Shown here: positions 1 through 64,000 of the stretch, one piece after another
How the letters are laid out: each line of letters begins with the position of its first letter
Position numbering within the stretch: position 1 is the stretch's first letter
Source of the DNA: Candidatus Fervidifonticultor sextus
GTDB taxonomy: Bacteria > Sysuimicrobiota > Sysuimicrobiia > Sysuimicrobiales > Humicultoraceae
DNA length: 64,000 nucleotides
Assembly (NCBI GenBank): GCA_031459875.1
Contig: JAVKHQ010000008.1
Location: 34,354-98,353, forward strand
Direction of reading: 5' to 3'
Notes under the pieces: model-generated
What the model was told of the DNA's origin: nothing
The model's database searches: none
Seen by the model: only the letters and a program-made list of their open reading frames with translations
Translations under genes and position numbers: made by a program

Positions 1-2
1 GC

Positions 3-713
3 GAGTTCCTCATCGACGCCATGAACGTCTCGCGCTACCTGCTCCCCCACGTGCTGTGCCTGTCCACGAGTTCGCCGTTCTGGATGGGCCGGGAGACCGG
101 GCTGAAGTCCTACCGGAGCATCATCTTCCGGAACTTCCCTCGCACCGGCATCCCGCGGCTGTTCCAGTCGTGGGCGGAGTTCTCCTACCTGGTGGACACC
201 ATGGTCCGGACCAACACCATCCCCGACGGCACCAAGATCTGGTGGGACGTGCGGCCGAACTGGAACTACCCCACCCTGGAATTCCGGATCTGTGACGTCT
301 GCACCCGGGTCGAAGAAGCGGCGTGCATCGCCGCCATCTTCCAGGCCATCGTGGCCAAGTGCTGGAAGTTGCGCCGCGACAACATGACGTTCCGCCTGTA
401 TCCGGCGGACCTGATCGAGGAGAACAAGTGGCGGGCCGTCCGCTACGGCCTCGACGGCAAGATGATCGACTTCGGCAAGCAGCAGGAGCTCCCGGCGCGC
501 CATCTGATCCGGGAGATGCTGGAGTGGTTCATCGGGGACGTGGTGGATGAACTGGGCAGCCGCCCAGAGGTCAACTACGCCTACCGGATTCTCGAAGAGG
601 GGACCAGCGCCGACCGCCAGCTCGCCACCTACCGGCGCACCGGCGACCTGAACGCAGTCGTGGACCGGCTGATCCGTGAGACCGCCGAAGGCGTGGAGGG
701 CGAGTCACCCTGA
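3..713 (+). CDS. Carboxylate-amine ligase, YbdK/GCS2 family (5'-partial)
   Basis: Frame is open from the window edge. Motifs [24 protein letters not shown] and [13 protein letters not shown] are typical of YbdK-like glutamate-cysteine ligase 2. Confidence 0.9.
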
Positions 714-827
714 CGCAGGGGAGGGACAGAATGGGCTCTTCTGGGGGCCGCCGGGCTGGAGTCTTCCAATGGAAGGTGGTCAGGACATATACTGAACGCC
801 AGCCAGGAGCCCAACAAGGAAATCCCG

Positions 828-1526
828 GTGGAGGCCATGACAGATCGCAGGGCGCTGTTGCGGCGCGTTGTCCTGTTCAGCTCACTCAGTGACGAGAGGC
901 TGGCGGTGCTGGAGGCCGGCCTGCGCCGACACACCTACCGGAGCGATACGACGATCTTCCACAAGGGCCAGGATGGAGACGCGCTCTACCTCATCGAGTC
1001 GGGCCGGGTGCGCATCTTTCTGCAGACGGAAGCCGGAGAAGAACACACCCTGGCGTTGCTCGGGCCGACGGACTTCTTCGGCGAACTGGCGCTGCTCGAT
1101 CAGCTTCCCCGGTCGGCCAGTGCCGAGGCGGTGGAGGACTCGGTGCTCTATACACTGGGCCGAGCGGACTTCCAGCGGGAACTCGCCCGCGCCCCCGATC
1201 TGGCCATGGCGCTGCTGGCGGCCCTTGGCGCCCGACAGCGGCGCATGACCGAGTATACGGCATCGCTCGCTCTGCAGGACGTCGGCGGGCGGCTGGCTCA
1301 CCTGCTCCTCGATATGGCCGAACGGCACGGCCATCAAGAGGACGGGCTCGTCATCGATCTCCACGTGACCCAGGCGGAGCTGGCCCGCATGATCGGCGCG
1401 ACCCGCGAGCGGATCAACCGGGCGCTGGCTGCCTTCAAGGCTGCAGGTCTCATCCAGATGCGGGGACGTCGGATCGTCATCACAAGTCCCCAACGGTTGC
1501 GCGGGCGAATGTGGCGAATGTCCTGA
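828..1526 (+). CDS. Crp/Fnr-family transcriptional regulator (cNMP-binding type)
   Basis: cNMP cassette FFGELALL...PRSA; C-terminal HTH TQAELARMIGATRERINRAL. Start is GTG 828 or ATG 837. Confidence 0.93.
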   Translation: MEAMTDRRALLRRVVLFSSLSDERLAVLEAGLRRHTYRSDTTIFHKGQDGDALYLIESGRVRIFLQTEAGEEHTLALLGPTDFFGELALLDQLPRSASAEAVEDSVLYTLGRADFQRELARAPDLAMALLAALGARQRRMTEYTASLALQDVGGRLAHLLLDMAERHGHQEDGLVIDLHVTQAELARMIGATRERINRALAAFKAAGLIQMRGRRIVITSPQRLRGRMWRMS

Positions 1527-1631
1527 GGCCCACAGGGTGCTCATCCGCGGAATGCGGCCGCCGAAGGAGACGGGCGCCCGTCCCCTCCGGCCCGCACGCG
1601 GAGCGACGCGGTGGCGCCGCGCCCGCGGGTG

Positions 1632-1808
1632 TTAGCTCGCCACGGGCGGCCGGATCTCCTCGCGCGGCCCCTCGGGCGTGTCGTTCGTCAGCGCCACGGC
1701 CGGCGACCGGATCTCCTCGCGCGGCCCTTCCACGTCCGCGACGGTGGTGCGGGGAAGCGCCGAGAACATCAGGCCGCTCAGCACGACGGCCGCTATCAAC
1801 TTGTTCAT
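1632..1808 (-). CDS. Small secreted peptide (58 aa) with duplicated EGPREEIR motif
   Basis: RBS GAGGTG 7 nt before ATG 1808. MNKLIAAVVLSGLMFSALPRTTVA is a Sec-type signal. The mature part DVEGPREEIRSPAVALTNDTPEGPREEIRPPVAS carries the motif twice. Confidence 0.75.
   Translation of the reverse strand: MNKLIAAVVLSGLMFSALPRTTVADVEGPREEIRSPAVALTNDTPEGPREEIRPPVAS
1650..1727. repeat. 21-bp direct repeat CCGGATCTCCTCGCGCGGCCC x2 (57-bp period)
   Basis: Identical copies at 1650-1670 and 1707-1727 encode the repeated peptide core. Confidence 0.95.
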
Positions 1809-1878
1809 TGTGGTGCACCTCTTCCATCGAATTGGTGGTCTGTCGCCGAGAGAAAAGCGGATCGACCACCTGGTTCTC

Positions 1879-1944
1879 AGTGTAGGCGCTGGGCGCCCAA
1901 TCACCTGTGCGCGACCGCACAAAGTTCCAGTGAAATTGGTCACT
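1879..1944 (-). promoter_or_regulatory. Putative Crp-activated promoter of the peptide gene: -10 TACACT plus two CRP-like palindromes
   Basis: Minus-strand TACACT at 1884-1879. TGTGC-N6-GCACA at 1906-1921 (centre -41.5) and AGTGA-N6-TCACT at 1929-1944 (centre -64.5). CRP consensus is TGTGA-N6-TCACA. Confidence 0.6.
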
Positions 1945-2065
1945 TCACCCCAATCCTCCCAACCCACAGGCAGGAAGCGCGGATCGTTGCCGTCATCAGG
2001 GCGCCGTGCTACGATGGGGGGTGGTTTTGGGGCCGCAGGCTCCGGACGGTCTGGAGGCGTCCATC

Positions 2066-2284
2066 GTGACCGAAGCTTTGTTGATCGCCCACATCGTCAT
2101 CTCGCTGGCGCTCATCGGCATCATCCTCCTCCAGGGGCCTAAGGGGGAAGGGCTCGGGGCCATCGGCGGCAGCGCCCGCATCTTCCACGGCCCGCGTCCG
2201 CGCGAGACGCTGCTCACCCGCATCACGGCCGCCTTCTCGATCCTCTTCGTGGTCACGGCGAGTACGCTGGTCTTCCTGCGGTAG
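2066..2284 (+). CDS. secG: Preprotein translocase subunit SecG
   Basis: GGAGG RBS and GTG start. IILLQGPKGEGLGAIGG and LTRITA motifs, two TM helices. Confidence 0.93.
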   Translation: MTEALLIAHIVISLALIGIILLQGPKGEGLGAIGGSARIFHGPRPRETLLTRITAAFSILFVVTASTLVFLR

Positions 2285-2392
2285 TCGACCGCCGCTCTCG
2301 GCCCGGGCTCACCGACCCGGGGCCGGTCTGGTCGAAGTTGGGTATGACCCCCGTGGGAGGCTGCCGGACCCTGCCGACCTCCCGGTGAGACC

Positions 2393-2767
2393 ATGGCGGT
2401 TCTGCCCGCGGTTGTCACCCTCGCCCTGGCGGCGGCGACCCCGACGCCGCGGTGGATGGCTGTACATGCGGGGATCTACCAGCTCACGGTGCCCGCCCGC
2501 CAGACGATGACCCTGGTCCTCCCGATCCCGCCGCCTCTGAGGATCGGCGACCGCCCGCTCACGATGACATGGAGCATCGTCAGGCCCGTCCCGGCGCCGC
2601 ACCTCCTCGTCCTGGAACAGTGCGTTCAGCCCGAGCAGTGCTATGCGACGGTGCTGCGGCCGAACGGCTGGGCGTCCGGGACGGTGCGCACGACCTTTCG
2701 GGTCACGAACCGGACCGCGGTGGCGGTCGACATCCGGTTCCGATACACGGTCTGGAATGTCCCGTAG
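2393..2767 (+). CDS. Hypothetical exported protein
   Basis: 124-aa ORF with signal-peptide-like N-terminus, beta-rich, CxxxxxC pair. Fills the gap between secG and DoxX. Confidence 0.55.
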   Translation: MAVLPAVVTLALAAATPTPRWMAVHAGIYQLTVPARQTMTLVLPIPPPLRIGDRPLTMTWSIVRPVPAPHLLVLEQCVQPEQCYATVLRPNGWASGTVRTTFRVTNRTAVAVDIRFRYTVWNVP

Positions 2768-2821
2768 GCCCTCCCCGTTGTCATAGGGCGAACACTCTCT
2801 GGCAAAGGAGGGGTCGTCCGG

Positions 2822-3214
2822 ATGATCGCACTCGTGCTGATTGCCCAGATCGTGCTGGGCGTCTATTTCCTGTACAACGCGTACAATCACCTGATCAAGA
2901 ACCGTGCGGGGCTCACCGGGTACGCCCAGATGCGCGGCGTGCCGGCTCCTGCTCCGTCGGTGGTGGTGACCGGGTTTATGCTGCTCGGCGCGGGCCTCGG
3001 TCTGCTGCTGGGCTACCAGGTCAGGATTGCCGCCTGGTTGGCCATCGTCTTCCTCGTGCTGGTGGCGTTTCTCGTGCACCACTTCTGGACCGACGAGGGG
3101 ATGGAGCGGGCCGGGCAGATCGCGCACTTCGGGAAGAACCTGGCGCTGGCTGCGGCGCTGCTCCTGGTCACCTACCTGTCGAACGACGTGTGGGTGATCC
3201 GTCTGGGGCCCTAG
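2822..3214 (+). CDS. DoxX family membrane protein
   Basis: AAAGGAGG RBS, four TM segments, HHFW...HFGKNLALAAALL motif. Confidence 0.88.
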   Translation: MIALVLIAQIVLGVYFLYNAYNHLIKNRAGLTGYAQMRGVPAPAPSVVVTGFMLLGAGLGLLLGYQVRIAAWLAIVFLVLVAFLVHHFWTDEGMERAGQIAHFGKNLALAAALLLVTYLSNDVWVIRLGP

Positions 3215-3274
3215 GGTGCGGTCGTGAGGGCTCGACACATCGAGGCACCGGGCGGCGTGCCCGCGCGCCGCGGT

Positions 3275-3304
3275 TTGACACGCTGATCACGCGGTCTCTA
3301 TAAT
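3275..3304 (+). promoter_or_regulatory. Consensus sigma70 promoter of the tRNA
   Basis: TTGACA (3275-3280), 18-bp spacer, TATAAT (3299-3304), 40 nt upstream of the tRNA. Confidence 0.9.
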
Positions 3305-3344
3305 GAGGACGCTCTGCCCGGCGCTGTTCCCAGGGCGCCTCCCG

Positions 3345-3430
3345 GCCGGGATGGCGGAACTTGGCAGACGCGCACGCTTGAGGGGCGTGTGGGGTTTCCC
3401 GTGGGGGTTCAAATCCCCCTCCCGGCACCA
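3345..3430 (+). tRNA. tRNA-Leu (anticodon GAG)
   Basis: Acceptor GCCGGGA/TCCCGGC, discriminator A and encoded CCA. Anticodon arm CACGC-TTGAGGG-GCGTG, long variable arm, T-loop GGTTCAAATCC. Confidence 0.97.
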
Positions 3431-3460
3431 GCGTGACCCACCCGGCTTCATCTCTTCACC

Positions 3461-4132
3461 TCAGTCCGCCCACATCGTCTTCAATCGGACATCCACCACC
3501 CGCAGGGTGACGAGCACGCCGCCGGGGATGCCCAGGCGGAGATCGGCAGTCCTGTTGGCCGGGACCTCCAGCACCAGGGTTTCAAGCCTGGGCACCCGAA
3601 CGCGGGGCACGAGGAGGGTGGCCTCGACCGTCACACTGACAATGGGCCACCCCCTGACGTCACTGCGGACCGTGAGAAGATCCCCCCGGATGTCGCCTGT
3701 GACCCGCACGGCGGACAGCAGGAGCGGGCGGTAGAGCGCCAGGTCGACCGACCTCGACACGCTGACGGGTGAGGCGAGGGCGGGACGACTTGACGAGATC
3801 TGGACCACATAGGTGCGAACGAGGTCGCCGCGCACAGGCAGAGGGATGGCGAAACGCTCGGACCTGCCCGGTGCGATCTCCCACGGGATCCCGTCGCTCC
3901 CGAACACCGTCGCCTCGCCCGACGGCGCATACCCCGTGGCATCGATGACCAGGCGGGCGACCGGGCGCGGTCCCCGATTCTCCACCCACCCGGTGATCAC
4001 GAGGTCGCGGCCGTCGACGGCGTGAGACACGTGTGCGAGCACGAGCCACTGCCCCGCTTCTGCTCCTGCCCCGGGCGCGGGGATGCCCACCAGCGGGCTG
4101 AGCATCGCCAGCACGATCCACCCGGCTCGCAT
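3461..4132 (-). CDS. Exported hypothetical protein with FxLYD-like Ig-fold domain
   Basis: Signal peptide; ITGWVENRG...IAPGRSERFAI pattern resembles FxLYD domains. Start is ATG 4132 or GTG 4156. Confidence 0.6.
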   Translation of the reverse strand: MRAGWIVLAMLSPLVGIPAPGAGAEAGQWLVLAHVSHAVDGRDLVITGWVENRGPRPVARLVIDATGYAPSGEATVFGSDGIPWEIAPGRSERFAIPLPVRGDLVRTYVVQISSSRPALASPVSVSRSVDLALYRPLLLSAVRVTGDIRGDLLTVRSDVRGWPIVSVTVEATLLVPRVRVPRLETLVLEVPANRTADLRLGIPGGVLVTLRVVDVRLKTMWAD

Positions 4133-4310
4133 GCCGCTGCGCGCCCCCTTTGCCACGTTACACTTCGTTGCCCTTCCGCTTCCAGTCTACACCGGTCCGG
4201 AAGGGAGGGGAGCCGACGAAGGTCCTGCCGGCAACGAATCACCCGTAGAAAATGCTATGCTGTGGCCACCCGATCTGCTACAATGAGGCGTCATATCAGG
4301 GGGGTGAAAT

Positions 4311-5327
4311 ATGCGCAGAGGTCTTGTTGCAGTCTTAACGGTGCTTGTCGCGACTCTTGCGGTGCTCGGGTCCATGCCGCGTGGTGCGGCCGCCGCCACC
4401 ACGTGGACGGTGAGGGCGGGGACGTCGCGCGACAACCAGGCCCTTCAGGCGCTGCTGTTCCTGCCCAAGGCGATCACGATCAATGAGGGCGATACGGTCC
4501 AGTGGGCGCTGGGAGCGGCCGACCATACCATCTATTTCTCAGCCGGGCAAAAACTGCCGGACCTGATCGTTCCGGGCCGGGCGAAGGGCGAGTTGCTCTG
4601 GAACCCGGTGGTCTTCTTCCCATCTCCCCGGAAGGCCTACGACGGCTCCGGGCCGCACAGCGGGGGGGCCCTGATCGGGGCCGACCCGAAAGCACCCAAG
4701 ACCTACGCGGTCACCTTTACGAAGGCCGGCACGTACGCGTACGTCTGCCTGTTCCACCCGGGCATGGAGGGTACGGTCACCGTCCAGCCGGCTGGCAGCG
4801 CGTATCCCAAGACCCAGGCCGAGTACGACCAGATCGCGGTGCAGGAGGCGCGGGCGGCGCTGGCCAGGGCTGAGGACCTCATGAAGTCGAACACGCCAGT
4901 GGTGACCGGCCAGCCGGGCAGGCGCACCTACACGCTGAACATGGTGGGCACGGCGAAGGATCCCGTCTCCCTCTACCGCTTCCCGGCACAGCGGCTGGAG
5001 ATCCGACGGGGCGAGACCGTCACGTGGGTCATGAAGGATCCCGCCGAACTGCATACGGTGACGTTCGGGGCCAAAGATCCGTTCGAAATCGTCACGATGA
5101 AGCCGCAGCCCCAGGGGCCCCCGCTGCTGCTGGTGAACCTGCGGTCCATGAACCCGGCCGGCGGCACGGTGCACAAGGGACCCGGCTTCTACAACTCGGG
5201 CTTCATGTTCACGGCGGGTCCGGGCGCGAGGCGCTACTCCCTGACCTTCACGCGCAGTGGCACGTACGAGTATGAGTGCACGATCCACGACCCCTTCGGC
5301 ATGAAGGCGACGATTGTCGTGAGGTAG
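4311..5327 (+). CDS. Secreted protein with two cupredoxin (type-1 Cu) domains
   Basis: Signal peptide. Site 1 is DHTIYF...YVCLFHPGM and site 2 is LHTVTF...YECTIHDPFGM. Confidence 0.88.
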   Translation: MRRGLVAVLTVLVATLAVLGSMPRGAAAATTWTVRAGTSRDNQALQALLFLPKAITINEGDTVQWALGAADHTIYFSAGQKLPDLIVPGRAKGELLWNPVVFFPSPRKAYDGSGPHSGGALIGADPKAPKTYAVTFTKAGTYAYVCLFHPGMEGTVTVQPAGSAYPKTQAEYDQIAVQEARAALARAEDLMKSNTPVVTGQPGRRTYTLNMVGTAKDPVSLYRFPAQRLEIRRGETVTWVMKDPAELHTVTFGAKDPFEIVTMKPQPQGPPLLLVNLRSMNPAGGTVHKGPGFYNSGFMFTAGPGARRYSLTFTRSGTYEYECTIHDPFGMKATIVVR

Positions 5328-5332
5328 GGGGT

Positions 5333-5983
5333 ATGCTGGCCGGCCTCGACGGGGCGGGCGCACAGCGCCCGCCCCGCAAGCCTCTCGGTGCGGCGCTGGT
5401 CGCGGCGCTGGTTGTGGTCGTCGCCGGGGCGATGCGTTTCGGGGGTCCGGCGCCTCCGATCTGGGGCGCGCCGGCCGGCGCCGCCAGCGCGGAGGCGACC
5501 GCCCCGGACTTTGCGTTGATCAACCAGGACGGCCAGCGGGTCACGCTGCGCCAGTTTCTCGGCAAGATCGTCCTGATGAACTTCATCTACACCCACTGCA
5601 CGGACGTCTGCCCGCTGGCCCAGTTGAAACTCGCCAGGGTCCAGGAGGACCTCAAGGCCCGCGGGTGGTTTGGCACCCGGGTGGTCTTCCTTTCGGTGAC
5701 CTTCGACCCCGCACGTGACACGCCCGCTGTGATGAAGGCGTATGCCAGGCGTTTCCGGGCCGACCCGGCCGGCTGGCACTTCCTCACCGGCCCGCCTCAC
5801 GTGGTGGACCGGGTCCTCAAAGCCTACAGAATACCGGTGCGCGCGGTCGGGGCGACCGGCTCCTTCGAGCACGCCCTCCCCACTCTGGTGATCGACGGGC
5901 GGGGCGTGGTGCTCGGGCACTACGAACCCGACTTCACGCCTGCCAACGTCGCCCGCGACCTGGCCCGCCTGCTCGGGCCCTGA
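5333..5983 (+). CDS. SCO1/SenC copper chaperone
   Basis: N-terminal TM anchor, FIYTHCTDVCP (CxxxC), DPARDTP, conserved His in FEHA. Confidence 0.93.
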   Translation: MLAGLDGAGAQRPPRKPLGAALVAALVVVVAGAMRFGGPAPPIWGAPAGAASAEATAPDFALINQDGQRVTLRQFLGKIVLMNFIYTHCTDVCPLAQLKLARVQEDLKARGWFGTRVVFLSVTFDPARDTPAVMKAYARRFRADPAGWHFLTGPPHVVDRVLKAYRIPVRAVGATGSFEHALPTLVIDGRGVVLGHYEPDFTPANVARDLARLLGP

Positions 5984-6025
5984 GGCCCGATCGTCCGTGG
6001 CCGGGAGCCGCGCCTTCGCCGCAGG

Positions 6026-7009
6026 CTACTCGCTGGCACCGGCGATCGGCGCAAAGGCCTCGTCGAGGCTGAAGGGGGAGCGCACCAGCCGCTGCTCGAC
6101 CAGGTAGTCGCGCAAGGCGTGCAGGGTAGGGCGGTTCGCCTCAAGTCCGTAGGGCCAGGGATCGGCGCCGAAGACCTCCGCCATCTCCTCGATGTGGGCG
6201 TGGAGCCACGGCAGCGTGTAGCGGAGGCTGCTGCTGAACGCCATCTGTGCCAGACACCACGCCTTGGCCTGCACGAAGGCCTTGTAGAGACTCTCGGCCA
6301 CCCAGGGGTGACGGCGGTAGAGCCCCTCCCGGACGACGACGGTGTGCATGATGGGAAAGATGCCGGTCCGCCGGTAGTAATCGCGCTCCATCTCCCGGTA
6401 GTTGGGGAAGAGTCGCTGCACGCACGGGTCCCGGCCGAGGGCATCCGGCCGCCGCGCACCGATGAGGGCGTCGATGGCACCTTCCACCAGGAGGTCGTTG
6501 AGGGGCCGGTCGCCGACGCGCTCGATCGAGACGTCCGCGTCGGGGAGGTTGACCAGGACGTCGGGCCGGCCCGGGGCGTTCACCCCGCCGGCGACCCAGC
6601 GGATCCCCTCCAGATTCACCCCAAACTCGTGCTGCAGGAGGCCCCGGATCCAGACGGCGGCCGTCTGACTGTACTCGGGGACGCCCACGCGTCTTCCTTC
6701 GAGGTCTTTGGGACCCCGGATGCCGGATTGGGTGTTGATGAAGATGTAGCCGTGACGGAACATCCGCGACGGGAACACCGGCAGCGCCACGAAGGGGCAG
6801 TCGCCCCGGCTCCGGTGGATGAGGTAGTGGGCGCAGGACATCTCGGAGGCGTCGAAGGACGCGTTGGCCACCATGCGGGCGAAGATCTCGGGCGGCGACT
6901 GGATGGGAATGTAGACGAGGTCGATGCCCTCCGGCCTCACCACGCCGGTCCGCAGCGCCTCGGTCCGGTCGTAGGGTCCACAGGCCAGGCTCAGGCGGAG
7001 CGTCGTCAC
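6026..7009 (-). CDS. 4,5-dihydroxyphthalate decarboxylase-like protein (PBP2 fold)
   Basis: LSLACGPYDRT, FPSRMFRH, EYSQTAAVWIRG, IFPIMH, DPWPYGLEANR. No signal peptide; GTG start at 7009. Confidence 0.8.
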   Translation of the reverse strand: MTTLRLSLACGPYDRTEALRTGVVRPEGIDLVYIPIQSPPEIFARMVANASFDASEMSCAHYLIHRSRGDCPFVALPVFPSRMFRHGYIFINTQSGIRGPKDLEGRRVGVPEYSQTAAVWIRGLLQHEFGVNLEGIRWVAGGVNAPGRPDVLVNLPDADVSIERVGDRPLNDLLVEGAIDALIGARRPDALGRDPCVQRLFPNYREMERDYYRRTGIFPIMHTVVVREGLYRRHPWVAESLYKAFVQAKAWCLAQMAFSSSLRYTLPWLHAHIEEMAEVFGADPWPYGLEANRPTLHALRDYLVEQRLVRSPFSLDEAFAPIAGASE

Positions 7010-7013
7010 GGCG

Positions 7014-7535
7014 CTAGAGAGGGTAGACGAAGACGTCCTGGAGGACCGGGTGGTCGAGGATGACGATCTTCGCCTTGAACCTGGCGGCCCCGTCGGGGAA
7101 GACGACGACATCGCGGTACTCGCCGACGGCCAGCACCCGCATCTGGCCGTCGATGGCGCCGCTGCCCCAGACCATGAAGTTCGCGCCGAGGTGGGCCTCG
7201 TCGGACTCCTTCAGATCCACCCAGGCGGGGCCGACGATGTGGCGCGGCCAGGCCTCGTTGTAGTGGCGGTCCTCCGTACGGCCTCCCGCACCCCAGAACT
7301 CCCTGACGATGACGACGCGGTCGCGGATGCGGTCCCTGGTGTCGTCCCGGACGACGGCGATGGGGAGCCCGCGCTCGTGGTTCTCGCGCGTGACCACCAG
7401 GTAGGTCGCCTCTTCGGCGAAGAGGTCCGGCCACTCCTCGATCCGGCGGGGATCGTCGACCACGCGGACGTAGCGGGCCAGCAGGTCGAGCGCGGCCTGG
7501 CGCCGGCCGGCGCCGTCAGCGGGGCCCGCTGGCAT
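7014..7535 (-). CDS. Aromatic ring-hydroxylating oxygenase beta subunit
   Basis: EEWPDLF...RENHERGLP...IRDRV...FVYPL C-terminus; lies directly after the alpha subunit. Confidence 0.88.
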   Translation of the reverse strand: MPAGPADGAGRRQAALDLLARYVRVVDDPRRIEEWPDLFAEEATYLVVTRENHERGLPIAVVRDDTRDRIRDRVVIVREFWGAGGRTEDRHYNEAWPRHIVGPAWVDLKESDEAHLGANFMVWGSGAIDGQMRVLAVGEYRDVVVFPDGAARFKAKIVILDHPVLQDVFVYPL

Positions 7536-8739
7536 CGGCGGCTCCATCGGAAGGGATGGCAAAGCCCAGCAGGCGCCGGTACGCCTGGTAGAAATGGCGG
7601 ATCGGGGCCTCGTCGACGTGCCGGTACGGCGGGAAGCGGCGGGGGGTGCCCTTGAGGACCACGTTCTCTCCGCGGGCGACGGCGCTGCGCTGTACCCGTT
7701 CCAGCGCGGCCGCGTCCTCGAGGGTGATGGCGCCCGCCGGCCCCAACACCGCGGGGCCCTGGCGGTTCCGGTGGAGGAGCACCTCCGGCGGATCGCTCTG
7801 CCGGCCGAAGAAGGCGAACTCGATCAGCGTCCGGTCGAGGTCCAGCGGCACCACGTAGCGCAGCTGAATGGTGTCGAAGTAGTCGGTGACCACGCCGGAT
7901 GGAAAGACGACCATCATGGTGTGGTCGGTGGTGGGCTTCGTGCGCACCTCGAAGAGGCTCATGTCGCGCAACACGGGCCGCAGGTGATCGACCGGGGTGG
8001 AGCGGGACCGGCTCCAGAGGTGGCCGTTCCGCTCGTAGTTGGGAACCAGGCGGTCTCCGCCGTGCGAGCGCAACCGGACCACCTGGAAGCCGGTGTGCAG
8101 CGCCGTCACATGATAGCCATCGTAGATGTTCTCGACGTAGAGCTTCCAGTTGGTGTGGAAGACCACCTTGATCGAGCCCAGAAAGCGCAGCGCCCCGTCG
8201 CCCAGGACGCGGTCGATGCCCTCGGTCAGTTCGGCCAGGTAGTCGCGCAGCGGGGGCGTCGCGTCGCTGAACGTGGCGAAGATTGTACCCCGGTAGGTCT
8301 CCACCCGCGCATGGGGAATCCCGTAGTCTTCCTGCCGGAAGTCGGCGGGAAAGTCTTCCGGCAGCGAGACCGCGGTGAGGCGGCCGGCGGTGTCGTAAGT
8401 CCACATGTGGTAGATGCACCGGAAGCCGCCCCGGCCGACGTTCCCGGAGGGGCCTTCGACCAGGCGGGTGCCGCGGTGGGCGCACGCGTTCACCAACACG
8501 CGCACGACCCCGTCCGTCCCGCGGACGACGATCGCGGGGATGGTCCCCACCGAGGTGGTCTTGTAGTCGCCGGGGGTTGGCACCTCCGCCTCGTGACCCA
8601 CCAGCACCCACACCGGGCCGGTGAACACCGCGTCCATCTCCAGGCGGAAGAGGTCGGGGTTGGTGAAGATCTCGCGCGGGATCCGGTTGTCTTCCTGCGG
8701 CCAGCGGATGGTCCGCAGGAGGTCGCTCTCGATGTCCAC
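7516..8739 (-). CDS. Rieske aromatic ring-hydroxylating oxygenase alpha subunit (1)
   Basis: Rieske CAH...CIYH; mononuclear Fe ENIYDGYHVTALH...ED. Confidence 0.95.
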   Translation of the reverse strand: MDIESDLLRTIRWPQEDNRIPREIFTNPDLFRLEMDAVFTGPVWVLVGHEAEVPTPGDYKTTSVGTIPAIVVRGTDGVVRVLVNACAHRGTRLVEGPSGNVGRGGFRCIYHMWTYDTAGRLTAVSLPEDFPADFRQEDYGIPHARVETYRGTIFATFSDATPPLRDYLAELTEGIDRVLGDGALRFLGSIKVVFHTNWKLYVENIYDGYHVTALHTGFQVVRLRSHGGDRLVPNYERNGHLWSRSRSTPVDHLRPVLRDMSLFEVRTKPTTDHTMMVVFPSGVVTDYFDTIQLRYVVPLDLDRTLIEFAFFGRQSDPPEVLLHRNRQGPAVLGPAGAITLEDAAALERVQRSAVARGENVVLKGTPRRFPPYRHVDEAPIRHFYQAYRRLLGFAIPSDGAADASGPR

Positions 8740-8958
8740 TCACCCCCCGCCAGTCCGTGGGAACACCGCACCTAACGCCAACATTATGCGGCGCCCGTGG
8801 CCCCATGAGAAGAGGGCCGGGTCCGTCCCTTCGGCCGGCATCGGAGCCCACCGACCCATCAGATGCCGGTGGCCGGTGGCCCGACCGGACAGGTCCCTCC
8901 ACCTCCCCCTTGACGGCCGTGGCCTCCAACCCACATCCTGGACGACACAGGTGCCGCG

Positions 8959-10122
8959 ATGCCGTCTGTCGGCCTGACCGACCTCGTCAAGACCTACCGC
9001 CTCGGCCGGCTGCACGTCCGGGCGGTCAACGGCGCCACGCTGGAGGCCCCCCACGGCCAGATCCTGACGCTGTTGGGACCCAGCGGGTGCGGCAAGTCGA
9101 CGACCCTGCGGTGTGTCGCAGGCCTCGAGCGGCCCGACGACGGCGAGATCCGGTTCGGTGAGCGCGTGACCTATAGCCGCGCGAAGGGCGTCTTCGTTCC
9201 GCCCGACCGCCGGAACGTCGGAATGGTCTTCCAGTCCTACGCGATCTGGCCGCACCTGACGGTCTACGAGAATGTGGCCTACCCCCTGGAGGTTCGAGGG
9301 CTGCGGCGCCAGGAGGCGGTGGAGCGCGTTCGGGCCGCCCTGGCCCTGGTCGGGCTGGAGGGGCTGGAGGACCGCCCGGCCCCCTACCTGTCCGGCGGGC
9401 AGCAGCAGCGCGTGGCCCTCGCCCGCGTCCTCGTCTACGAGCCCGAGGTCCTCCTGCTGGACGAGCCGCTGTCCAACCTCGATGCCAAGGTCCGCGAGCA
9501 GGTGCGGGAGGACCTGCGCGCCCTGCAGCGGCGCCTGGGGATCACGACGATCTACGTCACCCACGACCAGCTGGAGGCGCTGGCCCTCTCCGACGTGATC
9601 GTGGTCATGCAGGCGGGACACATCGTCGAGGTTGGCACCCCCCAGCAACTCTACGCCCGGCCCACAGCCCGGTTCACGGCCACCTTCCTGGGAGAGATCA
9701 GCTATCTCTCGGGCGCGGTCAGCCAGGAGGATGACGGCACGGTCACCGTCCTCACCCCGGTGGGCCCGCTGCGCTGCCTCAATCCGCACCCGATGAGCCG
9801 GCGGACGGCCCTGGTGGCCGGCGTCCGGCCCGAGCACGTGAGTGTGCGCACACACCACCCGGCCGGGGAGCCCAATGCCTTCCACGGGACGATCCTCTCC
9901 GCCCTGTTCGAGGGGGGCCGCGCGAAGTACCGCATCGCACTGGACGGCCTGACGGTACTGGCGTACGGCCCGCCGGGTTTCGCCCCGGGCGAGCGGGTCT
10001 GCGCGGTCATCGATCCGGCCCGGGTCATCCTGCTGCCCGATCTCCCGGCCGGGTTCAACCCGCCTGAAACCTCCCCATCGCCCGGCGCGCCGCGGCGACC
10101 ATCGCCAGGGACGTCAGGCTGA
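8959..10122 (+). CDS. ABC transporter ATP-binding protein (Fe3+/polyamine type, TOBE tail)
   Basis: Walker A GPSGCGKST, LSGGQQQR, LLLDEPLSNLD, YVTHD. Confidence 0.95.
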   Translation: MPSVGLTDLVKTYRLGRLHVRAVNGATLEAPHGQILTLLGPSGCGKSTTLRCVAGLERPDDGEIRFGERVTYSRAKGVFVPPDRRNVGMVFQSYAIWPHLTVYENVAYPLEVRGLRRQEAVERVRAALALVGLEGLEDRPAPYLSGGQQQRVALARVLVYEPEVLLLDEPLSNLDAKVREQVREDLRALQRRLGITTIYVTHDQLEALALSDVIVVMQAGHIVEVGTPQQLYARPTARFTATFLGEISYLSGAVSQEDDGTVTVLTPVGPLRCLNPHPMSRRTALVAGVRPEHVSVRTHHPAGEPNAFHGTILSALFEGGRAKYRIALDGLTVLAYGPPGFAPGERVCAVIDPARVILLPDLPAGFNPPETSPSPGAPRRPSPGTSG

Positions 10123-11644
10123 TCACGACGCCCAGGGCGGCCATGCGGCCCTGGTGACCGTCGAGCCACAGGTGGTAGAGCAGGGGCCCCACGGGCTCCG
10201 ATCGAGGGGTGTAGAGGAAGAGCGAGGTGCTGAATTCCCGCATGAAGATCGTAGCCAGGATCACCCACCCCGCCGCAAACCCCGGGCGCAGCAGGGGCAG
10301 GAGGATGCGCCGGAAGGTCCGGGCGAGCCCGGCGCCGCAGATGCGCGACGCCTCTTCGAGTTCGCCGTGGACCTGCACCATGGTGCTGGTCATCGTCCGC
10401 AGCCCATAGGGAAGGAACCGGGTGATGTAGGCGATAAGCAGGATCCAGATCGTGGCGTAGAGGGGGACGGGGAAGCGGACGTAGCCCCACAGCAGGCCGA
10501 TGGCCAGGGCCGTCCCGGGGAACGCCCAGGGGACGAAGGCCAGCACCTCTAAGACGGCGCGCCCGGGGACCCGGGTGCGCACCGTGAGGTAGGCGACCAC
10601 CGAGCTCAGGAGCATCGCGAGGGTCGCGCCGACGGTGGCCAGGGTCACGCTGAGCCGCAGCGCCCGCGCCACCCGGTCGTTCTCCATCAGGTAGACGTAG
10701 TGCTTACCCGTGAGCGCCTGCAGCGTCTTGAGGGTCGGGACCTCGTAGAACGGCAGCAGCGAGGTGAGGACCAGCACGCCGATCGGCAGCACCACGATGA
10801 AGGCCAGGATGAGCAGGGCGACGGCCGAAGCGGCGTACCGCCAGCTTCCCAGGTCGATGACCTGGGGACGGTACCCGCGGCCGGTGACGGTTGCGAAGCG
10901 TTCCGTGCGGCCGACCAATCGCCGGTAGACGTAGACGAAGGCCATCGTGATGGCCAGCAGGCTCATGGCGTAGGCGGCCGCCAGGTTGTGGTTGGGCGGG
11001 TACTGTGCCAGGGCCTCCCGGAAGATCTTGGTCGTCAGCACCTCGATGCGGGCGGGCAGCGCGATGATCGCGGGCACATCGAAACTCTCGATGGCGCGCA
11101 CGAAGTTCAGGATGCCGGCAGCCAGCAGGGCGGGGAGGACCAGCGGAGCCGTGATCCGCCTGGCCGTCTGGAGGGAGGTGGCCCCGGCGATACGGGCCGA
11201 CTCCTCCAGGGACGGGTCCATGGAGCGCAGGGCGCCGGCAATGACGAGGAAGGCCAGCGGCGCCAGCACGAGCCCCTCGACGAAGATCATGCCCGGCATC
11301 GAGTAGACGTTCAGCGGCGGCAGCCCCAGGCGCTGCACCACGGCCAGGTTGAGCAGCCCGATGCGCGGGCTGAGCAGGAGGGCCCAGGAGGCCGCGATCA
11401 ACAGCGGCGGGAGGACGTTGGGCGCCAGCGCCACGAGTTCGAACAGGCCCCGCCCGGGCGCGTTGGTGCGCACCGTGATCCAGGCCAGCAGGCCGGCCAG
11501 GGCGAGCGAGAGGGCCGAGGCGCCGGCTGCAAAGACGACCGACGTGCCGATCAGCCGGTAGGTGTGCGGATCGCCGTAGGCCGCCGCATAGTGGGCCAGG
11601 GTGAACCGTCCGGCGACACCCAGCGGCGCGTCGCTGAAGCTGCC
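10055..11644 (-). pseudogene. FbpB-type iron ABC permease, lacking its N-terminus and start codon
   Basis: Two permease halves (LEESARIAGA, LEEASRICGA). Plausible sequence begins abruptly at GSFSDAP; upstream the frame is an out-of-frame shadow of the SBP gene. Confidence 0.7.
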
Positions 11645-12633
11645 CGGAATTTCCTGAGCTCCGCGTCGTCGAGATCGTCCATCATGACGATCCGCAGTTT
11701 GTCGGCGTCCCTGATGGGAGGGTAGACCCCCGGCACCAGGACGAACTCTCCCGCCCGCGCCAGGGCCAGCAGCCCCAGCCGCGAGGTGAGCAGGTCGATG
11801 AACAGCTTGCCGGCGTTGGGGTGGTCGGGTTTCGCCCCCAGAGCCACGTGGTGGGCCTCCGCGAGCACCGGGTTCAGGCGCACGTAGTCCAGCGGCGCGC
11901 CGTCCTGCCCGAAGACGTGGACGTACTTGACGTGGCTGATGCCCAACGGGAATTCCCCCGCGATCACCTTCTGCGCCGACGGAATGAACGACTCCACCAG
12001 CCCCACCTGCCCGGCGATGCGTTCGACGAAGGCGCGGTGCTGCGGCCCCAGGACCTTCTGCAGATTCGACAGCCACACGGCCGTCGTGGTGTGTAGCGTG
12101 GGATCGGGCATCACCACCCTGCCCTTCCACCTGGGGTCGAGCAACTCTGCCAGGGACTTCGGCGCATCGTCGGGCCTCAGCAGGCGCGTATTGAGCAGGA
12201 TGCTGACGACCACGACCCGATAGGAGGGGGAGAGGATGCCGTCGGGGTCGTGGCTGGCGACGGGAAAGGCTTCATAGGACGGGGCGGTATACTTCCCGAA
12301 CACGCCCGCCCGCTTCATGATGAGCATCGGGCTGCGGTTGGTGAGCACCACGTCGAACTGAGGCCGGCCGGCCCTCGCTTCGGTGAGCACGCGGTCGGTG
12401 ACGCGGTTGCTCGCCGCCCGCCAGTACTCCACGCGGACGCCGTACTTGCCCTCGAAGATCTTCTGGATGACCTCGAAAACGTCGGTCTCCAGGGACCCGT
12501 AGACGACGACCCTGCCCTCTCGCCTGGCGGCGCCCACCAGGTCGGCCTGCGCCAGCGCATCCGACCCCCAGGACACGAGCACCCCGCCGAGGAGGCAGGC
12601 CGAGACCGCAGAGACGATCCGTCCTGCGCGCAT
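11551..12633 (-). CDS. ABC substrate-binding protein (Fe3+/thiamine-like family), C-terminus probably disrupted
   Basis: Signal peptide, AARREGRVVVYGS, LLDPRWKG, HPNAGKLFID. After ELRKFR it reads out of frame into the permease. Confidence 0.82.
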   Translation of the reverse strand: MRAGRIVSAVSACLLGGVLVSWGSDALAQADLVGAARREGRVVVYGSLETDVFEVIQKIFEGKYGVRVEYWRAASNRVTDRVLTEARAGRPQFDVVLTNRSPMLIMKRAGVFGKYTAPSYEAFPVASHDPDGILSPSYRVVVVSILLNTRLLRPDDAPKSLAELLDPRWKGRVVMPDPTLHTTTAVWLSNLQKVLGPQHRAFVERIAGQVGLVESFIPSAQKVIAGEFPLGISHVKYVHVFGQDGAPLDYVRLNPVLAEAHHVALGAKPDHPNAGKLFIDLLTSRLGLLALARAGEFVLVPGVYPPIRDADKLRIVMMDDLDDAELRKFRAASATRRWVSPDGSPWPTMRRPTAIRTPTG

Positions 12634-12768
12634 CGCGATCCCCCCCGTCGCGCGGCTTTGGGCGATGTGTTCGCCGCATATCCGGGCCACCCTGCATGCT
12701 ATACTTCCGCATAAGCGGCGGTCCGGGCCGGGGCGCCGGGACTGGGGGAGGCAGGAGGGTCGCGGATC

Positions 12769-14058
12769 ATGGCGGTCAGGGAGGAGACACTGAAGTCCTA
12801 TGCGGGGCTGGTAGCCGATGATCCGCGCGAGTTTCGGGTTCATGGGTCCATCTATACCGATCCGGACCTCTTCGCCGTGGAGATGGAGCGCATCTTCGAG
12901 CGGTGCTGGGTCTACGTCGGGCACGAGTCAGAGGTGTCGGCGCCCGGCGACTACAAGACGGTGGTGGTGGGGACCCAGCCGCTGATCCTCACCCGCCACG
13001 AGGACGGACGCATCTACTGCTTCTACAACCGCTGCCGGCACCGCGGCGCCGTGGTCTGCCGGCAGGAGCGCGGGCACTCCAACTTCTTCCGCTGCCGCTA
13101 CCACAACTGGGTCTACGCCAACAACGGCGCCCTGATCGGCATGGCCCAGAGCACGGGCTACCCTGACGACTTCGACAGGCGCGCCTACGGCCTGGTCCCC
13201 GTGGCGCGGCTGGAGAGTTACCGGGGGATGCTGTTCGTCAACCTGTCGGATCGGGGGCCCGGACTGGCCGAGCACCTGGCCCCCGTCCGCCGGTACATCG
13301 ACTACTGGTTCGGGCGCTCTCCCGTCGAAGAGATCGAGGTCTGCTTGCCCCCCCATCGGTACGAGTATCCGGGCAACTGGAAACTGCAGGCCGAGAACGG
13401 GTCCGACGGCTATCACGGCAACTACGTGCACCTCTCGTGGCAGCGCGTCCTGGCGCTGGCAAGAGAGTCGACGGTGGAGGAAACCCAGCAGTACCGCCAG
13501 GCGGGGTGCACCCGGGGCCTGGCCAACGGCCACGGCGTCCTGGAGCGGCCGGGCAGCCTCAACCCCAACTCGAGCTGGACCGCCCGGATGATGCACCGCT
13601 ACCCGGCCTACGCGGAGGCCATGCGCGCCCGATTCTCCGACGAGGAGCTGGTGGAGATTTCGGCACGGCGCAACATCTTCGTGTTCCCCAACCTCTACCT
13701 CTTCGAGACCCACTGCCGGGTGATCGTGCCCAGGGCGCCGGATCGGACCGAGGTGCAGCTCTACGTGTACGCCCTGCGGGGCGTCCCCGACGCCATCAAC
13801 GAAGGGCGGTTGCGGGGACACGAGCGGTTCTTCGGCCCGGCCGGGTTCGGGACGCCCGACGACATCGAGGTCTTCACGGAGGTCCAGACCGGGGTGCGGG
13901 CCCGCGGCGTCGAGTGGAACCTGCTCAACCGGGGCCAGCACCGGGAGCGGTTCGAAGCGGGCGAGTGGATCGGCCACACCACCGATGAGGCGCCGCAGCG
14001 GTCGCTGTACCGGCAGTGGCGGCGCATGATGGCGGACGGTGAGCGCGCCGATGTCTGA
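12769..14058 (+). CDS. Rieske aromatic ring-hydroxylating oxygenase alpha subunit (2)
   Basis: CRH...CRYH; ENGSDGYHGNYVH; PAGFGTPDDIEVF, resembling the benzoate/cumate dioxygenase type. Confidence 0.95.
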   Translation: MAVREETLKSYAGLVADDPREFRVHGSIYTDPDLFAVEMERIFERCWVYVGHESEVSAPGDYKTVVVGTQPLILTRHEDGRIYCFYNRCRHRGAVVCRQERGHSNFFRCRYHNWVYANNGALIGMAQSTGYPDDFDRRAYGLVPVARLESYRGMLFVNLSDRGPGLAEHLAPVRRYIDYWFGRSPVEEIEVCLPPHRYEYPGNWKLQAENGSDGYHGNYVHLSWQRVLALARESTVEETQQYRQAGCTRGLANGHGVLERPGSLNPNSSWTARMMHRYPAYAEAMRARFSDEELVEISARRNIFVFPNLYLFETHCRVIVPRAPDRTEVQLYVYALRGVPDAINEGRLRGHERFFGPAGFGTPDDIEVFTEVQTGVRARGVEWNLLNRGQHRERFEAGEWIGHTTDEAPQRSLYRQWRRMMADGERADV

Positions 14059-14554
14059 GCGGCTCACGGCCGAGGAGGCGGAACGCTTCCTGTTTGCCGA
14101 AGCGCGGCTGCTGGACGAGCGGCGCTTCGAGGAGTGGGAGGCCCTCTTCACCGACGACGGCGTCTACTGGCTGCCGATCGATCCGGACAGGGATCCCTCG
14201 CAGGCCGTCGCCATCATCTACGACGACCGCCGGCGTCTCCACGAGCGCGTCTACCGGTTGACGAAGACCCCGGTGCTCGACCAGAATCCTCCGTCGCGGA
14301 CCATCCGTTTCGTCTCCAACGTCGAGGTCACCGACGGCGAGGGGGCCGGCGAGGCGGTCGTCCACTGCCGCCAGTTGATCGCCGAGATGCGCCCCGGGGG
14401 CCCGGGTCAGGAAGGCCTGAACGCGCCGCGGCTCTTCGCGGCGCGCTGCCAGTACCGACTGCGCCAGGTCGGGGGCGCCTGGAAGATCGCCCTGAAACAG
14501 GTGGTCCTCCTGACCTCGGACGAACCCCAGTACAACCTGTCCTTCATCCCCTGA
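14051..14554 (+). CDS. Aromatic ring-hydroxylating oxygenase beta subunit (2)
   Basis: FLFAEARLLDERRFEEW...YWLP...PPSRTIRFVSNV; overlaps the alpha stop. Confidence 0.93.
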   Translation: MSERLTAEEAERFLFAEARLLDERRFEEWEALFTDDGVYWLPIDPDRDPSQAVAIIYDDRRRLHERVYRLTKTPVLDQNPPSRTIRFVSNVEVTDGEGAGEAVVHCRQLIAEMRPGGPGQEGLNAPRLFAARCQYRLRQVGGAWKIALKQVVLLTSDEPQYNLSFIP

Positions 14555-14556
14555 GG

Positions 14557-15051
14557 ATGGCGTCTTTCGGACGGTCCGCCACCAGCATCACGTCCCTCGC
14601 CCGGCTGGGTAACGTCGAGGTGAGCCGATACGAGACGGCGACCGGGGCGCGGCTCCGTCTGCGGAACCTGGCGCCGGAGCCGATGGAGGCCTTTCTTGAC
14701 CCCCTGGAGCTCGAGGGCCTCACCCGCGCGCGGCACAAGGCGTTCCCGCTGCTGGGCGGCGCGCCGGGCCACCCGGCGGCCCGCACGGGACCGGAGGAAT
14801 CCGTGCTTCGCGCCCCAGCGGGCGAGCACCTGGAGCGCCTCCAGAACGAGTTTGCCCTCGTGGGCGTGGCCGTGGCGCACCCACCCGCCGGCGAGGGCCT
14901 GCTCATCCGCGACATGAACGCCGGACTGGGCATCCTGCTCACCCCGGCCGAACTGGAGGCGCTGCTGCGGGTGCGCCACATGGACTTCGCCCCGCTGGTG
15001 GACACCAGCGACCTGGTCGCGATTCCCGATCCCGACATCGACGAGGTCTAG
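14557..15051 (+). CDS. Hypothetical protein with two copies of a dioxygenase-associated small domain
   Basis: Internal repeat ending LDPLELEGLTRARH and LTPAELEALLRVRH; starts 2 nt after the beta stop. Confidence 0.7.
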   Translation: MASFGRSATSITSLARLGNVEVSRYETATGARLRLRNLAPEPMEAFLDPLELEGLTRARHKAFPLLGGAPGHPAARTGPEESVLRAPAGEHLERLQNEFALVGVAVAHPPAGEGLLIRDMNAGLGILLTPAELEALLRVRHMDFAPLVDTSDLVAIPDPDIDEV

Positions 15052-15056
15052 CTCTG

Positions 15057-16172
15057 GTGAACGCCGGCGATCAGACGGTGCGGGCCGCGGTGACTCCTGC
15101 CCCGCTGGTCACCGAGGTCCGGGCCTTCCGCCTTCCGCCCGTGGGTGCCGACGACGGCCTGCTGGAGGTGGAGGCCTGCGGGCTGTGCGGGACCGACTGG
15201 GACTTCTACACGCGGCGTCGGGGCGCGCATCTGGGAGCGCTCATCCTCGGCCATGAGATCGTGGGCCGCGTCGCGGCCGTCGGCGAGCGGGCGGCCGCGC
15301 GGTGGGGGGTGGCGGAGGGTGACCGGGTGGCGGTCGAGGAGTTCCTCCCGTGCGGCCAGTGCGAGTTCTGTATCTCGGGCCGGCCCGCCCTGTGCGAGGC
15401 CACCGACTCGAGGTCTGAGCGGCCCTTCCTCCGCTACGGCGCCACTCCCATCGACGTGCCGCCGGCCTTGTGGGGCGGGTTTGGCGAGGTGCTCTACCTC
15501 CATCCGCGCGCGCTCGTCCACCGCCTCCCTCCCGAACTTTCGGCCGATCTCGCGACCCTGTTCGTCCCGATCTCCAACGGCGTCCGCTGGGTGCGCAAGG
15601 ATGGCCGCCTGCCGCGCGACGGGACGGTGGTCATCATCGGCCCGGGCGCCCACGGCCTGGGCTGTGTCGTGGCGGCCCGCGAGGGCGGGGCGGGGTGCGT
15701 GATCGTCGCGGGACGGACCCGCAGCCCGCGCCTCGACGCCGCTCGGGCCCTGGGGGCCGTGGGGCTGGAGGCTCAGGGGGCCGATCTCGTCGCCGCCGTG
15801 CGCGAGGTCACCGGCGGCGAGGGGGCCGATGTGGTCGTGGATCTGGCGCCGGGATCGTCGGACACCGTGGAGGTGGCCCTGCAGATCGCGCGCAAGGGCG
15901 CCACCGTGATCCTGGCCTCCTCGAAGCACGGCCGGCCCGTCGCCGGGTTCCAGAGCGACCTCGTCGTGCGCAAGGCCCTGACCGTGAGAGGGGTGCGGGG
16001 GCGTGACCCCCAGTCTGTGGAGGAGGCGCTCCGGATCCTCGGGTCCCGCCGCTACCCGCTGGAGCGGCTGCGCACCCACACGTTCCCGTTCACCCAGGCC
16101 GACCAGGCGCTCAGGGTCCTCGGGGAACGCACGGATCCTGCCGCGATTCACGTTGCGGTCGTTCCCCGATGA
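15057..16172 (+). CDS. Zinc-dependent dehydrogenase (MDR family)
   Basis: CGLCGTD, GHE, structural Zn CGQCEFC...C, GPGAHG. Confidence 0.92.
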   Translation: MNAGDQTVRAAVTPAPLVTEVRAFRLPPVGADDGLLEVEACGLCGTDWDFYTRRRGAHLGALILGHEIVGRVAAVGERAAARWGVAEGDRVAVEEFLPCGQCEFCISGRPALCEATDSRSERPFLRYGATPIDVPPALWGGFGEVLYLHPRALVHRLPPELSADLATLFVPISNGVRWVRKDGRLPRDGTVVIIGPGAHGLGCVVAAREGGAGCVIVAGRTRSPRLDAARALGAVGLEAQGADLVAAVREVTGGEGADVVVDLAPGSSDTVEVALQIARKGATVILASSKHGRPVAGFQSDLVVRKALTVRGVRGRDPQSVEEALRILGSRRYPLERLRTHTFPFTQADQALRVLGERTDPAAIHVAVVPR

Positions 16173-16262
16173 TGGTTGACCCTGCACGGAGTGGGTCCCG
16201 ACGCCGATGAATCCTACGGGGCGTGATAGAATCGGTGTGAACCTGTCGAGGAGGCGGCGGGC

Positions 16263-16829
16263 GTGTCGGTCAGCCTCAAGATGAAGGCGCCCCCCACCGA
16301 CGAGGAGTTGCGGGAGCTGTCCGATCGCAACCCGGGGTATCAGTTCGAGCGGAGTGCCGCGGGGGAACTGATCGTGACGCCCACGGGGAGCAAGGCGGGG
16401 CGCCGGGAATTGCTCCTGGGGGTACAACTGGCCCGCTGGGCCGAGGCTGACGGCCGGGGCCTAGCCTTTGGCCCCTCCGCCGGGTTTCGTCTGCCCGACG
16501 GTTCAGTGCTGTCACCGGATGCGTCCTGGGTGCGTCGGGATCGCTGGGATTCCCTGGAGGCCGGGGCCCAGGAGGGGTTTGCCCCGTTGTGCCCCGACGC
16601 CGTGTTCGAGTGCGCGTCGCGCAGCGACGAACTGCCTGGCCTCCGGGCGAAGCTGCAGGTCTATCTGGCCAACGGGGCCCGCCTGGCCGTGCTCGTCGAT
16701 CCGTACCGTCGCGCGGTGGAGATCTTCGAGCCTGGCCGCACCCCGCGGGTCGTCGAGCAGGCCCGCTCGGTCGCGTTCCCCTCCGTGCTTTCCGGCTTCG
16801 TCCTCGACCTCGAGCCGATCTTCGCGTAG
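16263..16829 (+). CDS. Uma2 (DUF820) family PD-(D/E)xK nuclease-like protein
   Basis: GELIVTPTG, GFRLPDGSVLSPDASW, PLCPDAVFE, YLANGARL. Confidence 0.92.
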   Translation: MSVSLKMKAPPTDEELRELSDRNPGYQFERSAAGELIVTPTGSKAGRRELLLGVQLARWAEADGRGLAFGPSAGFRLPDGSVLSPDASWVRRDRWDSLEAGAQEGFAPLCPDAVFECASRSDELPGLRAKLQVYLANGARLAVLVDPYRRAVEIFEPGRTPRVVEQARSVAFPSVLSGFVLDLEPIFA

Positions 16830-16840
16830 CCGGCGGCGGG

Positions 16841-18010
16841 GTGAGCCGGCTCCTCGGTCTCTACGTTCCCACCCTGGCCGTCAGCTTCGCCCAGGGGATG
16901 ATCTTCCCCGCCGTCCCGGCCCTCGCCGGACACTTCGGCGTCTCCCCCGGCCTGGCGGCGCAGGTGGTGAGCGCCCAGATGGCGGGCCGCATGCTGGCCC
17001 TGCTGCCCGCCGGGGCCCTGGTGGACCGGTTGGGTCCCTGGATCGTGCTCCTCCTGGGATCCATCTTCATCGTGGCCGGGGGCGCCGGGTTGCTGCTCGC
17101 GCAGGCCTTCTGGGTGGTGTTGCTGGGTCAGGCCCTGGCCGGCGCCGGGAGCAGCCTCTGGACCGCGGGCCGCGAGATCGCCGGGCTCGGCCTGGTGCGC
17201 GCGGATCAGCGGGGCCGATTGATGAGCGGCTTCTTCGGTCTGCAGACACTGGGGCTGGCGGCGGGGCCGGTGGCGGGCGGCCTGGTCGTTGACGCGGCAG
17301 GCCTCCGAACCCTCTTTGCGCTCTTCGCAGGCGTCGGGGTGGCAGTCCTCGCCATCACCCTCCTGCTCGACCGGTCGGCCGCCAGGCCGCCGGCACGCAC
17401 CGCACCGCTGGCGGCGATCCTCCACGGCTGGCGGGAGATCGCACCGGCCGACCGCGCGACATACGCCGTCCTCGTGCTGGCCACGTTCGCCATGAACGTG
17501 TACCGGACCAGCCTCAACAGCCTGCTGCCGGTGTACGCGGGCGCCTCGCTCGGCTTCCCCGCCGCCCGGGTTGGGGCGCTCTTCGGGATCATCAGCCTGG
17601 GCGTGCTGGTGATGATCGTGCCGTCCGGGCTCGTCCTGGACCGGGTGGGCCGGAAGTGGGGAGCCGTGCCGGCGGTGGCGGTTCCTGCTGTGGCCTTTGC
17701 GGTGTTGCCGCTGGCCCGGACCGGCCCGCACCTCGCGCTGCTGGCGGCCGCCCTCGGCCTGGCCAGCGGACTGTCGCTGGGCTCCATGTCCACGTTCAGT
17801 TACGACGTCATCCCCGAGCACGCGCGGGGGGTACTGCAGGCCCAGCGGCGGCTGCTCGGGGACCTGGGAGGGCTGGCCGGACCGATGGCCGGAGGCCTCC
17901 TGGCGGACGCCTACGGAGCCGAGATCGCGTTCCTGGCCTACGCGCCGCTGCTGGCGCTGGCCGCGCTCCTGCTGGCCTTCGGCGCCCGCGAGACGTTGGT
18001 CCGACGGTGA
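16841..18010 (+). CDS. MFS transporter
   Basis: About 12 TM; motif A GALVDRLG and GLVLDRVGRK; GTG start at 16841. Confidence 0.9.
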   Translation: MSRLLGLYVPTLAVSFAQGMIFPAVPALAGHFGVSPGLAAQVVSAQMAGRMLALLPAGALVDRLGPWIVLLLGSIFIVAGGAGLLLAQAFWVVLLGQALAGAGSSLWTAGREIAGLGLVRADQRGRLMSGFFGLQTLGLAAGPVAGGLVVDAAGLRTLFALFAGVGVAVLAITLLLDRSAARPPARTAPLAAILHGWREIAPADRATYAVLVLATFAMNVYRTSLNSLLPVYAGASLGFPAARVGALFGIISLGVLVMIVPSGLVLDRVGRKWGAVPAVAVPAVAFAVLPLARTGPHLALLAAALGLASGLSLGSMSTFSYDVIPEHARGVLQAQRRLLGDLGGLAGPMAGGLLADAYGAEIAFLAYAPLLALAALLLAFGARETLVRR

Positions 18011-18029
18011 CGGCGCGTCCGGTCCGCCG

Positions 18030-19064
18030 CTACCGCGCCGCCTCGGCGCGCGTGCGTGCCGCGTACTCCGGTGCGTCCTCCAGGTAGACCACGGCGTCGT
18101 ACCCGAGCAACTTGAACAGCCGGTTCTGCGCCGACAGCAGGACGAGCGGCCTCTGGGGGTCGGCGTTGACGTGCTGGTGGATGGTGTTGTGGGGCACGTA
18201 GAGCAGGTCGCCGGCGCCAAACTCCCACCGCGAGGGCTCCCGCGCCACGCGGGCCATGTACCGTTCGCCGATCTCGGCCTCCACGTCCCAGTGCAGGCTG
18301 TAGCCGCGGCCCGACATGACGTAGATGGCCTCGTCGGCCATGTGCCAGTGCTTCGCCGACCGGCTCCCGCCCGGAATCTCCTGCTGGTAGATGTCGACGC
18401 TGAACACGCGGACGTCGGTCCGCTCGGGCGACGTCAGCACGCGGACCCGGCCGTCCCGGGTGATCTCCCAGCGCGTGTCCTGGGGTTTGACGACCTTCTT
18501 CCGCTCGGTGACGCCGGGCGTCCACAGGCGGCTCCAGTCCTCAGGCGGCCCGTATCGATCGCCGTCGGCGATCGGGCCCCCCCGGCCCTGTTGCACGAGG
18601 CCCAGGTACATCCAGGCGGCCTTGGCCTTGATGACGAGCGCGAGGGCCCGTCGGTCGGGGTCGGCGTTGTAGTGCCGGTGCACCGAGTCGTTGTGGACCA
18701 CCACCAGGTCGTCCTGCTCCCAGTCGTACCGCTGGCCGTCGTGGATTTCGTAGCCGCGGCCTTCCAGGATGTAGAACGTCGCCTCGTTCTGGTGGCCGTG
18801 TCCCCGGTTGGACCCGCCGGGGAAGAGTTCCACGAAGTGCATCTGGATGGTCTGGGTCAGAAAGGGGTCATCGCCCGGCCCGAGGATCCACCAGGTCCGC
18901 GACTGCGCCGAATCCGCCGAATGGGCCACGCGGGCGTCGTCCACCACGGTGCCAGCCGGCCGGACTCGGGGCGCCGCACGCTGCCGCCGGCGGAACTCCG
19001 CGAGGCCGTACTGCTCGGCGCTGATGCCCCGGAGGAACACGCGCCCTTCGATCTCGCCCACCAC
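18030..19064 (-). CDS. Bicupin protein (1)
   Basis: Two cupin motifs: HGHQNE...HRH and HWHMADE...HQH. Confidence 0.85.
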   Translation of the reverse strand: MVGEIEGRVFLRGISAEQYGLAEFRRRQRAAPRVRPAGTVVDDARVAHSADSAQSRTWWILGPGDDPFLTQTIQMHFVELFPGGSNRGHGHQNEATFYILEGRGYEIHDGQRYDWEQDDLVVVHNDSVHRHYNADPDRRALALVIKAKAAWMYLGLVQQGRGGPIADGDRYGPPEDWSRLWTPGVTERKKVVKPQDTRWEITRDGRVRVLTSPERTDVRVFSVDIYQQEIPGGSRSAKHWHMADEAIYVMSGRGYSLHWDVEAEIGERYMARVAREPSRWEFGAGDLLYVPHNTIHQHVNADPQRPLVLLSAQNRLFKLLGYDAVVYLEDAPEYAARTRAEAAR

Positions 19065-19221
19065 CCCACCCCCCAAAAGACGGCTTTCGTCGGAACTACG
19101 GCGCCACCACGCCTCATCCCTCTGCGGGCGGGGCGTGTCGCGCCGGGGAGGGAACGGGGCCGGGGCGGAGTAGGAAAGGGCTGTTGTGCGCCGTGGGGGG
19201 CGTCCGGGGGGAGGCAGAAGG

Positions 19222-20979
19222 GTGTATCCGTCTGCGGCACAGTACGGGTCCGACCTCATCGTTGACCTCATGAAGGCCTACGGGATCGAGTACGCGGCCC
19301 TCAATCCCGGCGCGACCTTCAGGGGGCTCCACGACTCCATCGTCAACTACGGCGGCAACCGGACCCCGGAGGTCATCCTCTGCCTCCACGAGGAGATCGC
19401 CGTGGCCATAGCCCAGGGCTACGCGAAGGCGGCGGGCCGTCCGATGGCCGCCATCGTGCACGACGTCGTGGGATTGCTCCATGCCGCCATGGCCATCTAC
19501 ACCGCCTGGCTCGACCGCACGCCCGTGCTGGTCATGGGCGGCACCGGGCCGATGGCGGTCGAGCACCGCCGGCCGTGGATCGACTGGATCCACACCGCGC
19601 TCGTGCAGGGCAACGTCGTCCGCGACTACGTCAAGTGGGACGACCAGCCCGCAAGCCTCCAGGGAATCGTGGAGTCGTTCATCCGAGGCTACCGGATCGC
19701 GACCACGGAGCCCCAGGGGCCGGTGTACCTGTGCTGGGACGCGGGGCTGCAGGAGCAGGCGCTCCAGGCACCCGTGCCGATTCCGCCGCTGGAACGCTAC
19801 GGCCCGCCTGCGCGCACGCAGGCCGATCCGGCGGCGCTGCAGCACGCGGCCCGCTGGCTCGTCGAGGCGGAGCACCCGGTGGTCCTGGCCGACTACGTCG
19901 GGCGGAACCCCGATGCCGTGCCCGCGCTCGTGCGGCTCGCCGAGGCGCTGGCGCTTCCGGTCATCGACCTGGGCAGCCGCTTCAACTTTCCCAACACCCA
20001 TCCTTTGGACCTCACAGGCGCCGAGGACGAACTCCTCCCGGAGGCCGACGTCGTGCTGGCGCTGGACGTCTTCGACCTCCAGAAGGCCGTAGCGAGCACG
20101 GACCGCACGAGCCGCCTGGCCCGCTCACGGCTGCCCCACAGCGCGCGGATCGTGCACATCTCGTTCAACGACGTCATGGTCCGCAGTTGGGTGCAGGAGC
20201 AGGGGCGGCTGCAGCCCGTGGATCTCCCCATCGCCGCCGACACGTCGCTGGCGGTCCCCGCCCTTGCCGCCCTCGTCGAGCGCGCTGCGGGTGAGGATGC
20301 GGCCCTGCGGGCGCGGCGCGACCGCCGACGGGAGCGGCTGGAGCGCGCCCACCGCCGGCTGCAAGACGGGTGGCTCGCGGCCGCCGAGCGGGCACGGGAC
20401 GACCGCCCGATTTCGCTCCCCCGGCTGGCTCTGGACCTCTGGGACGTCGTGCGCGACCTGGACTGGGTCCTGGTCAACCGCACCCTGCGGGGCTGGACGC
20501 GCCGGCTATGGGCCTGGACCACGGCGACGCCCTACCTCGGCACCCACCTGGGCGGCGGCGTCGGCTACGGCCTGGGCCACGCCATCGGCGCCGCGCTGGC
20601 GCTGGGCGGCAGTCGGCTGTGCATCGATCTCCAGCCCGACGGCGACCTGCTCTACACCCCCAGCGCCCTGTGGACGGCGGCGCACCACCGGATCCCGCTG
20701 CTGGTCGTGATGTTCAACAACCGGACGTACTACAACGACGAGGAGCACCAGATCCTGATGGCCCGCGCCCGCGGCCGGCCGGTCGAGCGGGCCCACATCG
20801 GCCTGGCCATGAAGGACCCGCCGGTGGACTTCGCGGGGTTGGCCCGCTCGTTCGGGGTCGAGGCCTGGGGACCGGTGGAGGAGCCCGGGGACCTGAAGCC
20901 GGCGCTGGAGCGCGCGGTGCGTCATGTGCTGCGCGAGCGGAGGCCGGCGCTGGTGGACGTCGTCATGCAGAACAGGTAG
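19222..20979 (+). CDS. Thiamine-diphosphate-dependent enzyme (benzoylformate decarboxylase/acetolactate synthase superfamily)
   Basis: GGAGG RBS; LHEEIAVAIAQGYAK catalytic Glu; PDGDLLY...FNN ThDP motif. Confidence 0.92.
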   Translation: MYPSAAQYGSDLIVDLMKAYGIEYAALNPGATFRGLHDSIVNYGGNRTPEVILCLHEEIAVAIAQGYAKAAGRPMAAIVHDVVGLLHAAMAIYTAWLDRTPVLVMGGTGPMAVEHRRPWIDWIHTALVQGNVVRDYVKWDDQPASLQGIVESFIRGYRIATTEPQGPVYLCWDAGLQEQALQAPVPIPPLERYGPPARTQADPAALQHAARWLVEAEHPVVLADYVGRNPDAVPALVRLAEALALPVIDLGSRFNFPNTHPLDLTGAEDELLPEADVVLALDVFDLQKAVASTDRTSRLARSRLPHSARIVHISFNDVMVRSWVQEQGRLQPVDLPIAADTSLAVPALAALVERAAGEDAALRARRDRRRERLERAHRRLQDGWLAAAERARDDRPISLPRLALDLWDVVRDLDWVLVNRTLRGWTRRLWAWTTATPYLGTHLGGGVGYGLGHAIGAALALGGSRLCIDLQPDGDLLYTPSALWTAAHHRIPLLVVMFNNRTYYNDEEHQILMARARGRPVERAHIGLAMKDPPVDFAGLARSFGVEAWGPVEEPGDLKPALERAVRHVLRERRPALVDVVMQNR

Positions 20980-20994
20980 AGGAGGGAGATCCAC

Positions 20995-22611
20995 GTGCCA
21001 CCATCACTGCGCAACCGGGGCGGGGGCCGCAGCCCGCTGTTCGCCGCGCTGCGCCAGGCGGTCCGGGTGGCGGGAGCGGCCAACGTGCCGGGGGCGCCTC
21101 CGGTCGACGAACTCCTTGGGCTGCGCCTGGAGCGGCTCACCCGACGGCGCTTCCTGAAGGCGGCCATGGCCGCCGCCGCGGCGGTTGGCGTGCAGGGGGT
21201 GGCCGGCCGTCTGGGCGCCGACGTGGCGGCCGCGGCCCCGGCGGCCCCGCGCGTGGTGATCGTCGGCGGCGGCATCGCAGGTCTCCAGGCCGCCTACCGG
21301 CTGCGCCGGGCGGGGATCCGTGCCCTCGTCTACGACGCGGCGACCCGCACCGGGGGAAGGATCCGCTCGGCCGCCAACGCCATTGCGCCGGAACTGGTGA
21401 CGGAATTCGGCGGTGAGTTCATCAACAGCGATCACGAGGATGTGCTGGCGCTGGCCAGAGAGTTCGGGCTCGACCTGATGGACATGGAGGCTCCCGGCGA
21501 GGCACACCTGGAGGAGGCGTATTTCTTCGACGGCCGGCACCGGCGCGAGGCGGAAGTGGTCAACGCCTTCCGGCCGGTCGCCGAACGCATCGCGGCGGAT
21601 GCCGATCGACTGGGGGATCGCATTGACTTCCGCACCCCTGGCCCGGCGGTGCGGCTCGACCGGATGTCGCTGGCGGAGTACCTGCGCCGCATCGGCGCCA
21701 CGGGATGGTTGGGGGCGCTATTGGAGGTCGCGTACGTGACCGAGTTCGGGCTCGACGCAGCCGAGCAGTCGGCGTTGAACTTCATCACCCTGGTGGGGAC
21801 CGACCTGCGCGAGGGCTTCAGGATTGTGGGAGACAGCGACGAGCGCTACAAGGTGCGGGGCGGCAACCAGCAGATCGCAGACGCCCTGGCCAGGCGCCTG
21901 GACGGTCAGATCGAACTCGGCCACCGTCTCGTCGGGCTGCGCGCGCGGGGCCGGGGCTACCTGCTCTCGTTCGAGCGCCGCGGCAGCGGGGTCACGGACG
22001 TGGCCGCCGACGTGGTGATTCTGGCGGTGCCCTTCACCATGGTGCGCGAGGTTGACCTCCGTGTGGAGCTGCCCTCCCACAAGTGGAAGGCGATTCGCGA
22101 ACTCGGGTACGGGACCAACGCGAAATTGATGCAGGGGCTGCTGGAGCGGCCCTGGCGCGCGCGTGGATACTCGGGCGCGGCCTACTCCGACGCGGGATTC
22201 CAGTTGTGTTGGGACAACAGCCGCGGGCAGTCCGGGCCGGTCGGCGGCATCACCCTGTACTTTGGAGGGCACCTTGGGCTGGAGGTCGGCCGGGGATCTG
22301 CCGACGACCAGATGACCCGCCTGCTGCCGGGCGTGGACCGCGTCTTTCGGGGCGTGGCCGATGCCCGCGCCGGCCGGGCCGTGCGCTGGCACTGGCCCAC
22401 CTATCCGTTCACGAAGGGCAGCTACGCCTGCTACAAGCCCGGACAGTGGACCGGCATCCGGGGGGCCGAAGGGGTTCCCGTGGGGAACCTGTTCTTCGCC
22501 GGCGAGCACTGCAGCTACGACTACCAGGGCTACATGAACGGCGGCGCGGAGTCCGGCCGCCTCGCCGCGCAGGCGGTGCTGCGCCGCCTCGGGCTCCAGC
22601 GGGCAAGTTAG
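20995..22611 (+). CDS. Flavin monoamine-oxidase-family protein with Tat-like motif
   Basis: TRRRFLK, GGGIAG, RTGGRI, FAGEH, GYMNGGAESG. Confidence 0.9.
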   Translation: MPPSLRNRGGGRSPLFAALRQAVRVAGAANVPGAPPVDELLGLRLERLTRRRFLKAAMAAAAAVGVQGVAGRLGADVAAAAPAAPRVVIVGGGIAGLQAAYRLRRAGIRALVYDAATRTGGRIRSAANAIAPELVTEFGGEFINSDHEDVLALAREFGLDLMDMEAPGEAHLEEAYFFDGRHRREAEVVNAFRPVAERIAADADRLGDRIDFRTPGPAVRLDRMSLAEYLRRIGATGWLGALLEVAYVTEFGLDAAEQSALNFITLVGTDLREGFRIVGDSDERYKVRGGNQQIADALARRLDGQIELGHRLVGLRARGRGYLLSFERRGSGVTDVAADVVILAVPFTMVREVDLRVELPSHKWKAIRELGYGTNAKLMQGLLERPWRARGYSGAAYSDAGFQLCWDNSRGQSGPVGGITLYFGGHLGLEVGRGSADDQMTRLLPGVDRVFRGVADARAGRAVRWHWPTYPFTKGSYACYKPGQWTGIRGAEGVPVGNLFFAGEHCSYDYQGYMNGGAESGRLAAQAVLRRLGLQRAS

Positions 22612-22931
22612 GGGAGGTGCCGTCCCTGCAGGAGGGCCCCGGCCGACCATCCGCCGAGCATCAGGGCGATGCGGACTCCGATGAGCAGCCAGCCGACGGC
22701 AACGATGATCCAGGCGATCCGTCGGGCGACCCCTGCCAGGATGACGAACAGCGTGAGGACCGCCAGGAATCCCACGGGATCGACCAGGTCGGCGGGAATC
22801 GAAGCCTGAGGGACCACCCGCTGGATGGCCGCCACGATCGCCTCGCCCAGCGCGCGGGCGAGCGTGGAGGTGAACTGCAAGACCTTGCTGAGCAGTTCAC
22901 CGCCAGCCTGCGCCAGCCTCACCGTCTCCAT
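22608..22931 (-). CDS. Small hypothetical membrane protein
   Basis: GGGGAGGG RBS before ATG 22931; DPVGFLAVLTLF...WIIVAVGWLLI hydrophobic segments. Confidence 0.65.
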   Translation of the reverse strand: METVRLAQAGGELLSKVLQFTSTLARALGEAIVAAIQRVVPQASIPADLVDPVGFLAVLTLFVILAGVARRIAWIIVAVGWLLIGVRIALMLGGWSAGALLQGRHLP

Positions 22932-22980
22932 GGTGCCAGAGCCCTCCCCGCACCGCCCGGAGGCTGCGGGTCGGCGTGGA

Positions 22981-24468
22981 CTAGCGGAACACGAGACTCT
23001 TGACCACGACCGGCACCACGCCCTGGTCTGGCAGCGGCCGGCCGATGTCGACGTAGTCGAACTCCCGCAGCAGGACCTGGTCGATGCACACCAGAGCGCC
23101 GGTGACCCCGAACTCCTGCTGCAGCAGCGCCCCGACGAGACCGGCGACGTCGGCATCCACCACCAGGAGCAGCGGATGGCCGTTCCTGAGCTGAGGCAGG
23201 GCCGCCACGATGCCCGCGCACAGTTCCCGCAGCGACGCGTAGTCCGCGCCGTGGTGCCAGTGCACCGCCAGCGCGAAGGGGCCGTCTTCGCCGCCGGTCA
23301 GGTCGAGGCGCGCCAGGGCCCCGCGGACCGCCTGCGCGATGGCCGCCGCGGGCGGCGCCGCACGGCGCAGGCGGGCCACGGGGACGCTCCGCAGCGGCAG
23401 CACCTGCGGGTGCGACAGGAAGATCGTATCCCCGCTCAACTGCACCGTGTACTGCGACGCCCCGATGCAGGTGGCCCGGATTGCCTCGAGGGGCTCCTGC
23501 AGGGCGATCCTGAGTTCCCCGGCCCGGCGCCGCAGGGCCGCGGCCAGGCGGGGGCCCAGGTCACCGAACTCCTGCTGCTCGCGTCCGTAGACGTACTCGG
23601 CCACGCCGCCGGAGAAGACGATGCGGCGATAGGGCGGCGCCGCCAGGAGGGGCTCGGTGATCCACAGGTCGGTGTCGCGGGCGCCCATGGCGATCCCCAG
23701 GACGATCTCGGCCATGTGCGAGGCGAGTCGGTCCAGCGCCTCGGGCGGGAGGCGGTCAGCGGGCATCGGGACGCGCGAGCCCTCGCTGCGGCTGATGCCC
23801 GCCTCCACGGCCAGCCGCCGGCCGGCCTCCTCAAGGCGGGTGAGCCGCCCGTCGGCGTCCCAGGCCAGCAGCCGGGCGCCCAGGTGGATCGCCCCCGTTT
23901 GCTCCACCTGGCCGGCCCGGCAGACGGCAAACTTCGTCGTGCCGCCGCCGATGTCGACGTTCAGCAACGGCTCCTCGTCGTCCTGGGAGAACTCCACCGC
24001 GCCCGACCCGTGGGCGGCGAGCAGGCTCTCCAGGTTCGGCCCGGCGGTGGCGCACACGAACCTGCCGACCTCCCGTGCGAAGAGCTCACCGATGGCGCGG
24101 GCGTTCTCGCGCCGGGCCGCCTCGCCCGTGGTGATCACCGCGCCCGCATCGATGTCGTCTGGCAGGGCGCCCGCGTCGGTGTAGGTGGCGTTGATGAATC
24201 CGCCCAGGGCGGCCGCGTCGATCGCCCCCGAGGGCGCATACGGCGTGAAGATCACCGGCGAGCGGAACAGGATCGCCCGCTCCGTGACCGCAAAGCGGCT
24301 GGAGAGCCGGCGTCCCTGCCGCTCGAGCACCAGCCTCGAGAAGACCATGTGGGAGGTCGAGGTGCCGATGTCGACACCGACGCTGCGCAGCACGACGCGC
24401 TCGCCGACGTAGACGGCCGCCCCGTCTTCCCCGTCGAGGTGAATGTGGTCCTCGTCGAATTCGTGCAT
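22981..24468 (-). CDS. eutA: EutA-like ASKHA ATPase (ethanolamine ammonia-lyase reactivase family)
   Basis: SVGVDIGTSTSH, ITTGEAARRENA, ATAGPNLESLLAAHGSGA, NVDIGGGTTK, IRATCIGASQYT, VPVVVKSLVF. Confidence 0.88.
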   Translation of the reverse strand: MHEFDEDHIHLDGEDGAAVYVGERVVLRSVGVDIGTSTSHMVFSRLVLERQGRRLSSRFAVTERAILFRSPVIFTPYAPSGAIDAAALGGFINATYTDAGALPDDIDAGAVITTGEAARRENARAIGELFAREVGRFVCATAGPNLESLLAAHGSGAVEFSQDDEEPLLNVDIGGGTTKFAVCRAGQVEQTGAIHLGARLLAWDADGRLTRLEEAGRRLAVEAGISRSEGSRVPMPADRLPPEALDRLASHMAEIVLGIAMGARDTDLWITEPLLAAPPYRRIVFSGGVAEYVYGREQQEFGDLGPRLAAALRRRAGELRIALQEPLEAIRATCIGASQYTVQLSGDTIFLSHPQVLPLRSVPVARLRRAAPPAAAIAQAVRGALARLDLTGGEDGPFALAVHWHHGADYASLRELCAGIVAALPQLRNGHPLLLVVDADVAGLVGALLQQEFGVTGALVCIDQVLLREFDYVDIGRPLPDQGVVPVVVKSLVFR

Positions 24469-24471
24469 CCG

Positions 24472-25578
24472 CTACCCTGCCGTCCGCGCGAAGAACTCGT
24501 CCATCCTGACCTCGACCCCGTTGGCCCGGCAGCGTTCCACGAACAGCCGGTGGATCCGGGGGTCCTGGTCGGCGTACTCGATCTGGTTGCCGCCCGCCCG
24601 TGCGCTCTTGTCAATCCCCTGGTGGTCCAGGTAGCGGGTGAGCTTCCACCTCGTGCTCCCCCAGCGGATGGCCAGGTACCGGGCCGGCGTGGGGCCGGTG
24701 TTGAAGTGCTGATGCCACCACATGCCCGGCGGAACCAGCATCGTGCCCGGCTTCCAGGGGATCTCCTCGAAGGTCTCGTGCTGGTCGGTCCACATGAGCG
24801 TGTGGCCCCGGCCGTAGAGGATCACCACATGGGCGCCGGGACCGTGGCGGTGCGCCTTCTTGTAGGTTCCCACGGGGAACTCAGAGGTGTGCGCCACCAG
24901 CATGTTGTTCGCCAGTTCGAACTTCACGTGCTTCCCGCCGGCCCCCCGCTCGGGCCACTCATAGAGGGGAAGCCGGTAGACGTCGGCGACGAAATTCGTC
25001 TCCCAGATGCGCTGCGCGCTCTGCGGACGGACGTAGAGCGGGCCCGATCCGCTGAAGTAGTCGGCCTGGCCGTGGAAGCGGTCGGTGAAATCATACGGGC
25101 AGTTGAAGATGAACTCGAGGTTGCGCAGCAGGCTGATCATCAACGGCGCCGTCGTCACCGCCAGCAGCCGCGCCGGCTCCTGCCCCGAGCCGTTGTGCAG
25201 CCGGTGGAAGGTGTTCAACGGGATGGCAAACAGACTGCCGCGCTGCCACTCGAAGGTCTGCCGCGCGCCGGCCTGGTTCCACACCTCCGTCGTCCCCCGG
25301 CCGCCGAGGACGAAGAAGACCTCCTCGAAGAGGTGTCGTTCCGGGGCCGTGGAGGCGGCCGGGCCCACCTCCAGGACGTAGGCGTTGTCGGTGTCCTCGG
25401 TGCCCAGCAACTGGATGTAGCTCCCGCGGGCCTCCAGCCGGGGCCACGGCGCCACCTCGACGGTCGTCAGGTCGTCTATGGCCAGCCCGGAGACCACGGG
25501 GAGCTGTTCGCGCTCCAGAAACGCCCGGTAGCCGCTCTGGCCCCACTCCGCTGGAAGCGGAAGGGTCTCCTCCCCCAT
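24472..25578 (-). CDS. Bicupin protein (2)
   Basis: ERHLFEE...PLNTFHRLHN and YKKAHRHGPGAH...WWHQHFN; stop lies 3 nt before the EutA-like start. Confidence 0.88.
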   Translation of the reverse strand: MGEETLPLPAEWGQSGYRAFLEREQLPVVSGLAIDDLTTVEVAPWPRLEARGSYIQLLGTEDTDNAYVLEVGPAASTAPERHLFEEVFFVLGGRGTTEVWNQAGARQTFEWQRGSLFAIPLNTFHRLHNGSGQEPARLLAVTTAPLMISLLRNLEFIFNCPYDFTDRFHGQADYFSGSGPLYVRPQSAQRIWETNFVADVYRLPLYEWPERGAGGKHVKFELANNMLVAHTSEFPVGTYKKAHRHGPGAHVVILYGRGHTLMWTDQHETFEEIPWKPGTMLVPPGMWWHQHFNTGPTPARYLAIRWGSTRWKLTRYLDHQGIDKSARAGGNQIEYADQDPRIHRLFVERCRANGVEVRMDEFFARTAG

Positions 25579-25730
25579 GGCTGTCTCACCCCCCGGTTCG
25601 GCTCTCCCGCCAGCATACACAATGGCACCCTCCTCTGCCAGCCCGGGGCAGGGGCAGGCAGGAGGACAGGCCGGCGGAGGGAAATAGCGGGGAACAAACG
25701 CCGGAAACCAGAACTTGGGGGGGTTCTGTG

Positions 25731-26732
25731 ATGCGGACGGTCCTTGCCTTCCTGCTGGCGGTGCTCCTGGGGGCGACCGCGGCCCCGGCGTGGGCCCAGG
25801 CGACGTTTGCGGGCAAGACGGTCACCATCATCGTGGGCTATCCGCCGGGCGGCGGCTACGACGTGATGGCCCGCATGGTGGCCCGCCACCTGCCCCGGTT
25901 CCTGCCGGGCGGCCCCACGGTGATCGTCCAGAACATGCCCGGCGCGAACAGCATCGTCGCTGCCAATCATGTCTTCCACGTGGCCAGGCCCGATGGATTG
26001 ACGCTCGGGCTCTTCAACCGCAACCTCGTGCTGGGCCAGCTCGTCAAGGTGGAAGGGATCCGGTTCGATATGGCGCGCTTCGGCTGGGTGGGGAGCCCGG
26101 CCACCGAGACGACCATCCTGGCCATCCGGGCCGATCTCCCCTACCGGACGCCCGCCGACCTGCGCCGCGCCGACCCGGCGGTCGTCGTGGGCGCCACCGG
26201 GCCGGGGGCCAGCACCTACGACTTCCCGTTGCTGCTCAAGGCCTTCGTTGGGATGAATCTCCGGATCATCAGCGGCTACCGTTCCTCAGGCGACATCATG
26301 CTGGCCATCGAGCGGAAGGAGGCCGATGGCCGCGCCGGGTCCTACTCGTCCATCAAGCCGTTCATCGACCGCGGCCTGGTGCGCCCCATCGTGCGGGGCC
26401 ACGCCTCCGTCCCGGCGATCGAGCGGCTGCCGGTCGACGAAGATCTGAGCGAGGATCCGCGGGCGAAGGCCGTGATGCGCCTGCGCTCGGTCCCCGAGGT
26501 CGTGGGCCGGCCCTTTGTGGTGCCGCCGGCCACCCCGGCGGAGTTCGTGGACGCCTACCGGGAGGCGTTCCGGCGGATGACGGCGGATCGTGAGTTCCTG
26601 GCGGAGGCGGAGCGGGCAGGCTTCGAGATCAAGCTCACGCCGGGGGATCAGGCGCTGCGGACCATCCGCGAGGTGCTGGGCGCGCCCCCTGACGTGATCA
26701 GGGTCTTCAGCCAGTTCTATAAGTTCGACTGA
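25731..26732 (+). CDS. tctC: Tripartite tricarboxylate transporter substrate-binding protein (Bug/TctC)
   Basis: Signal peptide, IIVGYPPGGGYD, VQNMPGA, PDGLT. Confidence 0.92.
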   Translation: MRTVLAFLLAVLLGATAAPAWAQATFAGKTVTIIVGYPPGGGYDVMARMVARHLPRFLPGGPTVIVQNMPGANSIVAANHVFHVARPDGLTLGLFNRNLVLGQLVKVEGIRFDMARFGWVGSPATETTILAIRADLPYRTPADLRRADPAVVVGATGPGASTYDFPLLLKAFVGMNLRIISGYRSSGDIMLAIERKEADGRAGSYSSIKPFIDRGLVRPIVRGHASVPAIERLPVDEDLSEDPRAKAVMRLRSVPEVVGRPFVVPPATPAEFVDAYREAFRRMTADREFLAEAERAGFEIKLTPGDQALRTIREVLGAPPDVIRVFSQFYKFD

Positions 26733-26745
26733 CCCAGGCCGGGAC

Positions 26746-28254
26746 GTGCTGGTCGAGGCCTTCCTCAGGGCCTTCCTCGAGGTAATGCGGTGGGACGTCC
26801 TGAGCTTTATGCTCATCGGCGTCATCGCGGGCTTCTGGGTGGGGCTCCTGCCGGGCCTGGGCGGGGGGACCACGCTGGCCCTGATGCTGCCGTTCGTGTA
26901 CCGGATGCAGCCGGTCGAAGCCTTCGCCTTTCTGCTGGGCATGCACTCGGTGGTGGCGACCACCGGTGACATCACCTCCATCCTCTTCGGGATTCCCGGC
27001 GAGGGGACCACGGCTGCCACGATTCTCGACGGCCATGCCATGGCCAAGAAGGGAGAGGCCGGCCGGGCGCTGGGGGCGGCCCTGGCCAGTTCCCTCGTCG
27101 GCGCGATCGTCGGTGCCGGGGCCCTGCTGTTGGCCATCCCCGTGGTGCGTCCGCTGGTCCTCACCTTCGGCTCGCCCGAACTGTTCATGCTGGCCGTGCT
27201 CGGCATTGCGTTCATCGCCTCGCTGAGCGGCCGCAGACCCCGGGCGATGCTCCGCGGCTTCCTGGCCGGGGCCCTGGGTCTGCTGCTGGCTGCGGTCGGC
27301 CAGGACCCCCAGGCGGGCAACTTCCGCTACACGCTCGGCTCCCTCTACCTCTGGGACGGACTCGATCTGGTCCCGGTTCTGGTCGGGTTCTTCGCCATCC
27401 CGGAGATCATCGATCTGGCCGTCCGCGGCACCGCCATCGCCGGCGACACCCCGATCGGCCGGCTGGCGGGCGTGGCCACCGGCATCCGGGACACCTTCAG
27501 GCACTTCTGGCTCACCATCCGCTGCAGCATCATCGGCACCTACATCGGCGTCATCCCCGGACTTGGCGGGGGGGTGGCCCAGTGGGTCGCCTACGCCCAC
27601 GCCGTGCAGAGCGCGCGCCCGGGGGCCGATCGGGATGGGTTCGGCAAGGGGGACGTGCGGGGCGTGCTGGGGCCGGGTGCCGCCAACAACTCGAAGGAGG
27701 GAGGCGCCCTCGTCCCGACCATCGCCTTCGGCGTGCCGGGAAGCTCGGCAATGGCGATCCTGCTGGGTGCCTTTCTCCTGGTCGGCCTGACACCCGGCCC
27801 GGACATGCTGACCAAGCACCTGAACGTGACGCTGGCCATGGTCTGGACCATCGTGCTCGCCAACGTGGTCGCGGTGGGCGGGAGTCTGGTCTTCCTCAAC
27901 CACCTGGCCCGGCTCACCGCGATCCGCGGCGCGCTGCTGATTCCGTTCCTCGTGCTGCTCACCTTCGTCGGCGCCTACACGGCCAACAACAGCCCCGGCG
28001 ACATGGCCGTGATGTTGCTCTTCGGCGGGCTGGGTTACCTGATGGTGCGGTTTCACTGGCCGCGGGCCCCGCTGGTGTTGGGCTTCGTCCTCGGCGAGAT
28101 CGCGGAGCGCTACCTGTGGATCTCGGTGGCGCGCTACGGCGCGGCCTGGCTGGGCCGGCCCGTGGTCGTCGCGCTGCTCCTGCTGACCGTCGGCGTCATC
28201 GCATCCGCGCTGGTCCAGTACCGCCGGGTCGCGATCGGGGAGGCGCCGCCGTGA
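26746..28254 (+). CDS. tctA: Tripartite tricarboxylate transporter large permease
   Basis: GLLPGLGG, ILFGIPGE, AANNSKEGGALVPTIAFGVPGS. Confidence 0.95.
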   Translation: MLVEAFLRAFLEVMRWDVLSFMLIGVIAGFWVGLLPGLGGGTTLALMLPFVYRMQPVEAFAFLLGMHSVVATTGDITSILFGIPGEGTTAATILDGHAMAKKGEAGRALGAALASSLVGAIVGAGALLLAIPVVRPLVLTFGSPELFMLAVLGIAFIASLSGRRPRAMLRGFLAGALGLLLAAVGQDPQAGNFRYTLGSLYLWDGLDLVPVLVGFFAIPEIIDLAVRGTAIAGDTPIGRLAGVATGIRDTFRHFWLTIRCSIIGTYIGVIPGLGGGVAQWVAYAHAVQSARPGADRDGFGKGDVRGVLGPGAANNSKEGGALVPTIAFGVPGSSAMAILLGAFLLVGLTPGPDMLTKHLNVTLAMVWTIVLANVVAVGGSLVFLNHLARLTAIRGALLIPFLVLLTFVGAYTANNSPGDMAVMLLFGGLGYLMVRFHWPRAPLVLGFVLGEIAERYLWISVARYGAAWLGRPVVVALLLLTVGVIASALVQYRRVAIGEAPP

Positions 28255-28739
28255 GGCGGCCCGGCCGGCCGGCCGGCCGCGTCGTCTTTGCCGGCGGCGT
28301 TGCCCTGCTGGCGGCGTGGGCTCTGGCGCAGACGACGGGGTGGCCCATCAAGACGGCACTCTACCCGCGCGTCGTCGGAATTCCCCTGCTGGCGCTGGCG
28401 ATCGCAGAAACGGTGCTCAGCCTGCGCGGACGCGAGGAGGAGCCCCGTGAGGCGGTTGACGTGACGCTATCCACCGAGGTCCCCCCCAGGGTCGCCGGGC
28501 GCCGGACGGCCGCCGTCATCGCCTGGATGGGAGGCTTCTACCTGGGGGTGCTCCTGCTCGGCTTTCCCCGGGCCGTCCCGCTCTTCGTCTTCGCCTACCT
28601 GCGCATTCAGGCAGGGGAGTCATGGGTCACCGCGCTGCTCCTGGCGGCGTCTGCCTGGCTGGGCTTCACCCTCCTGTTCGTCAACCTGCTGCACGTCCCG
28701 TTCGCGGATGGGATCTTCTGGAGGCTCTTCGTGCCATGA
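28251..28739 (+). CDS. tctB: Tripartite tricarboxylate transporter small permease
   Basis: GTGA overlap with tctA; four TM, YP motif, LLGF, FVNLLHVPF. Confidence 0.85.
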   Translation: MRRPGRPAGRVVFAGGVALLAAWALAQTTGWPIKTALYPRVVGIPLLALAIAETVLSLRGREEEPREAVDVTLSTEVPPRVAGRRTAAVIAWMGGFYLGVLLLGFPRAVPLFVFAYLRIQAGESWVTALLLAASAWLGFTLLFVNLLHVPFADGIFWRLFVP

Positions 28740-28763
28740 ACGCCCGCAGTTGGGCTCGAGGGG

Positions 28764-29993
28764 ATGGGGATGGCCAGCGCCTGGCGTGAGCCGTCCGGAG
28801 ACGAGCGCGCCGGGTTCGGCCGATGGAAGCGCCCACCTTCGCCCTACGATGTCTTTATGGAGGCCGAAGGCGTCCCGATCTACCGTGGCATCGGGGTGCG
28901 TCGGGTGCAGGACCTTCCGCTGGGCCCCTGGCGGCGGATGGGCGGGCGGGGGACGTTCATCCAGTTGTACGGGACCGAAGGCCTCTGGGGGGCCTACGTG
29001 GTCGAGATCCCTCCGGCCGGGGCGCTGGCAGTGGAGCGCCACCTCTACGAAGAGGTCGTCTTCGTCGTGGAGGGACGGGGTGCCGCCGAGGTGTGGGCGC
29101 GAGACGGCGCCGGATCCGAGATCGTCGAGTGGCAGCCCGGGTCGCTGTTCACCATTCCGCTGAACACGTACCACCGGCTGATCAACGCCATGTCCTCCGG
29201 ACCGGCGCTCCTCCTGGTGGGCACCACGGCGCCGACGGTGCTGAACCTCTTTGGGGATGCCGGGTTCGTCTTCAACTGCCCGTATAGCTTCCTCGACCGG
29301 TACGATGGGGCGGAGGGCTACTTCAAGGCCCATCTCCAGGACATCGAACCGGACCCGCACCGGGGGCTCGCCATGGTGCGGACGAACATCGTCCCCAACG
29401 CCATCACCTGTCCGCTGCCGCTGGACAACCGCCGCTCGCCGGGCTTCCGGCGCCTGGAGCCCCACCTGGATCGAAATGTCTTCTACCTCTGGATCGGCCA
29501 GCACGAGCCGGGCCGGTATTCGAAAGCGCACGCCCACGAGTCGGCGGCGGTCCTGATCTGCCTGGCGGGCAAGGGGTACACCTACGCCTGGCCCCGCGAG
29601 GTGGGCACCCGGCCCTGGGAGAGCGGGCAGTCCCACCGGGTCGTGCGCCAGGACTACGAGCCCGTGGGCATGGTGAGCGCGGCCCCGATGGGCGGCCAGT
29701 GGTTCCATCAGCACTTCGGGATCGGTCCCGGGCCGCTGCGGTTGATGGCCTGGTTCGGACCCTTCGGTCGGGGGACCGGCCGCGAACCCGGCCGGCCGGG
29801 GGAAGAGGTCCTGGACAGGAACGCCCTGCACCTGGAGGAAGGCGGCAACGCGATTCCCTACTGGGACGAGGATCCGCACATCCGGCGGGAGTGGGAGGCG
29901 GCGCTGCGCGCCGAGGGAACCTCCAGCCGCATGGAGGAGGCATTCTATCGACGGCCGGCGCAGGCGGACGCGGCCGCTGGAGGGAGCGGGTGA
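28764..29993 (+). CDS. Bicupin protein (3), paralogue of bicupin 2
   Basis: ERHLYEE...PLNTYHRLIN and YSKAHAH...WFHQHF. Confidence 0.88.
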   Translation: MGMASAWREPSGDERAGFGRWKRPPSPYDVFMEAEGVPIYRGIGVRRVQDLPLGPWRRMGGRGTFIQLYGTEGLWGAYVVEIPPAGALAVERHLYEEVVFVVEGRGAAEVWARDGAGSEIVEWQPGSLFTIPLNTYHRLINAMSSGPALLLVGTTAPTVLNLFGDAGFVFNCPYSFLDRYDGAEGYFKAHLQDIEPDPHRGLAMVRTNIVPNAITCPLPLDNRRSPGFRRLEPHLDRNVFYLWIGQHEPGRYSKAHAHESAAVLICLAGKGYTYAWPREVGTRPWESGQSHRVVRQDYEPVGMVSAAPMGGQWFHQHFGIGPGPLRLMAWFGPFGRGTGREPGRPGEEVLDRNALHLEEGGNAIPYWDEDPHIRREWEAALRAEGTSSRMEEAFYRRPAQADAAAGGSG

Positions 29994-30727
29994 TGGCCTC
30001 CGGGGATGACGATCTCCGGCAGCAGGTGGCCACCGCCTCGCAGGTGCTGGCCATGGAGGACCACGGCGACCTGGTGTGGGGCCATGTCTCGGTGCGCGAC
30101 CCCCAGGGCCGGGGCGTGTGGATGAAGGCGGCCACCTGGGGGTTCGAGGAGGTCACGCCTGCGCGGGTCCTCCTGGTGGGGTGGGGAGGAGAGGTGCTGG
30201 CCGGCGAGGGCCGGCGCCACGCCGAGTGGCCCATTCACACGGAGATCATGCGGTCGCGTCCGGACGTGCACAGCGTCGTCCACACCCATGCGCCGCACGC
30301 CGTCGCCTTCGCGGCCCTGGCGCAGCCGCTGCGGCCGATCTCCCACGAAGGCACGCTGTTTGTGCCTCCCGACATCGCGCGGTTTACCAAGACCGGTGAT
30401 CTCATCCTCACGCGGGATCTGGGCCAGGCCCTCGCCGCCGCCCTAGGCGGCCGCAACGCGGCGCTGATGGTGCACCACGGGATCGTGACCGCGGGAACCG
30501 ACGTGGAGACGGCCGTCGTGGGCGCGATCCTGCTGGAGCGGGCCTGCCGGAAGCAGTTGCTGGCCATGGCCGCCGGCGCACTGCAGAGCTGGTCCAGCGA
30601 TGAAGAGGCGCTGGCCAAGCGGGCGCACTGCTATGCGCCCGATCTGGTCCGCCAGGCGTGGGCCTACCTGGTGCGGCGTGTCGCGGCGCGGCCTCAGGCC
30701 CTCCAGGAGGGCCGAGGCCGCCTGTAG
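29993..30727 (+). CDS. Class II aldolase/adducin family protein
   Basis: GHVSVR, EWPIH, VVHTHAP, HHG zinc ligands. Confidence 0.92.
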   Translation: MASGDDDLRQQVATASQVLAMEDHGDLVWGHVSVRDPQGRGVWMKAATWGFEEVTPARVLLVGWGGEVLAGEGRRHAEWPIHTEIMRSRPDVHSVVHTHAPHAVAFAALAQPLRPISHEGTLFVPPDIARFTKTGDLILTRDLGQALAAALGGRNAALMVHHGIVTAGTDVETAVVGAILLERACRKQLLAMAAGALQSWSSDEEALAKRAHCYAPDLVRQAWAYLVRRVAARPQALQEGRGRL

Positions 30728-30772
30728 AAGAATGTGGCCTCGCGACACGATGACAGATCCCGAGGGTCCGTG

Positions 30773-31153
30773 ATGGAGTCGCGGTACGAGGTGGGGAGGA
30801 AGATCCGCACCGAAGTGCTCGGCGCGGACCACGTGGCCCGGGCCGACGCCCAGCAGACCGACCTCGACGCCGACTTCCAGCGGTTCATCACCGAGGTGGC
30901 CTGGGGAACGGTGTGGGCGCGCCCCGGGCTGGACCGGCGCACCCGCAGCCTGCTGACTATCGCCATCCTGGCCGCCCTCGGACGCGAGGAACTCGCGCTC
31001 CACCTGCGGGCCAGCCGGAACGTGGGGATAGACCCCAGGGAGGTCGCCGAAGCGTTGCTCCACGTCGCGCTCTATGCCGGGGTGCCCGCGGCCAACCAGG
31101 CCTTCGCCATGGCCAAGGCCGAGTTGGGCGGTCGGGGGGACGAGAGACCGTGA
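30773..31153 (+). CDS. pcaC: 4-carboxymuconolactone decarboxylase
   Basis: RTEVLG, AWGTVWARPGLDRRTRS, ELALH, YAGVPAANQAF. Confidence 0.92.
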   Translation: MESRYEVGRKIRTEVLGADHVARADAQQTDLDADFQRFITEVAWGTVWARPGLDRRTRSLLTIAILAALGREELALHLRASRNVGIDPREVAEALLHVALYAGVPAANQAFAMAKAELGGRGDERP

Positions 31154-31872
31154 CCGGCCTGACGCGTCGAGAGGCTGAGACATACCCCCCGTACTACTAC
31201 GAGGCGTACCGGGCGACGGTCAAGCGGTCGCCGCGCCAGCCATTGATCCCGCTCCCGGCCACGCTCTCGGAGCTCACCGGCCCGGGGCCGGCCGTCAGCG
31301 CGTTGAGCGCCGAGGACGCGGACCTCACCCGCAACATGGGCACCGGCGGCGAGGCCATCGGGGAGCGGATCATCGTGACCGGCCGCGTCCTCGACGAGCG
31401 GGGGGAGCCCGTGGCCGGCACGCTGGTCGAGGTCTGGCAGGCGAACGCGGCCGGCCGCTACCGTCACACGGTGGATCAGCACCACGCCCCGCTGGACCCC
31501 AACTTCCTGGGATGGGGCCGCTGCCTCACCGACGCCGACGGCGTCTACCGGTTCCTCTCGATCCGTCCCGGCGCGTATCCCTGGGAGAACCATCCCAACG
31601 CCTGGCGGCCGCCCCACATCCACTTCTCCCTGTTGGGCCCGTCGTGGGGCTCCCGCCTGGTGACGCAGATGTTCTTCCCGGGCGACCCGCTCCACGCGCT
31701 GGACCCGATCCTCAACTCGGTGCCCGAGGCGGCGCGAGAGCGCCTGGTAGCGCGCTACGCGCACGACGTCACCCAGCCCGGGTTCGCGCTGGGCTACCGG
31801 TTCGACATCGTCCTCCGGGGGCCGCACGCCGTGCCGTTCGAGCCCTTCGGAGACCCCGACCCAGCGCCATGA
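31150..31872 (+). CDS. pcaH: Protocatechuate 3,4-dioxygenase beta subunit
   Basis: SELTGP, WQANAAGRYRH, PGAYPW, WRPPHIHFS (Tyr/Tyr/His/His Fe ligands). Confidence 0.96.
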   Translation: MTGLTRREAETYPPYYYEAYRATVKRSPRQPLIPLPATLSELTGPGPAVSALSAEDADLTRNMGTGGEAIGERIIVTGRVLDERGEPVAGTLVEVWQANAAGRYRHTVDQHHAPLDPNFLGWGRCLTDADGVYRFLSIRPGAYPWENHPNAWRPPHIHFSLLGPSWGSRLVTQMFFPGDPLHALDPILNSVPEAARERLVARYAHDVTQPGFALGYRFDIVLRGPHAVPFEPFGDPDPAP

Positions 31873-32444
31873 GTCGGATGCGCCTGACCCCCTCGCAGAC
31901 CATCGGGCCCTTCTTTCACGGCGGCCTCCTGCAGGGGGGAGGCAACGTCCTGGTGGGCGCCCAGACGCAGGGTGAGCGCATCCGGATCGAAGGGACCGTC
32001 TATGACGGCGACCGCGTGCCGGTGACGGACGCCCTGGTGGAGATCTGGCAGGCCAACGCCGCCGGCCGCTACCGCCATCCGCTGGACGAACGGCCGGTTC
32101 CCCTGGACCCCGCCTTCGTCGGCTTCGGCCGGTCGGGGACCGAGGAGGGGGGCACCTTCTGGTTCGAGACGGTGAAGCCCGGCCCGGTCCCGTTCCGCGG
32201 GGAGACCGTCCAGGCGCCGCACATCAACCTGGCGGTCTTTGCCCGCGGCATGCTCGACCATCTCTTCACGCGCCTGTACTTCGAAGATGATCCGACCACC
32301 GCCGCCGACCCGGTGCTGCGACTCGTGCCGGAGCACCGCCGGGCGACCCTGCTGGCCAGGCGGTTCCCCACCGAAGGGAAGGTCGTCTACCGGTTCGACA
32401 TCGTCCTCCAGGGCGACGGCGAGACGGTCTTCTTCGAGCCTTGA
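31869..32444 (+). CDS. pcaG: Protocatechuate 3,4-dioxygenase alpha subunit
   Basis: TPSQTIGPFF, QAPHI, FARG, QGDGETVFF. Confidence 0.96.
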   Translation: MSRMRLTPSQTIGPFFHGGLLQGGGNVLVGAQTQGERIRIEGTVYDGDRVPVTDALVEIWQANAAGRYRHPLDERPVPLDPAFVGFGRSGTEEGGTFWFETVKPGPVPFRGETVQAPHINLAVFARGMLDHLFTRLYFEDDPTTAADPVLRLVPEHRRATLLARRFPTEGKVVYRFDIVLQGDGETVFFEP

Positions 32445-33307
32445 AGGCCGCCGAGCGCATCCGACGACAGGCCCGTTTGCTCTCCCTCTCGGAAGCCGTC
32501 GCGGAGTATGTTCGGGACGGCGATGTCGTCGCCATGGAGGGGTTCACCCACCTGATTCCCTTTGCCGCCGGCCACGAGGTCATCCGGCAGGGGAAGCGGG
32601 ACCTGACGCTGGTGCGGATGACGCCCGACCTGATCTACGACCAGCTCATCGGGATGGGCTGCGCCCGGAAACTTATCTTCTCGTGGGGCGGGAATCCCGG
32701 CGTGGGCTCGCTCCACCGGTTCCGGGATGCGGTCGAGCACGGCTGGCCCCGTCCCCTCGACCTGGAAGAACACAGCCACGCCGGCATGGCCCAGGCCTAC
32801 GCCGCCGGCGCGGCCGGGCTCCCCTGCGCCATCCTCCGGGGATACCAGGGGACCGACCTCGCGCGGGTCAATCCCAACGTCCGGTTCATCGACTGCCCCT
32901 TCACCGGCGAGCGGCTCGCCGCGATCCCGGCCCTGCGGCCCGATGTGGCCGTCATTCACGCCCAGCGGGCGGACCGGCGCGGCAACGTCCTCATCGAAGG
33001 CATCGTCGGCGTGCAGAAAGAGGTGGTCCTGGCGGCCGCCCGGGCGGTCGTCACCGTGGAAGAGGTCGTCGACGACCTGCGTGCGTCCGGTCCCAACGCC
33101 GTGGTGCTCCCGTCGTGGACGGTCGACGCCATCGTGGAAGCACCGGGAGGCGCCCGGCCGTCGTACGCCCACGGCTACTACGGCCGCGACAACGCGTTCT
33201 ACACAGCCTGGGACGGGATCTCGCGCGACCGCGAGGCCTTCCTGGCCTGGATGCGCGAGCACGTGCTCCGATCCGGCGGCGGGGTCCGCGTCCCGGGGAG
33301 CGCCTAG
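32441..33307 (+). CDS. pcaI: CoA-transferase subunit A (GctA/CatI type; probable 3-oxoadipate CoA-transferase)
   Basis: MEGFTHLIP, RMTPDLIYDQLIG, SWGGNPGVGSLHR; inside the pca operon. Confidence 0.85.
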   Translation: MKAAERIRRQARLLSLSEAVAEYVRDGDVVAMEGFTHLIPFAAGHEVIRQGKRDLTLVRMTPDLIYDQLIGMGCARKLIFSWGGNPGVGSLHRFRDAVEHGWPRPLDLEEHSHAGMAQAYAAGAAGLPCAILRGYQGTDLARVNPNVRFIDCPFTGERLAAIPALRPDVAVIHAQRADRRGNVLIEGIVGVQKEVVLAAARAVVTVEEVVDDLRASGPNAVVLPSWTVDAIVEAPGGARPSYAHGYYGRDNAFYTAWDGISRDREAFLAWMREHVLRSGGGVRVPGSA

Positions 33308-33308
33308 C

Positions 33309-34088
33309 ATGGGCGCGGTCGCGGACTGCTCCCCGTCGGAGATGATGATCGTGGCGGCGGCCCGCGCCCTCTCCAACGATGATGTGTGCTTTGTCGGCAT
33401 CGGGCTGCCGTCGGCGGCGTGCAACCTGGCCCGGTTGACCCACGCCCCGGAGGTCACGCTCATCTACGAGTCGGGGACGATCGAGACCAGGCCCCATGTG
33501 CTGCCGTTGTCCATCGGCGACCCCGAACTCTGCCAGACCGCGCTGACGACGGTGCCGGTCCCGGAGATGTTCGCCTACTGGCTGCAGGGTGGCCGGATCA
33601 CCGTCGGCTTCCTCGCCGCAGCGCAGATCGACCGGTTCGGCAACATCAACACGACGGTGATCGGCTCCTACGGACGGCCGACGGTCCGGCTGCCCGGAGC
33701 GGGGGGCGCGCCCGAGATCGCCAGCCACTGCCGCCAGGTGTTCGTGATCGTCTCGCAGACCCCGCGCACGTTCGTCCCGCAGGTGGACTTCATCACCTCG
33801 TTCGGTCACGGGACCGGAGGCGACCACCGGCAGCGCCTGGGCATCCGCACGGCGGGACCCACCCTGGTGGTGACCGACCTGGCCGTGCTGCGCCCTGATC
33901 CCGAGACCAGGGAACTCGTCGTGACCTCGTTGCACCCGGGCGTGCGGCGCGAGGAGGTCGCGGCGCAGACCGGATGGCCAGTCCGGTTCGCCCCGACTGT
34001 GGAAGAGACCCCGCCGCCGTCGGCGCACGAGCTGGCGGTGCTGCGCGACCTGGTGGCGCGGTCGACTCCCGCCGCGGCTCCGTCGTGA
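33309..34088 (+). CDS. pcaJ: CoA-transferase subunit B (GctB/CatJ type)
   Basis: FVGIGLPS, LIYESG, LPLSIGD, RLPGAGGAPEIA. Confidence 0.85.
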   Translation: MGAVADCSPSEMMIVAAARALSNDDVCFVGIGLPSAACNLARLTHAPEVTLIYESGTIETRPHVLPLSIGDPELCQTALTTVPVPEMFAYWLQGGRITVGFLAAAQIDRFGNINTTVIGSYGRPTVRLPGAGGAPEIASHCRQVFVIVSQTPRTFVPQVDFITSFGHGTGGDHRQRLGIRTAGPTLVVTDLAVLRPDPETRELVVTSLHPGVRREEVAAQTGWPVRFAPTVEETPPPSAHELAVLRDLVARSTPAAAPS

Positions 34089-35437
34089 CCGATCTCGCGG
34101 CGGCCATGTTCACGTCGCCGGAGATGGCGGCGGTCTTCTCCGGTCCGTCGTTGGTCCAGAAGATGCTCGACTTCGAGGCGGCCCTGGCGCGCGCACAGGC
34201 CGCGGCCGGCCTCGTCCCGCAGGCCGCCGCCGAGGCCATCGCGGCCGCCTGCCGCGCCGACCGCTTCGATGTCCCCTCCCTGTATCGGGACGCGGCGGCC
34301 GCCGGCACGCTGGTCGTCCCCCTCGTCCGTGCGCTCACCGGGCTGGTCGGGGGCGACGCCCGCCGGTGCGTGCACTGGGGCGCCACCAGCCAGGACGTGA
34401 TGGACAGCGCGATGGTCCTCCAGATGCGAGACGGGCTCGACCTCCTGGAGCGCCGCCTGCTCGAGGTCGCAGGGCGCTGTGCCGACCTCGCCGAGCGCCA
34501 TCGCCGCACACCGATGGCCGGCCGCACCCTGCTGCAGCACGCGGTGCCCATCACCTTTGGCCTGAAGGCCGCCCGATGGCTGGCGATGACGACGCGGCTC
34601 GTCGGGCGAATGCGGGAGGTCCGGGCGCGCGTCCTGGCGGTGCAGTTAGGTGGAGCGGCGGGGACGCTGGCCTCACTGGGGAGCCAGGGGGTCCGCGTCA
34701 TGGAACTGCTGGCGCGTGAACTCGACCTCGCCGTCCCCGACCTCCCCTGGCATGCGGAGCGGGACAGGCTGGGGGAGATCGCGGGGCTGTTGGGCCTCGT
34801 CGCCTCCGCCATGGCGAAGGTGGCGACCGACATCGCGCTGCTGTGCCAGACGGAGGTCGGCGAAGTCTCCACCGGGGCTCAGGCCGCCTCGGGGCGCTCC
34901 TCGACCATGCCCCAGAAGCGCAATCCCGTCGAGGCCGTGGCGGCGGTGGCCTGCGCCCGCCTGGCGATCGGACTCGTCTCCGTGCTCCTGGCGGCCGGCG
35001 TGCAGGAGCACGAGCGGGCCGCCGGCGGCTGGCAGGCCGAGTGGGAGGCCGTCCCCGCCCTCTTCCAGCGGACCGCCGCGGCGGCGGAGTGGGTCTGGCG
35101 GGCCCTCGGAGGCCTTCGGATCGACCCGGAGCGGATGCGCGTCAATCTGGATCAGGCGCACGGGCTCATCATGGCCGAGGCGCTCACGACGGCCCTGATC
35201 CCGTCCGTCGGCCGGGATGAGGCCTACCAGATCGTCCAGCGGCTCTGCGACCGGGCCGTGGGTTCTGGCGCGGCGCTCCGGGACGTCGCCGGATCGGACC
35301 CGCAGATCCGCGCGATCCTGTCGCCTCAAGCGATCGAGCAGGCCCTCGATGTCGCCGGATACCTGGGAAGTGCCGAGGCCTTCGTCGACCGGGCCCTGGA
35401 CGGATTCCGCCGGTTGCAGGGCCAGCGCGGGGCATGA
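34085..35437 (+). CDS. pcaB: 3-carboxy-cis,cis-muconate cycloisomerase
   Basis: VHWGATSQDVMD, GRTLLQHA, SSTMPQKRNP, HERAAGGWQAEW. Confidence 0.93.
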   Translation: MTDLAAAMFTSPEMAAVFSGPSLVQKMLDFEAALARAQAAAGLVPQAAAEAIAAACRADRFDVPSLYRDAAAAGTLVVPLVRALTGLVGGDARRCVHWGATSQDVMDSAMVLQMRDGLDLLERRLLEVAGRCADLAERHRRTPMAGRTLLQHAVPITFGLKAARWLAMTTRLVGRMREVRARVLAVQLGGAAGTLASLGSQGVRVMELLARELDLAVPDLPWHAERDRLGEIAGLLGLVASAMAKVATDIALLCQTEVGEVSTGAQAASGRSSTMPQKRNPVEAVAAVACARLAIGLVSVLLAAGVQEHERAAGGWQAEWEAVPALFQRTAAAAEWVWRALGGLRIDPERMRVNLDQAHGLIMAEALTTALIPSVGRDEAYQIVQRLCDRAVGSGAALRDVAGSDPQIRAILSPQAIEQALDVAGYLGSAEAFVDRALDGFRRLQGQRGA

Positions 35438-35507
35438 GTGGCCAGAAGGGTGCGCAGGGATTTGCGTCACCGGCGAGCACGCCGGCACGTCCGTGCATGC
35501 GTCGCCT

Positions 35508-36005
35508 TCACGCGCGGCGCCCTACCGCCTTCGGCTCCCACGTCCGGTCGCGGTCGATGAGGTGGACGACCCGCCACCCACGTTCGGCCAGGGCGCGGGC
35601 GACAAACCGGCGGTGGCAGCGCCAGGGGAAGCGCTCGCTGCACAGGATCACGCCGCGGTGGGCCTGCAACAGGGCCTCGGCCTCCTCCAGGCCCCGATGG
35701 AACAGCGGCGTCGCCATGTGTGCCTCATAGCCGCCTGTCCGGTACCCGCCCAGCGTCTGCCCCATCCAGACGTACTGGATGCCCCGCGCCCGCAGCGCGG
35801 CCTCCAGCGGTGCCCGCGCAAAGTGCGGGAAGCGCGTGCTGGTGGGGAACCGTCGCGTGTCCAGGCAGAGATCGATGCCGCGGGCGGCTAGAAGCGCGAC
35901 GAACTCATCGAGGGACCGCGTACTGGTCCCGACCGTGCAGACAACCGGGGGGTCACCCTCCGGTGCCTGCGGGCGGCGGTCAGCCGATGCCGAGCAGCCG
36001 GGCAT
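35508..36005 (-). CDS. DUF488 family protein
   Basis: TVGTSTRS, DTRRFPTS, LGGYR, CSERFPWRCHR. Start uncertain. Confidence 0.85.
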   Translation of the reverse strand: MPGCSASADRRPQAPEGDPPVVCTVGTSTRSLDEFVALLAARGIDLCLDTRRFPTSTRFPHFARAPLEAALRARGIQYVWMGQTLGGYRTGGYEAHMATPLFHRGLEEAEALLQAHRGVILCSERFPWRCHRRFVARALAERGWRVVHLIDRDRTWEPKAVGRRA

Positions 36006-36549
36006 CCACCCGGTCCCCGGTGATCTCGATCAACGCCCCGCCGGTCTTCCCATCGCCCATCGTACAGTTGACCACCAGCGTGCCGCCGACGCGCTCGATG
36101 CCCGGCGACTCGTGGATGTGGCCGCAGGTCAGCACGCGGGGGCGCAGGCGCATCAGCAACTCCAGGACCCGGCGCGACCCGGCATGCTTCCCCATGGACA
36201 CCCGGTCCAGCGTGCCCTGGGGCGGTTCGTGCGTCACCAGAACATCGCACGACTCGGTGGCCGCAGGACCGCCGAACGAGATGCCCTGGAGCACCAGCGG
36301 CTTCGGTCCCGCCAGTCCCCCGTGGCGCCGGATCGCATCGAGCGCCAGGGAACCGTCCATGTTGCCGGGGATCGCCAGCACCGGGATGGGCAGGGTGCGC
36401 AACAGGTCCAGGGCGTCTGCACCCTGGTCCACGTGGGTCAGGTCGCCGGGGAGGAGCAGGACGTCGGGCGCGTGTTCGGCCACCAGCGCCCGCACGCGGG
36501 CGATGCGCTCGGGCTTCCCGTGCAGGTCGGCGCAGGCCAGGATGCGCAT
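35980..36549 (-). CDS. Metallophosphoesterase (calcineurin-like)
   Basis: DLHG, GDLT, GNMD, THEPP, GHIHE. Confidence 0.92.
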   Translation of the reverse strand: MRILACADLHGKPERIARVRALVAEHAPDVLLLPGDLTHVDQGADALDLLRTLPIPVLAIPGNMDGSLALDAIRRHGGLAGPKPLVLQGISFGGPAATESCDVLVTHEPPQGTLDRVSMGKHAGSRRVLELLMRLRPRVLTCGHIHESPGIERVGGTLVVNCTMGDGKTGGALIEITGDRVDARLLGIG

Positions 36550-36658
36550 GTGATCGTCACCGCCTCCCATGATACCAGGGTGCCGTCTGCCGGGGTGCCG
36601 CAGGCCGGACCGCGGGCAGGCGCGCCATGCCGAAGCAGGGCGTTAGAATGGATTCACG

Positions 36659-38239
36659 GTGACCCTTGCAGAGTTTGCCGCCCTCTGCGCCGACCTGACG
36701 GCGACCCGGAGCCGCCTGACCAAGACGGCACTGACCGCCGAGTTCCTGCGCCGGCTGGAGCCGGACGAAATCCCTCATGCGGTGGCATTCCTGACCGGGC
36801 GGCCGTTTCCCGCGTCCGACCCGCGGGTGCTCGAGGTGAGCTGGGCGACGCTGGCGGAGGTGGCCGAGGCCGTCGGGTCGCCTCCACAGACCCCCGCCCT
36901 CTTTCTGCGCGATGTCGTCCGCGGGTTCGAGGCGGTCGCCGAAGCCTCGGGCCCGGGGTCGAAGCGGGCCAAGGTCGAGCGCCTGCGCGACCTCTTCGGC
37001 CGGGCCACCGAAGCCGAGCAGCGCATCCTCCGACAGATCCTGCTGGGCGAGATGCGCATCGGGCTGCACGACGGGCTGATCCAGGAGGCCGTCGCCCGGG
37101 CTGCCGGCGCCGATCCGGCCCTGGTCCGGCGCGCGGCGCACTACCGCTCCGACCTCTCCGAGGTGGCGCGCATCGCGCTGACTGCGGGGGCCGACGGCCT
37201 GCGGCAGGTCGGCGTGCGCCTGTTCGTCCCGCTGCTGCCCATGCTGGCGGAACTGGCGTCGGACTTCACCGACGTGTTCCAGGCCCACGGCCGCCGCACG
37301 GCGCTGGAGGTCAAGTACGACGGCGCGCGGATTCAACTGCACAAGCAGGGCGAGCAGGTGAGGATCTGGAGCCGGCGGCTCACCGAGGTGACGGCCAGCC
37401 TGCCCGAGGTTGCCGAGATCGCGCGGAGGGAGTTGCGGGCCGATCGCCTGATCCTGGACGGCGAGGTGGTGGCGGTCGGGGCGGACGGCCGGCCGCTGCC
37501 CTTCCAGGACCTGATGCGGCGCTTCCGGCGCGTCCACCAGGTGGAGGCCACGGCCCGCGAGATCCCCGTTGTCCTCTATCTCTTCGACTGCCTCCTGGTG
37601 GATGACCGGGCGCTCATCGACGAGCCTTATGAGGCCAGGTGGGCGGCCCTGGAACGCGTCACCGGCGGGCGGTACCTCGCCCGGAGGGTTGTGACGGGCG
37701 ACGCCGCAGAGGCGGAGGCCTTCCTGGCCGAGTCGCTGGCATCCGGCCACGAGGGGGTCATGGCCAAGGCGCCGGACAGCCCCTACACGCCGGGCAGCCG
37801 CGGCAAGCGGTGGTTCAAGGTGAAGCCCGCGGAGACGGTGGACTGCGTGATCGTCGCGGCCGACTGGGGCTCGGGCCGGCGGCGCGGGTGGCTGTCCAAC
37901 TACCATCTGGCGGTCGCTGACGGCGCCGGGGGCTTCGCACCGGTCGGGAAGACCTTCAAAGGGCTGACCGACGACGAGTTCCGGACGATGACGGTCAGGC
38001 TCCAGGCCCTCAAGGTCGGTGACGATGGCTCTACCGTGACGGTCCGTCCGCAGCTCGTCGTCGAGGTGGCCTACAACGAGATCCAGCGGAGCCCGCAGTA
38101 TCCGTCGGGCTTCGCGCTGCGGTTTGCCCGGATCACGCGGATCCGGGACGACAAAGGCCCGGAGGCCGCCACGACGCTGGCCCACCTGCGGGGGCTGTAC
38201 GAGCGGCAGTTTGCCGCCAAGGGCCGGCTCCATCTCTAG
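36659..38239 (+). CDS. lig: ATP-dependent DNA ligase (LigB/archaeal type with DNA-binding domain)
   Basis: EVKYDG adenylation motif, LDGE, EGVMAK, WFKVK, FALRFARI. Confidence 0.96.
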   Translation: MTLAEFAALCADLTATRSRLTKTALTAEFLRRLEPDEIPHAVAFLTGRPFPASDPRVLEVSWATLAEVAEAVGSPPQTPALFLRDVVRGFEAVAEASGPGSKRAKVERLRDLFGRATEAEQRILRQILLGEMRIGLHDGLIQEAVARAAGADPALVRRAAHYRSDLSEVARIALTAGADGLRQVGVRLFVPLLPMLAELASDFTDVFQAHGRRTALEVKYDGARIQLHKQGEQVRIWSRRLTEVTASLPEVAEIARRELRADRLILDGEVVAVGADGRPLPFQDLMRRFRRVHQVEATAREIPVVLYLFDCLLVDDRALIDEPYEARWAALERVTGGRYLARRVVTGDAAEAEAFLAESLASGHEGVMAKAPDSPYTPGSRGKRWFKVKPAETVDCVIVAADWGSGRRRGWLSNYHLAVADGAGGFAPVGKTFKGLTDDEFRTMTVRLQALKVGDDGSTVTVRPQLVVEVAYNEIQRSPQYPSGFALRFARITRIRDDKGPEAATTLAHLRGLYERQFAAKGRLHL

Positions 38240-38324
38240 CCAGCCTCGGCGACGCGGCCCCGGTGCGACGGGGCTCCTGGGGCGGCGGGGAGGAAAGCGG
38301 CGGTCGGGTGCAGAAACCTGAAAC

Positions 38325-38347
38325 GATGTTCCATTGAATGGAACATC
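38325..38347. promoter_or_regulatory. Perfect palindrome GATGTTCCATT-G-AATGGAACATC, probable IclR operator
   Basis: 11-bp perfect inverted repeat, AT-rich, 19 nt upstream of an operon that encodes an IclR regulator. Confidence 0.7.
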
Positions 38348-38366
38348 AGACGTCCCCGTGCCACCC

Positions 38367-39611
38367 ATGACGCTCACCGAGAAGATCATCGCCCGCGCGG
38401 CGGGGTTGCCGTCCGTGACACCCGGCGACGAGGTCTGGGCCGGCGTGGACCTGGCGGCCATGCACGACTCCTCGGGGCCGCGCCGCATCGCGCCGACGCT
38501 GGAGCGCCTGGGCGGCCGCCTGTGGGACCGCTCCCGGATCGTGCTGGCCGTCGACCACTTCACGCCGCCGGCCAACCTCCGCCACGCCGAGATTCTGGCC
38601 ACCACCCGCGCGTGGGCCCGGGAGGCGGGCCTCCCGCACTTCTTCGACAGCGTGGGGGTCATGCACAACCTGCTGCTGGAGCAGGGCCTGGCGAAGCCGG
38701 GGACGCTGATCGTGGGGGCGGACTCCCACACGGTCACCGCCGGCGCTGTCGGCGCGGTGGCGGTCGGTGTCGGGGCCACGGAACTGGCCACGGTGCTGGC
38801 CACCGGGCAGATCTGGCTGAGGGTCCCGCCGACGGTGTTGATCCGCTTCGACGACGCCATGCCGGAGTACCTCACGGCCCGGGATCTCGCCATGGCAGTG
38901 CTGCGGGAACTCCGGGCGGACTTCGCCATCTACCGGGCCGTGGAGTACGCCGGCCAGGCGGTGGACGCCCTCGATCTGGACGAGCGCGCCGTGCTCGCCA
39001 ACCAGGCCGTCGAGATGGGCGCGAAGAACGGCATCATCCCGCCCAGCGGGCCGGTCCTGCGGCGGTTTGACCGGGAGGTGAGCGCGACCGGCCTGCCGGT
39101 GGCGGGCGATCCCGGCTGCGCCCACGAGTCGGTTTACACCTTCAGGCTCTCATCCGTCCCGCCCCTGGTGGCTGCGCCGCCCGACGTGGATCACGTGATG
39201 CCGGTGCAGGAGGCCGCAGGACTGTGCCTCGACCGCGCCTACATCGGGTCGTGCGCCGGAGGAAAGGCGAAGGACCTGCGCGAGGCGGCGCGCGTCCTCA
39301 GGGGGAAGCGAGTGAGGATTCCGCTGACGATCACGCCGGCCACGCAGCAGGTCGTGGCTGAGACCCTGCGCGACGGGACCTTGCAGGCGCTCATCGAGGC
39401 GGGGGCGGTCATCCAGGCCCCGGGATGCGGGGCGTGCGCGGGGCTCCACTCAGGGCTGCTCGGCCCCAAGGAACGGTGCGTCGCCACCGTCACGCGGAAC
39501 TACCCCGGCCGCATGGGCGATCCCACCGCGGAGATCTACCTGGCCTCGCCGCTGACCGTGGCGGCCTCTGCCCTGGCGGGACGGCTGACCGATCCGAGAG
39601 AGGTCCTCTGA
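38367..39611 (+). CDS. LeuC/HacA/DmdA-like hydro-lyase large subunit
   Basis: MTLTEKII, HD, DH, GADSHT, IGSC and GCGAC [4Fe-4S] ligands, RNYPGRMG. Confidence 0.92.
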   Translation: MTLTEKIIARAAGLPSVTPGDEVWAGVDLAAMHDSSGPRRIAPTLERLGGRLWDRSRIVLAVDHFTPPANLRHAEILATTRAWAREAGLPHFFDSVGVMHNLLLEQGLAKPGTLIVGADSHTVTAGAVGAVAVGVGATELATVLATGQIWLRVPPTVLIRFDDAMPEYLTARDLAMAVLRELRADFAIYRAVEYAGQAVDALDLDERAVLANQAVEMGAKNGIIPPSGPVLRRFDREVSATGLPVAGDPGCAHESVYTFRLSSVPPLVAAPPDVDHVMPVQEAAGLCLDRAYIGSCAGGKAKDLREAARVLRGKRVRIPLTITPATQQVVAETLRDGTLQALIEAGAVIQAPGCGACAGLHSGLLGPKERCVATVTRNYPGRMGDPTAEIYLASPLTVAASALAGRLTDPREVL

Positions 39612-40120
39612 TGCGGCCGGTCCTCGAAGGACGCGCCTGGGTGTTCGGGGATCACGTGAACACCGACCAGATCCTGCCCGGCCGCTTCCTGGACCGGCCG
39701 GCCGAGGAGGTGGGCCGGTACGCGCTTGCGGGGCTGGACGCGACCTTCCCCGAGCGCGTGGCGCCCGGAGACGTGGTGGTGGCCGGGGTCAACTTCGGGT
39801 GCGGGTCGAGCCGAGAGACCGCGGTCCTGGCGCTGAAGCAGGCGGGAGTCTCGGCGGTGGTCGCGCGGTCGTTCGCTCGCATCTTCTTCCGCAACGCCAT
39901 CAACAACGGCCTCCCCGCCGTCATCATCGGCGACACCGCAGGGATCGGCCAGGGCGATCGGTTGAGACTCGATCTGTCGGCCAGGACCGTGACCAACCTG
40001 ACCACGGGCGCCGTGCTCCCCGTGCAGAACCTCACCGGCACGTCCCTGGAGATCCTCCGGCACGGCGGAATCGTGGCCTACACGCTGGCCAGGGTCGGCC
40101 AGCGCGGAGGACAGCCGTGA
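39611..40120 (+). CDS. LeuD/HacB/DmdB-like small subunit
   Basis: GDHVNTDQILP, NFGCGSSRE, SFARIFFRNAINNGL. Confidence 0.93.
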   Translation: MRPVLEGRAWVFGDHVNTDQILPGRFLDRPAEEVGRYALAGLDATFPERVAPGDVVVAGVNFGCGSSRETAVLALKQAGVSAVVARSFARIFFRNAINNGLPAVIIGDTAGIGQGDRLRLDLSARTVTNLTTGAVLPVQNLTGTSLEILRHGGIVAYTLARVGQRGGQP

Positions 40121-41004
40121 CGGCGGCCTCCCTGCGGCCGTCCACCCGGCTGCGCCACCGGCTGGGAAGCCCGGCCATCGTCGTCGCGCCGGGAGCCCAC
40201 GACGCGCTGACGGCACGGATCGTCGAACGCGCCGGCTTCGAGGCGGCCTACTTCACCGGCGCCGGCTTCTCCTATACCCACCTCGGGGCCCCCGACCTGG
40301 GCCTGGTCAGCCTGACCGAGACGGTCTGGCGCCTGGCCGCGGTGGTGGAGGCGACAGCGCTGCCCGTCATCGCCGACGCGGACACCGGGTACGGCAATGC
40401 GCTCGCACTGACCCGGACCATGCGGGAGTTCGAGCGGGCCGGCGCCGCGGCGATCCAGCTGGAAGACCAGGTCGCCCCCAAGCGGTGCGGGCACCTGGCC
40501 GGCAAGGCCGTGATTCCCACCGACGAGATGGTCGGGAAGATCCATGCCGCCGTCGACAGCCGGCAGGATCCCGATCTGCTCATCATCGCCCGCACCGATG
40601 CCCGGGGCGTCGTGGGCCTCGACGCCGCCATCGAGCGGGCGCATCGGTACCGCGAGGCGGGGGCCGACGTCCTGTTCGTGGAAGCGCCCGCGACCAGGGA
40701 GGAACTGACCCGCATCGCCCGCGAGCTGGCACCGCCGGTGATGGCGAACATGGTGGAGGGCGGGGGGACGCCGCTGTGCAGCGCCGCGGAACTGGAGGCG
40801 ATGGGCTACCGGCTCGTCATCTTCCCCGGGGCGGCGGTCCGCGCGGCTGCGGCGGCCATCATGCGGGTGATGGGGGCCTTGAAGCAGCAGGGCACGACCG
40901 CCGGGATGCTGGACGAGATGCTCTCCTTCCAGGCGCTCAACGACCTGGTGGGGCTGCCGACGTACCGACGGCTCGAGGAGCGCTACCTGCCCCGGCCACG
41001 CTGA
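40117..41004 (+). CDS. Isocitrate lyase/PEP mutase family C-C lyase (PrpB/dimethylmalate-lyase-like)
   Basis: DADTGYG, LEDQVAPKRCGH, ARTDA, NMVEGG. Confidence 0.92.
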   Translation: MTAASLRPSTRLRHRLGSPAIVVAPGAHDALTARIVERAGFEAAYFTGAGFSYTHLGAPDLGLVSLTETVWRLAAVVEATALPVIADADTGYGNALALTRTMREFERAGAAAIQLEDQVAPKRCGHLAGKAVIPTDEMVGKIHAAVDSRQDPDLLIIARTDARGVVGLDAAIERAHRYREAGADVLFVEAPATREELTRIARELAPPVMANMVEGGGTPLCSAAELEAMGYRLVIFPGAAVRAAAAAIMRVMGALKQQGTTAGMLDEMLSFQALNDLVGLPTYRRLEERYLPRPR

Positions 41005-41025
41005 AGGAAGGTGAGGTCGGCTGCC

Positions 41026-41829
41026 ATGCCGCGACAGCCTTCCGCGAGCGTCCGCAGCGTCGAACGGGCGCTGGACGTCCTGCTGTGCTTTGATTTCGAG
41101 TCCCCGCGCCTGGGCGTCAGCGAGATCGCGCGGCGCCTGGGCCTGTCCAAGAGCACCGTGCACCGCCTGCTGGTGGCCCTGGAGCGGCGTGGATTCGTCC
41201 GCCAGGATCCCGCCACCGGCGCCTACACCCCCGGGCTCCAGCTCTTCCGCCTGGGGCGGGTGGTGCAGAACGGCATGGAGTTGCGCGCGCAGGCCCTGCC
41301 CGTCATGCGGAGGCTCCAGGCCCAGAGCGGGGAGACCGTCAACCTCAACATCGTGGTCGGCCGGCACCGGGTCTGCATCGAGAAGGTGGAGAGCCGGCAC
41401 GATGTCCGCCATTTCGTCGAGATCGGGAAACCGCTCCCGCTGCATCTGGGCGCCTCGGGGAAGGTGCTGCTGGCGCACCTCCCCCCGCAGGAGGTCGCCG
41501 CGGCCATCCGGGAGGCCCGGCGGTGGCCCGGCACCCCCCGGGCCATACTCGCCGCCCTCCCCCGCCAACTTGCGGAGATCCGCCGGCGCGGCTATGCCTG
41601 GGGGATCAGCGAGCGGGTGCCCGGCGCGTTCTCGGTGAGCGCGCCGATCCGCAACGATACGGGCGAGGTCGTCGCCGGGCTGACCATCTCGGGGCCGGTG
41701 CTCCGGCTGGCCAAGGGGGACATCCCCCGGTTCGCCAGGATGGTGGTGCGGGCCGCGGCCGAGATTTCGGCGTCGCTGGGCTTTCTGGCCGGGGAGCGCC
41801 CCGGGAGGATTTCGAGGGCGCAGCGATGA
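41026..41829 (+). CDS. IclR family transcriptional regulator
   Basis: SVERALDVL, LSKSTVHRLL, GASGKVLLA, IRRRGYA, SVSAPI. Confidence 0.95.
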   Translation: MPRQPSASVRSVERALDVLLCFDFESPRLGVSEIARRLGLSKSTVHRLLVALERRGFVRQDPATGAYTPGLQLFRLGRVVQNGMELRAQALPVMRRLQAQSGETVNLNIVVGRHRVCIEKVESRHDVRHFVEIGKPLPLHLGASGKVLLAHLPPQEVAAAIREARRWPGTPRAILAALPRQLAEIRRRGYAWGISERVPGAFSVSAPIRNDTGEVVAGLTISGPVLRLAKGDIPRFARMVVRAAAEISASLGFLAGERPGRISRAQR

Positions 41830-41848
41830 AGACGGCGGCACCGGATGC

Positions 41849-41874
41849 GAAACGTCGTTCTGGGGTACGGAACA
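41849..41874 (+). promoter_or_regulatory. Second, degenerate copy of the putative IclR site
   Basis: GAAACGtcGTTC-N9-GAACA has the same layout as GAAACGatGTTC-N9-GAACA at 38320-38345; lies upstream of the transporter genes. Confidence 0.5.
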
Positions 41875-41920
41875 ACACGGCGTGGGCGGCCTACGCCACG
41901 CTGCAAAGGGGGATGCGGGA

Positions 41921-43159
41921 ATGAGCAGGCTCACGCGCAGGGAGTTCGTGAAACGGTCGGCTGTGCTGGGTGGGGCGGCGGCGCTGACCTCGGTGCCGCA
42001 GTGGGCCATCCGCGCCGCGGAAGCGGCCACGCCCGCCGAGGTGAAGATCGGCCACCTCCACCCCCTCTCCGGCGGGCTCGCGCTGGAGGGAGGCGAGATG
42101 CGCGATGCGATCCTGCTGGCCGCCGACGACGTAAACCGTGCTGGCGGCATCAGGTCACTGGGCGGTGCCAGGGTCACCGTGGTGCACGGGAACACCGAGG
42201 GCTCGCCGGACAAGGGCGCGGCCGAGGCCGAGCGCCTCATCGGCGAAGGCGTCGTCGGGTTGCTGGGAGCCTACCAGAGCGCGGTGGCCTTCGTGACCAC
42301 CCAGGTGGCCGAGCGCCGGCGCATCCCCTACGTCATCACCGTGGCGGTGGCCGACGAGATCCTCGAGCGCGGCTTCACCTACACCTTCCGGGTCCAGCCC
42401 AACTCCACGGCCATGGCCCAGTACGCCATTGAGTACCTCACCACCCTGGGCAAGATGACCCGCACTCCGGTCAACACCATTACCATCATGCACGAGTCCA
42501 GCATCTTCGGCGTCTCCATCGGCGACCGGCTGGTGCGGTTTGCCGGCCCCGCGGGGCTGCGGATCCTGGAGCGCATCGTCTATCCCACGGTGACCGCCGA
42601 CGTCACGACCGAGTGCACCAAGGTGCGGGCGGCGAACCCTGATGTGGCCATCTTCACCGGGTATTTCCGGGACGGCGTGCTGGTCGCGCGCACGATCCGC
42701 GAGGTCGGCCTGCGGGCCAAGGGGATCATGGGCGTCGCCAACGGCGCCTTCAGCCATCCCAGGTTCTCGGCCGAAGCCGGCCCCCTGGCCAGCGAGAACG
42801 TCATGGACGCCAACTACTACTACAACCCGGTCAACCCCCGGACCCGCGGCGTGTTCCGGGCCTACCGGGAGCGGTTCAACCGCGACATGTCCACCCACGC
42901 GGTGTACGCCTACGCGGCGACCCGCGTGCTGCTCGACGCCATCGAGCGGGCAGGAGCGGTGGATCCCACGAAGATCCGCGCCGCCCTGGCTGCGACCAAC
43001 ATGCGGGACCACATCCTCCCGCAGGCGGAGATCAAGTTCGACAGCAAGGGGGAGAATGTGAACGCCCGGCCGGTGCTGCTCCAGGTGCGCGGCGGGATCC
43101 CGCGCGTGATCCTGCCGGAGCGCTACGGCGAGATGACGGCGGTCTTCCCCGCGACCTGA
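41921..43159 (+). CDS. LIV-type ABC substrate-binding protein with Tat signal
   Basis: TRREFVK, VKIGHLHPLSG, GAYQS, YTFRVQP. Confidence 0.92.
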   Translation: MSRLTRREFVKRSAVLGGAAALTSVPQWAIRAAEAATPAEVKIGHLHPLSGGLALEGGEMRDAILLAADDVNRAGGIRSLGGARVTVVHGNTEGSPDKGAAEAERLIGEGVVGLLGAYQSAVAFVTTQVAERRRIPYVITVAVADEILERGFTYTFRVQPNSTAMAQYAIEYLTTLGKMTRTPVNTITIMHESSIFGVSIGDRLVRFAGPAGLRILERIVYPTVTADVTTECTKVRAANPDVAIFTGYFRDGVLVARTIREVGLRAKGIMGVANGAFSHPRFSAEAGPLASENVMDANYYYNPVNPRTRGVFRAYRERFNRDMSTHAVYAYAATRVLLDAIERAGAVDPTKIRAALAATNMRDHILPQAEIKFDSKGENVNARPVLLQVRGGIPRVILPERYGEMTAVFPAT

Positions 43160-43203
43160 CAGCGCGGGCGCCGGTCAGCGAGGGCACCCTCCCGGGGTAG
43201 TCC

Positions 43204-44076
43204 ATGCTGCTCCTGCTGGGCCAGGCGGCGGTCACCGGCCTGCTCACCGGGGCGGTCTACGCCCTGGTGGCCGTCGGGCTCACCCTCATCTTCGGCGTGA
43301 TGCGCGTGGTGAATTTCGCCCACGGCGCGCTGCTCATGCTGGGGATGTATGCGGCCTACTGGTTCCACGTGCTCCTGGGCGTCAACCCGTACCTCTCGCT
43401 GCCGGTCACCTTCATCCTGCTGTTCGCGCTGGGAGCGGTCATTCAACGGGGGCTCCTGCAGCCGATCCTGGCGGCTCCCCAGCACAACCAGCTGCTCCTC
43501 ACGCTGGGGGTGATGTTGATCATCGAGAACCTGGCGCTCTTCCTGTGGAGCCCCGACTTCCGGACGCTGCGCATCGGATGGCTGGAGGGGGCCATTCCGC
43601 TGGGCGCGCTGCTGCTCAACAAACCCCGGCTGATCGCCTTTGCCGGCGCGCTGGTGCTCACCGCGGCGCTGTATCTCTTCCTCACCTTCACCGAGCTGGG
43701 GCGCGCCATCCGGGCCACCGCGCAGGATCGGACCGGCGCCTCCCTGGTGGGAGTGAACGTGACGCGGATCAACACCCTGACCTTCGGGCTGGGGGCGGCC
43801 TGCGCGGGGGTGGCCGGGGCGCTGATCACCCCCTACCTGTACACGGCGCCCCAGGTCGGGCACGTCTTCCTGCTCTATGGCTTCGTCGTGGTCGTCCTGG
43901 GGGGCCTGGGGAGCTTCACCGGCGCGCTGGCCGGCGGCCTCCTGATCGGGATCGGCGAGTCGCTGGGGGCCGCGCTGCTCCCCGGGTCGCTCAAGGAACT
44001 GGTGGTCTACCTCATCTTCATCCTCGTGCTGCTGTTCCGGCCCACCGGGCTGTTCGGGGTTCCCCACCGTGGGTGA
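43204..44076 (+). CDS. LIV-type ABC permease (LivH-like)
   Basis: GLTLIFGVMRVVNFAHG, GRAIRA, VVLGGLGS, RPTGLFG. Confidence 0.94.
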   Translation: MLLLLGQAAVTGLLTGAVYALVAVGLTLIFGVMRVVNFAHGALLMLGMYAAYWFHVLLGVNPYLSLPVTFILLFALGAVIQRGLLQPILAAPQHNQLLLTLGVMLIIENLALFLWSPDFRTLRIGWLEGAIPLGALLLNKPRLIAFAGALVLTAALYLFLTFTELGRAIRATAQDRTGASLVGVNVTRINTLTFGLGAACAGVAGALITPYLYTAPQVGHVFLLYGFVVVVLGGLGSFTGALAGGLLIGIGESLGAALLPGSLKELVVYLIFILVLLFRPTGLFGVPHRG

Positions 44077-45064
44077 GGCGCCCGCCCCGGTCCGGGCCCT
44101 CTCAGCGGCCCCGAAGATCCCCCTGGCGCTCGGCGGCCTGGTGCTGGCTGCCCTCGTCCTGGGGGCGCCGCTGGTGGCCACGCCCTATCTCCTGCGCATC
44201 CTCATCATGACCTTCTACGGGGCCTACCTGGCCCAGAGTTGGAACCTCGTGGGCGGGTACGCCGGGCAGTTCTCCTTCGGCCATGCGACGTTCTTCGGGC
44301 TGGGGGCGTACGCCACGGCGCTCCTCTTCGCCAAGGGCGGGATCACCCCGTGGCTGGGGATGCTGGTCGGGGCCATCCTGGCCACCGGGGCCGGCGTGTT
44401 CATCGGGTTCCTCAGTTTCCGCTATGGCCTGCGGGGGCCGTATTTCGCCCTCGTCACCCTGGCTTTTGCCGAGGTCTGCCGTATCGCCGTGACCAACTGG
44501 CGGGCACTGGGCGGCGCCATGGGAGTCCTGATCCCGCTCCGCCAGTCCCTGGGGACCCTCCAGTTCTCGGAACCCGCGGCGTACTACTACATCATCGTGG
44601 CCATGACCGCAGGCATCTCGATGCTGGCGCTGGTGCTGGAGCGCTCCCGCCTGGGCATCTCCATGGAGGCCGTCCGCGAGGACGTCGATGCGGCGGAGGC
44701 CCTGGGCGTGGACACGACCCGCACGCGCCTGGCCGCCATGGGGCTCAGCGCCTTCTGCACGGCCCTGGCGGGCACGTTCTACGTGCAGTTCTTCTCCTAT
44801 GTGGATCCCCATCTGGCCTTCGGCATCGACGTCTCCATCGCGGCCATCCTGCCCAACATCATCGGCGGCACCGGCACGGTGCTGGGACCGCTGGCCGGGA
44901 GCGCCATCCTCGTCCCGCTCGGCGAATGGATGCGGGCCTACCTGGGCGGCTACCGCGGCGTCCACCTGATGGTCTACGGCGCCATCCTGGTGGTGGCCAT
45001 CGTCTTCCTCCCCCGCGGTCTCGTGGGGGCGGTCCGGCGGTGGTGGGGGGCGAAGAGGCCATGA
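44069..45064 (+). CDS. LIV-type ABC permease (LivM-like)
   Basis: WNLVGGYAGQFSFGH, LRGPYFALVTLAFAE, IIGGTGT, LPRGLVG. Confidence 0.94.
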   Translation: MGEAPAPVRALSAAPKIPLALGGLVLAALVLGAPLVATPYLLRILIMTFYGAYLAQSWNLVGGYAGQFSFGHATFFGLGAYATALLFAKGGITPWLGMLVGAILATGAGVFIGFLSFRYGLRGPYFALVTLAFAEVCRIAVTNWRALGGAMGVLIPLRQSLGTLQFSEPAAYYYIIVAMTAGISMLALVLERSRLGISMEAVREDVDAAEALGVDTTRTRLAAMGLSAFCTALAGTFYVQFFSYVDPHLAFGIDVSIAAILPNIIGGTGTVLGPLAGSAILVPLGEWMRAYLGGYRGVHLMVYGAILVVAIVFLPRGLVGAVRRWWGAKRP

Positions 45065-45778
45065 GCCTGCTGGCGGCGCGCGGCCTGGTGAAGCGGTTCG
45101 GCGGCCTGGTCGCCGTCAACCGGGTCAGCCTGCACGTGGAGGCGGGAGAGATCGTGGGCCTGATCGGTCCCAACGGCGCCGGCAAGACCACAGTCTTCAA
45201 CCTCCTCTCCGGATTTCTCCGGCCCGACGAAGGGTCCGTGCGCCTTGACGGGCGGGAGCTGGTGGGCCGGCGACCCTTCGAGATCTGCCGCCTCGGGCTG
45301 GTCCGGACGTTTCAGATCGTCCGGCCCTTCGCCGACCTCCCGGTGCTGCGCAACGTCATGGTGGGCGCATGGGCCCGGGCCGCAGCTGCCGGCACCGCGC
45401 GCGCCATCGCCGAAGAATGCCTGGCGTTCGTCGGACTGTCGGACAAGGGCGCGGTGCCGGCCCGCGACCTGACCATCAGCGAGCAGCGGCGTCTGGAGGT
45501 GGCGCGCGCGCTGGCCACCCGGCCCCGGCTGCTCCTCCTGGACGAAGTGATGGCCGGGTTGAACCCGCACGAGGTGGAGGTGATGAGCGATCTGCTGCGC
45601 CAGCTGGTCGGCCGCGGGATCACCCTGCTGCTGATCGAGCACGTCATGCGCGCGGTGATGCGCACCTGCCACCGCGTCCTGGTCCTCCACCACGGCGAGA
45701 AGATCGCCGACGGGCCGCCGGCGCAGGTGGCCCGGGATCGCCAGGTGATCGACGCCTACCTGGGAGAGGCGGCGCTGC

Positions 45779-45786
<8 letters not shown>
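45061..45786 (+). CDS. LIV-type ABC ATP-binding protein (LivG-like)
   Basis: KRFGGL, GPNGAGKTT, RTFQ, LLLDE, AYLG. Confidence 0.94.
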
Positions 45787-46483
<697 letters not shown>

Positions 46484-46486
46484 GCG

Positions 46487-47857
46487 ATGCGGTGGGATGC
46501 CGAGACCGACGCGGTCGTGGTCGGGGCGGGCGCATGCGGGCTGGCCGCGTCGCTGACGCTGGCTCAGGAGGGCTGCGACGTCGTGTTGCTCGAGAAGGGC
46601 CGGCGCATCGGCGGGAACACCGCCATCAGCACCGCGATGATCCCGGCCGCGGCCTCGCGACAGCAGCGCGAGGCGGGCATCCGGGACTCGCCCGAGCAGA
46701 TGGCTTCGGACATCCTGGCCAAGGCGGGGCCGGCGGCGGACCGGGATCACGTTCTGGAACTCTGCCGGCGATCGGCTGAACTCGTCGACTGGCTGATCGA
46801 CGCCGGCGTGCCGCTGCATCTGGTGACCGATTTCCTCTACACGGGACAGTCGGTCCCGCGCTTCCACGCGCCGCCCTCGCGCCAGGGAAAGGACCTGGCA
46901 GACCCGCTGGGCGCCGCCGTCGCCGCCACCGGTCGGGTGACCGTGGTCACCTCAGCGCCGGTGCACCGGCTGATTGTCGACGACGCCGGCGCGGTCATCG
47001 GCGTCGAGGCCGGCGAGGCGCACGAGCGGATCGGCGCGCGCTCCGTCGTGCTCGCCGCCTGCGGGTTCGGCGGCAACCCCGAGATGGTCCGCACCTACTG
47101 TCCGGAGATCGCCGAGGCCCTCTACTTCGGCGAACGGACCGTGACCGGAGACGCGATCCGCTGGGGCATGGCGCTGGGGGCAGAGACCCGCTGCATGGAC
47201 GCCTATCAGGGCCACGGTACCGTGGCGATCCCCCACGGCGTCCTGTTGAGCTGGGCCGCGGTCGAGAAGGGCGGGTGCCTCGTCAACGGCTGGGGGGTGC
47301 GCTTCGCCAACGAGGACCTCGGCTACAGCGCCTTTGCAGCCCTGGTGATGCGCCAGCCCGACGGGCTGGCGTACGTGATCTTCGACGGCCGCATCGACGC
47401 GGAGATGACATCCCACGACCAGAACTACCGGGAACTGGACGCCCTGGCCGGCATCCGCCGCGCGGGATCGCTGGCCGAACTGGCCGACCGGCTGGGGCTG
47501 CCGGGGCCAGCCCTCACCCGCACGGTTGAGGCCCTCAACGCTGGCCTCCGGGGAGGGTGCGACCCGCTGGGCCGCACGATCGGACAGCGTCGGCCGCTGG
47601 AAGCACCCTACTGCGGGGTGAAGGTCACCGGGGCACTGTTCCACACCCAGGGCGGGTTGGCCATCGACACCGCGGGCCGGGTGCTGCGGCCGGGCGGACG
47701 GCCGATCGTCAATCTCTTCGCCGGCGGCGGCAGCGCCGTGGGCATCTCGGGCCACGGCGCCGCCGGGTACTCGCCCGGCAACGGGTTGCTGACCGCGCTG
47801 GGATGGGGCCGCATCGCGGGCCTGACCGCAGCCCGCCGGATCCGGAGGGGAGCATGA
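46487..47857 (+). CDS. FAD-dependent oxidoreductase, FAD_binding_2 family (TcuA/KstD/flavocytochrome-like) (1)
   Basis: GAGACG, LAACGFG, GVRFANE, TQGGL, NLFAGG, GNGL. Confidence 0.88.
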   Translation: MRWDAETDAVVVGAGACGLAASLTLAQEGCDVVLLEKGRRIGGNTAISTAMIPAAASRQQREAGIRDSPEQMASDILAKAGPAADRDHVLELCRRSAELVDWLIDAGVPLHLVTDFLYTGQSVPRFHAPPSRQGKDLADPLGAAVAATGRVTVVTSAPVHRLIVDDAGAVIGVEAGEAHERIGARSVVLAACGFGGNPEMVRTYCPEIAEALYFGERTVTGDAIRWGMALGAETRCMDAYQGHGTVAIPHGVLLSWAAVEKGGCLVNGWGVRFANEDLGYSAFAALVMRQPDGLAYVIFDGRIDAEMTSHDQNYRELDALAGIRRAGSLAELADRLGLPGPALTRTVEALNAGLRGGCDPLGRTIGQRRPLEAPYCGVKVTGALFHTQGGLAIDTAGRVLRPGGRPIVNLFAGGGSAVGISGHGAAGYSPGNGLLTALGWGRIAGLTAARRIRRGA

Positions 47858-49209
47858 CGCCGGAAGCGCAGCTCGCGGCGTTCGCGTGCGCGCTGCGGCC
47901 TGACCACCTGCCCGAGCCGGTCGCTGCGCGCGCGCGGCTCGTGGTGATCGACACGCTGGGTGCGATCGTCGGCGGGATGCCCACCATCCTGCGGGCTGCG
48001 GAGTACCTGGCCCGTACGTCCCCGGGCGCCGCGACCATCCTCGGGACGCCCTGGCGCGCCGAGCCGGGCCATGCGGCGTTCCTCAACGGCAGCGCCGGCA
48101 CCGCCCTCGAACTGGACGAGGGCCACCGGTTCGCCGCCGGGCACCCGGCCATCCACGTGGTCCCCGCAGCCCTGGCCGCTGCGGAGGTGACCGACGCGAC
48201 CGGTGAGCGCTTCCTGGCCGCGGTGGCAGCCGGCTATGAGGTCGCCGCCCGGGTCGGTTGCGCCGTCGGGCCGCTGAGGCCGCCGCTCCACCCGCACGGG
48301 ACCTGGGGGACGCTGGGCGCGGCCGCAGCCGCGGCGGTGCTCCTGGGAGCGGAGCCGGAGGCCGTCGCCGAGGCGCTGCGCCTGGCGGCCCACTACGCCA
48401 TCCACACGCACTACGCCGCGGCCACCGAGGGCGCCACCGTGCGGGACACCTTTGCCGGCGCCAGCAACCTCCTGGGGTTCCTGGCCGCCCGGCTCGCGGT
48501 GTCGGGGATCACCGGGATGCCGGACCTGCTCCGGACGCTGGCCCCGCTGGCGATCTCGCCGCCCGAGGCGGAGGCGCTGACCCACCGGCTCGGTGACGGC
48601 TACGAGGTCGGCCGCGGTTACTTCAAGATGCACGCCGCCTGCCGCCACCTCCACGGCGCGCTGGACTGCCTCGACGAGATCCTGCGAACGCACCCAATGG
48701 CTCCCGAGGAGGTCGTCCGCGTCGAGGTGGACACCTACGCGCCGGCGAGCACCTTCACCGGGCGCCGTCCCCAGACCCGACTGGCGGCCAAATTCAGCCT
48801 GCCGTTCGCGGTGGCCACGCGCCTTGTCACCGGCACCTCATCGGCGGAGGCGTTCGAGCCCGCGGCCCTTACGCCCGAAGCGTTCGCCCTGGCCGACCGG
48901 GTCGTCGTGCGGGAGCGGCCGGAGTTCACCGCCGCGCAGCCCGCGCGGAGGCCGACGGCGGTGTCGGTGGTCCTGCGCGACGGCCGCAGGCTCCAGGCTC
49001 AGGTCTCCCTGCCGAGGGGCGAGGACGATCTGGCGTACGACGACGACCAGGTCAGGCAGAAGTTCGCCCGTCTGGCCGGCCGTGTTCTGGGTGCTGAGGC
49101 CGCGGCTCGGGCGCTGGCGCGGTGGCAGCAGGTGGAGGCGGCGCCCATCCGCGACCTCGTCGCGCTGCTGGCCGCGCAGGACGTGGCGTCACCCCGCCAT
49201 GATCATTGA
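47854..49209 (+). CDS. MmgE/PrpD family protein (1)
   Basis: NGSAGTALELDEGH, GHP, HPHGTWG, YFKMHAACRH, AKFSLP. Confidence 0.92.
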   Translation: MTPEAQLAAFACALRPDHLPEPVAARARLVVIDTLGAIVGGMPTILRAAEYLARTSPGAATILGTPWRAEPGHAAFLNGSAGTALELDEGHRFAAGHPAIHVVPAALAAAEVTDATGERFLAAVAAGYEVAARVGCAVGPLRPPLHPHGTWGTLGAAAAAAVLLGAEPEAVAEALRLAAHYAIHTHYAAATEGATVRDTFAGASNLLGFLAARLAVSGITGMPDLLRTLAPLAISPPEAEALTHRLGDGYEVGRGYFKMHAACRHLHGALDCLDEILRTHPMAPEEVVRVEVDTYAPASTFTGRRPQTRLAAKFSLPFAVATRLVTGTSSAEAFEPAALTPEAFALADRVVVRERPEFTAAQPARRPTAVSVVLRDGRRLQAQVSLPRGEDDLAYDDDQVRQKFARLAGRVLGAEAAARALARWQQVEAAPIRDLVALLAAQDVASPRHDH

Positions 49210-50569
49210 CGAGACGCGCCTGTTGGACTTCCTCACCGGGAAAGGCTTTCGTCCTCCGAGAGAGGCTCTGGCGCGGGCGCACCTCGTGGTCACCGACGTC
49301 CTGTGCGCCGCGGCGGCCGGCAGCGCGATCCCCGACGTCCAGGCCGCGGTCGGGGCGCTGGTCGCCGACCCCGGTCCCTGCACCCTCATCGGGTGCGGAC
49401 GGACCGTCTCCCCCGGCCAGGCGGCCATGGTGAACACGGTGCTGGCCATTGCCCAGGAGACCGAGGAAGGCCACAACACCGCCGGTCACGTCGGCGCCGC
49501 CACCGTGGCCGGCGCGCTCGCCGCCGCTGAGGAGGTCGGCGCCGACGGGGCCTCGCTGCTGGATGCGGTCCTGCGCGCCTACGAGGTGTGCGCGCGGGTG
49601 GAGCGCCTGATGATGCCGGCCAAGGCCCGGACCTCGGCCGCCACCTCCTGGATCATCCGCAACCCCCACAGCACCTGGACCGCGGTGGGGCCGGCGCTGG
49701 CCGCCGCGCTGCTGTGGCGCCTGGACCGCGAAGCCCTCCGGGCCGCCTGGCGCCTGGCCACGAACCTCGCGGTCCTCAGCCTGTGGGATCCCTTCGTCGA
49801 AGGGTCGCTGTCCCGCAATCTCACCGCGGGGTTGAGCGCCCAGGCGGCGCTCAGCGCGGCGCGGCTCGCGCAGGCCGGGATGGAGGGATCGGCCGAGGCC
49901 CTCTGGGGCATCTACACGCCGCTGCGCGCCGAGACGGGTCCGGAGTCGTTCGACCGCTGGTTCGCCTCGCTGGGGCAGACGTACGAGATCACCCGGGGAT
50001 ACTTCAAACCGTACCCATCCTGCCGCTATACGCACCCGCCGCTGGATGCCCTGCGGTCGATAGGCGACGACGTCACGCCCGAGGCGGTGGAGCGCATCGA
50101 GGTTCACACGTTTGGCGCCGCAGCCCCCTTTGCCCACCAGCGCGCCCCGACATCGACCAGCGCCAAGTTCAGCATCCCGTTCGTCCTGGCCGCCTACCTC
50201 GTCCTGGGCCGGGTGGACTTCGAGAGTTTCTCGGAGGCCAGCCTGTGCGACGCCCGCATCCAGGGACTGGCGCGGCGGGTGGTGATCCGCGTAGACGAGG
50301 AGATCGAAGCCCGCTTCCCCCATCAGTGGGGCGCGCGGGTCGTCGTCTCTCTGCGGGACGGGCGAACGCTCACCGGTGAGGTGGCGGACCCGCTCGGCGG
50401 CCCGCAGCGGCCCCTCGCTGGCGGCGAGCTGCGCGCGCGCCACCGCGCCGCGCTTGAGCAGCGGTTCGACCCCTCCCAGACCGAGGCGGTGGCTGCGGCG
50501 CTGGACCGCCTCCCCGGCATGGCGTCTGTGCGATCGCTGGGAGAGGTGCTGCGGGGGGCGGGGACGTGA
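49199..50569 (+). CDS. MmgE/PrpD family protein (2), divergent
   Basis: QETEEGH, YFKPYPSCRYTH, AKFSIPF. Confidence 0.9.
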   Translation: MIIDETRLLDFLTGKGFRPPREALARAHLVVTDVLCAAAAGSAIPDVQAAVGALVADPGPCTLIGCGRTVSPGQAAMVNTVLAIAQETEEGHNTAGHVGAATVAGALAAAEEVGADGASLLDAVLRAYEVCARVERLMMPAKARTSAATSWIIRNPHSTWTAVGPALAAALLWRLDREALRAAWRLATNLAVLSLWDPFVEGSLSRNLTAGLSAQAALSAARLAQAGMEGSAEALWGIYTPLRAETGPESFDRWFASLGQTYEITRGYFKPYPSCRYTHPPLDALRSIGDDVTPEAVERIEVHTFGAAAPFAHQRAPTSTSAKFSIPFVLAAYLVLGRVDFESFSEASLCDARIQGLARRVVIRVDEEIEARFPHQWGARVVVSLRDGRTLTGEVADPLGGPQRPLAGGELRARHRAALEQRFDPSQTEAVAAALDRLPGMASVRSLGEVLRGAGT

Positions 50570-51987
50570 TCGTCCACCACCGCGCCGTCCGATCCGTGGG
50601 GTCCGCCGACGTGGTCGTCGTCGGGGCAGGGGGGTGCGGTCTGGCCGCCGCCCTGGAGGCGACGCAGCGCGGCGCGCACGTCGCCCTCCTGGAGGGCGAC
50701 GCGGCCGCGGGCGGCAGCACGGCGGCCAGTTCGGGCCTGGTGGCGGCCGCGGGGTCGGACCTGCAGGGCCGCGCCGGTATGCGTGCCCCGCCTGAGGCAT
50801 TGCTGGAGGACCTGCGGGCTGCGGGGTCGGTCGTCGACGGGATCACGCGGACGCTGATCGAGACCTCAGGCGCGCTGGTTGACTGGCTCGTGCAGTCGGG
50901 GTCCCCGCTGGAGCCCGTGCTCGACTACCGCTATCCGGAGCACTCCCGGCCCTGGCTGGTCGCCCCGCCGTCGCGCCGCGGCGCCGAGGTGGTGGCATCA
51001 CTCCTCGAGGCCATAGGACGGACCCGCGTGGACCTCCGCCTGCGGACGGTGGCCGAGGGCCTGCTCGTTGACGATCAGGGCGGGGTCTGCGGGGTGGTGG
51101 TCGCTTCGCCGGACGGTCCCGCAGGGCTGCGCGCGGACGCCGTCGTGCTGGCCACCGGAGGGTTCGCCTCCAACGCGGCGATGGTAGGAGCCTGGATCCC
51201 GGGCGCTGCCGGGGCCGTGCCGGTCGCCGCCCCGGGCTGCAGGGGTGACGGCATCCGGTGGGCACAGGCGATGGGCGCACAGGTGGCCGCCATGGACGGC
51301 GTCCAGTTCCATCCTTCGATCATCGTGCCGGAGCGGGTCTTTCTCTCGGCGGCGCTGGTCAATGCCGGGGCCCTCCACCTCAACGAGGCGGGGAGGCGCT
51401 TCGGCGACGAGACGAAGGGATACGGCGCCCACGGCCTCGCCATGCTGGCCCAGCGGGCGGTCTACGAGGTGTTCGATGACGCCGTCCTGGCGGAGGCAGG
51501 CCGGCACGTGCCCCGCACGGCCGACGCCCGGGGGCTGCTGCACCGCTGCCGGTCCGTCGAGGATCTCGCCCGGTTCATCGGCGCCCCTTTCGATGTGGTG
51601 GCGGACACGCTGGAGGCGTTCAATGCGGCCGCGGCAGGAGCCCCTGACCCCTTCGGGCGGACGCGCTTCGGCGCCCCGCTGCGGCCGCCGCTGTGGGCGG
51701 TGCGCGTGGCGCCCGGGCTGGTCCAGACGCTGGGTGGCCTGGTGGTGGACGCACAGGCGAGGGTCCTGGCCACGGGCGGGAAGCCGATCCCGCGGTTGTT
51801 TGCGGGAGGCGAGGCCGTCGCCGGGCCCGCCCGCCGGACCGACGCCTATGTGGCCGGGACCGGCCTGCTGGCCGCCTTCGGCCTCGGGCGCCTGGCGGGG
51901 CGCGGCGCCGCCGGGGCCGCCGACCGGCTGGAGGCGCGGGCGGAGCGAGGCGAGGGAGTTCGATCAGGGAGGGATGAGCAGCCATGA
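50566..51987 (+). CDS. FAD-dependent oxidoreductase, FAD_binding_2 family (2)
   Basis: GAGGCG, LATGGF, GDG, GRRFGDE, TLGGL, LFAGGE. Confidence 0.88.
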   Translation: MIVHHRAVRSVGSADVVVVGAGGCGLAAALEATQRGAHVALLEGDAAAGGSTAASSGLVAAAGSDLQGRAGMRAPPEALLEDLRAAGSVVDGITRTLIETSGALVDWLVQSGSPLEPVLDYRYPEHSRPWLVAPPSRRGAEVVASLLEAIGRTRVDLRLRTVAEGLLVDDQGGVCGVVVASPDGPAGLRADAVVLATGGFASNAAMVGAWIPGAAGAVPVAAPGCRGDGIRWAQAMGAQVAAMDGVQFHPSIIVPERVFLSAALVNAGALHLNEAGRRFGDETKGYGAHGLAMLAQRAVYEVFDDAVLAEAGRHVPRTADARGLLHRCRSVEDLARFIGAPFDVVADTLEAFNAAAAGAPDPFGRTRFGAPLRPPLWAVRVAPGLVQTLGGLVVDAQARVLATGGKPIPRLFAGGEAVAGPARRTDAYVAGTGLLAAFGLGRLAGRGAAGAADRLEARAERGEGVRSGRDEQP

Positions 51988-53474
51988 CACGGTGGGATCT
52001 TGCGGTGGTGAACGGAACGGTCGTGATCCCCTACACCGGTGCGGTTCGGGCCGACGTGGGCATCCGCCACGGGCGCATCGCCGCGCTCGCCGACGCCATC
52101 GACCCCGCCTCGGCGGACGAGGTCATCGATGCGGCGGGGCACCTGGTGTTCCCCGGGGCGATCGACTCTCACTTCCACCTGGGGATCTACCGCTCGATGG
52201 CAGAAGACACCGGGTCCGAGACCCGGTCGGCGCTGGCCGGCGGCGTGACCTCGGTCATCAGTTACTTCCGCACCGGCCAGCACTACCTCAACAGGACCGG
52301 CTCCTACCGCGACATCTTCCCCGAGGTGCTGGGTCTCGTCGGGGGCCGCGCCTACACCGACTACGGCTTCCACATCGCCATCATGACCGCCGACCAGCTC
52401 GAGGAGGTGGACTGGCTGGTGGGCTCCCAGGGCGTGGCCTCGTTCAAGTACTACATGTTCTACAAAGGGTTGAATCTCACGGCCGACTCCACCCGCGGCA
52501 GCGACTACACCATGTCCGAGTCCTACGACCTGGGGCACCTCTACCTCCTCATGGGGCAGGTGGCCGCGGCGGCCCGGCGGTACGGATCGGCGGGGCGGAT
52601 TTCCCTCAGCCTGCACTGCGAGCACGCCGAGTTGATCCGGGTGTTCATCGACGAGGTGAAGCGGGCCGGGCTTGAGGGACTGGAAGCCTACCATAAGGCC
52701 CGCCCGCCGCTGACCGAACGGCTCTCGATGGCCGAGGCGGTCATCCTGGCCGACGCGGTGCGCTGTCCGATCAACCTGCTGCACCTGAGCAGCCGTGAGG
52801 CGGTCGGGGCGGCGTCGGAGGCCAAGCGGGACTACCCCCACCTGGACGTCCGGCTGGAGACCACCCTGCACCATCTGGCGCTCACGTACGCCACAGCCGG
52901 CGGGCTGTGGGGCAAGGTCAACCCGCCCATCCGCACCGAAGATGACCGCGCCGCGCTCTGGGAGGCCGTCGCAGACGGCAGGATCGACACCGTCGTCAGC
53001 GACCATGCCTGCTGCTTCGAGGAGCAGAAGGGCGAAGACCTCTGGAAGGCGCTGCCGGGGTTTGGCGGCACCGCGCTGCTCTATCCCTATCTCATCTCAG
53101 AGGGCGTCCACCGGCGGGGTCTGCCGCTGGCGCGGATCGCCGAGCTGGCCAGCGCGAACTCTGCCCGGGCCTTCGGCCTCTACCCGCAGAAGGGCACGAT
53201 TGCGCCGGGCAGCGATGCCGATCTCACCGTCGTTGATCCGGACAGGGAGCAGGTGGTCTCCCCGGCCGTGCTGCTGTCTGCGCAGGACTTCACGCCGTTT
53301 GCCGGCATGCGGGTCCGCGGCTGGCCCACGCATACGGTGCTGCGGGGCCGGCTCGTGTACCGGGAGGGCGAAGTGGCCGCCCCGCCGACCGGGCGGTATC
53401 TGCGCAGACCCGTCCGCCTGCATGGGGCGCCGGCAGAAGTGCCGCCGGCTGCGGCCAGGGGCGGGCGGAGCTGA
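51984..53474 (+). CDS. Cyclic amidohydrolase (dihydropyrimidinase/allantoinase/dihydroorotase family)
   Basis: DSHFH, SFK (carbamylated Lys), LHCE, LLHLS, KVNPPIR, SDHA, GSDADL. Confidence 0.92.
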   Translation: MTRWDLAVVNGTVVIPYTGAVRADVGIRHGRIAALADAIDPASADEVIDAAGHLVFPGAIDSHFHLGIYRSMAEDTGSETRSALAGGVTSVISYFRTGQHYLNRTGSYRDIFPEVLGLVGGRAYTDYGFHIAIMTADQLEEVDWLVGSQGVASFKYYMFYKGLNLTADSTRGSDYTMSESYDLGHLYLLMGQVAAAARRYGSAGRISLSLHCEHAELIRVFIDEVKRAGLEGLEAYHKARPPLTERLSMAEAVILADAVRCPINLLHLSSREAVGAASEAKRDYPHLDVRLETTLHHLALTYATAGGLWGKVNPPIRTEDDRAALWEAVADGRIDTVVSDHACCFEEQKGEDLWKALPGFGGTALLYPYLISEGVHRRGLPLARIAELASANSARAFGLYPQKGTIAPGSDADLTVVDPDREQVVSPAVLLSAQDFTPFAGMRVRGWPTHTVLRGRLVYREGEVAAPPTGRYLRRPVRLHGAPAEVPPAAARGGRS

Positions 53475-53525
53475 CGCGGCCGTCCGCGGCGCGGTGTCGG
53501 GGCGAGGCGGCCCGAACCCCGCTGC

Positions 53526-53999
53526 CTAGCGGATCTGCCCCCGGATCTCCCCTCCGGGAAAGGCCGTCGTGTGGGCGTTGACGTAGGCGTTGCCGGCCTC
53601 GATGGCGGCGATCAGGTCTCGGATCGTTCGCCCCTGCAGCGGGCCCGTGAGGTTGGCGTTGGTGATGAGCCCGTCCTGGAGGACGCCGCTGGTAGCCCCC
53701 GAGATCAGGCGGGCGGGTGGGGCGGGCGGGTACAGCCAGACGGCGATCGGGCCATTCTGCCCGGGTGGAGCGATGTGGATGTGCGCCATCTGGAGGTTGG
53801 TGATGTTGTCGAAGACCAGCCAGTAGCGCAGTCCGGCGGCGGTCAACTCAAAGGACGCCATGCCTCCCGCCGTGGACCGGTTCGGCGGCACCTGCTCCGC
53901 GGCCGAGAGATAGGCGACGTAGGCGCCTCGCTGTGCGGTGACCCCCAGGGGCGCCGCCAGCGCCACGAGCAAGACAACGACCAAGACGACTGCTCTCAT
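53526..53999 (-). CDS. Secreted CHRD-domain protein
   Basis: Signal peptide; EQVPP, AHIH, G.NGP, YVNAHT..FPGGEIRGQI. Confidence 0.92.
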   Translation of the reverse strand: MRAVVLVVVLLVALAAPLGVTAQRGAYVAYLSAAEQVPPNRSTAGGMASFELTAAGLRYWLVFDNITNLQMAHIHIAPPGQNGPIAVWLYPPAPPARLISGATSGVLQDGLITNANLTGPLQGRTIRDLIAAIEAGNAYVNAHTTAFPGGEIRGQIR

Positions 54000-54223
54000 A
54001 CCATCCCCCTTGCGTGCAGAATCATCGTGCACGGACTGCCCTACCGACCGGGGTGCCTCGCCCCTACCCAATACCATGTCAGACTAGGCGCAGACTGTCA
54101 CCGAATCGTAACGGATCGGGGAGGGATGCGGCGGCGCGCGCCGCCAGGGGGGATTCCTGCCGCCCTCTGGAGAATCGCCTAGGCACTGCCGCAGTCTTCG
54201 TTGGGGGTCTCGGAGGCTTGCTA

Positions 54224-55438
54224 TTGGATCCGATCGAGCGCCGCATCACGTGGTACGCGGACCGGGCCCGGGAGGTCCAGGCTCAGGGGCTGTACTTCTA
54301 CCTCCAGCCCGTCGAGGCCGTGGACGGCGCCTACGTGACGATCGGAGGCCGGAGGAAACTGCTGGCCTCCTCGTACTCCTACCTGGGGCTGCTCGGGCAT
54401 CCGGCGATTCAGGCCGCGGCCGAGGAGGCCCTGGCGCGGTACGGCACGGGGACCCACGGGGTCAGGCTGCTGGCCGGCAACACCGACCTGCACGACCGTG
54501 TGGAGCAGCGGCTCTCCGCCTTCGTGGGGGCCGAGGCCGCCGCCGTCTATTCCAGCGGCTATCTGGCCAACTTCGCCGCCATCTCCGCGCTGCTGGGTCG
54601 GGAAGACGTGGTCGTCTGCGACAAACTGGATCACGCCAGCATCGTGGACGGGTGCCTGCTCTCCGGTGCCAAGTTCATCCGCGTCCCCCACAACGACATC
54701 GCGGCCTTCGATCGGGCACTGGCCAAGGTGCCATCCGGGGCCGGGAAACTCGTCGTGGTGGACGCCGTCTTCAGCATGGACGGGGACCTCATCGACCTAC
54801 CCGCCCTCTCGGAGGTGTGCCGGCGGCGCCGGGCCTGGTTGATGGTGGACGAGTCCCATTCGCTCGGGGTTCTGGGCGACCGAGGCCAGGGGATCGAGGC
54901 CCACCTCCGGCTCCCCGGGGTGATCGACATCAAGATGAGTTCGCTGTCCAAGAGCATTCCCTCGGCGGGCGGCTATATCGCCGGATCGCGGGACCTGATC
55001 TCCTTCCTGAAGCACGCCTCCCGGGCGTTCGTCTTCTCGGCGGCCCTGCCACCGGCCAGCGCCGCGGCGGTCATGGCGTCCCTGGACGTCATGGAGGCCG
55101 AACCCGACCGGATCGCGCGCCTGCAGGCCCACGTCCGCCGCTTCCGGACCGCACTGCGGGCCGGGGGCATGCCCATCCGGGACGATCCCACGCCGATCGT
55201 GCCGGTCATCACCGGCGACGACGAGACCGCCATGCGGATCGCCCGCTTCCTTGACGAGCGGGACATCTTCGCGCTGCCCATCATCTCGCCGGCCGTCCCG
55301 CCGCGGACGAGCCGGCTGCGCATCACGGTCACCGCCGCCCACACCGAGGACGAGGTCGACACCATCGCCGAGGCCCTGATCGCCGCCTGGCGCGAGGTCA
55401 CCCCGGCGCTGGCACAGGCGCGCGGCGAACGCCCATGA
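54224..55438 (+). CDS. PLP-dependent alpha-oxoamine synthase (BioF/Kbl/SPT family)
   Basis: GGAGG RBS and TTG start; YLGL, DHASIVDG, FSMDGD, DESH, SLSK (PLP Lys), RLR. Confidence 0.9.
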   Translation: MDPIERRITWYADRAREVQAQGLYFYLQPVEAVDGAYVTIGGRRKLLASSYSYLGLLGHPAIQAAAEEALARYGTGTHGVRLLAGNTDLHDRVEQRLSAFVGAEAAAVYSSGYLANFAAISALLGREDVVVCDKLDHASIVDGCLLSGAKFIRVPHNDIAAFDRALAKVPSGAGKLVVVDAVFSMDGDLIDLPALSEVCRRRRAWLMVDESHSLGVLGDRGQGIEAHLRLPGVIDIKMSSLSKSIPSAGGYIAGSRDLISFLKHASRAFVFSAALPPASAAAVMASLDVMEAEPDRIARLQAHVRRFRTALRAGGMPIRDDPTPIVPVITGDDETAMRIARFLDERDIFALPIISPAVPPRTSRLRITVTAAHTEDEVDTIAEALIAAWREVTPALAQARGERP

Positions 55439-56295
55439 GCGATCTGCTCAGCATCGTCTGGATCCTGGTCCTCCTCCAGGTCTTCATCCCCCTCATTCAG
55501 AAGCAGGCGCTGTTGGCCCGTCGCCTGGGCCTGATCCGCCTGATCGAGCGGAAGCGCCAGTCCCGGGTCATCACCATGATCCACCGGCAGGAAACCATGA
55601 GCCTGCTGGGGATTCCCATCGCCCGCTACATCGACATTGAGGACTCCGAGCAGATCCTGCGGGCGATCCGCCTGACGCCGCCGGAGATGCCCATCGACCT
55701 GGTCCTCCACACCCCGGGCGGGCTGGTTCTGGCCGCCGAGCAGATCGCCTGCGCGCTGAAGCGGCACAAGGGCCAGGTGACGGTGTTCGTGCCGCACTAC
55801 GCGCTGTCCGGCGGCACGCTGGTGGCCCTGGCCGCCGATGAGATCGTGATGGATCCCGACGCGGTGCTGGGGCCGGTGGACCCGCAGCTGGGCAGCCCGC
55901 AGGGCGGATTCTACCCGGCGGCGTCGATCCTCAAGGCGCTGGATCAGCCCAACCCGAACCGGGACGACCACATCCTGATCCTGGGCGATGTGGCCCGCAA
56001 GGCCGTCCAGCAGGTCTACGAGACCGTGCGCTTCCTGCTCCTGGAGCACCAGACCCCCGAGCAGGCCGATGAACTGGCCCGGATGCTCAGCGACGGCCGC
56101 TGGACCCACGACTACCCCATCACCAGCGATCAGGCCCGGGCGATGGGCCTGCCGGTCAGGGACGACCTGCCCACGGAGATCTACCAGTTGATGGACCTGT
56201 ACCCGCAGGCCCGGCAGCGCCGGCCCGGGGTCGAGTACATCCCGGCGCCGTATCGTCCGCCGGCCCAGGCCCCCGGGCGGGGCGAGCCGGTCTGA
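55435..56295 (+). CDS. SDH-family (DUF114) ClpP-fold serine protease
   Basis: N-terminal TM, IHRQE, LHTPGG, PHYALSGGT, GPVDPQ, WTHDYPI. Confidence 0.92.
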   Translation: MSDLLSIVWILVLLQVFIPLIQKQALLARRLGLIRLIERKRQSRVITMIHRQETMSLLGIPIARYIDIEDSEQILRAIRLTPPEMPIDLVLHTPGGLVLAAEQIACALKRHKGQVTVFVPHYALSGGTLVALAADEIVMDPDAVLGPVDPQLGSPQGGFYPAASILKALDQPNPNRDDHILILGDVARKAVQQVYETVRFLLLEHQTPEQADELARMLSDGRWTHDYPITSDQARAMGLPVRDDLPTEIYQLMDLYPQARQRRPGVEYIPAPYRPPAQAPGRGEPV

Positions 56296-56466
56296 GCGTT
56301 TTCTCGAGGCGCATGGCATCTCCCTGGTCCCTCGGGCGTCCGCAGCCAGCATCGGGCGGTTCCCCGATGGGCAGGGGCGCGGCTCCTGCCTACGATTGAC
56401 CTGAGGTGCGGGGCCGCCCGCTGGTCGGGTCCCGTGTCTGCGACTGCCCACAACGGAGGTGCCACG

Positions 56467-57030
56467 ATGCCCCCGCACTGCGACACGATGGATGGCCCGG
56501 TCGTTACCGCCGCCCGCCGCGCGCTGGAGACCGGGAATGTCAACTTGATCCTCCCCTGGGTGCCCAAGGCGGCCGAAGAGGAGGTGGAGCGCGCCTTCCA
56601 ACGGGCCCGTCGAGTCAGGGCGCTTGGCGAAGACGCCAGGGCCCTTGCCGACCACTGGTTCTTCGAGACGGCGGTGCGGCTCCACCAGGCGGGCGAAGGC
56701 GCGACGTATACGGGGCTCAAGCCGGCCGGGCTGGACCCGGGCCCGGTGGTGGCGCGGGCCGAGCGAGCCATCGCTCAGGGGTTCACAGACGGGCTGGCCG
56801 ACTTTCTGCTCCACGACATCGGGGATGTGCTGGACACGAAGTTCCGGGCGGTCCTGGCCAGGAGGCCGTACGACGAGCACGATGTAGAGGCGGCGCGGGC
56901 CTACGTCCAGGCGGCGATGGCATTCGTGCGCTTCGCGCATCGCCTGTACGAGTTCGTGCACGGTGGCGAACGCCCGGGCACGGTTGTGCAGGGCGCCCGC
57001 GAGCCTGTCCGCGGGCAGAAGGCGGCGTGA
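56467..57030 (+). CDS. DUF6448-like protein
   Basis: GGAGGT RBS; HCDTMDGPVV, FFETAVRLH..GEGA.YTGLKPAG. Confidence 0.8.
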   Translation: MPPHCDTMDGPVVTAARRALETGNVNLILPWVPKAAEEEVERAFQRARRVRALGEDARALADHWFFETAVRLHQAGEGATYTGLKPAGLDPGPVVARAERAIAQGFTDGLADFLLHDIGDVLDTKFRAVLARRPYDEHDVEAARAYVQAAMAFVRFAHRLYEFVHGGERPGTVVQGAREPVRGQKAA

Positions 57031-57078
57031 CCGCGGTCTGGTGAGCCTGGTGCCGCGCGCCCGGCGGCGCGGACGCTC

Positions 57079-57462
57079 ATGATCCGGATCAGGCGCGTCT
57101 ACGACCTTCCACAACCCGGGGAAGGAGCCCGCTTTCTGGTGGACCGCCTGTGGCCCCGCGGGGTGAAGAAGGCAGCCCTGGGCCTGGACGCCTGGGTAAA
57201 GGCCGCCGCCCCCAGCGACCCCCTCCGGCGCTGGTACGGCCACGACCCGAAGAAGTGGGAAGAATTCCGGCGCCGGTACCGGGCGGAGCTGGACGCCAAT
57301 CCTGAAGCCTGGCAGCCGATCCTGGAAGCCGCCCGCCGCGGGCCGGTGACGCTGCTGTACAGCAGCCGCGAGACGAAGCGCAACAACGCAGTCGCACTGA
57401 GGGACTACCTGCGGGAGAAACTCCAGAGGCGTCCCTCCCGGTCTCGGAGGGCTCGCCGCTGA
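57079..57462 (+). CDS. DUF488/YeaO-like protein
   Basis: RVYD, LVDRLWPRG, APS..LRRWYGH, VTLLYS, NNAVAL. Confidence 0.92.
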   Translation: MIRIRRVYDLPQPGEGARFLVDRLWPRGVKKAALGLDAWVKAAAPSDPLRRWYGHDPKKWEEFRRRYRAELDANPEAWQPILEAARRGPVTLLYSSRETKRNNAVALRDYLREKLQRRPSRSRRARR

Positions 57463-58551
57463 CATCGCCCGCCGCCCCGCGCTGGCGTTTCCCTGCCCGC
57501 CTGCCACTCTTCGCCATCGCCATCCTGGCCCTGCTGGTCGGCATGTGGGAGGGCCGCGTGCGCCTGGGCTGGGCGCTGCCCCCGCTGCGGCCGGCGCTGC
57601 CCGCGGCCCACGGCCCGCTGATGGTCGCGGGATTCCCGGGCGCGCTGATTGGGCTCGAGCGCGCGGTGGCGGTGGGCTCCCGGTGGGCGTATGGGGCGCC
57701 GTTCCTGACCGCGCTGGGCACACTCGGGCTCCTCATCGTCCCGGACGACATGGTGACCCCTCTGTCCTTCACGGCAGGCAGCCTGGGGCTAGCGGCGATC
57801 TTTGCCGTGATCGTTCGCCGGCAGCCCACGCTGGCGACCTTCACGATGGCCCTTGGCGCAGTCGCGTGGGTCGCCGGCGACTTCCTCTGGCTGGTCGGCG
57901 CGCCGGTCCGGGCCGCGGTCCCCCTGTGGGGAGCATTCCTCGTGCTGACGATTGCGGGGGAGCGGCTTGAACTCGGCCGCATCGCTCGCCTCTCGCCATG
58001 GAGCGAGATCGTCTTCCGCGGGGCGGTCATGATCAACTTCGGCGCTTCCCTTTTTGCAGGCATCGGTGCTCCGGCTGGCATGCGTGTCGTGGGGCTGGGG
58101 AAGTTCGTGTTGGCTTTGTGGCTGCTGCGCTACGACATTGCGCGCTACACGGTAAAGCAACGAGGCCCGATGCGATTTTTCATCAGCAACGCTGCTTTCT
58201 GGACATGCATGGCTGGCCATCTCGGGCGTGTTGTGGATGGCCTACGGAGGGACTTTGACCGGCCCCCGGTATGACGCGATGCTGCACGGCCTCCTCGTGG
58301 GCTTCGTCTTTGCCATGATCTTCGCCCACGCGCCGGTCATCCTGCCGGCGGTGCTGGGCCGACCCGTACCGGGAAGACCAGCCTACTACGTCCACGTGAT
58401 CCTGATGCACGCCTCGCTGGCGATGCGCGTGCTCGGAGACCTCGCGGGCTGGATGCCCCTGCGCGAATGGGGTGGACTGCTCAACGTCGCGGCGGTGCTG
58501 CTGTTCCTGGCCAACACGGTGCGCGCCGCCGCCGGCGCCGCACGGGCTTGA
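57459..58551 (+). pseudogene. Frameshifted multi-TM membrane protein (NnrS-like)
   Basis: HGPLMV..LIGLERAVA, GERLEL and YDAMLH..HAPVILP are split over two frames. Removing one T from TTTTT at 58176-58180 restores TLLSGHAWLAISGVLW. Apparent start is CTG 57459. Confidence 0.7.
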
Positions 58552-58651
58552 CCGCGAAGAAGCGCCGGTCCTACGCTGGGGCCAGCACCGGGCGACGGGC
58601 GTCGCACGAGCCGCAGGCGTGGTTTGGCCCACCAACAGCAGGGGGACGCCG

Positions 58652-59632
58652 ATGGGTGATCAGTTCGCCAGGGTGAGGGTCGCGGTCGTGCAGGCCGCAC
58701 CGGTCCTGCTGGATCGCGAGGCGACGGTGGAGCGGGTGGGCCGTCTCATCGACCGGGCCGCGGCGGGCGGCGCCCGGCTCGTCCTGTTCCCCGAGGCATT
58801 CATCCCGGCCTATCCGTGGGGCGTGCGCTTCGGCACCCGGATCGGCGGTCGGACGCTCGAGGGCCGAAAGGCCTGGGCGCGGTATTGGGCCAATGCGGTG
58901 GAGGTTCCGGGCCCGGTCACGGACGCCATCGGCGCCGCCGCCCGGCGCGCGCAGGCCTACGTGGCCGTTGGCGTCATCGAGCGGGATCAGACCTTCAGCC
59001 GCGGGACGCTCTACTGCACGCTGATCTACGTCGGGCCGGACGGGTCGCTGCTGGCCAAGCACCGCAAACTCGTGCCGACGGCCGGCGAGCGGTTCATCTG
59101 GGGGATGGGTGACGGCAGCACGCTGCCGGTACTCCAGACGCCCTACGGTCGGCTGGGCGGGCTCATCTGCTGGGAGAACTACATGCCGCTCGCCCGCATG
59201 CACATGTACGCCAAAGGGACCGAAATCTACCTCGCCCCGACCGCGGATTCGCGTGACAGCTGGCAGGCGACGATCCGGCACATCGCGTGCGAGGGCCGCT
59301 GCTTCGTGCTGGCCGCGTGCCAGTACGTGACGAGGGAGATGTACCCCGCCGACTTCGAGGTGCTCGACGAGCTGGCCGATGCCCCCGACGTCCTCTCCCG
59401 GGGCGGCAGCGCCATCGTGGGGCCGCTGGGCGATTACCTGGCCGGGCCGCTGTTCGACCAGGAGGGGATTCTCGCCGCGGACCTGGACCTGGCCCAGGTG
59501 GCGCAGGGGAGGTTCGACTTCGACGTGGCCGGTCACTACGCCCGGCCGGACGTCTTCCGCCTGGTGGTCAACGAGCAGGCAACCCCGCCGGTGGAGGTGA
59601 CGCCTCCGGCCTCGGGTCAATCTAGGGTTTGA
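58652..59632 (+). CDS. Nitrilase (carbon-nitrogen hydrolase family)
   Basis: Catalytic triad FPEAF / HRKLVPT / ICWENYMP; GHYARPDVF. Confidence 0.94.
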   Translation: MGDQFARVRVAVVQAAPVLLDREATVERVGRLIDRAAAGGARLVLFPEAFIPAYPWGVRFGTRIGGRTLEGRKAWARYWANAVEVPGPVTDAIGAAARRAQAYVAVGVIERDQTFSRGTLYCTLIYVGPDGSLLAKHRKLVPTAGERFIWGMGDGSTLPVLQTPYGRLGGLICWENYMPLARMHMYAKGTEIYLAPTADSRDSWQATIRHIACEGRCFVLAACQYVTREMYPADFEVLDELADAPDVLSRGGSAIVGPLGDYLAGPLFDQEGILAADLDLAQVAQGRFDFDVAGHYARPDVFRLVVNEQATPPVEVTPPASGQSRV

Positions 59633-61238
59633 TCACCAGCACCCACCCCGCCGGCATGCGGGCCAGCACCCGGTGGGGGAAGCGGCCGCGCAGTTGCGCG
59701 TAGTAGTCGTCCTCGAGCAATCCGAACGCCCCGCCCTCCCGCGCCCAGTGGCGCAGGAAGGCCTCTCGATCCCGGGACGTCGGGAAGACCAGCCCCGGGT
59801 CGAGCGGCGGGCTGAGATAGTAGAAGACGAAACTCGTCTCGCCCATGATGTCGCCGGCCAGCACCAGCCGATCGCCCGGCCGCTGGTGCTCGCGGACCAC
59901 AGCAGCGATCGAGCGCCACGGGTACATCCACTCCCAGCGGCTGCGGACGCTCCATTCTATCATCCCATAGGCGACAAGCGTCCCCGCGGCCGCGACCGCG
60001 ATGGCCCGGCGTCTGTAGCCCCAAAGACCCGCCGCCCCTGAGGCCACGAGGGTGAGGAACATCGCGATCCCGCCGGGCAGGAAGATGCCGTAGATCAAGA
60101 GGTCCTTCCCACCAAATCTCGAGCGGCTCAGCCAGACGGCCGCCAGTCCGGCGACGCCGACGGCCAGGGAGACCGCCCCCGCCCACCGCGCGGCCCGCCG
60201 GTCATCCATGGCCAGGGCCAGGACGCGGCCGGCCAGCACCGCCAGCGGCGGGAAGCACGGCAGGAGGTAGCGGATCTCCTTGTCTGCGGGCGAGACGGAG
60301 ATGCCCAGGAAGTAGAGACCTGCCCACACCGCGCACAGCTGCAGCGACGCGGAAGCATTCCGCAACGCTCGCCACCCCGATCGCAGCGTGGCCGGAAGCC
60401 AGCCCGCCCAGGGCAGGAAACCAGCCGCCAGCAGCGGCACGTAGGAGAGCAGCGCCTGCCAGTACGCGTGCCGGGGTCCGAACCGCGTGGCGAAGAACCG
60501 GCCCACGCCGACGTCGCCCCGTAAGAAGAACGTGTCCACGAAGGCCGAGCCCCGCGTGATGACCCCGGCGGCGAACCAGGGCACCGCGATCACCAGGAAG
60601 ACCAGCGTCCCGACTCCGACCTGGCTCCAGCGCCAGTGCCCGACCCGGCCGCGACGCCAGGCGATGGTCAGGTCGACGGCGACCACACTCCCGAACACCA
60701 CGGCAGCGACGATCCCCTTGGTCAGGACCGCCAGCGCGATCCAGATGCCGGCCAGCACCGCCCCGGCGGTCCGGCCCGAGCGGTAGGCCAGGTAGTCGGT
60801 AAATCCCAGGGTGAGGAACAGCGCCAGGGGGACGTCCTGCTGGGGAAAGAAATTGTGGTAGAAGGCCTGCAGGGTGGTGGCGTACACGAGGGCGGCCAGC
60901 ACCGCCCCATTCCCACTGCCGTCCACGCGAGCCAGGCGGTAGATTGCCAGCACCAGGGCCACGCCCAGCAGCGCGTGCCACACCCGCAGCGCCAGGGCTG
61001 TCTCCCCGCCGACCCGGATCGAGAGGGCGACCAGCCAGAGGGTGAGCGGCGGCCGGGGCACGAGTCGAGCGTCGGGCCGCAGGTTGAGCCAGTCGCCGGA
61101 GGCCAGCATCTCCCTGGCGACCACCGCGTACAGCGCGTCGTCGCTGTCGATGGTCGGGAGGAGGAGCGCGGCCAGGATGCTCAGGCACGCGGCCACCAGC
61201 AGGGCGAACCAGACTCGGTCGTGGGGCGCGATACTCAT
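59622..61238 (-). CDS. ArnT/PMT-like membrane glycosyltransferase (GT-C)
   Basis: DDALYA..AREM..SGDW, PPL..W, LTKG, PWF, RYLLP..PPLA; many TM helices. Confidence 0.88.
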   Translation of the reverse strand: MSIAPHDRVWFALLVAACLSILAALLLPTIDSDDALYAVVAREMLASGDWLNLRPDARLVPRPPLTLWLVALSIRVGGETALALRVWHALLGVALVLAIYRLARVDGSGNGAVLAALVYATTLQAFYHNFFPQQDVPLALFLTLGFTDYLAYRSGRTAGAVLAGIWIALAVLTKGIVAAVVFGSVVAVDLTIAWRRGRVGHWRWSQVGVGTLVFLVIAVPWFAAGVITRGSAFVDTFFLRGDVGVGRFFATRFGPRHAYWQALLSYVPLLAAGFLPWAGWLPATLRSGWRALRNASASLQLCAVWAGLYFLGISVSPADKEIRYLLPCFPPLAVLAGRVLALAMDDRRAARWAGAVSLAVGVAGLAAVWLSRSRFGGKDLLIYGIFLPGGIAMFLTLVASGAAGLWGYRRRAIAVAAAGTLVAYGMIEWSVRSRWEWMYPWRSIAAVVREHQRPGDRLVLAGDIMGETSFVFYYLSPPLDPGLVFPTSRDREAFLRHWAREGGAFGLLEDDYYAQLRGRFPHRVLARMPAGWVLVIKP

Positions 61239-61270
61239 CGTCTGGCCACCAGGACCCATCCGGACGGCGT

Positions 61271-61738
61271 TCAGTCCTGCTCCTCGATGACGGCGTCGTA
61301 GGTCAGCTGGACGCATCCCTTGAGCGTCTGGGCCACCGGGCAGCCGCGCTCCACGACCGACAGGGCCCGCTCGGCCTCGGCGCGCCGTCCCCGGGGGATG
61401 GTGAGGTGGTACGTGACCTTGATGTGCGAGACCTTCATGACCCCCTCGGGCGCCGTGATGGTGCCTTCGGCTTCGGTCCACAGCCGGTCGGGGTAGGACG
61501 GGATTCCGCGCGCCTCCAGCGCGCCCGCCAGGGTCCCTGTGAGTCAGCCGGCCGCCGCCGCGACCAGATAGTCGAGGGTCGACGGCAGCGGCTCCTCGGG
61601 GGTCGTCTTGTAGAAGTCCGCGATGCCGGCGTGCACCCCGAAGTAGATGGGCTGCGGGAAATCGGCGATGTAGGCCCGCCGCTGCGGCCGCTTCTCCTGC
61701 ACCACCCGGACCTTGGACAGATGAACGACGTCGCTCAC
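61271..61738 (-). CDS. OsmC-like protein with in-frame UGA (probable selenoprotein, 155 aa)
   Basis: GGAGGAGG RBS and GTG. TLDYLVAAAAG-TGA-LTGTLAGALEARGI...RGCPVAQTL: UGA (61546-61544) is at the first catalytic Cys position and the frame continues 90 codons. Confidence 0.85.
61508..61524 (-). promoter_or_regulatory. Candidate bacterial SECIS hairpin
   Basis: GCGCGC-UGGAG-GCGCGC starts 20 nt after the UGA, with G at loop position 2. Confidence 0.55.
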
Positions 61739-61902
61739 ACCGTCCCCTCCTCCGACGGGCATCCCCGTGATCTGCCACTTGTTCTCCTACGGCAAGCCCC
61801 CGCCTCCTGCCCGCGCCATCACCCCGGCCCCGCGAGGGATCCCCGAGGTCGCACCGAACAGTGGTGCAGGCTCTACGACCTCGAGCCACGAGGAGGCGGG
61901 CG

Positions 61903-62697
61903 ATGAGCGGGAGGACCGTGATCGTCACCGGCGCATCCAGCGGCATCGGCGAAGCCACCGCGCGGGCCTTCGGCCGGGCCGGCGACCGGGTGGTGCTGGC
62001 GGCCCGCCGGGTGGATCGTCTGAACCAACTGGCCGCGGAGCTGCCGGAGAGCCTGGTCGTGCAGGCGGATCTCACCAGGAGCGAGGACGTGGCGCGGGTC
62101 GTGGAATCTGCCCTGGCGCGCTACGGGACGATCGACGTGCTGGTGAACAACGCGGGCCTGGGTCGCTACGACTGGCTCGAGCGCCTGCCCGAGGAGGCCA
62201 TCCAGACCGAGATCCAGGTCAACCTCGTCGCGCCGATCCTCCTGACCCGGGCCGTGCTCCCATCCATGCAGGCGCAGCGGCGCGGGGTCATCATCAACGT
62301 CGGGTCGGTGGCCGGCAAGATCGCCACGCCGACCATGGCGATCTACAACGCGTCGAAGTTCGGATTGGAGGGGTTCAGCGAAGCCCTGCGGCGGGAGGTG
62401 GGCCCCCAGGGCATCCGCGTGTGCGTGATCTATCCCGGGCCGGTGCAGGGGACGGAGTTCGGGGCGAAGCGCTCGGGGCCCCGCCTGGGGGTGACCGGGC
62501 CGCGGTGGCTGCGGACAAGCACGGATCGGGTGGCGCACGCCATCGTGGGACTCGCCGACCGTCCGCGCCCGCGCCTCGTCCTGCCCTGGATCTACCGCGT
62601 CGCCATCGCCGTCAACCTCCTGGTGCCCGGCCTGGTAGACACGCTCGTCTCCCGGGCCGCCCGCCGGGCTCTGGGGCAGAGCGCGGCGCCGGATTGA
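61903..62697 (+). CDS. Short-chain dehydrogenase/reductase
   Basis: [17 protein letters not shown]. Confidence 0.94.
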
Positions 62698-62782
62698 CAA
62701 CCCCTGGGGAACGCGAGAGGATGAAGGCGCCCTCGTAGCTGTCGGGCAGGCGATGGGGAGCAACGGGAGAGGCGGAGACGAG

Positions 62783-62986
62783 ATGGCGAGAGGGTCAGTC
62801 AAGTGGTTCAGTGCTGAGAAAGGCTACGGGTTCATCACCCCAGACGACGGGACCAAGGACCTCTTCGTCCACCACACGGCGATCAAGGCGGAAGGCTTCA
62901 GGACCCTCACCGAAGGTGACAAGGTTGAATACGAGGTCGCCCAGGGGCAGAAGGGTCCGCAGGCCGTCAACGTTCGGAAAGTCTAG
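62783..62986 (+). CDS. Cold-shock protein (CspA family)
   Basis: VKWF..EKGYGFI (RNP1), LFVHHTAI (RNP2), [10 protein letters not shown]. Confidence 0.97.
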
Positions 62987-63846
62987 GTTCCCGCCGGCCC
63001 CGACCCCCGCTGTCGCCCGTCCGGATCGCCGAACCGGGCCGCGAACTTGACGGCCCGAGGGCCTGTGCGGAGCGGGCGGCGGTAGGCGCACGCCAGGATC
63101 TTCACGGCATCCCGGCGCGAGAAGGTCAACTGCGTCAGTCCCCGATGGCCCGACGGCCCCAGCGTGCCCGTCCTCACCCCGCAGATGGCCTGCAGCGCCT
63201 GGTTCAACCCTTCCATGAGCGGGAGAGGTCCTGCCAGCGCCAGCGACCGCAGCGAGCGCGGAGAGGGGGCAACGGCGCGCGTCCCGCCGAAGGGCGGGGT
63301 GCGTCGGCTGCCCTCCAGGTACCCCCGCACGAAGTCGGGCACGAGCGCACGCGGGATGAACTCGACCGGAACTGAGCCTTCGTTGGGGGCCGCGGCGATC
63401 CCCCACTGGAGGAGCGTTTCGGCCAGGCTGCGATCCCGGATGTAGACCTGGCGCCCCTCAAGACTGCTCTCCACGACCTCGCACCGGACCCGGCCCATGC
63501 CGAGATCCTTCAAGAGCCACTGGACGTGCTCGGTATCCTGCGGATGGATCGCCAGGACCAGGGTGGAGAGCAGGTGCTGGCCGGCCACGCGCCCGCCGGC
63601 GGCGATGTAGCCGAGCCAGTACATTTGCAGGGCGGCGTTGGTCGGCAGGGCGCCGCTGTGGAAGACGTAGGGATTCCGCAGGGCTTCGGGGTGCGAGGTC
63701 GGCCTGAGGACGCCGAGCACCGTCATCGGCGAGAGGCCGTGCTTGACGGCGATTTCCGAGGCCGTCAGGCCGGTCGCTCGATCCTTGTGGACCTCGTAGA
63801 TCGTCCGGGGATCGTGCCGGGTGGGCAGTCGCGGGGAACGTCTCAC
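62983..63846 (-). CDS. HTH plus degenerate double-LAGLIDADG-like protein
   Basis: [18 protein letters not shown] (HTH-like); [10 protein letters not shown] and [10 protein letters not shown] sit at the two LAGLIDADG helix positions. Confidence 0.7.
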
Positions 63847-64000
63847 CTGTTCAGTGTACCACGTCTGGCCTGCGCCTGCCGAGTGAGCGAATCGCGCCGC
63901 CTAAACTGTTACCCGGGGACCTATCGTCGCGCCATGTGATATGTTACCCGAGCAAGCGACTGTCTTCGGCCCCCGGGAGGAATACACCAGTGAGTCCAAC

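What the first reader, a model, noticed from the sequence alone, without database searches (positions are those of the whole stretch)
828..1944. Candidate peptide-signalling module: Crp regulator plus a Crp-box-driven secreted peptide with a duplicated core
Seen: a 58-aa minus-strand ORF with a good RBS, a Sec signal (likely cut after TVA) and a 34-aa mature part carrying EGPREEIR twice, each copy preceded by an Asp and followed by xP..VA. It converges on a Crp-family gene that keeps the cNMP pocket (GE...RS) and the CRP-type recognition helix (RExxxR). Known: signal peptide plus short processed core is the layout of Phr/PapR/AimP pheromones, and repeated cores occur in multi-core RiPP precursors. 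Those normally sit beside an RRNPP receptor or maturases, and neither is present here. Inference: a cNMP/Crp-controlled exported peptide signal of a type I do not recognise.
Basis: partly seen in the sequence, partly recalled or inferred. Interest (0 to 1): 0.8.

Follow-up and report, generated by a model that had tools for sequence, protein, structure and literature searches.

The report
Crp-controlled orphan repeat-pheromone gene cassette
A tiny gene for a likely exported peptide with two copies of one eight-residue motif sits in a cassette with a cyclic-nucleotide-type regulator gene that likely switches it on; the motif resembles the predicted cell-to-cell signal peptides of this little-known hot-spring and soil phylum, but no receptor gene lies beside it, so it would be a signal gated by a second messenger.

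Summary
The 58-aa ORF belongs to an undescribed family: 15 stand-alone precursors with a signal-peptide-like start and 2-4 copies of A|D-x-E-G-P-R-E-E. The same unit starts five fasciclin proteins. 'IR' is not conserved.

A palindromic Crp-type box lies 21 nt before a -10-like hexamer, which is class II activation geometry (2 such sites in 3.05 Mb). crp, peptide and both boxes form a 1.1-kb cassette, likely moved horizontally within the genus.

No receptor or maturase gene travels with it. The genome does hold four HTH-TPR (RRNPP-like) regulators, two without a propeptide. The core scores like the C-terminal octamers of the phylum's receptor-adjacent propeptides (top 0.08-1% of background); the spacers do not.

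Best reading (0.5): a multi-copy RRNPP-like pheromone precursor, uncoupled from its receptor and placed under cNMP-Crp control. Export, processing, binding and the receptor are all untested. It fails RRNPP membership on adjacency.

The scan had noted RRNPP-like pairs in this genome and phylum before; a sequence look-up for this peptide was blank.

The parts
829..1943 (.). crp + peptide + promoter cassette, likely horizontally shared within the genus
   Evidence: Local alignment with G003 runs 829-1943 at 997/1105 identity and stops there. 4-fold-site divergence from G003 is 0.16 for crp against 0.44-0.59 for secG, cupredoxin and the HTH-TPR gene. G001 and G005 have GCS2 directly before secG.
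837..1526 (+). Crp/Fnr-family regulator (ATG 837; GTG 828 is an alternative start)
   Evidence: PF00027 + PF13545. GE..RS and RERINR present; Met-Thr where CAP has T127/S128. Below the NCBIfam CRP equivalog cut-off, 105.5 vs 266 bits.
1527..1634 (-). GC-rich hairpin between the convergent genes; likely a shared terminator, though it has no U-tract
   Evidence: MFE -71 kcal/mol, z -3.5. Conserved in G002 and G003. The terminator scan found none.
1632..1808 (-). 58-aa precursor: predicted signal peptide plus two D-x-E-G-P-R-E-E units
1737..1808 (-). Predicted Sec signal peptide, residues 1-24, ending T-V-A
   Evidence: Sequence features. The first core follows Ala in 19 of 22 family proteins. 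Export is untested.
1713..1736 (-). Core copy 1 (DVEGPREE), predicted mature unit
1656..1679 (-). Core copy 2 (TPEGPREE, with Asp one residue further upstream), followed by a 7-aa tail
1816..1821 (-). Ribosome-binding site GAGGTG
   Evidence: kept in G002 and G003
1879..1884 (-). -10-like hexamer TACACT; there is no good -35
   Evidence: The sigma-70 scan found no full promoter, as expected of an activator-dependent one.
1906..1921 (.). Crp-type box 1 (TGTGC-N6-GCACA), centred at about -41.5 from the inferred start: class II position
   Evidence: 21 nt before TACACT; 2 such sites in 3.05 Mb. Half-sites are kept in G002 and G003, and both G003 changes fall in the spacer.
1929..1944 (.). Crp-type box 2 (AGTGA-N6-TCACT); a second site for the peptide promoter or a relic of the divergent cupredoxin promoter
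   Evidence: 15 of 16 bases identical in all three genomes. In G003 it lies 21 nt before TATACT ahead of a divergent cupredoxin gene.

Best explanation
The small gene likely encodes a multi-copy peptide-pheromone precursor of the RRNPP-like kind used in this phylum, which has no receptor gene beside it and is likely switched on by the neighbouring Crp protein when a cyclic nucleotide is present. Shown in the sequence: the gene, its family, the 2-4 repeated A|D-x-E-G-P-R-E-E units, the conserved boxes and -10 spacing, and the crp-peptide cassette. Inferred steps: (1) one of the six class III cyclases makes cAMP or cGMP; (2) Crp binds box 1 at -41.5 and activates the peptide gene; (3) Sec exports the precursor and signal peptidase cuts at Ala24|Asp25; (4) a periplasmic or extracellular protease cuts after the Ala that ends each hydrophobic spacer and trims the tail, releasing acidic units that start D-x-E-G-P; (5) these return through a family-5 peptide ABC transporter and bind an HTH-TPR regulator encoded elsewhere. 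The best candidate receptor is the propeptide-less G000:C1:224170, whose close relative L170 has a propeptide ending A|DPNLPEGS. Whether the product is the 8-mer or a 14-19-mer that keeps its spacer is open.
For: Family: 15 stand-alone precursors with 2 (6), 3 (6) or 4 (3) cores. Among 47 distinct units, Asp at -2 is found in 43, Ala at -3 in 35 and the last two Glu in 44 each; E, G and R were fixed by my search pattern. Frame test: dN/dS 0.39 against 0.82-2.8 in the other frames, on 17 base changes. Promoter: class II geometry at 2 sites in 3.05 Mb; -41.5 is the class II position (PMC5957442, passages). Boxes with at most 1 mismatch lie within 1.5 kb of crp orthologues at 20 in 106 kb, against 9 in 215 kb further out and 12 in the 3.05-Mb genome. 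RExxxR is present in 30 of 30 orthologues and G[ED]..RS in 30 of 30. Six class III cyclases are in the genome. Lineage context: HTH-TPR homologues in 79 of 94 genomes; 17 of 31 receptor loci examined have an adjacent signal-bearing propeptide, three with a duplicated terminal unit. A matrix built from their 15 distinct C-terminal octamers ranks DPEGPREE in the top 0.08% and D[VIAR]EGPREE in the top 1% of 78,524 background 8-mers that follow Ala, while the family's spacers score as background (median 0.64). Intragenic duplication of the autoinducer and orphan receptors are known in Rap-Phr (PMC5199041, passages). The family-5 peptide-binding model has 42 matches in the genome, 40 over cut-off.
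Against: No HTH-TPR gene lies on contig C66 or in the G001-G003 loci, so the defining adjacency is absent. The candidate orphan receptor is in all six genomes of the genus, including G004, which has no motif. The lineage's receptor-adjacent units are C-terminal and mostly end in Gly-Gly; here the last core keeps a 7-8-aa tail in 13 of 15 precursors and ends Glu-Glu. The core is almost invariant across divergent precursors, whereas the receptor-adjacent peptides vary. The same unit heads fasciclin proteins, which no known RRNPP system does (my knowledge). The octamer matrix rests on predicted peptides, and part of the match may be D/G/P/E composition. Only 1 of the 27 other crp-orthologue loci shows the same box-to-TAnnnT spacing. 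The crp link is one shared cassette, and the context of the 12 other members is unknown.
Confidence: 0.5

Rival explanations
1. The product is not a diffusible signal. It is a Crp-regulated, disordered envelope micro-protein whose acidic unit is a binding or sorting tag for a periplasmic partner, and the same tag is fused to fasciclin proteins.
For: The unit stands directly after the signal peptide of 5 fasciclin proteins (1-2 copies), and a degenerate form heads the G005 fasciclin. P0012/P0008 and P0024/P0010 have identical longest-contig lengths (2674 and 4978), which suggests the peptide and fasciclin genes are neighbours there (indirect). The core is near-invariant and the tail is kept. 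In S. meliloti a Crp-like regulator drives a neighbouring periplasmic protein of unknown function (PMC5498481, passages).
Against: The G000 fasciclin lacks the motif and no fasciclin was found in G002 or G003 (84% and 88% complete), yet these three carry the peptide. The core matches the lineage's propeptide termini. Every internal core keeps a small residue before Asp, like a cut site.
Confidence: 0.25
2. It is a pheromone whose receptor is the TPR domain of a STAND-type class III cyclase: peptide activates cyclase, cNMP activates Crp, and Crp activates the peptide gene, giving autoinduction through a second messenger.
For: Cyclase or STAND genes lie within 5 kb of crp orthologues in 15 of 34 loci; 8 of 10 scanned carry cyclase + ATPase + TPR domains. 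In G009 a Crp box, a small signal-bearing ORF and a cyclase-ATPase-TPR gene lie in a row. Small signal-bearing ORFs lie near crp in 8 of 34 loci, 5 of 31 without this family.
Against: None of the three peptide cassettes has a cyclase within the DNA read. All six genomes of the genus have cyclases, with or without the peptide. There is no binding evidence.
Confidence: 0.1
3. The variable hydrophobic spacers and tails (for example I-R-P-P-V-A-S) are the active peptides, and D-x-E-G-P-R-E-E is only the conserved protease-recognition spacer.
For: The last tail is held at 7-8 aa in 13 of 15 precursors, and Pro at its third position is found in 35 of 47 units. PapR7 is a hydrophobic heptapeptide (abstract listing of PMC6568020).
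Against: The spacers score as background against the lineage's propeptide termini and instead resemble the stretch just before them. Spacers vary within one precursor.
Confidence: 0.07
4. It is a multi-core RiPP precursor modified by the neighbouring GCS2 ligase and circularly permuted ATP-grasp, or by a distant maturase.
For: GCS2 (and in G002 a CP_ATPgrasp_2 match, under the cut-off) lie upstream of crp. The cores are repeated.
Against: GCS2 sits before secG without the cassette in G001 and G005, and the G003 cassette has no such neighbour. The precursor has a Sec-type signal rather than a leader. The core has no invariant Ser, Thr, Cys, Lys or aromatic residue.
Confidence: 0.05
5. It is a non-functional remnant of the 5' end of a fasciclin gene, expanded by slippage.
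For: It shares signal-end and motif with fasciclin N-termini. The G002 repeats are identical at DNA level.
Against: 15 divergent stand-alone members keep the core, the RBS and promoter are conserved, and the coding frame shows the lowest dN/dS.
Confidence: 0.03

Closest known systems
RRNPP(A) propeptides of Bacillota: Phr, NprX, PapR, AimP (criteria in PMC10075063; duplicated Phr units and orphan Raps in PMC5199041; passages read)
   Same: Small Sec-type precursor, short unit after a small residue, intragenic duplication with varying copy number, HTH-TPR proteins and peptide ABC transporters in the genome.
   Different: No adjacent receptor; promoter has Crp class II geometry; the last unit is not C-terminal; the core is nearly invariant; the unit is also fused to fasciclins; the host is a Sysuimicrobiota with an Omp85/BamA gene.
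RRNPP-like propeptide + XRE-HTH-TPR pairs of the same phylum (G000 C23:7775 and C51:2753; 17 of 31 loci; predicted, untested)
   Same: Signal, then hydrophobic spacer ending in Ala, then an acidic Pro/Gly octamer. x-P-E-x-P is shared with L173 and L185. Duplicated units occur there too.
   Different: Those end at the octamer, mostly in Gly-Gly, vary between loci, and sit directly upstream of the receptor.
Sinorhizobium meliloti Clr - smc02178 - CyaD1/D2/K (PMC5498481, PMC10127613; passages)
   Same: A Crp-like regulator activates a gene for an exported protein of unknown function through a palindromic box, fed by class III cyclases.
   Different: SMc02178 is described as a periplasmic protein without structural clues, not a repeat peptide. 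The Clr box is TGTT-N8-AACA, and Clr has Thr-Thr where this Crp has Met-Thr.
E. coli CRP class II promoters (PMC5957442; passages)
   Same: Palindromic site centred at -41.5 that overlaps a poor -35; RExxxR recognition helix.
   Different: TGTGC/GCACA half-sites; ligand unknown; protein below the CRP equivalog cut-off.
Multi-copy fungal pheromone precursors and Enterococcus pheromones embedded in lipoprotein signal regions (recalled; the fungal parallel is also drawn in a passage of PMC5199041)
   Same: Several units cut from one exported precursor; a unit carried at the start of a larger exported protein.
   Different: No dibasic sites; the unit lies after, not within, the signal peptide; no sequence relation tested.

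Membership tests
RRNPP system (PMC10075063 signature) | Propeptide of 10-100 aa | tested here: met
   58 aa; family 58-101 aa
RRNPP system (PMC10075063 signature) | Sec signal peptide | tested here: inconclusive
   Basic N-region, hydrophobic core and Ala at the cut in nearly all members; no SignalP run and no export data
RRNPP system (PMC10075063 signature) | Receptor of 250-500 aa with TPRs encoded directly next to the propeptide | tested here: not met
   A profile of 28 lineage receptors finds nothing on C66 (98 kb), L021, L022 or L023; the neighbour is a 229-aa Crp without TPR
RRNPP system (PMC10075063 signature) | A TPR receptor exists in the genome (works-like, in trans) | tested here: met
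   Four HTH_3 + TPR proteins of 426-478 aa open frame, two without an adjacent propeptide. The Bacillota models PF18768 and PF22871 find none
RRNPP system (PMC10075063 signature) | Matured peptide is re-imported and binds the receptor | not testable with these tools
Multi-core RiPP precursor | Co-inherited maturase genes | tested here: not met
   The cassette holds only crp and the peptide; GCS2 is unlinked
Multi-core RiPP precursor | Cytoplasmic leader and modifiable core residues | tested here: not met
   Signal-type N-terminus; the invariant core has only D, E, G, P and R
CRP (CAP) equivalog | cNMP-binding and Crp HTH domains, GE..RS, RExxxR | tested here: met
CRP (CAP) equivalog | T127/S128 hinge pair and curated score | tested here: not met
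   Met-Thr; 105.5 bits vs cut-off 266. It is a Crp/Fnr-family member with an unassigned cNMP
Class II Crp-activated promoter | Palindromic box centred at -41.5, overlapping a weak -35 | tested here: met
   Box ends 21 nt before TACACT (22 in G003); the start site is inferred from the -10
Class II Crp-activated promoter | cNMP-dependent binding and activation | not testable with these tools
   Needs EMSA and reporter assays

The most novel reading that the evidence does not exclude
A mobile two-gene 'broadcast' cassette that couples second-messenger state to peptide signalling in a bacterium with an outer membrane. cNMP-Crp turns on a multi-copy pheromone, which is read in trans, possibly by the TPR domains of the STAND-type cyclases that cluster with this Crp clade. 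That would close a peptide > cyclase > cNMP > Crp > peptide loop, with fasciclins as a second, light-regulated source of the same peptide.
Probability: 0.12. Interest if true: 0.88.

Novelty: new variant of a known kind. Interest (0 to 1): 0.58.

Why it matters
Peptide quorum sensing with cytoplasmic TPR receptors is described from Bacillota, with signal and receptor side by side (PMC10075063), and adjacency-based detectors would miss an orphan propeptide like this one. If the reading holds, a pheromone gene can be detached from its receptor, rewired to cAMP/cGMP control by a captured Crp promoter and passed between species as a 1.1-kb unit. That links a cell's inner state to what it tells its neighbours in an abundant uncultured phylum of hot springs and deep soil. 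It gives a direct test: one synthetic octapeptide, one promoter, one Crp and four candidate receptors, all expressible in E. coli. It also suggests where ligands for orphan HTH-TPR regulators may be hiding.

Tried and rejected
No paralogue in the own genome. No Pfam or NCBIfam family for the peptides. ESM Atlas: best feature score 0.84, which is chance level, and the model has pLDDT 0.28.

The metagenome scan confirmed 3 of 434 candidates; by my reading all three are chance wrong-frame matches. Viral contigs: 0 of 28. In the genome-collection pattern scan, 3 of 10 loci are true members; four others showed the motif in frames that read as non-coding and three gave no EGPREE frame. Dropped from family counts as chance or distant: P0006, P0017, P0019, P0030-P0032. 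P0029 and P0014 were kept only as single-unit rows; P0020 and P0033 were left out as cluster mates.

The Bacillota receptor models RNPP_C and AimR found nothing; the RNPP_C control did not ring in B. subtilis, so that blank is weak. The GCS2/ATP-grasp maturase link was rejected. An ECF-type -35 (GGAACTT, recalled motif) is not conserved beyond GGAAC.

Expression: no RNA holder was listed. Contigs of RNA run X1 at about 87-93% identity cover crp, the intergenic hairpin and the peptide, one with an extra 54-nt unit; they come from a relative (20 of 28 listed differences shared with G003, 6 with G002). No silent-region control could be laid, so this does not show transcription.

Complex prediction of peptide with the orphan receptor was not available, so there is no verdict. 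A maximum-likelihood tree run timed out; a FastTree tree was used. The gene context of the JGI/ENA/Logan members could not be fetched.

Literature: the motif strings gave one unrelated paper (listing only). Searches listed nothing that describes this family or a Crp-driven orphan propeptide. The library is open-access only, and supplements were not read.

Full report
Observation. The window lies on contig C66 of a 3.05-Mb, 70% GC genome. The minus-strand ORF 1632-1808 encodes 58 aa, with a GAGGTG site, a signal-like first 24 residues and EGPREEIR twice. It converges on a Crp/Fnr gene with cNMP-binding and Crp HTH domains. A stable GC hairpin separates them (z -3.5). The repeat is not chance (272 of 200,000 shuffles give even a 5-mer repeat). 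Named GTDB records that carry the same motif pair are titled Ca. Fervidifonticultor (L081, L082, L084), a genus of Sysuimicrobiota/CSP1-3 (PMC11604079, passages). The genome has one Omp85-family gene, so Sec export likely ends in a periplasm.

The gene is real and has a family. Among 94 genomes of the phylum, a D-x-EGPREE pattern and a family profile hit 4 genomes, all of this genus. G002 has three copies and G003 two, each beside a 92-93% identical crp; G001 has two copies at the start of a fasciclin. Profile searches of public proteins added 12 more stand-alone precursors from JGI, ENA, Logan and NCBI records, for 15 in all: six with 2 cores, six with 3, three with 4, spaced 14-19 residues apart. 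Five fasciclins carry the unit right after their signal peptide. Over 47 distinct units from 22 proteins, Ala at -3 is found in 35, Asp at -2 in 43, Pro in 46 and each final Glu in 44; E, G and R were fixed by my pattern. The two residues after EE vary, so the core is D-x-E-G-P-R-E-E and not EGPREEIR. The last core keeps a 7-8-residue tail in 13 of 15 precursors. Between G000 and G003 the peptide frame has dN/dS 0.39 against 0.82-2.8 for the other five frames, on only 17 base changes. More distant single-unit relatives occur in G022 and G015.

Crp control is well supported by anatomy. Box 1 (1906-1921) ends 21 nt before TACACT, which puts its centre at -41.5 from the inferred start, the class II position (PMC5957442, passages). 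That geometry occurs at 2 sites in the whole genome. Both boxes, the -10 and the RBS are kept in G002 and G003, with the box-1 changes confined to the spacer and homology to G003 ending just outside box 2. In G003, box 2 has the same geometry toward a divergent cupredoxin gene. Around 34 loci of this Crp clade, near-consensus boxes occur at 20 per 106 kb within 1.5 kb of crp, against 9 per 215 kb further away and 12 per 3.05 Mb in G000. All 30 orthologues checked keep G[ED]..RS and RExxxR, but have a hydrophobic residue at the CAP T127 position (CAP T127/S128 and Clr T140/T141 from PMC10127613, passages), so cAMP versus cGMP is open. G000 has six class III cyclases. Against generality: only 1 of the 27 other orthologue loci showed the same box-to-TAnnnT spacing.

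The linkage is one mobile cassette. G000 and G003 align over 829-1943 at 90%. crp differs at 0.16 of 4-fold sites, whereas secG, cupredoxin and an HTH-TPR gene differ at 0.44-0.59. G001 and G005 have GCS2 directly before secG, so in G000 and G002 the cassette was likely inserted there, and the G003 copy sits near integrase, transposase and restriction genes (those three labels are my reading of the translations). This shows that crp, peptide and boxes travel together and that GCS2 is an accidental neighbour. It also means the three cases are not independent.

What the peptide resembles. A scan for small signal-bearing ORFs found 18 in G000. Two lie directly upstream of XRE-HTH-TPR genes (C23:7775, C51:2753), the RRNPP layout defined in PMC10075063 (passages). 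Two more such regulators have no propeptide (C1:224170, C23:12791 minus strand). Homologues are in 79 of 94 genomes. Of 31 receptor loci examined (28 aligned, plus three added), 17 have an adjacent propeptide that ends in an acidic Pro/Gly-rich stretch after a small residue, and three of these repeat the unit. A matrix from the 15 distinct terminal octamers places DPEGPREE in the top 0.08% and the other common cores in the top 1% of 78,524 background 8-mers. Two deviant cores rank at 7-8%, and the spacers rank as background. In a FastTree tree the orphan receptors of this genus group with L170, whose propeptide ends Q-F-A|DPNLPEGS, though deep support is poor. Duplicated autoinducer units and orphan receptors are both known in Rap-Phr (PMC5199041, passages). 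The genome is rich in family-5 peptide-binding proteins (42 matches).

What does not fit. No receptor gene lies on the 98-kb contig or in the other cassette loci, so this is not an RRNPP system by definition. The candidate orphan receptor is also in G004, which lacks the motif. The core is near-invariant, internal and ends Glu-Glu, unlike the variable, terminal, mostly Gly-Gly units beside receptors. Its presence on fasciclins, and the probable adjacency of peptide and fasciclin genes in two metagenomic contigs (inferred only from equal contig lengths), allow a binding-tag role instead. The matrix test uses predicted peptides and may partly reflect composition. Expression is not shown: contigs of a relative in RNA run X1 cover crp and a three-copy allele, but no silent-region control could be laid. 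Binding could not be modelled.

The bolder reading. Cyclase or STAND genes lie within 5 kb of this Crp clade in 15 of 34 loci, a signal peptidase gene within 2 kb in 8, and other small signal-bearing ORFs near crp in 5 of 31. In G009 a Crp box, a small exported ORF and a cyclase-ATPase-TPR gene lie in a row. A loop in which the peptide acts on a TPR cyclase is therefore not excluded, but none of the three cassettes has a cyclase nearby and all genomes of the genus have cyclases.

Verdict. Real, undescribed in the searches made (open-access library, listings only, supplements unread), and best read as a Crp-gated, receptor-uncoupled, multi-copy variant of the phylum's RRNPP-like propeptides. 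My odds: exported Crp-controlled precursor about 0.85; RRNPP-like pheromone read in trans 0.5; envelope tag 0.25; cyclase loop 0.1. Earlier notes of this scan described the receptor-adjacent pairs in this genome and phylum; I had found those pairs before reading them and do not count them as support. A sequence look-up for this peptide returned nothing. Interest 0.58.

Noticed in passing
G000:C23:7775-9249 and C51:2753-4401; L170, L173-L176, L178, L180, L182-L185, L187, L188, L193, L195: RRNPP-like pairs of a 40-51-aa signal-bearing propeptide and an XRE-HTH-TPR regulator are common in this phylum (17 of 31 loci examined); L185, L193 and L195 repeat the terminal unit.
   Followed up: partly
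L142, L145, L150, L152, L154, L155, L156, L163: A signal peptidase I gene lies within 2 kb of the crp orthologue in 8 of 34 loci, and in those inspected a near-consensus Crp box sits just upstream of it: possible cNMP control of signal peptidase.
   Followed up: partly
L135-L138, L141, L143-L146, L148, L155, L159-L161, L064: This Crp clade clusters with zinc ribbon/class III cyclase/ATPase/TPR (STAND-type) genes (15 of 34 loci) and with cupredoxin genes (10 of 34).
   Followed up: partly
L135:1219-1413, L139:5742-5939, L140:4430-4645, L141:464-625, L142:829-990, L094:384-581, L102:1399-1605: Other small signal-bearing acidic or basic ORFs, several convergent on crp or downstream of a Crp box; L094 and L102 are distant relatives of the peptide studied.
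   Followed up: partly
G000:C22:30200-31814; L005/L021 (G001); L032 (G005): Fasciclin genes lie divergent from a MerR-type regulator that reads like CarH/LitR (label recalled, not scanned) in G000 and G001. The G001 fasciclin has two motif copies, G005 a degenerate one and G000 none.
   Followed up: partly
L164 (G000:C1, about 222700-224100): A transposase-like gene separates the orphan HTH-TPR gene from its upstream neighbours in G000; relatives have a hisZ-like and a TrpR-like gene there and a Gln-tRNA synthetase gene downstream (labels from my reading).
   Followed up: no
window 1-713 and L022:1149-3627: A circularly permuted ATP-grasp-like gene followed by a GCS2 ligase lies between tpi and secG in several genomes of the genus, unlinked to the cassette.
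   Followed up: partly
window 3345-3430 and 4311-5983: A tRNA-like gene (reads as tRNA-Leu; not scanned) followed by a two-domain cupredoxin and an SCO-like gene; in G003 the cupredoxin homologue is directly divergent from the peptide and shares its Crp boxes.
   Followed up: partly
G000:C7:14692-19821: A second cNMP-binding, Crp-like gene lies about 0.9 kb upstream of a 1134-aa STAND-type cyclase.
   Followed up: no
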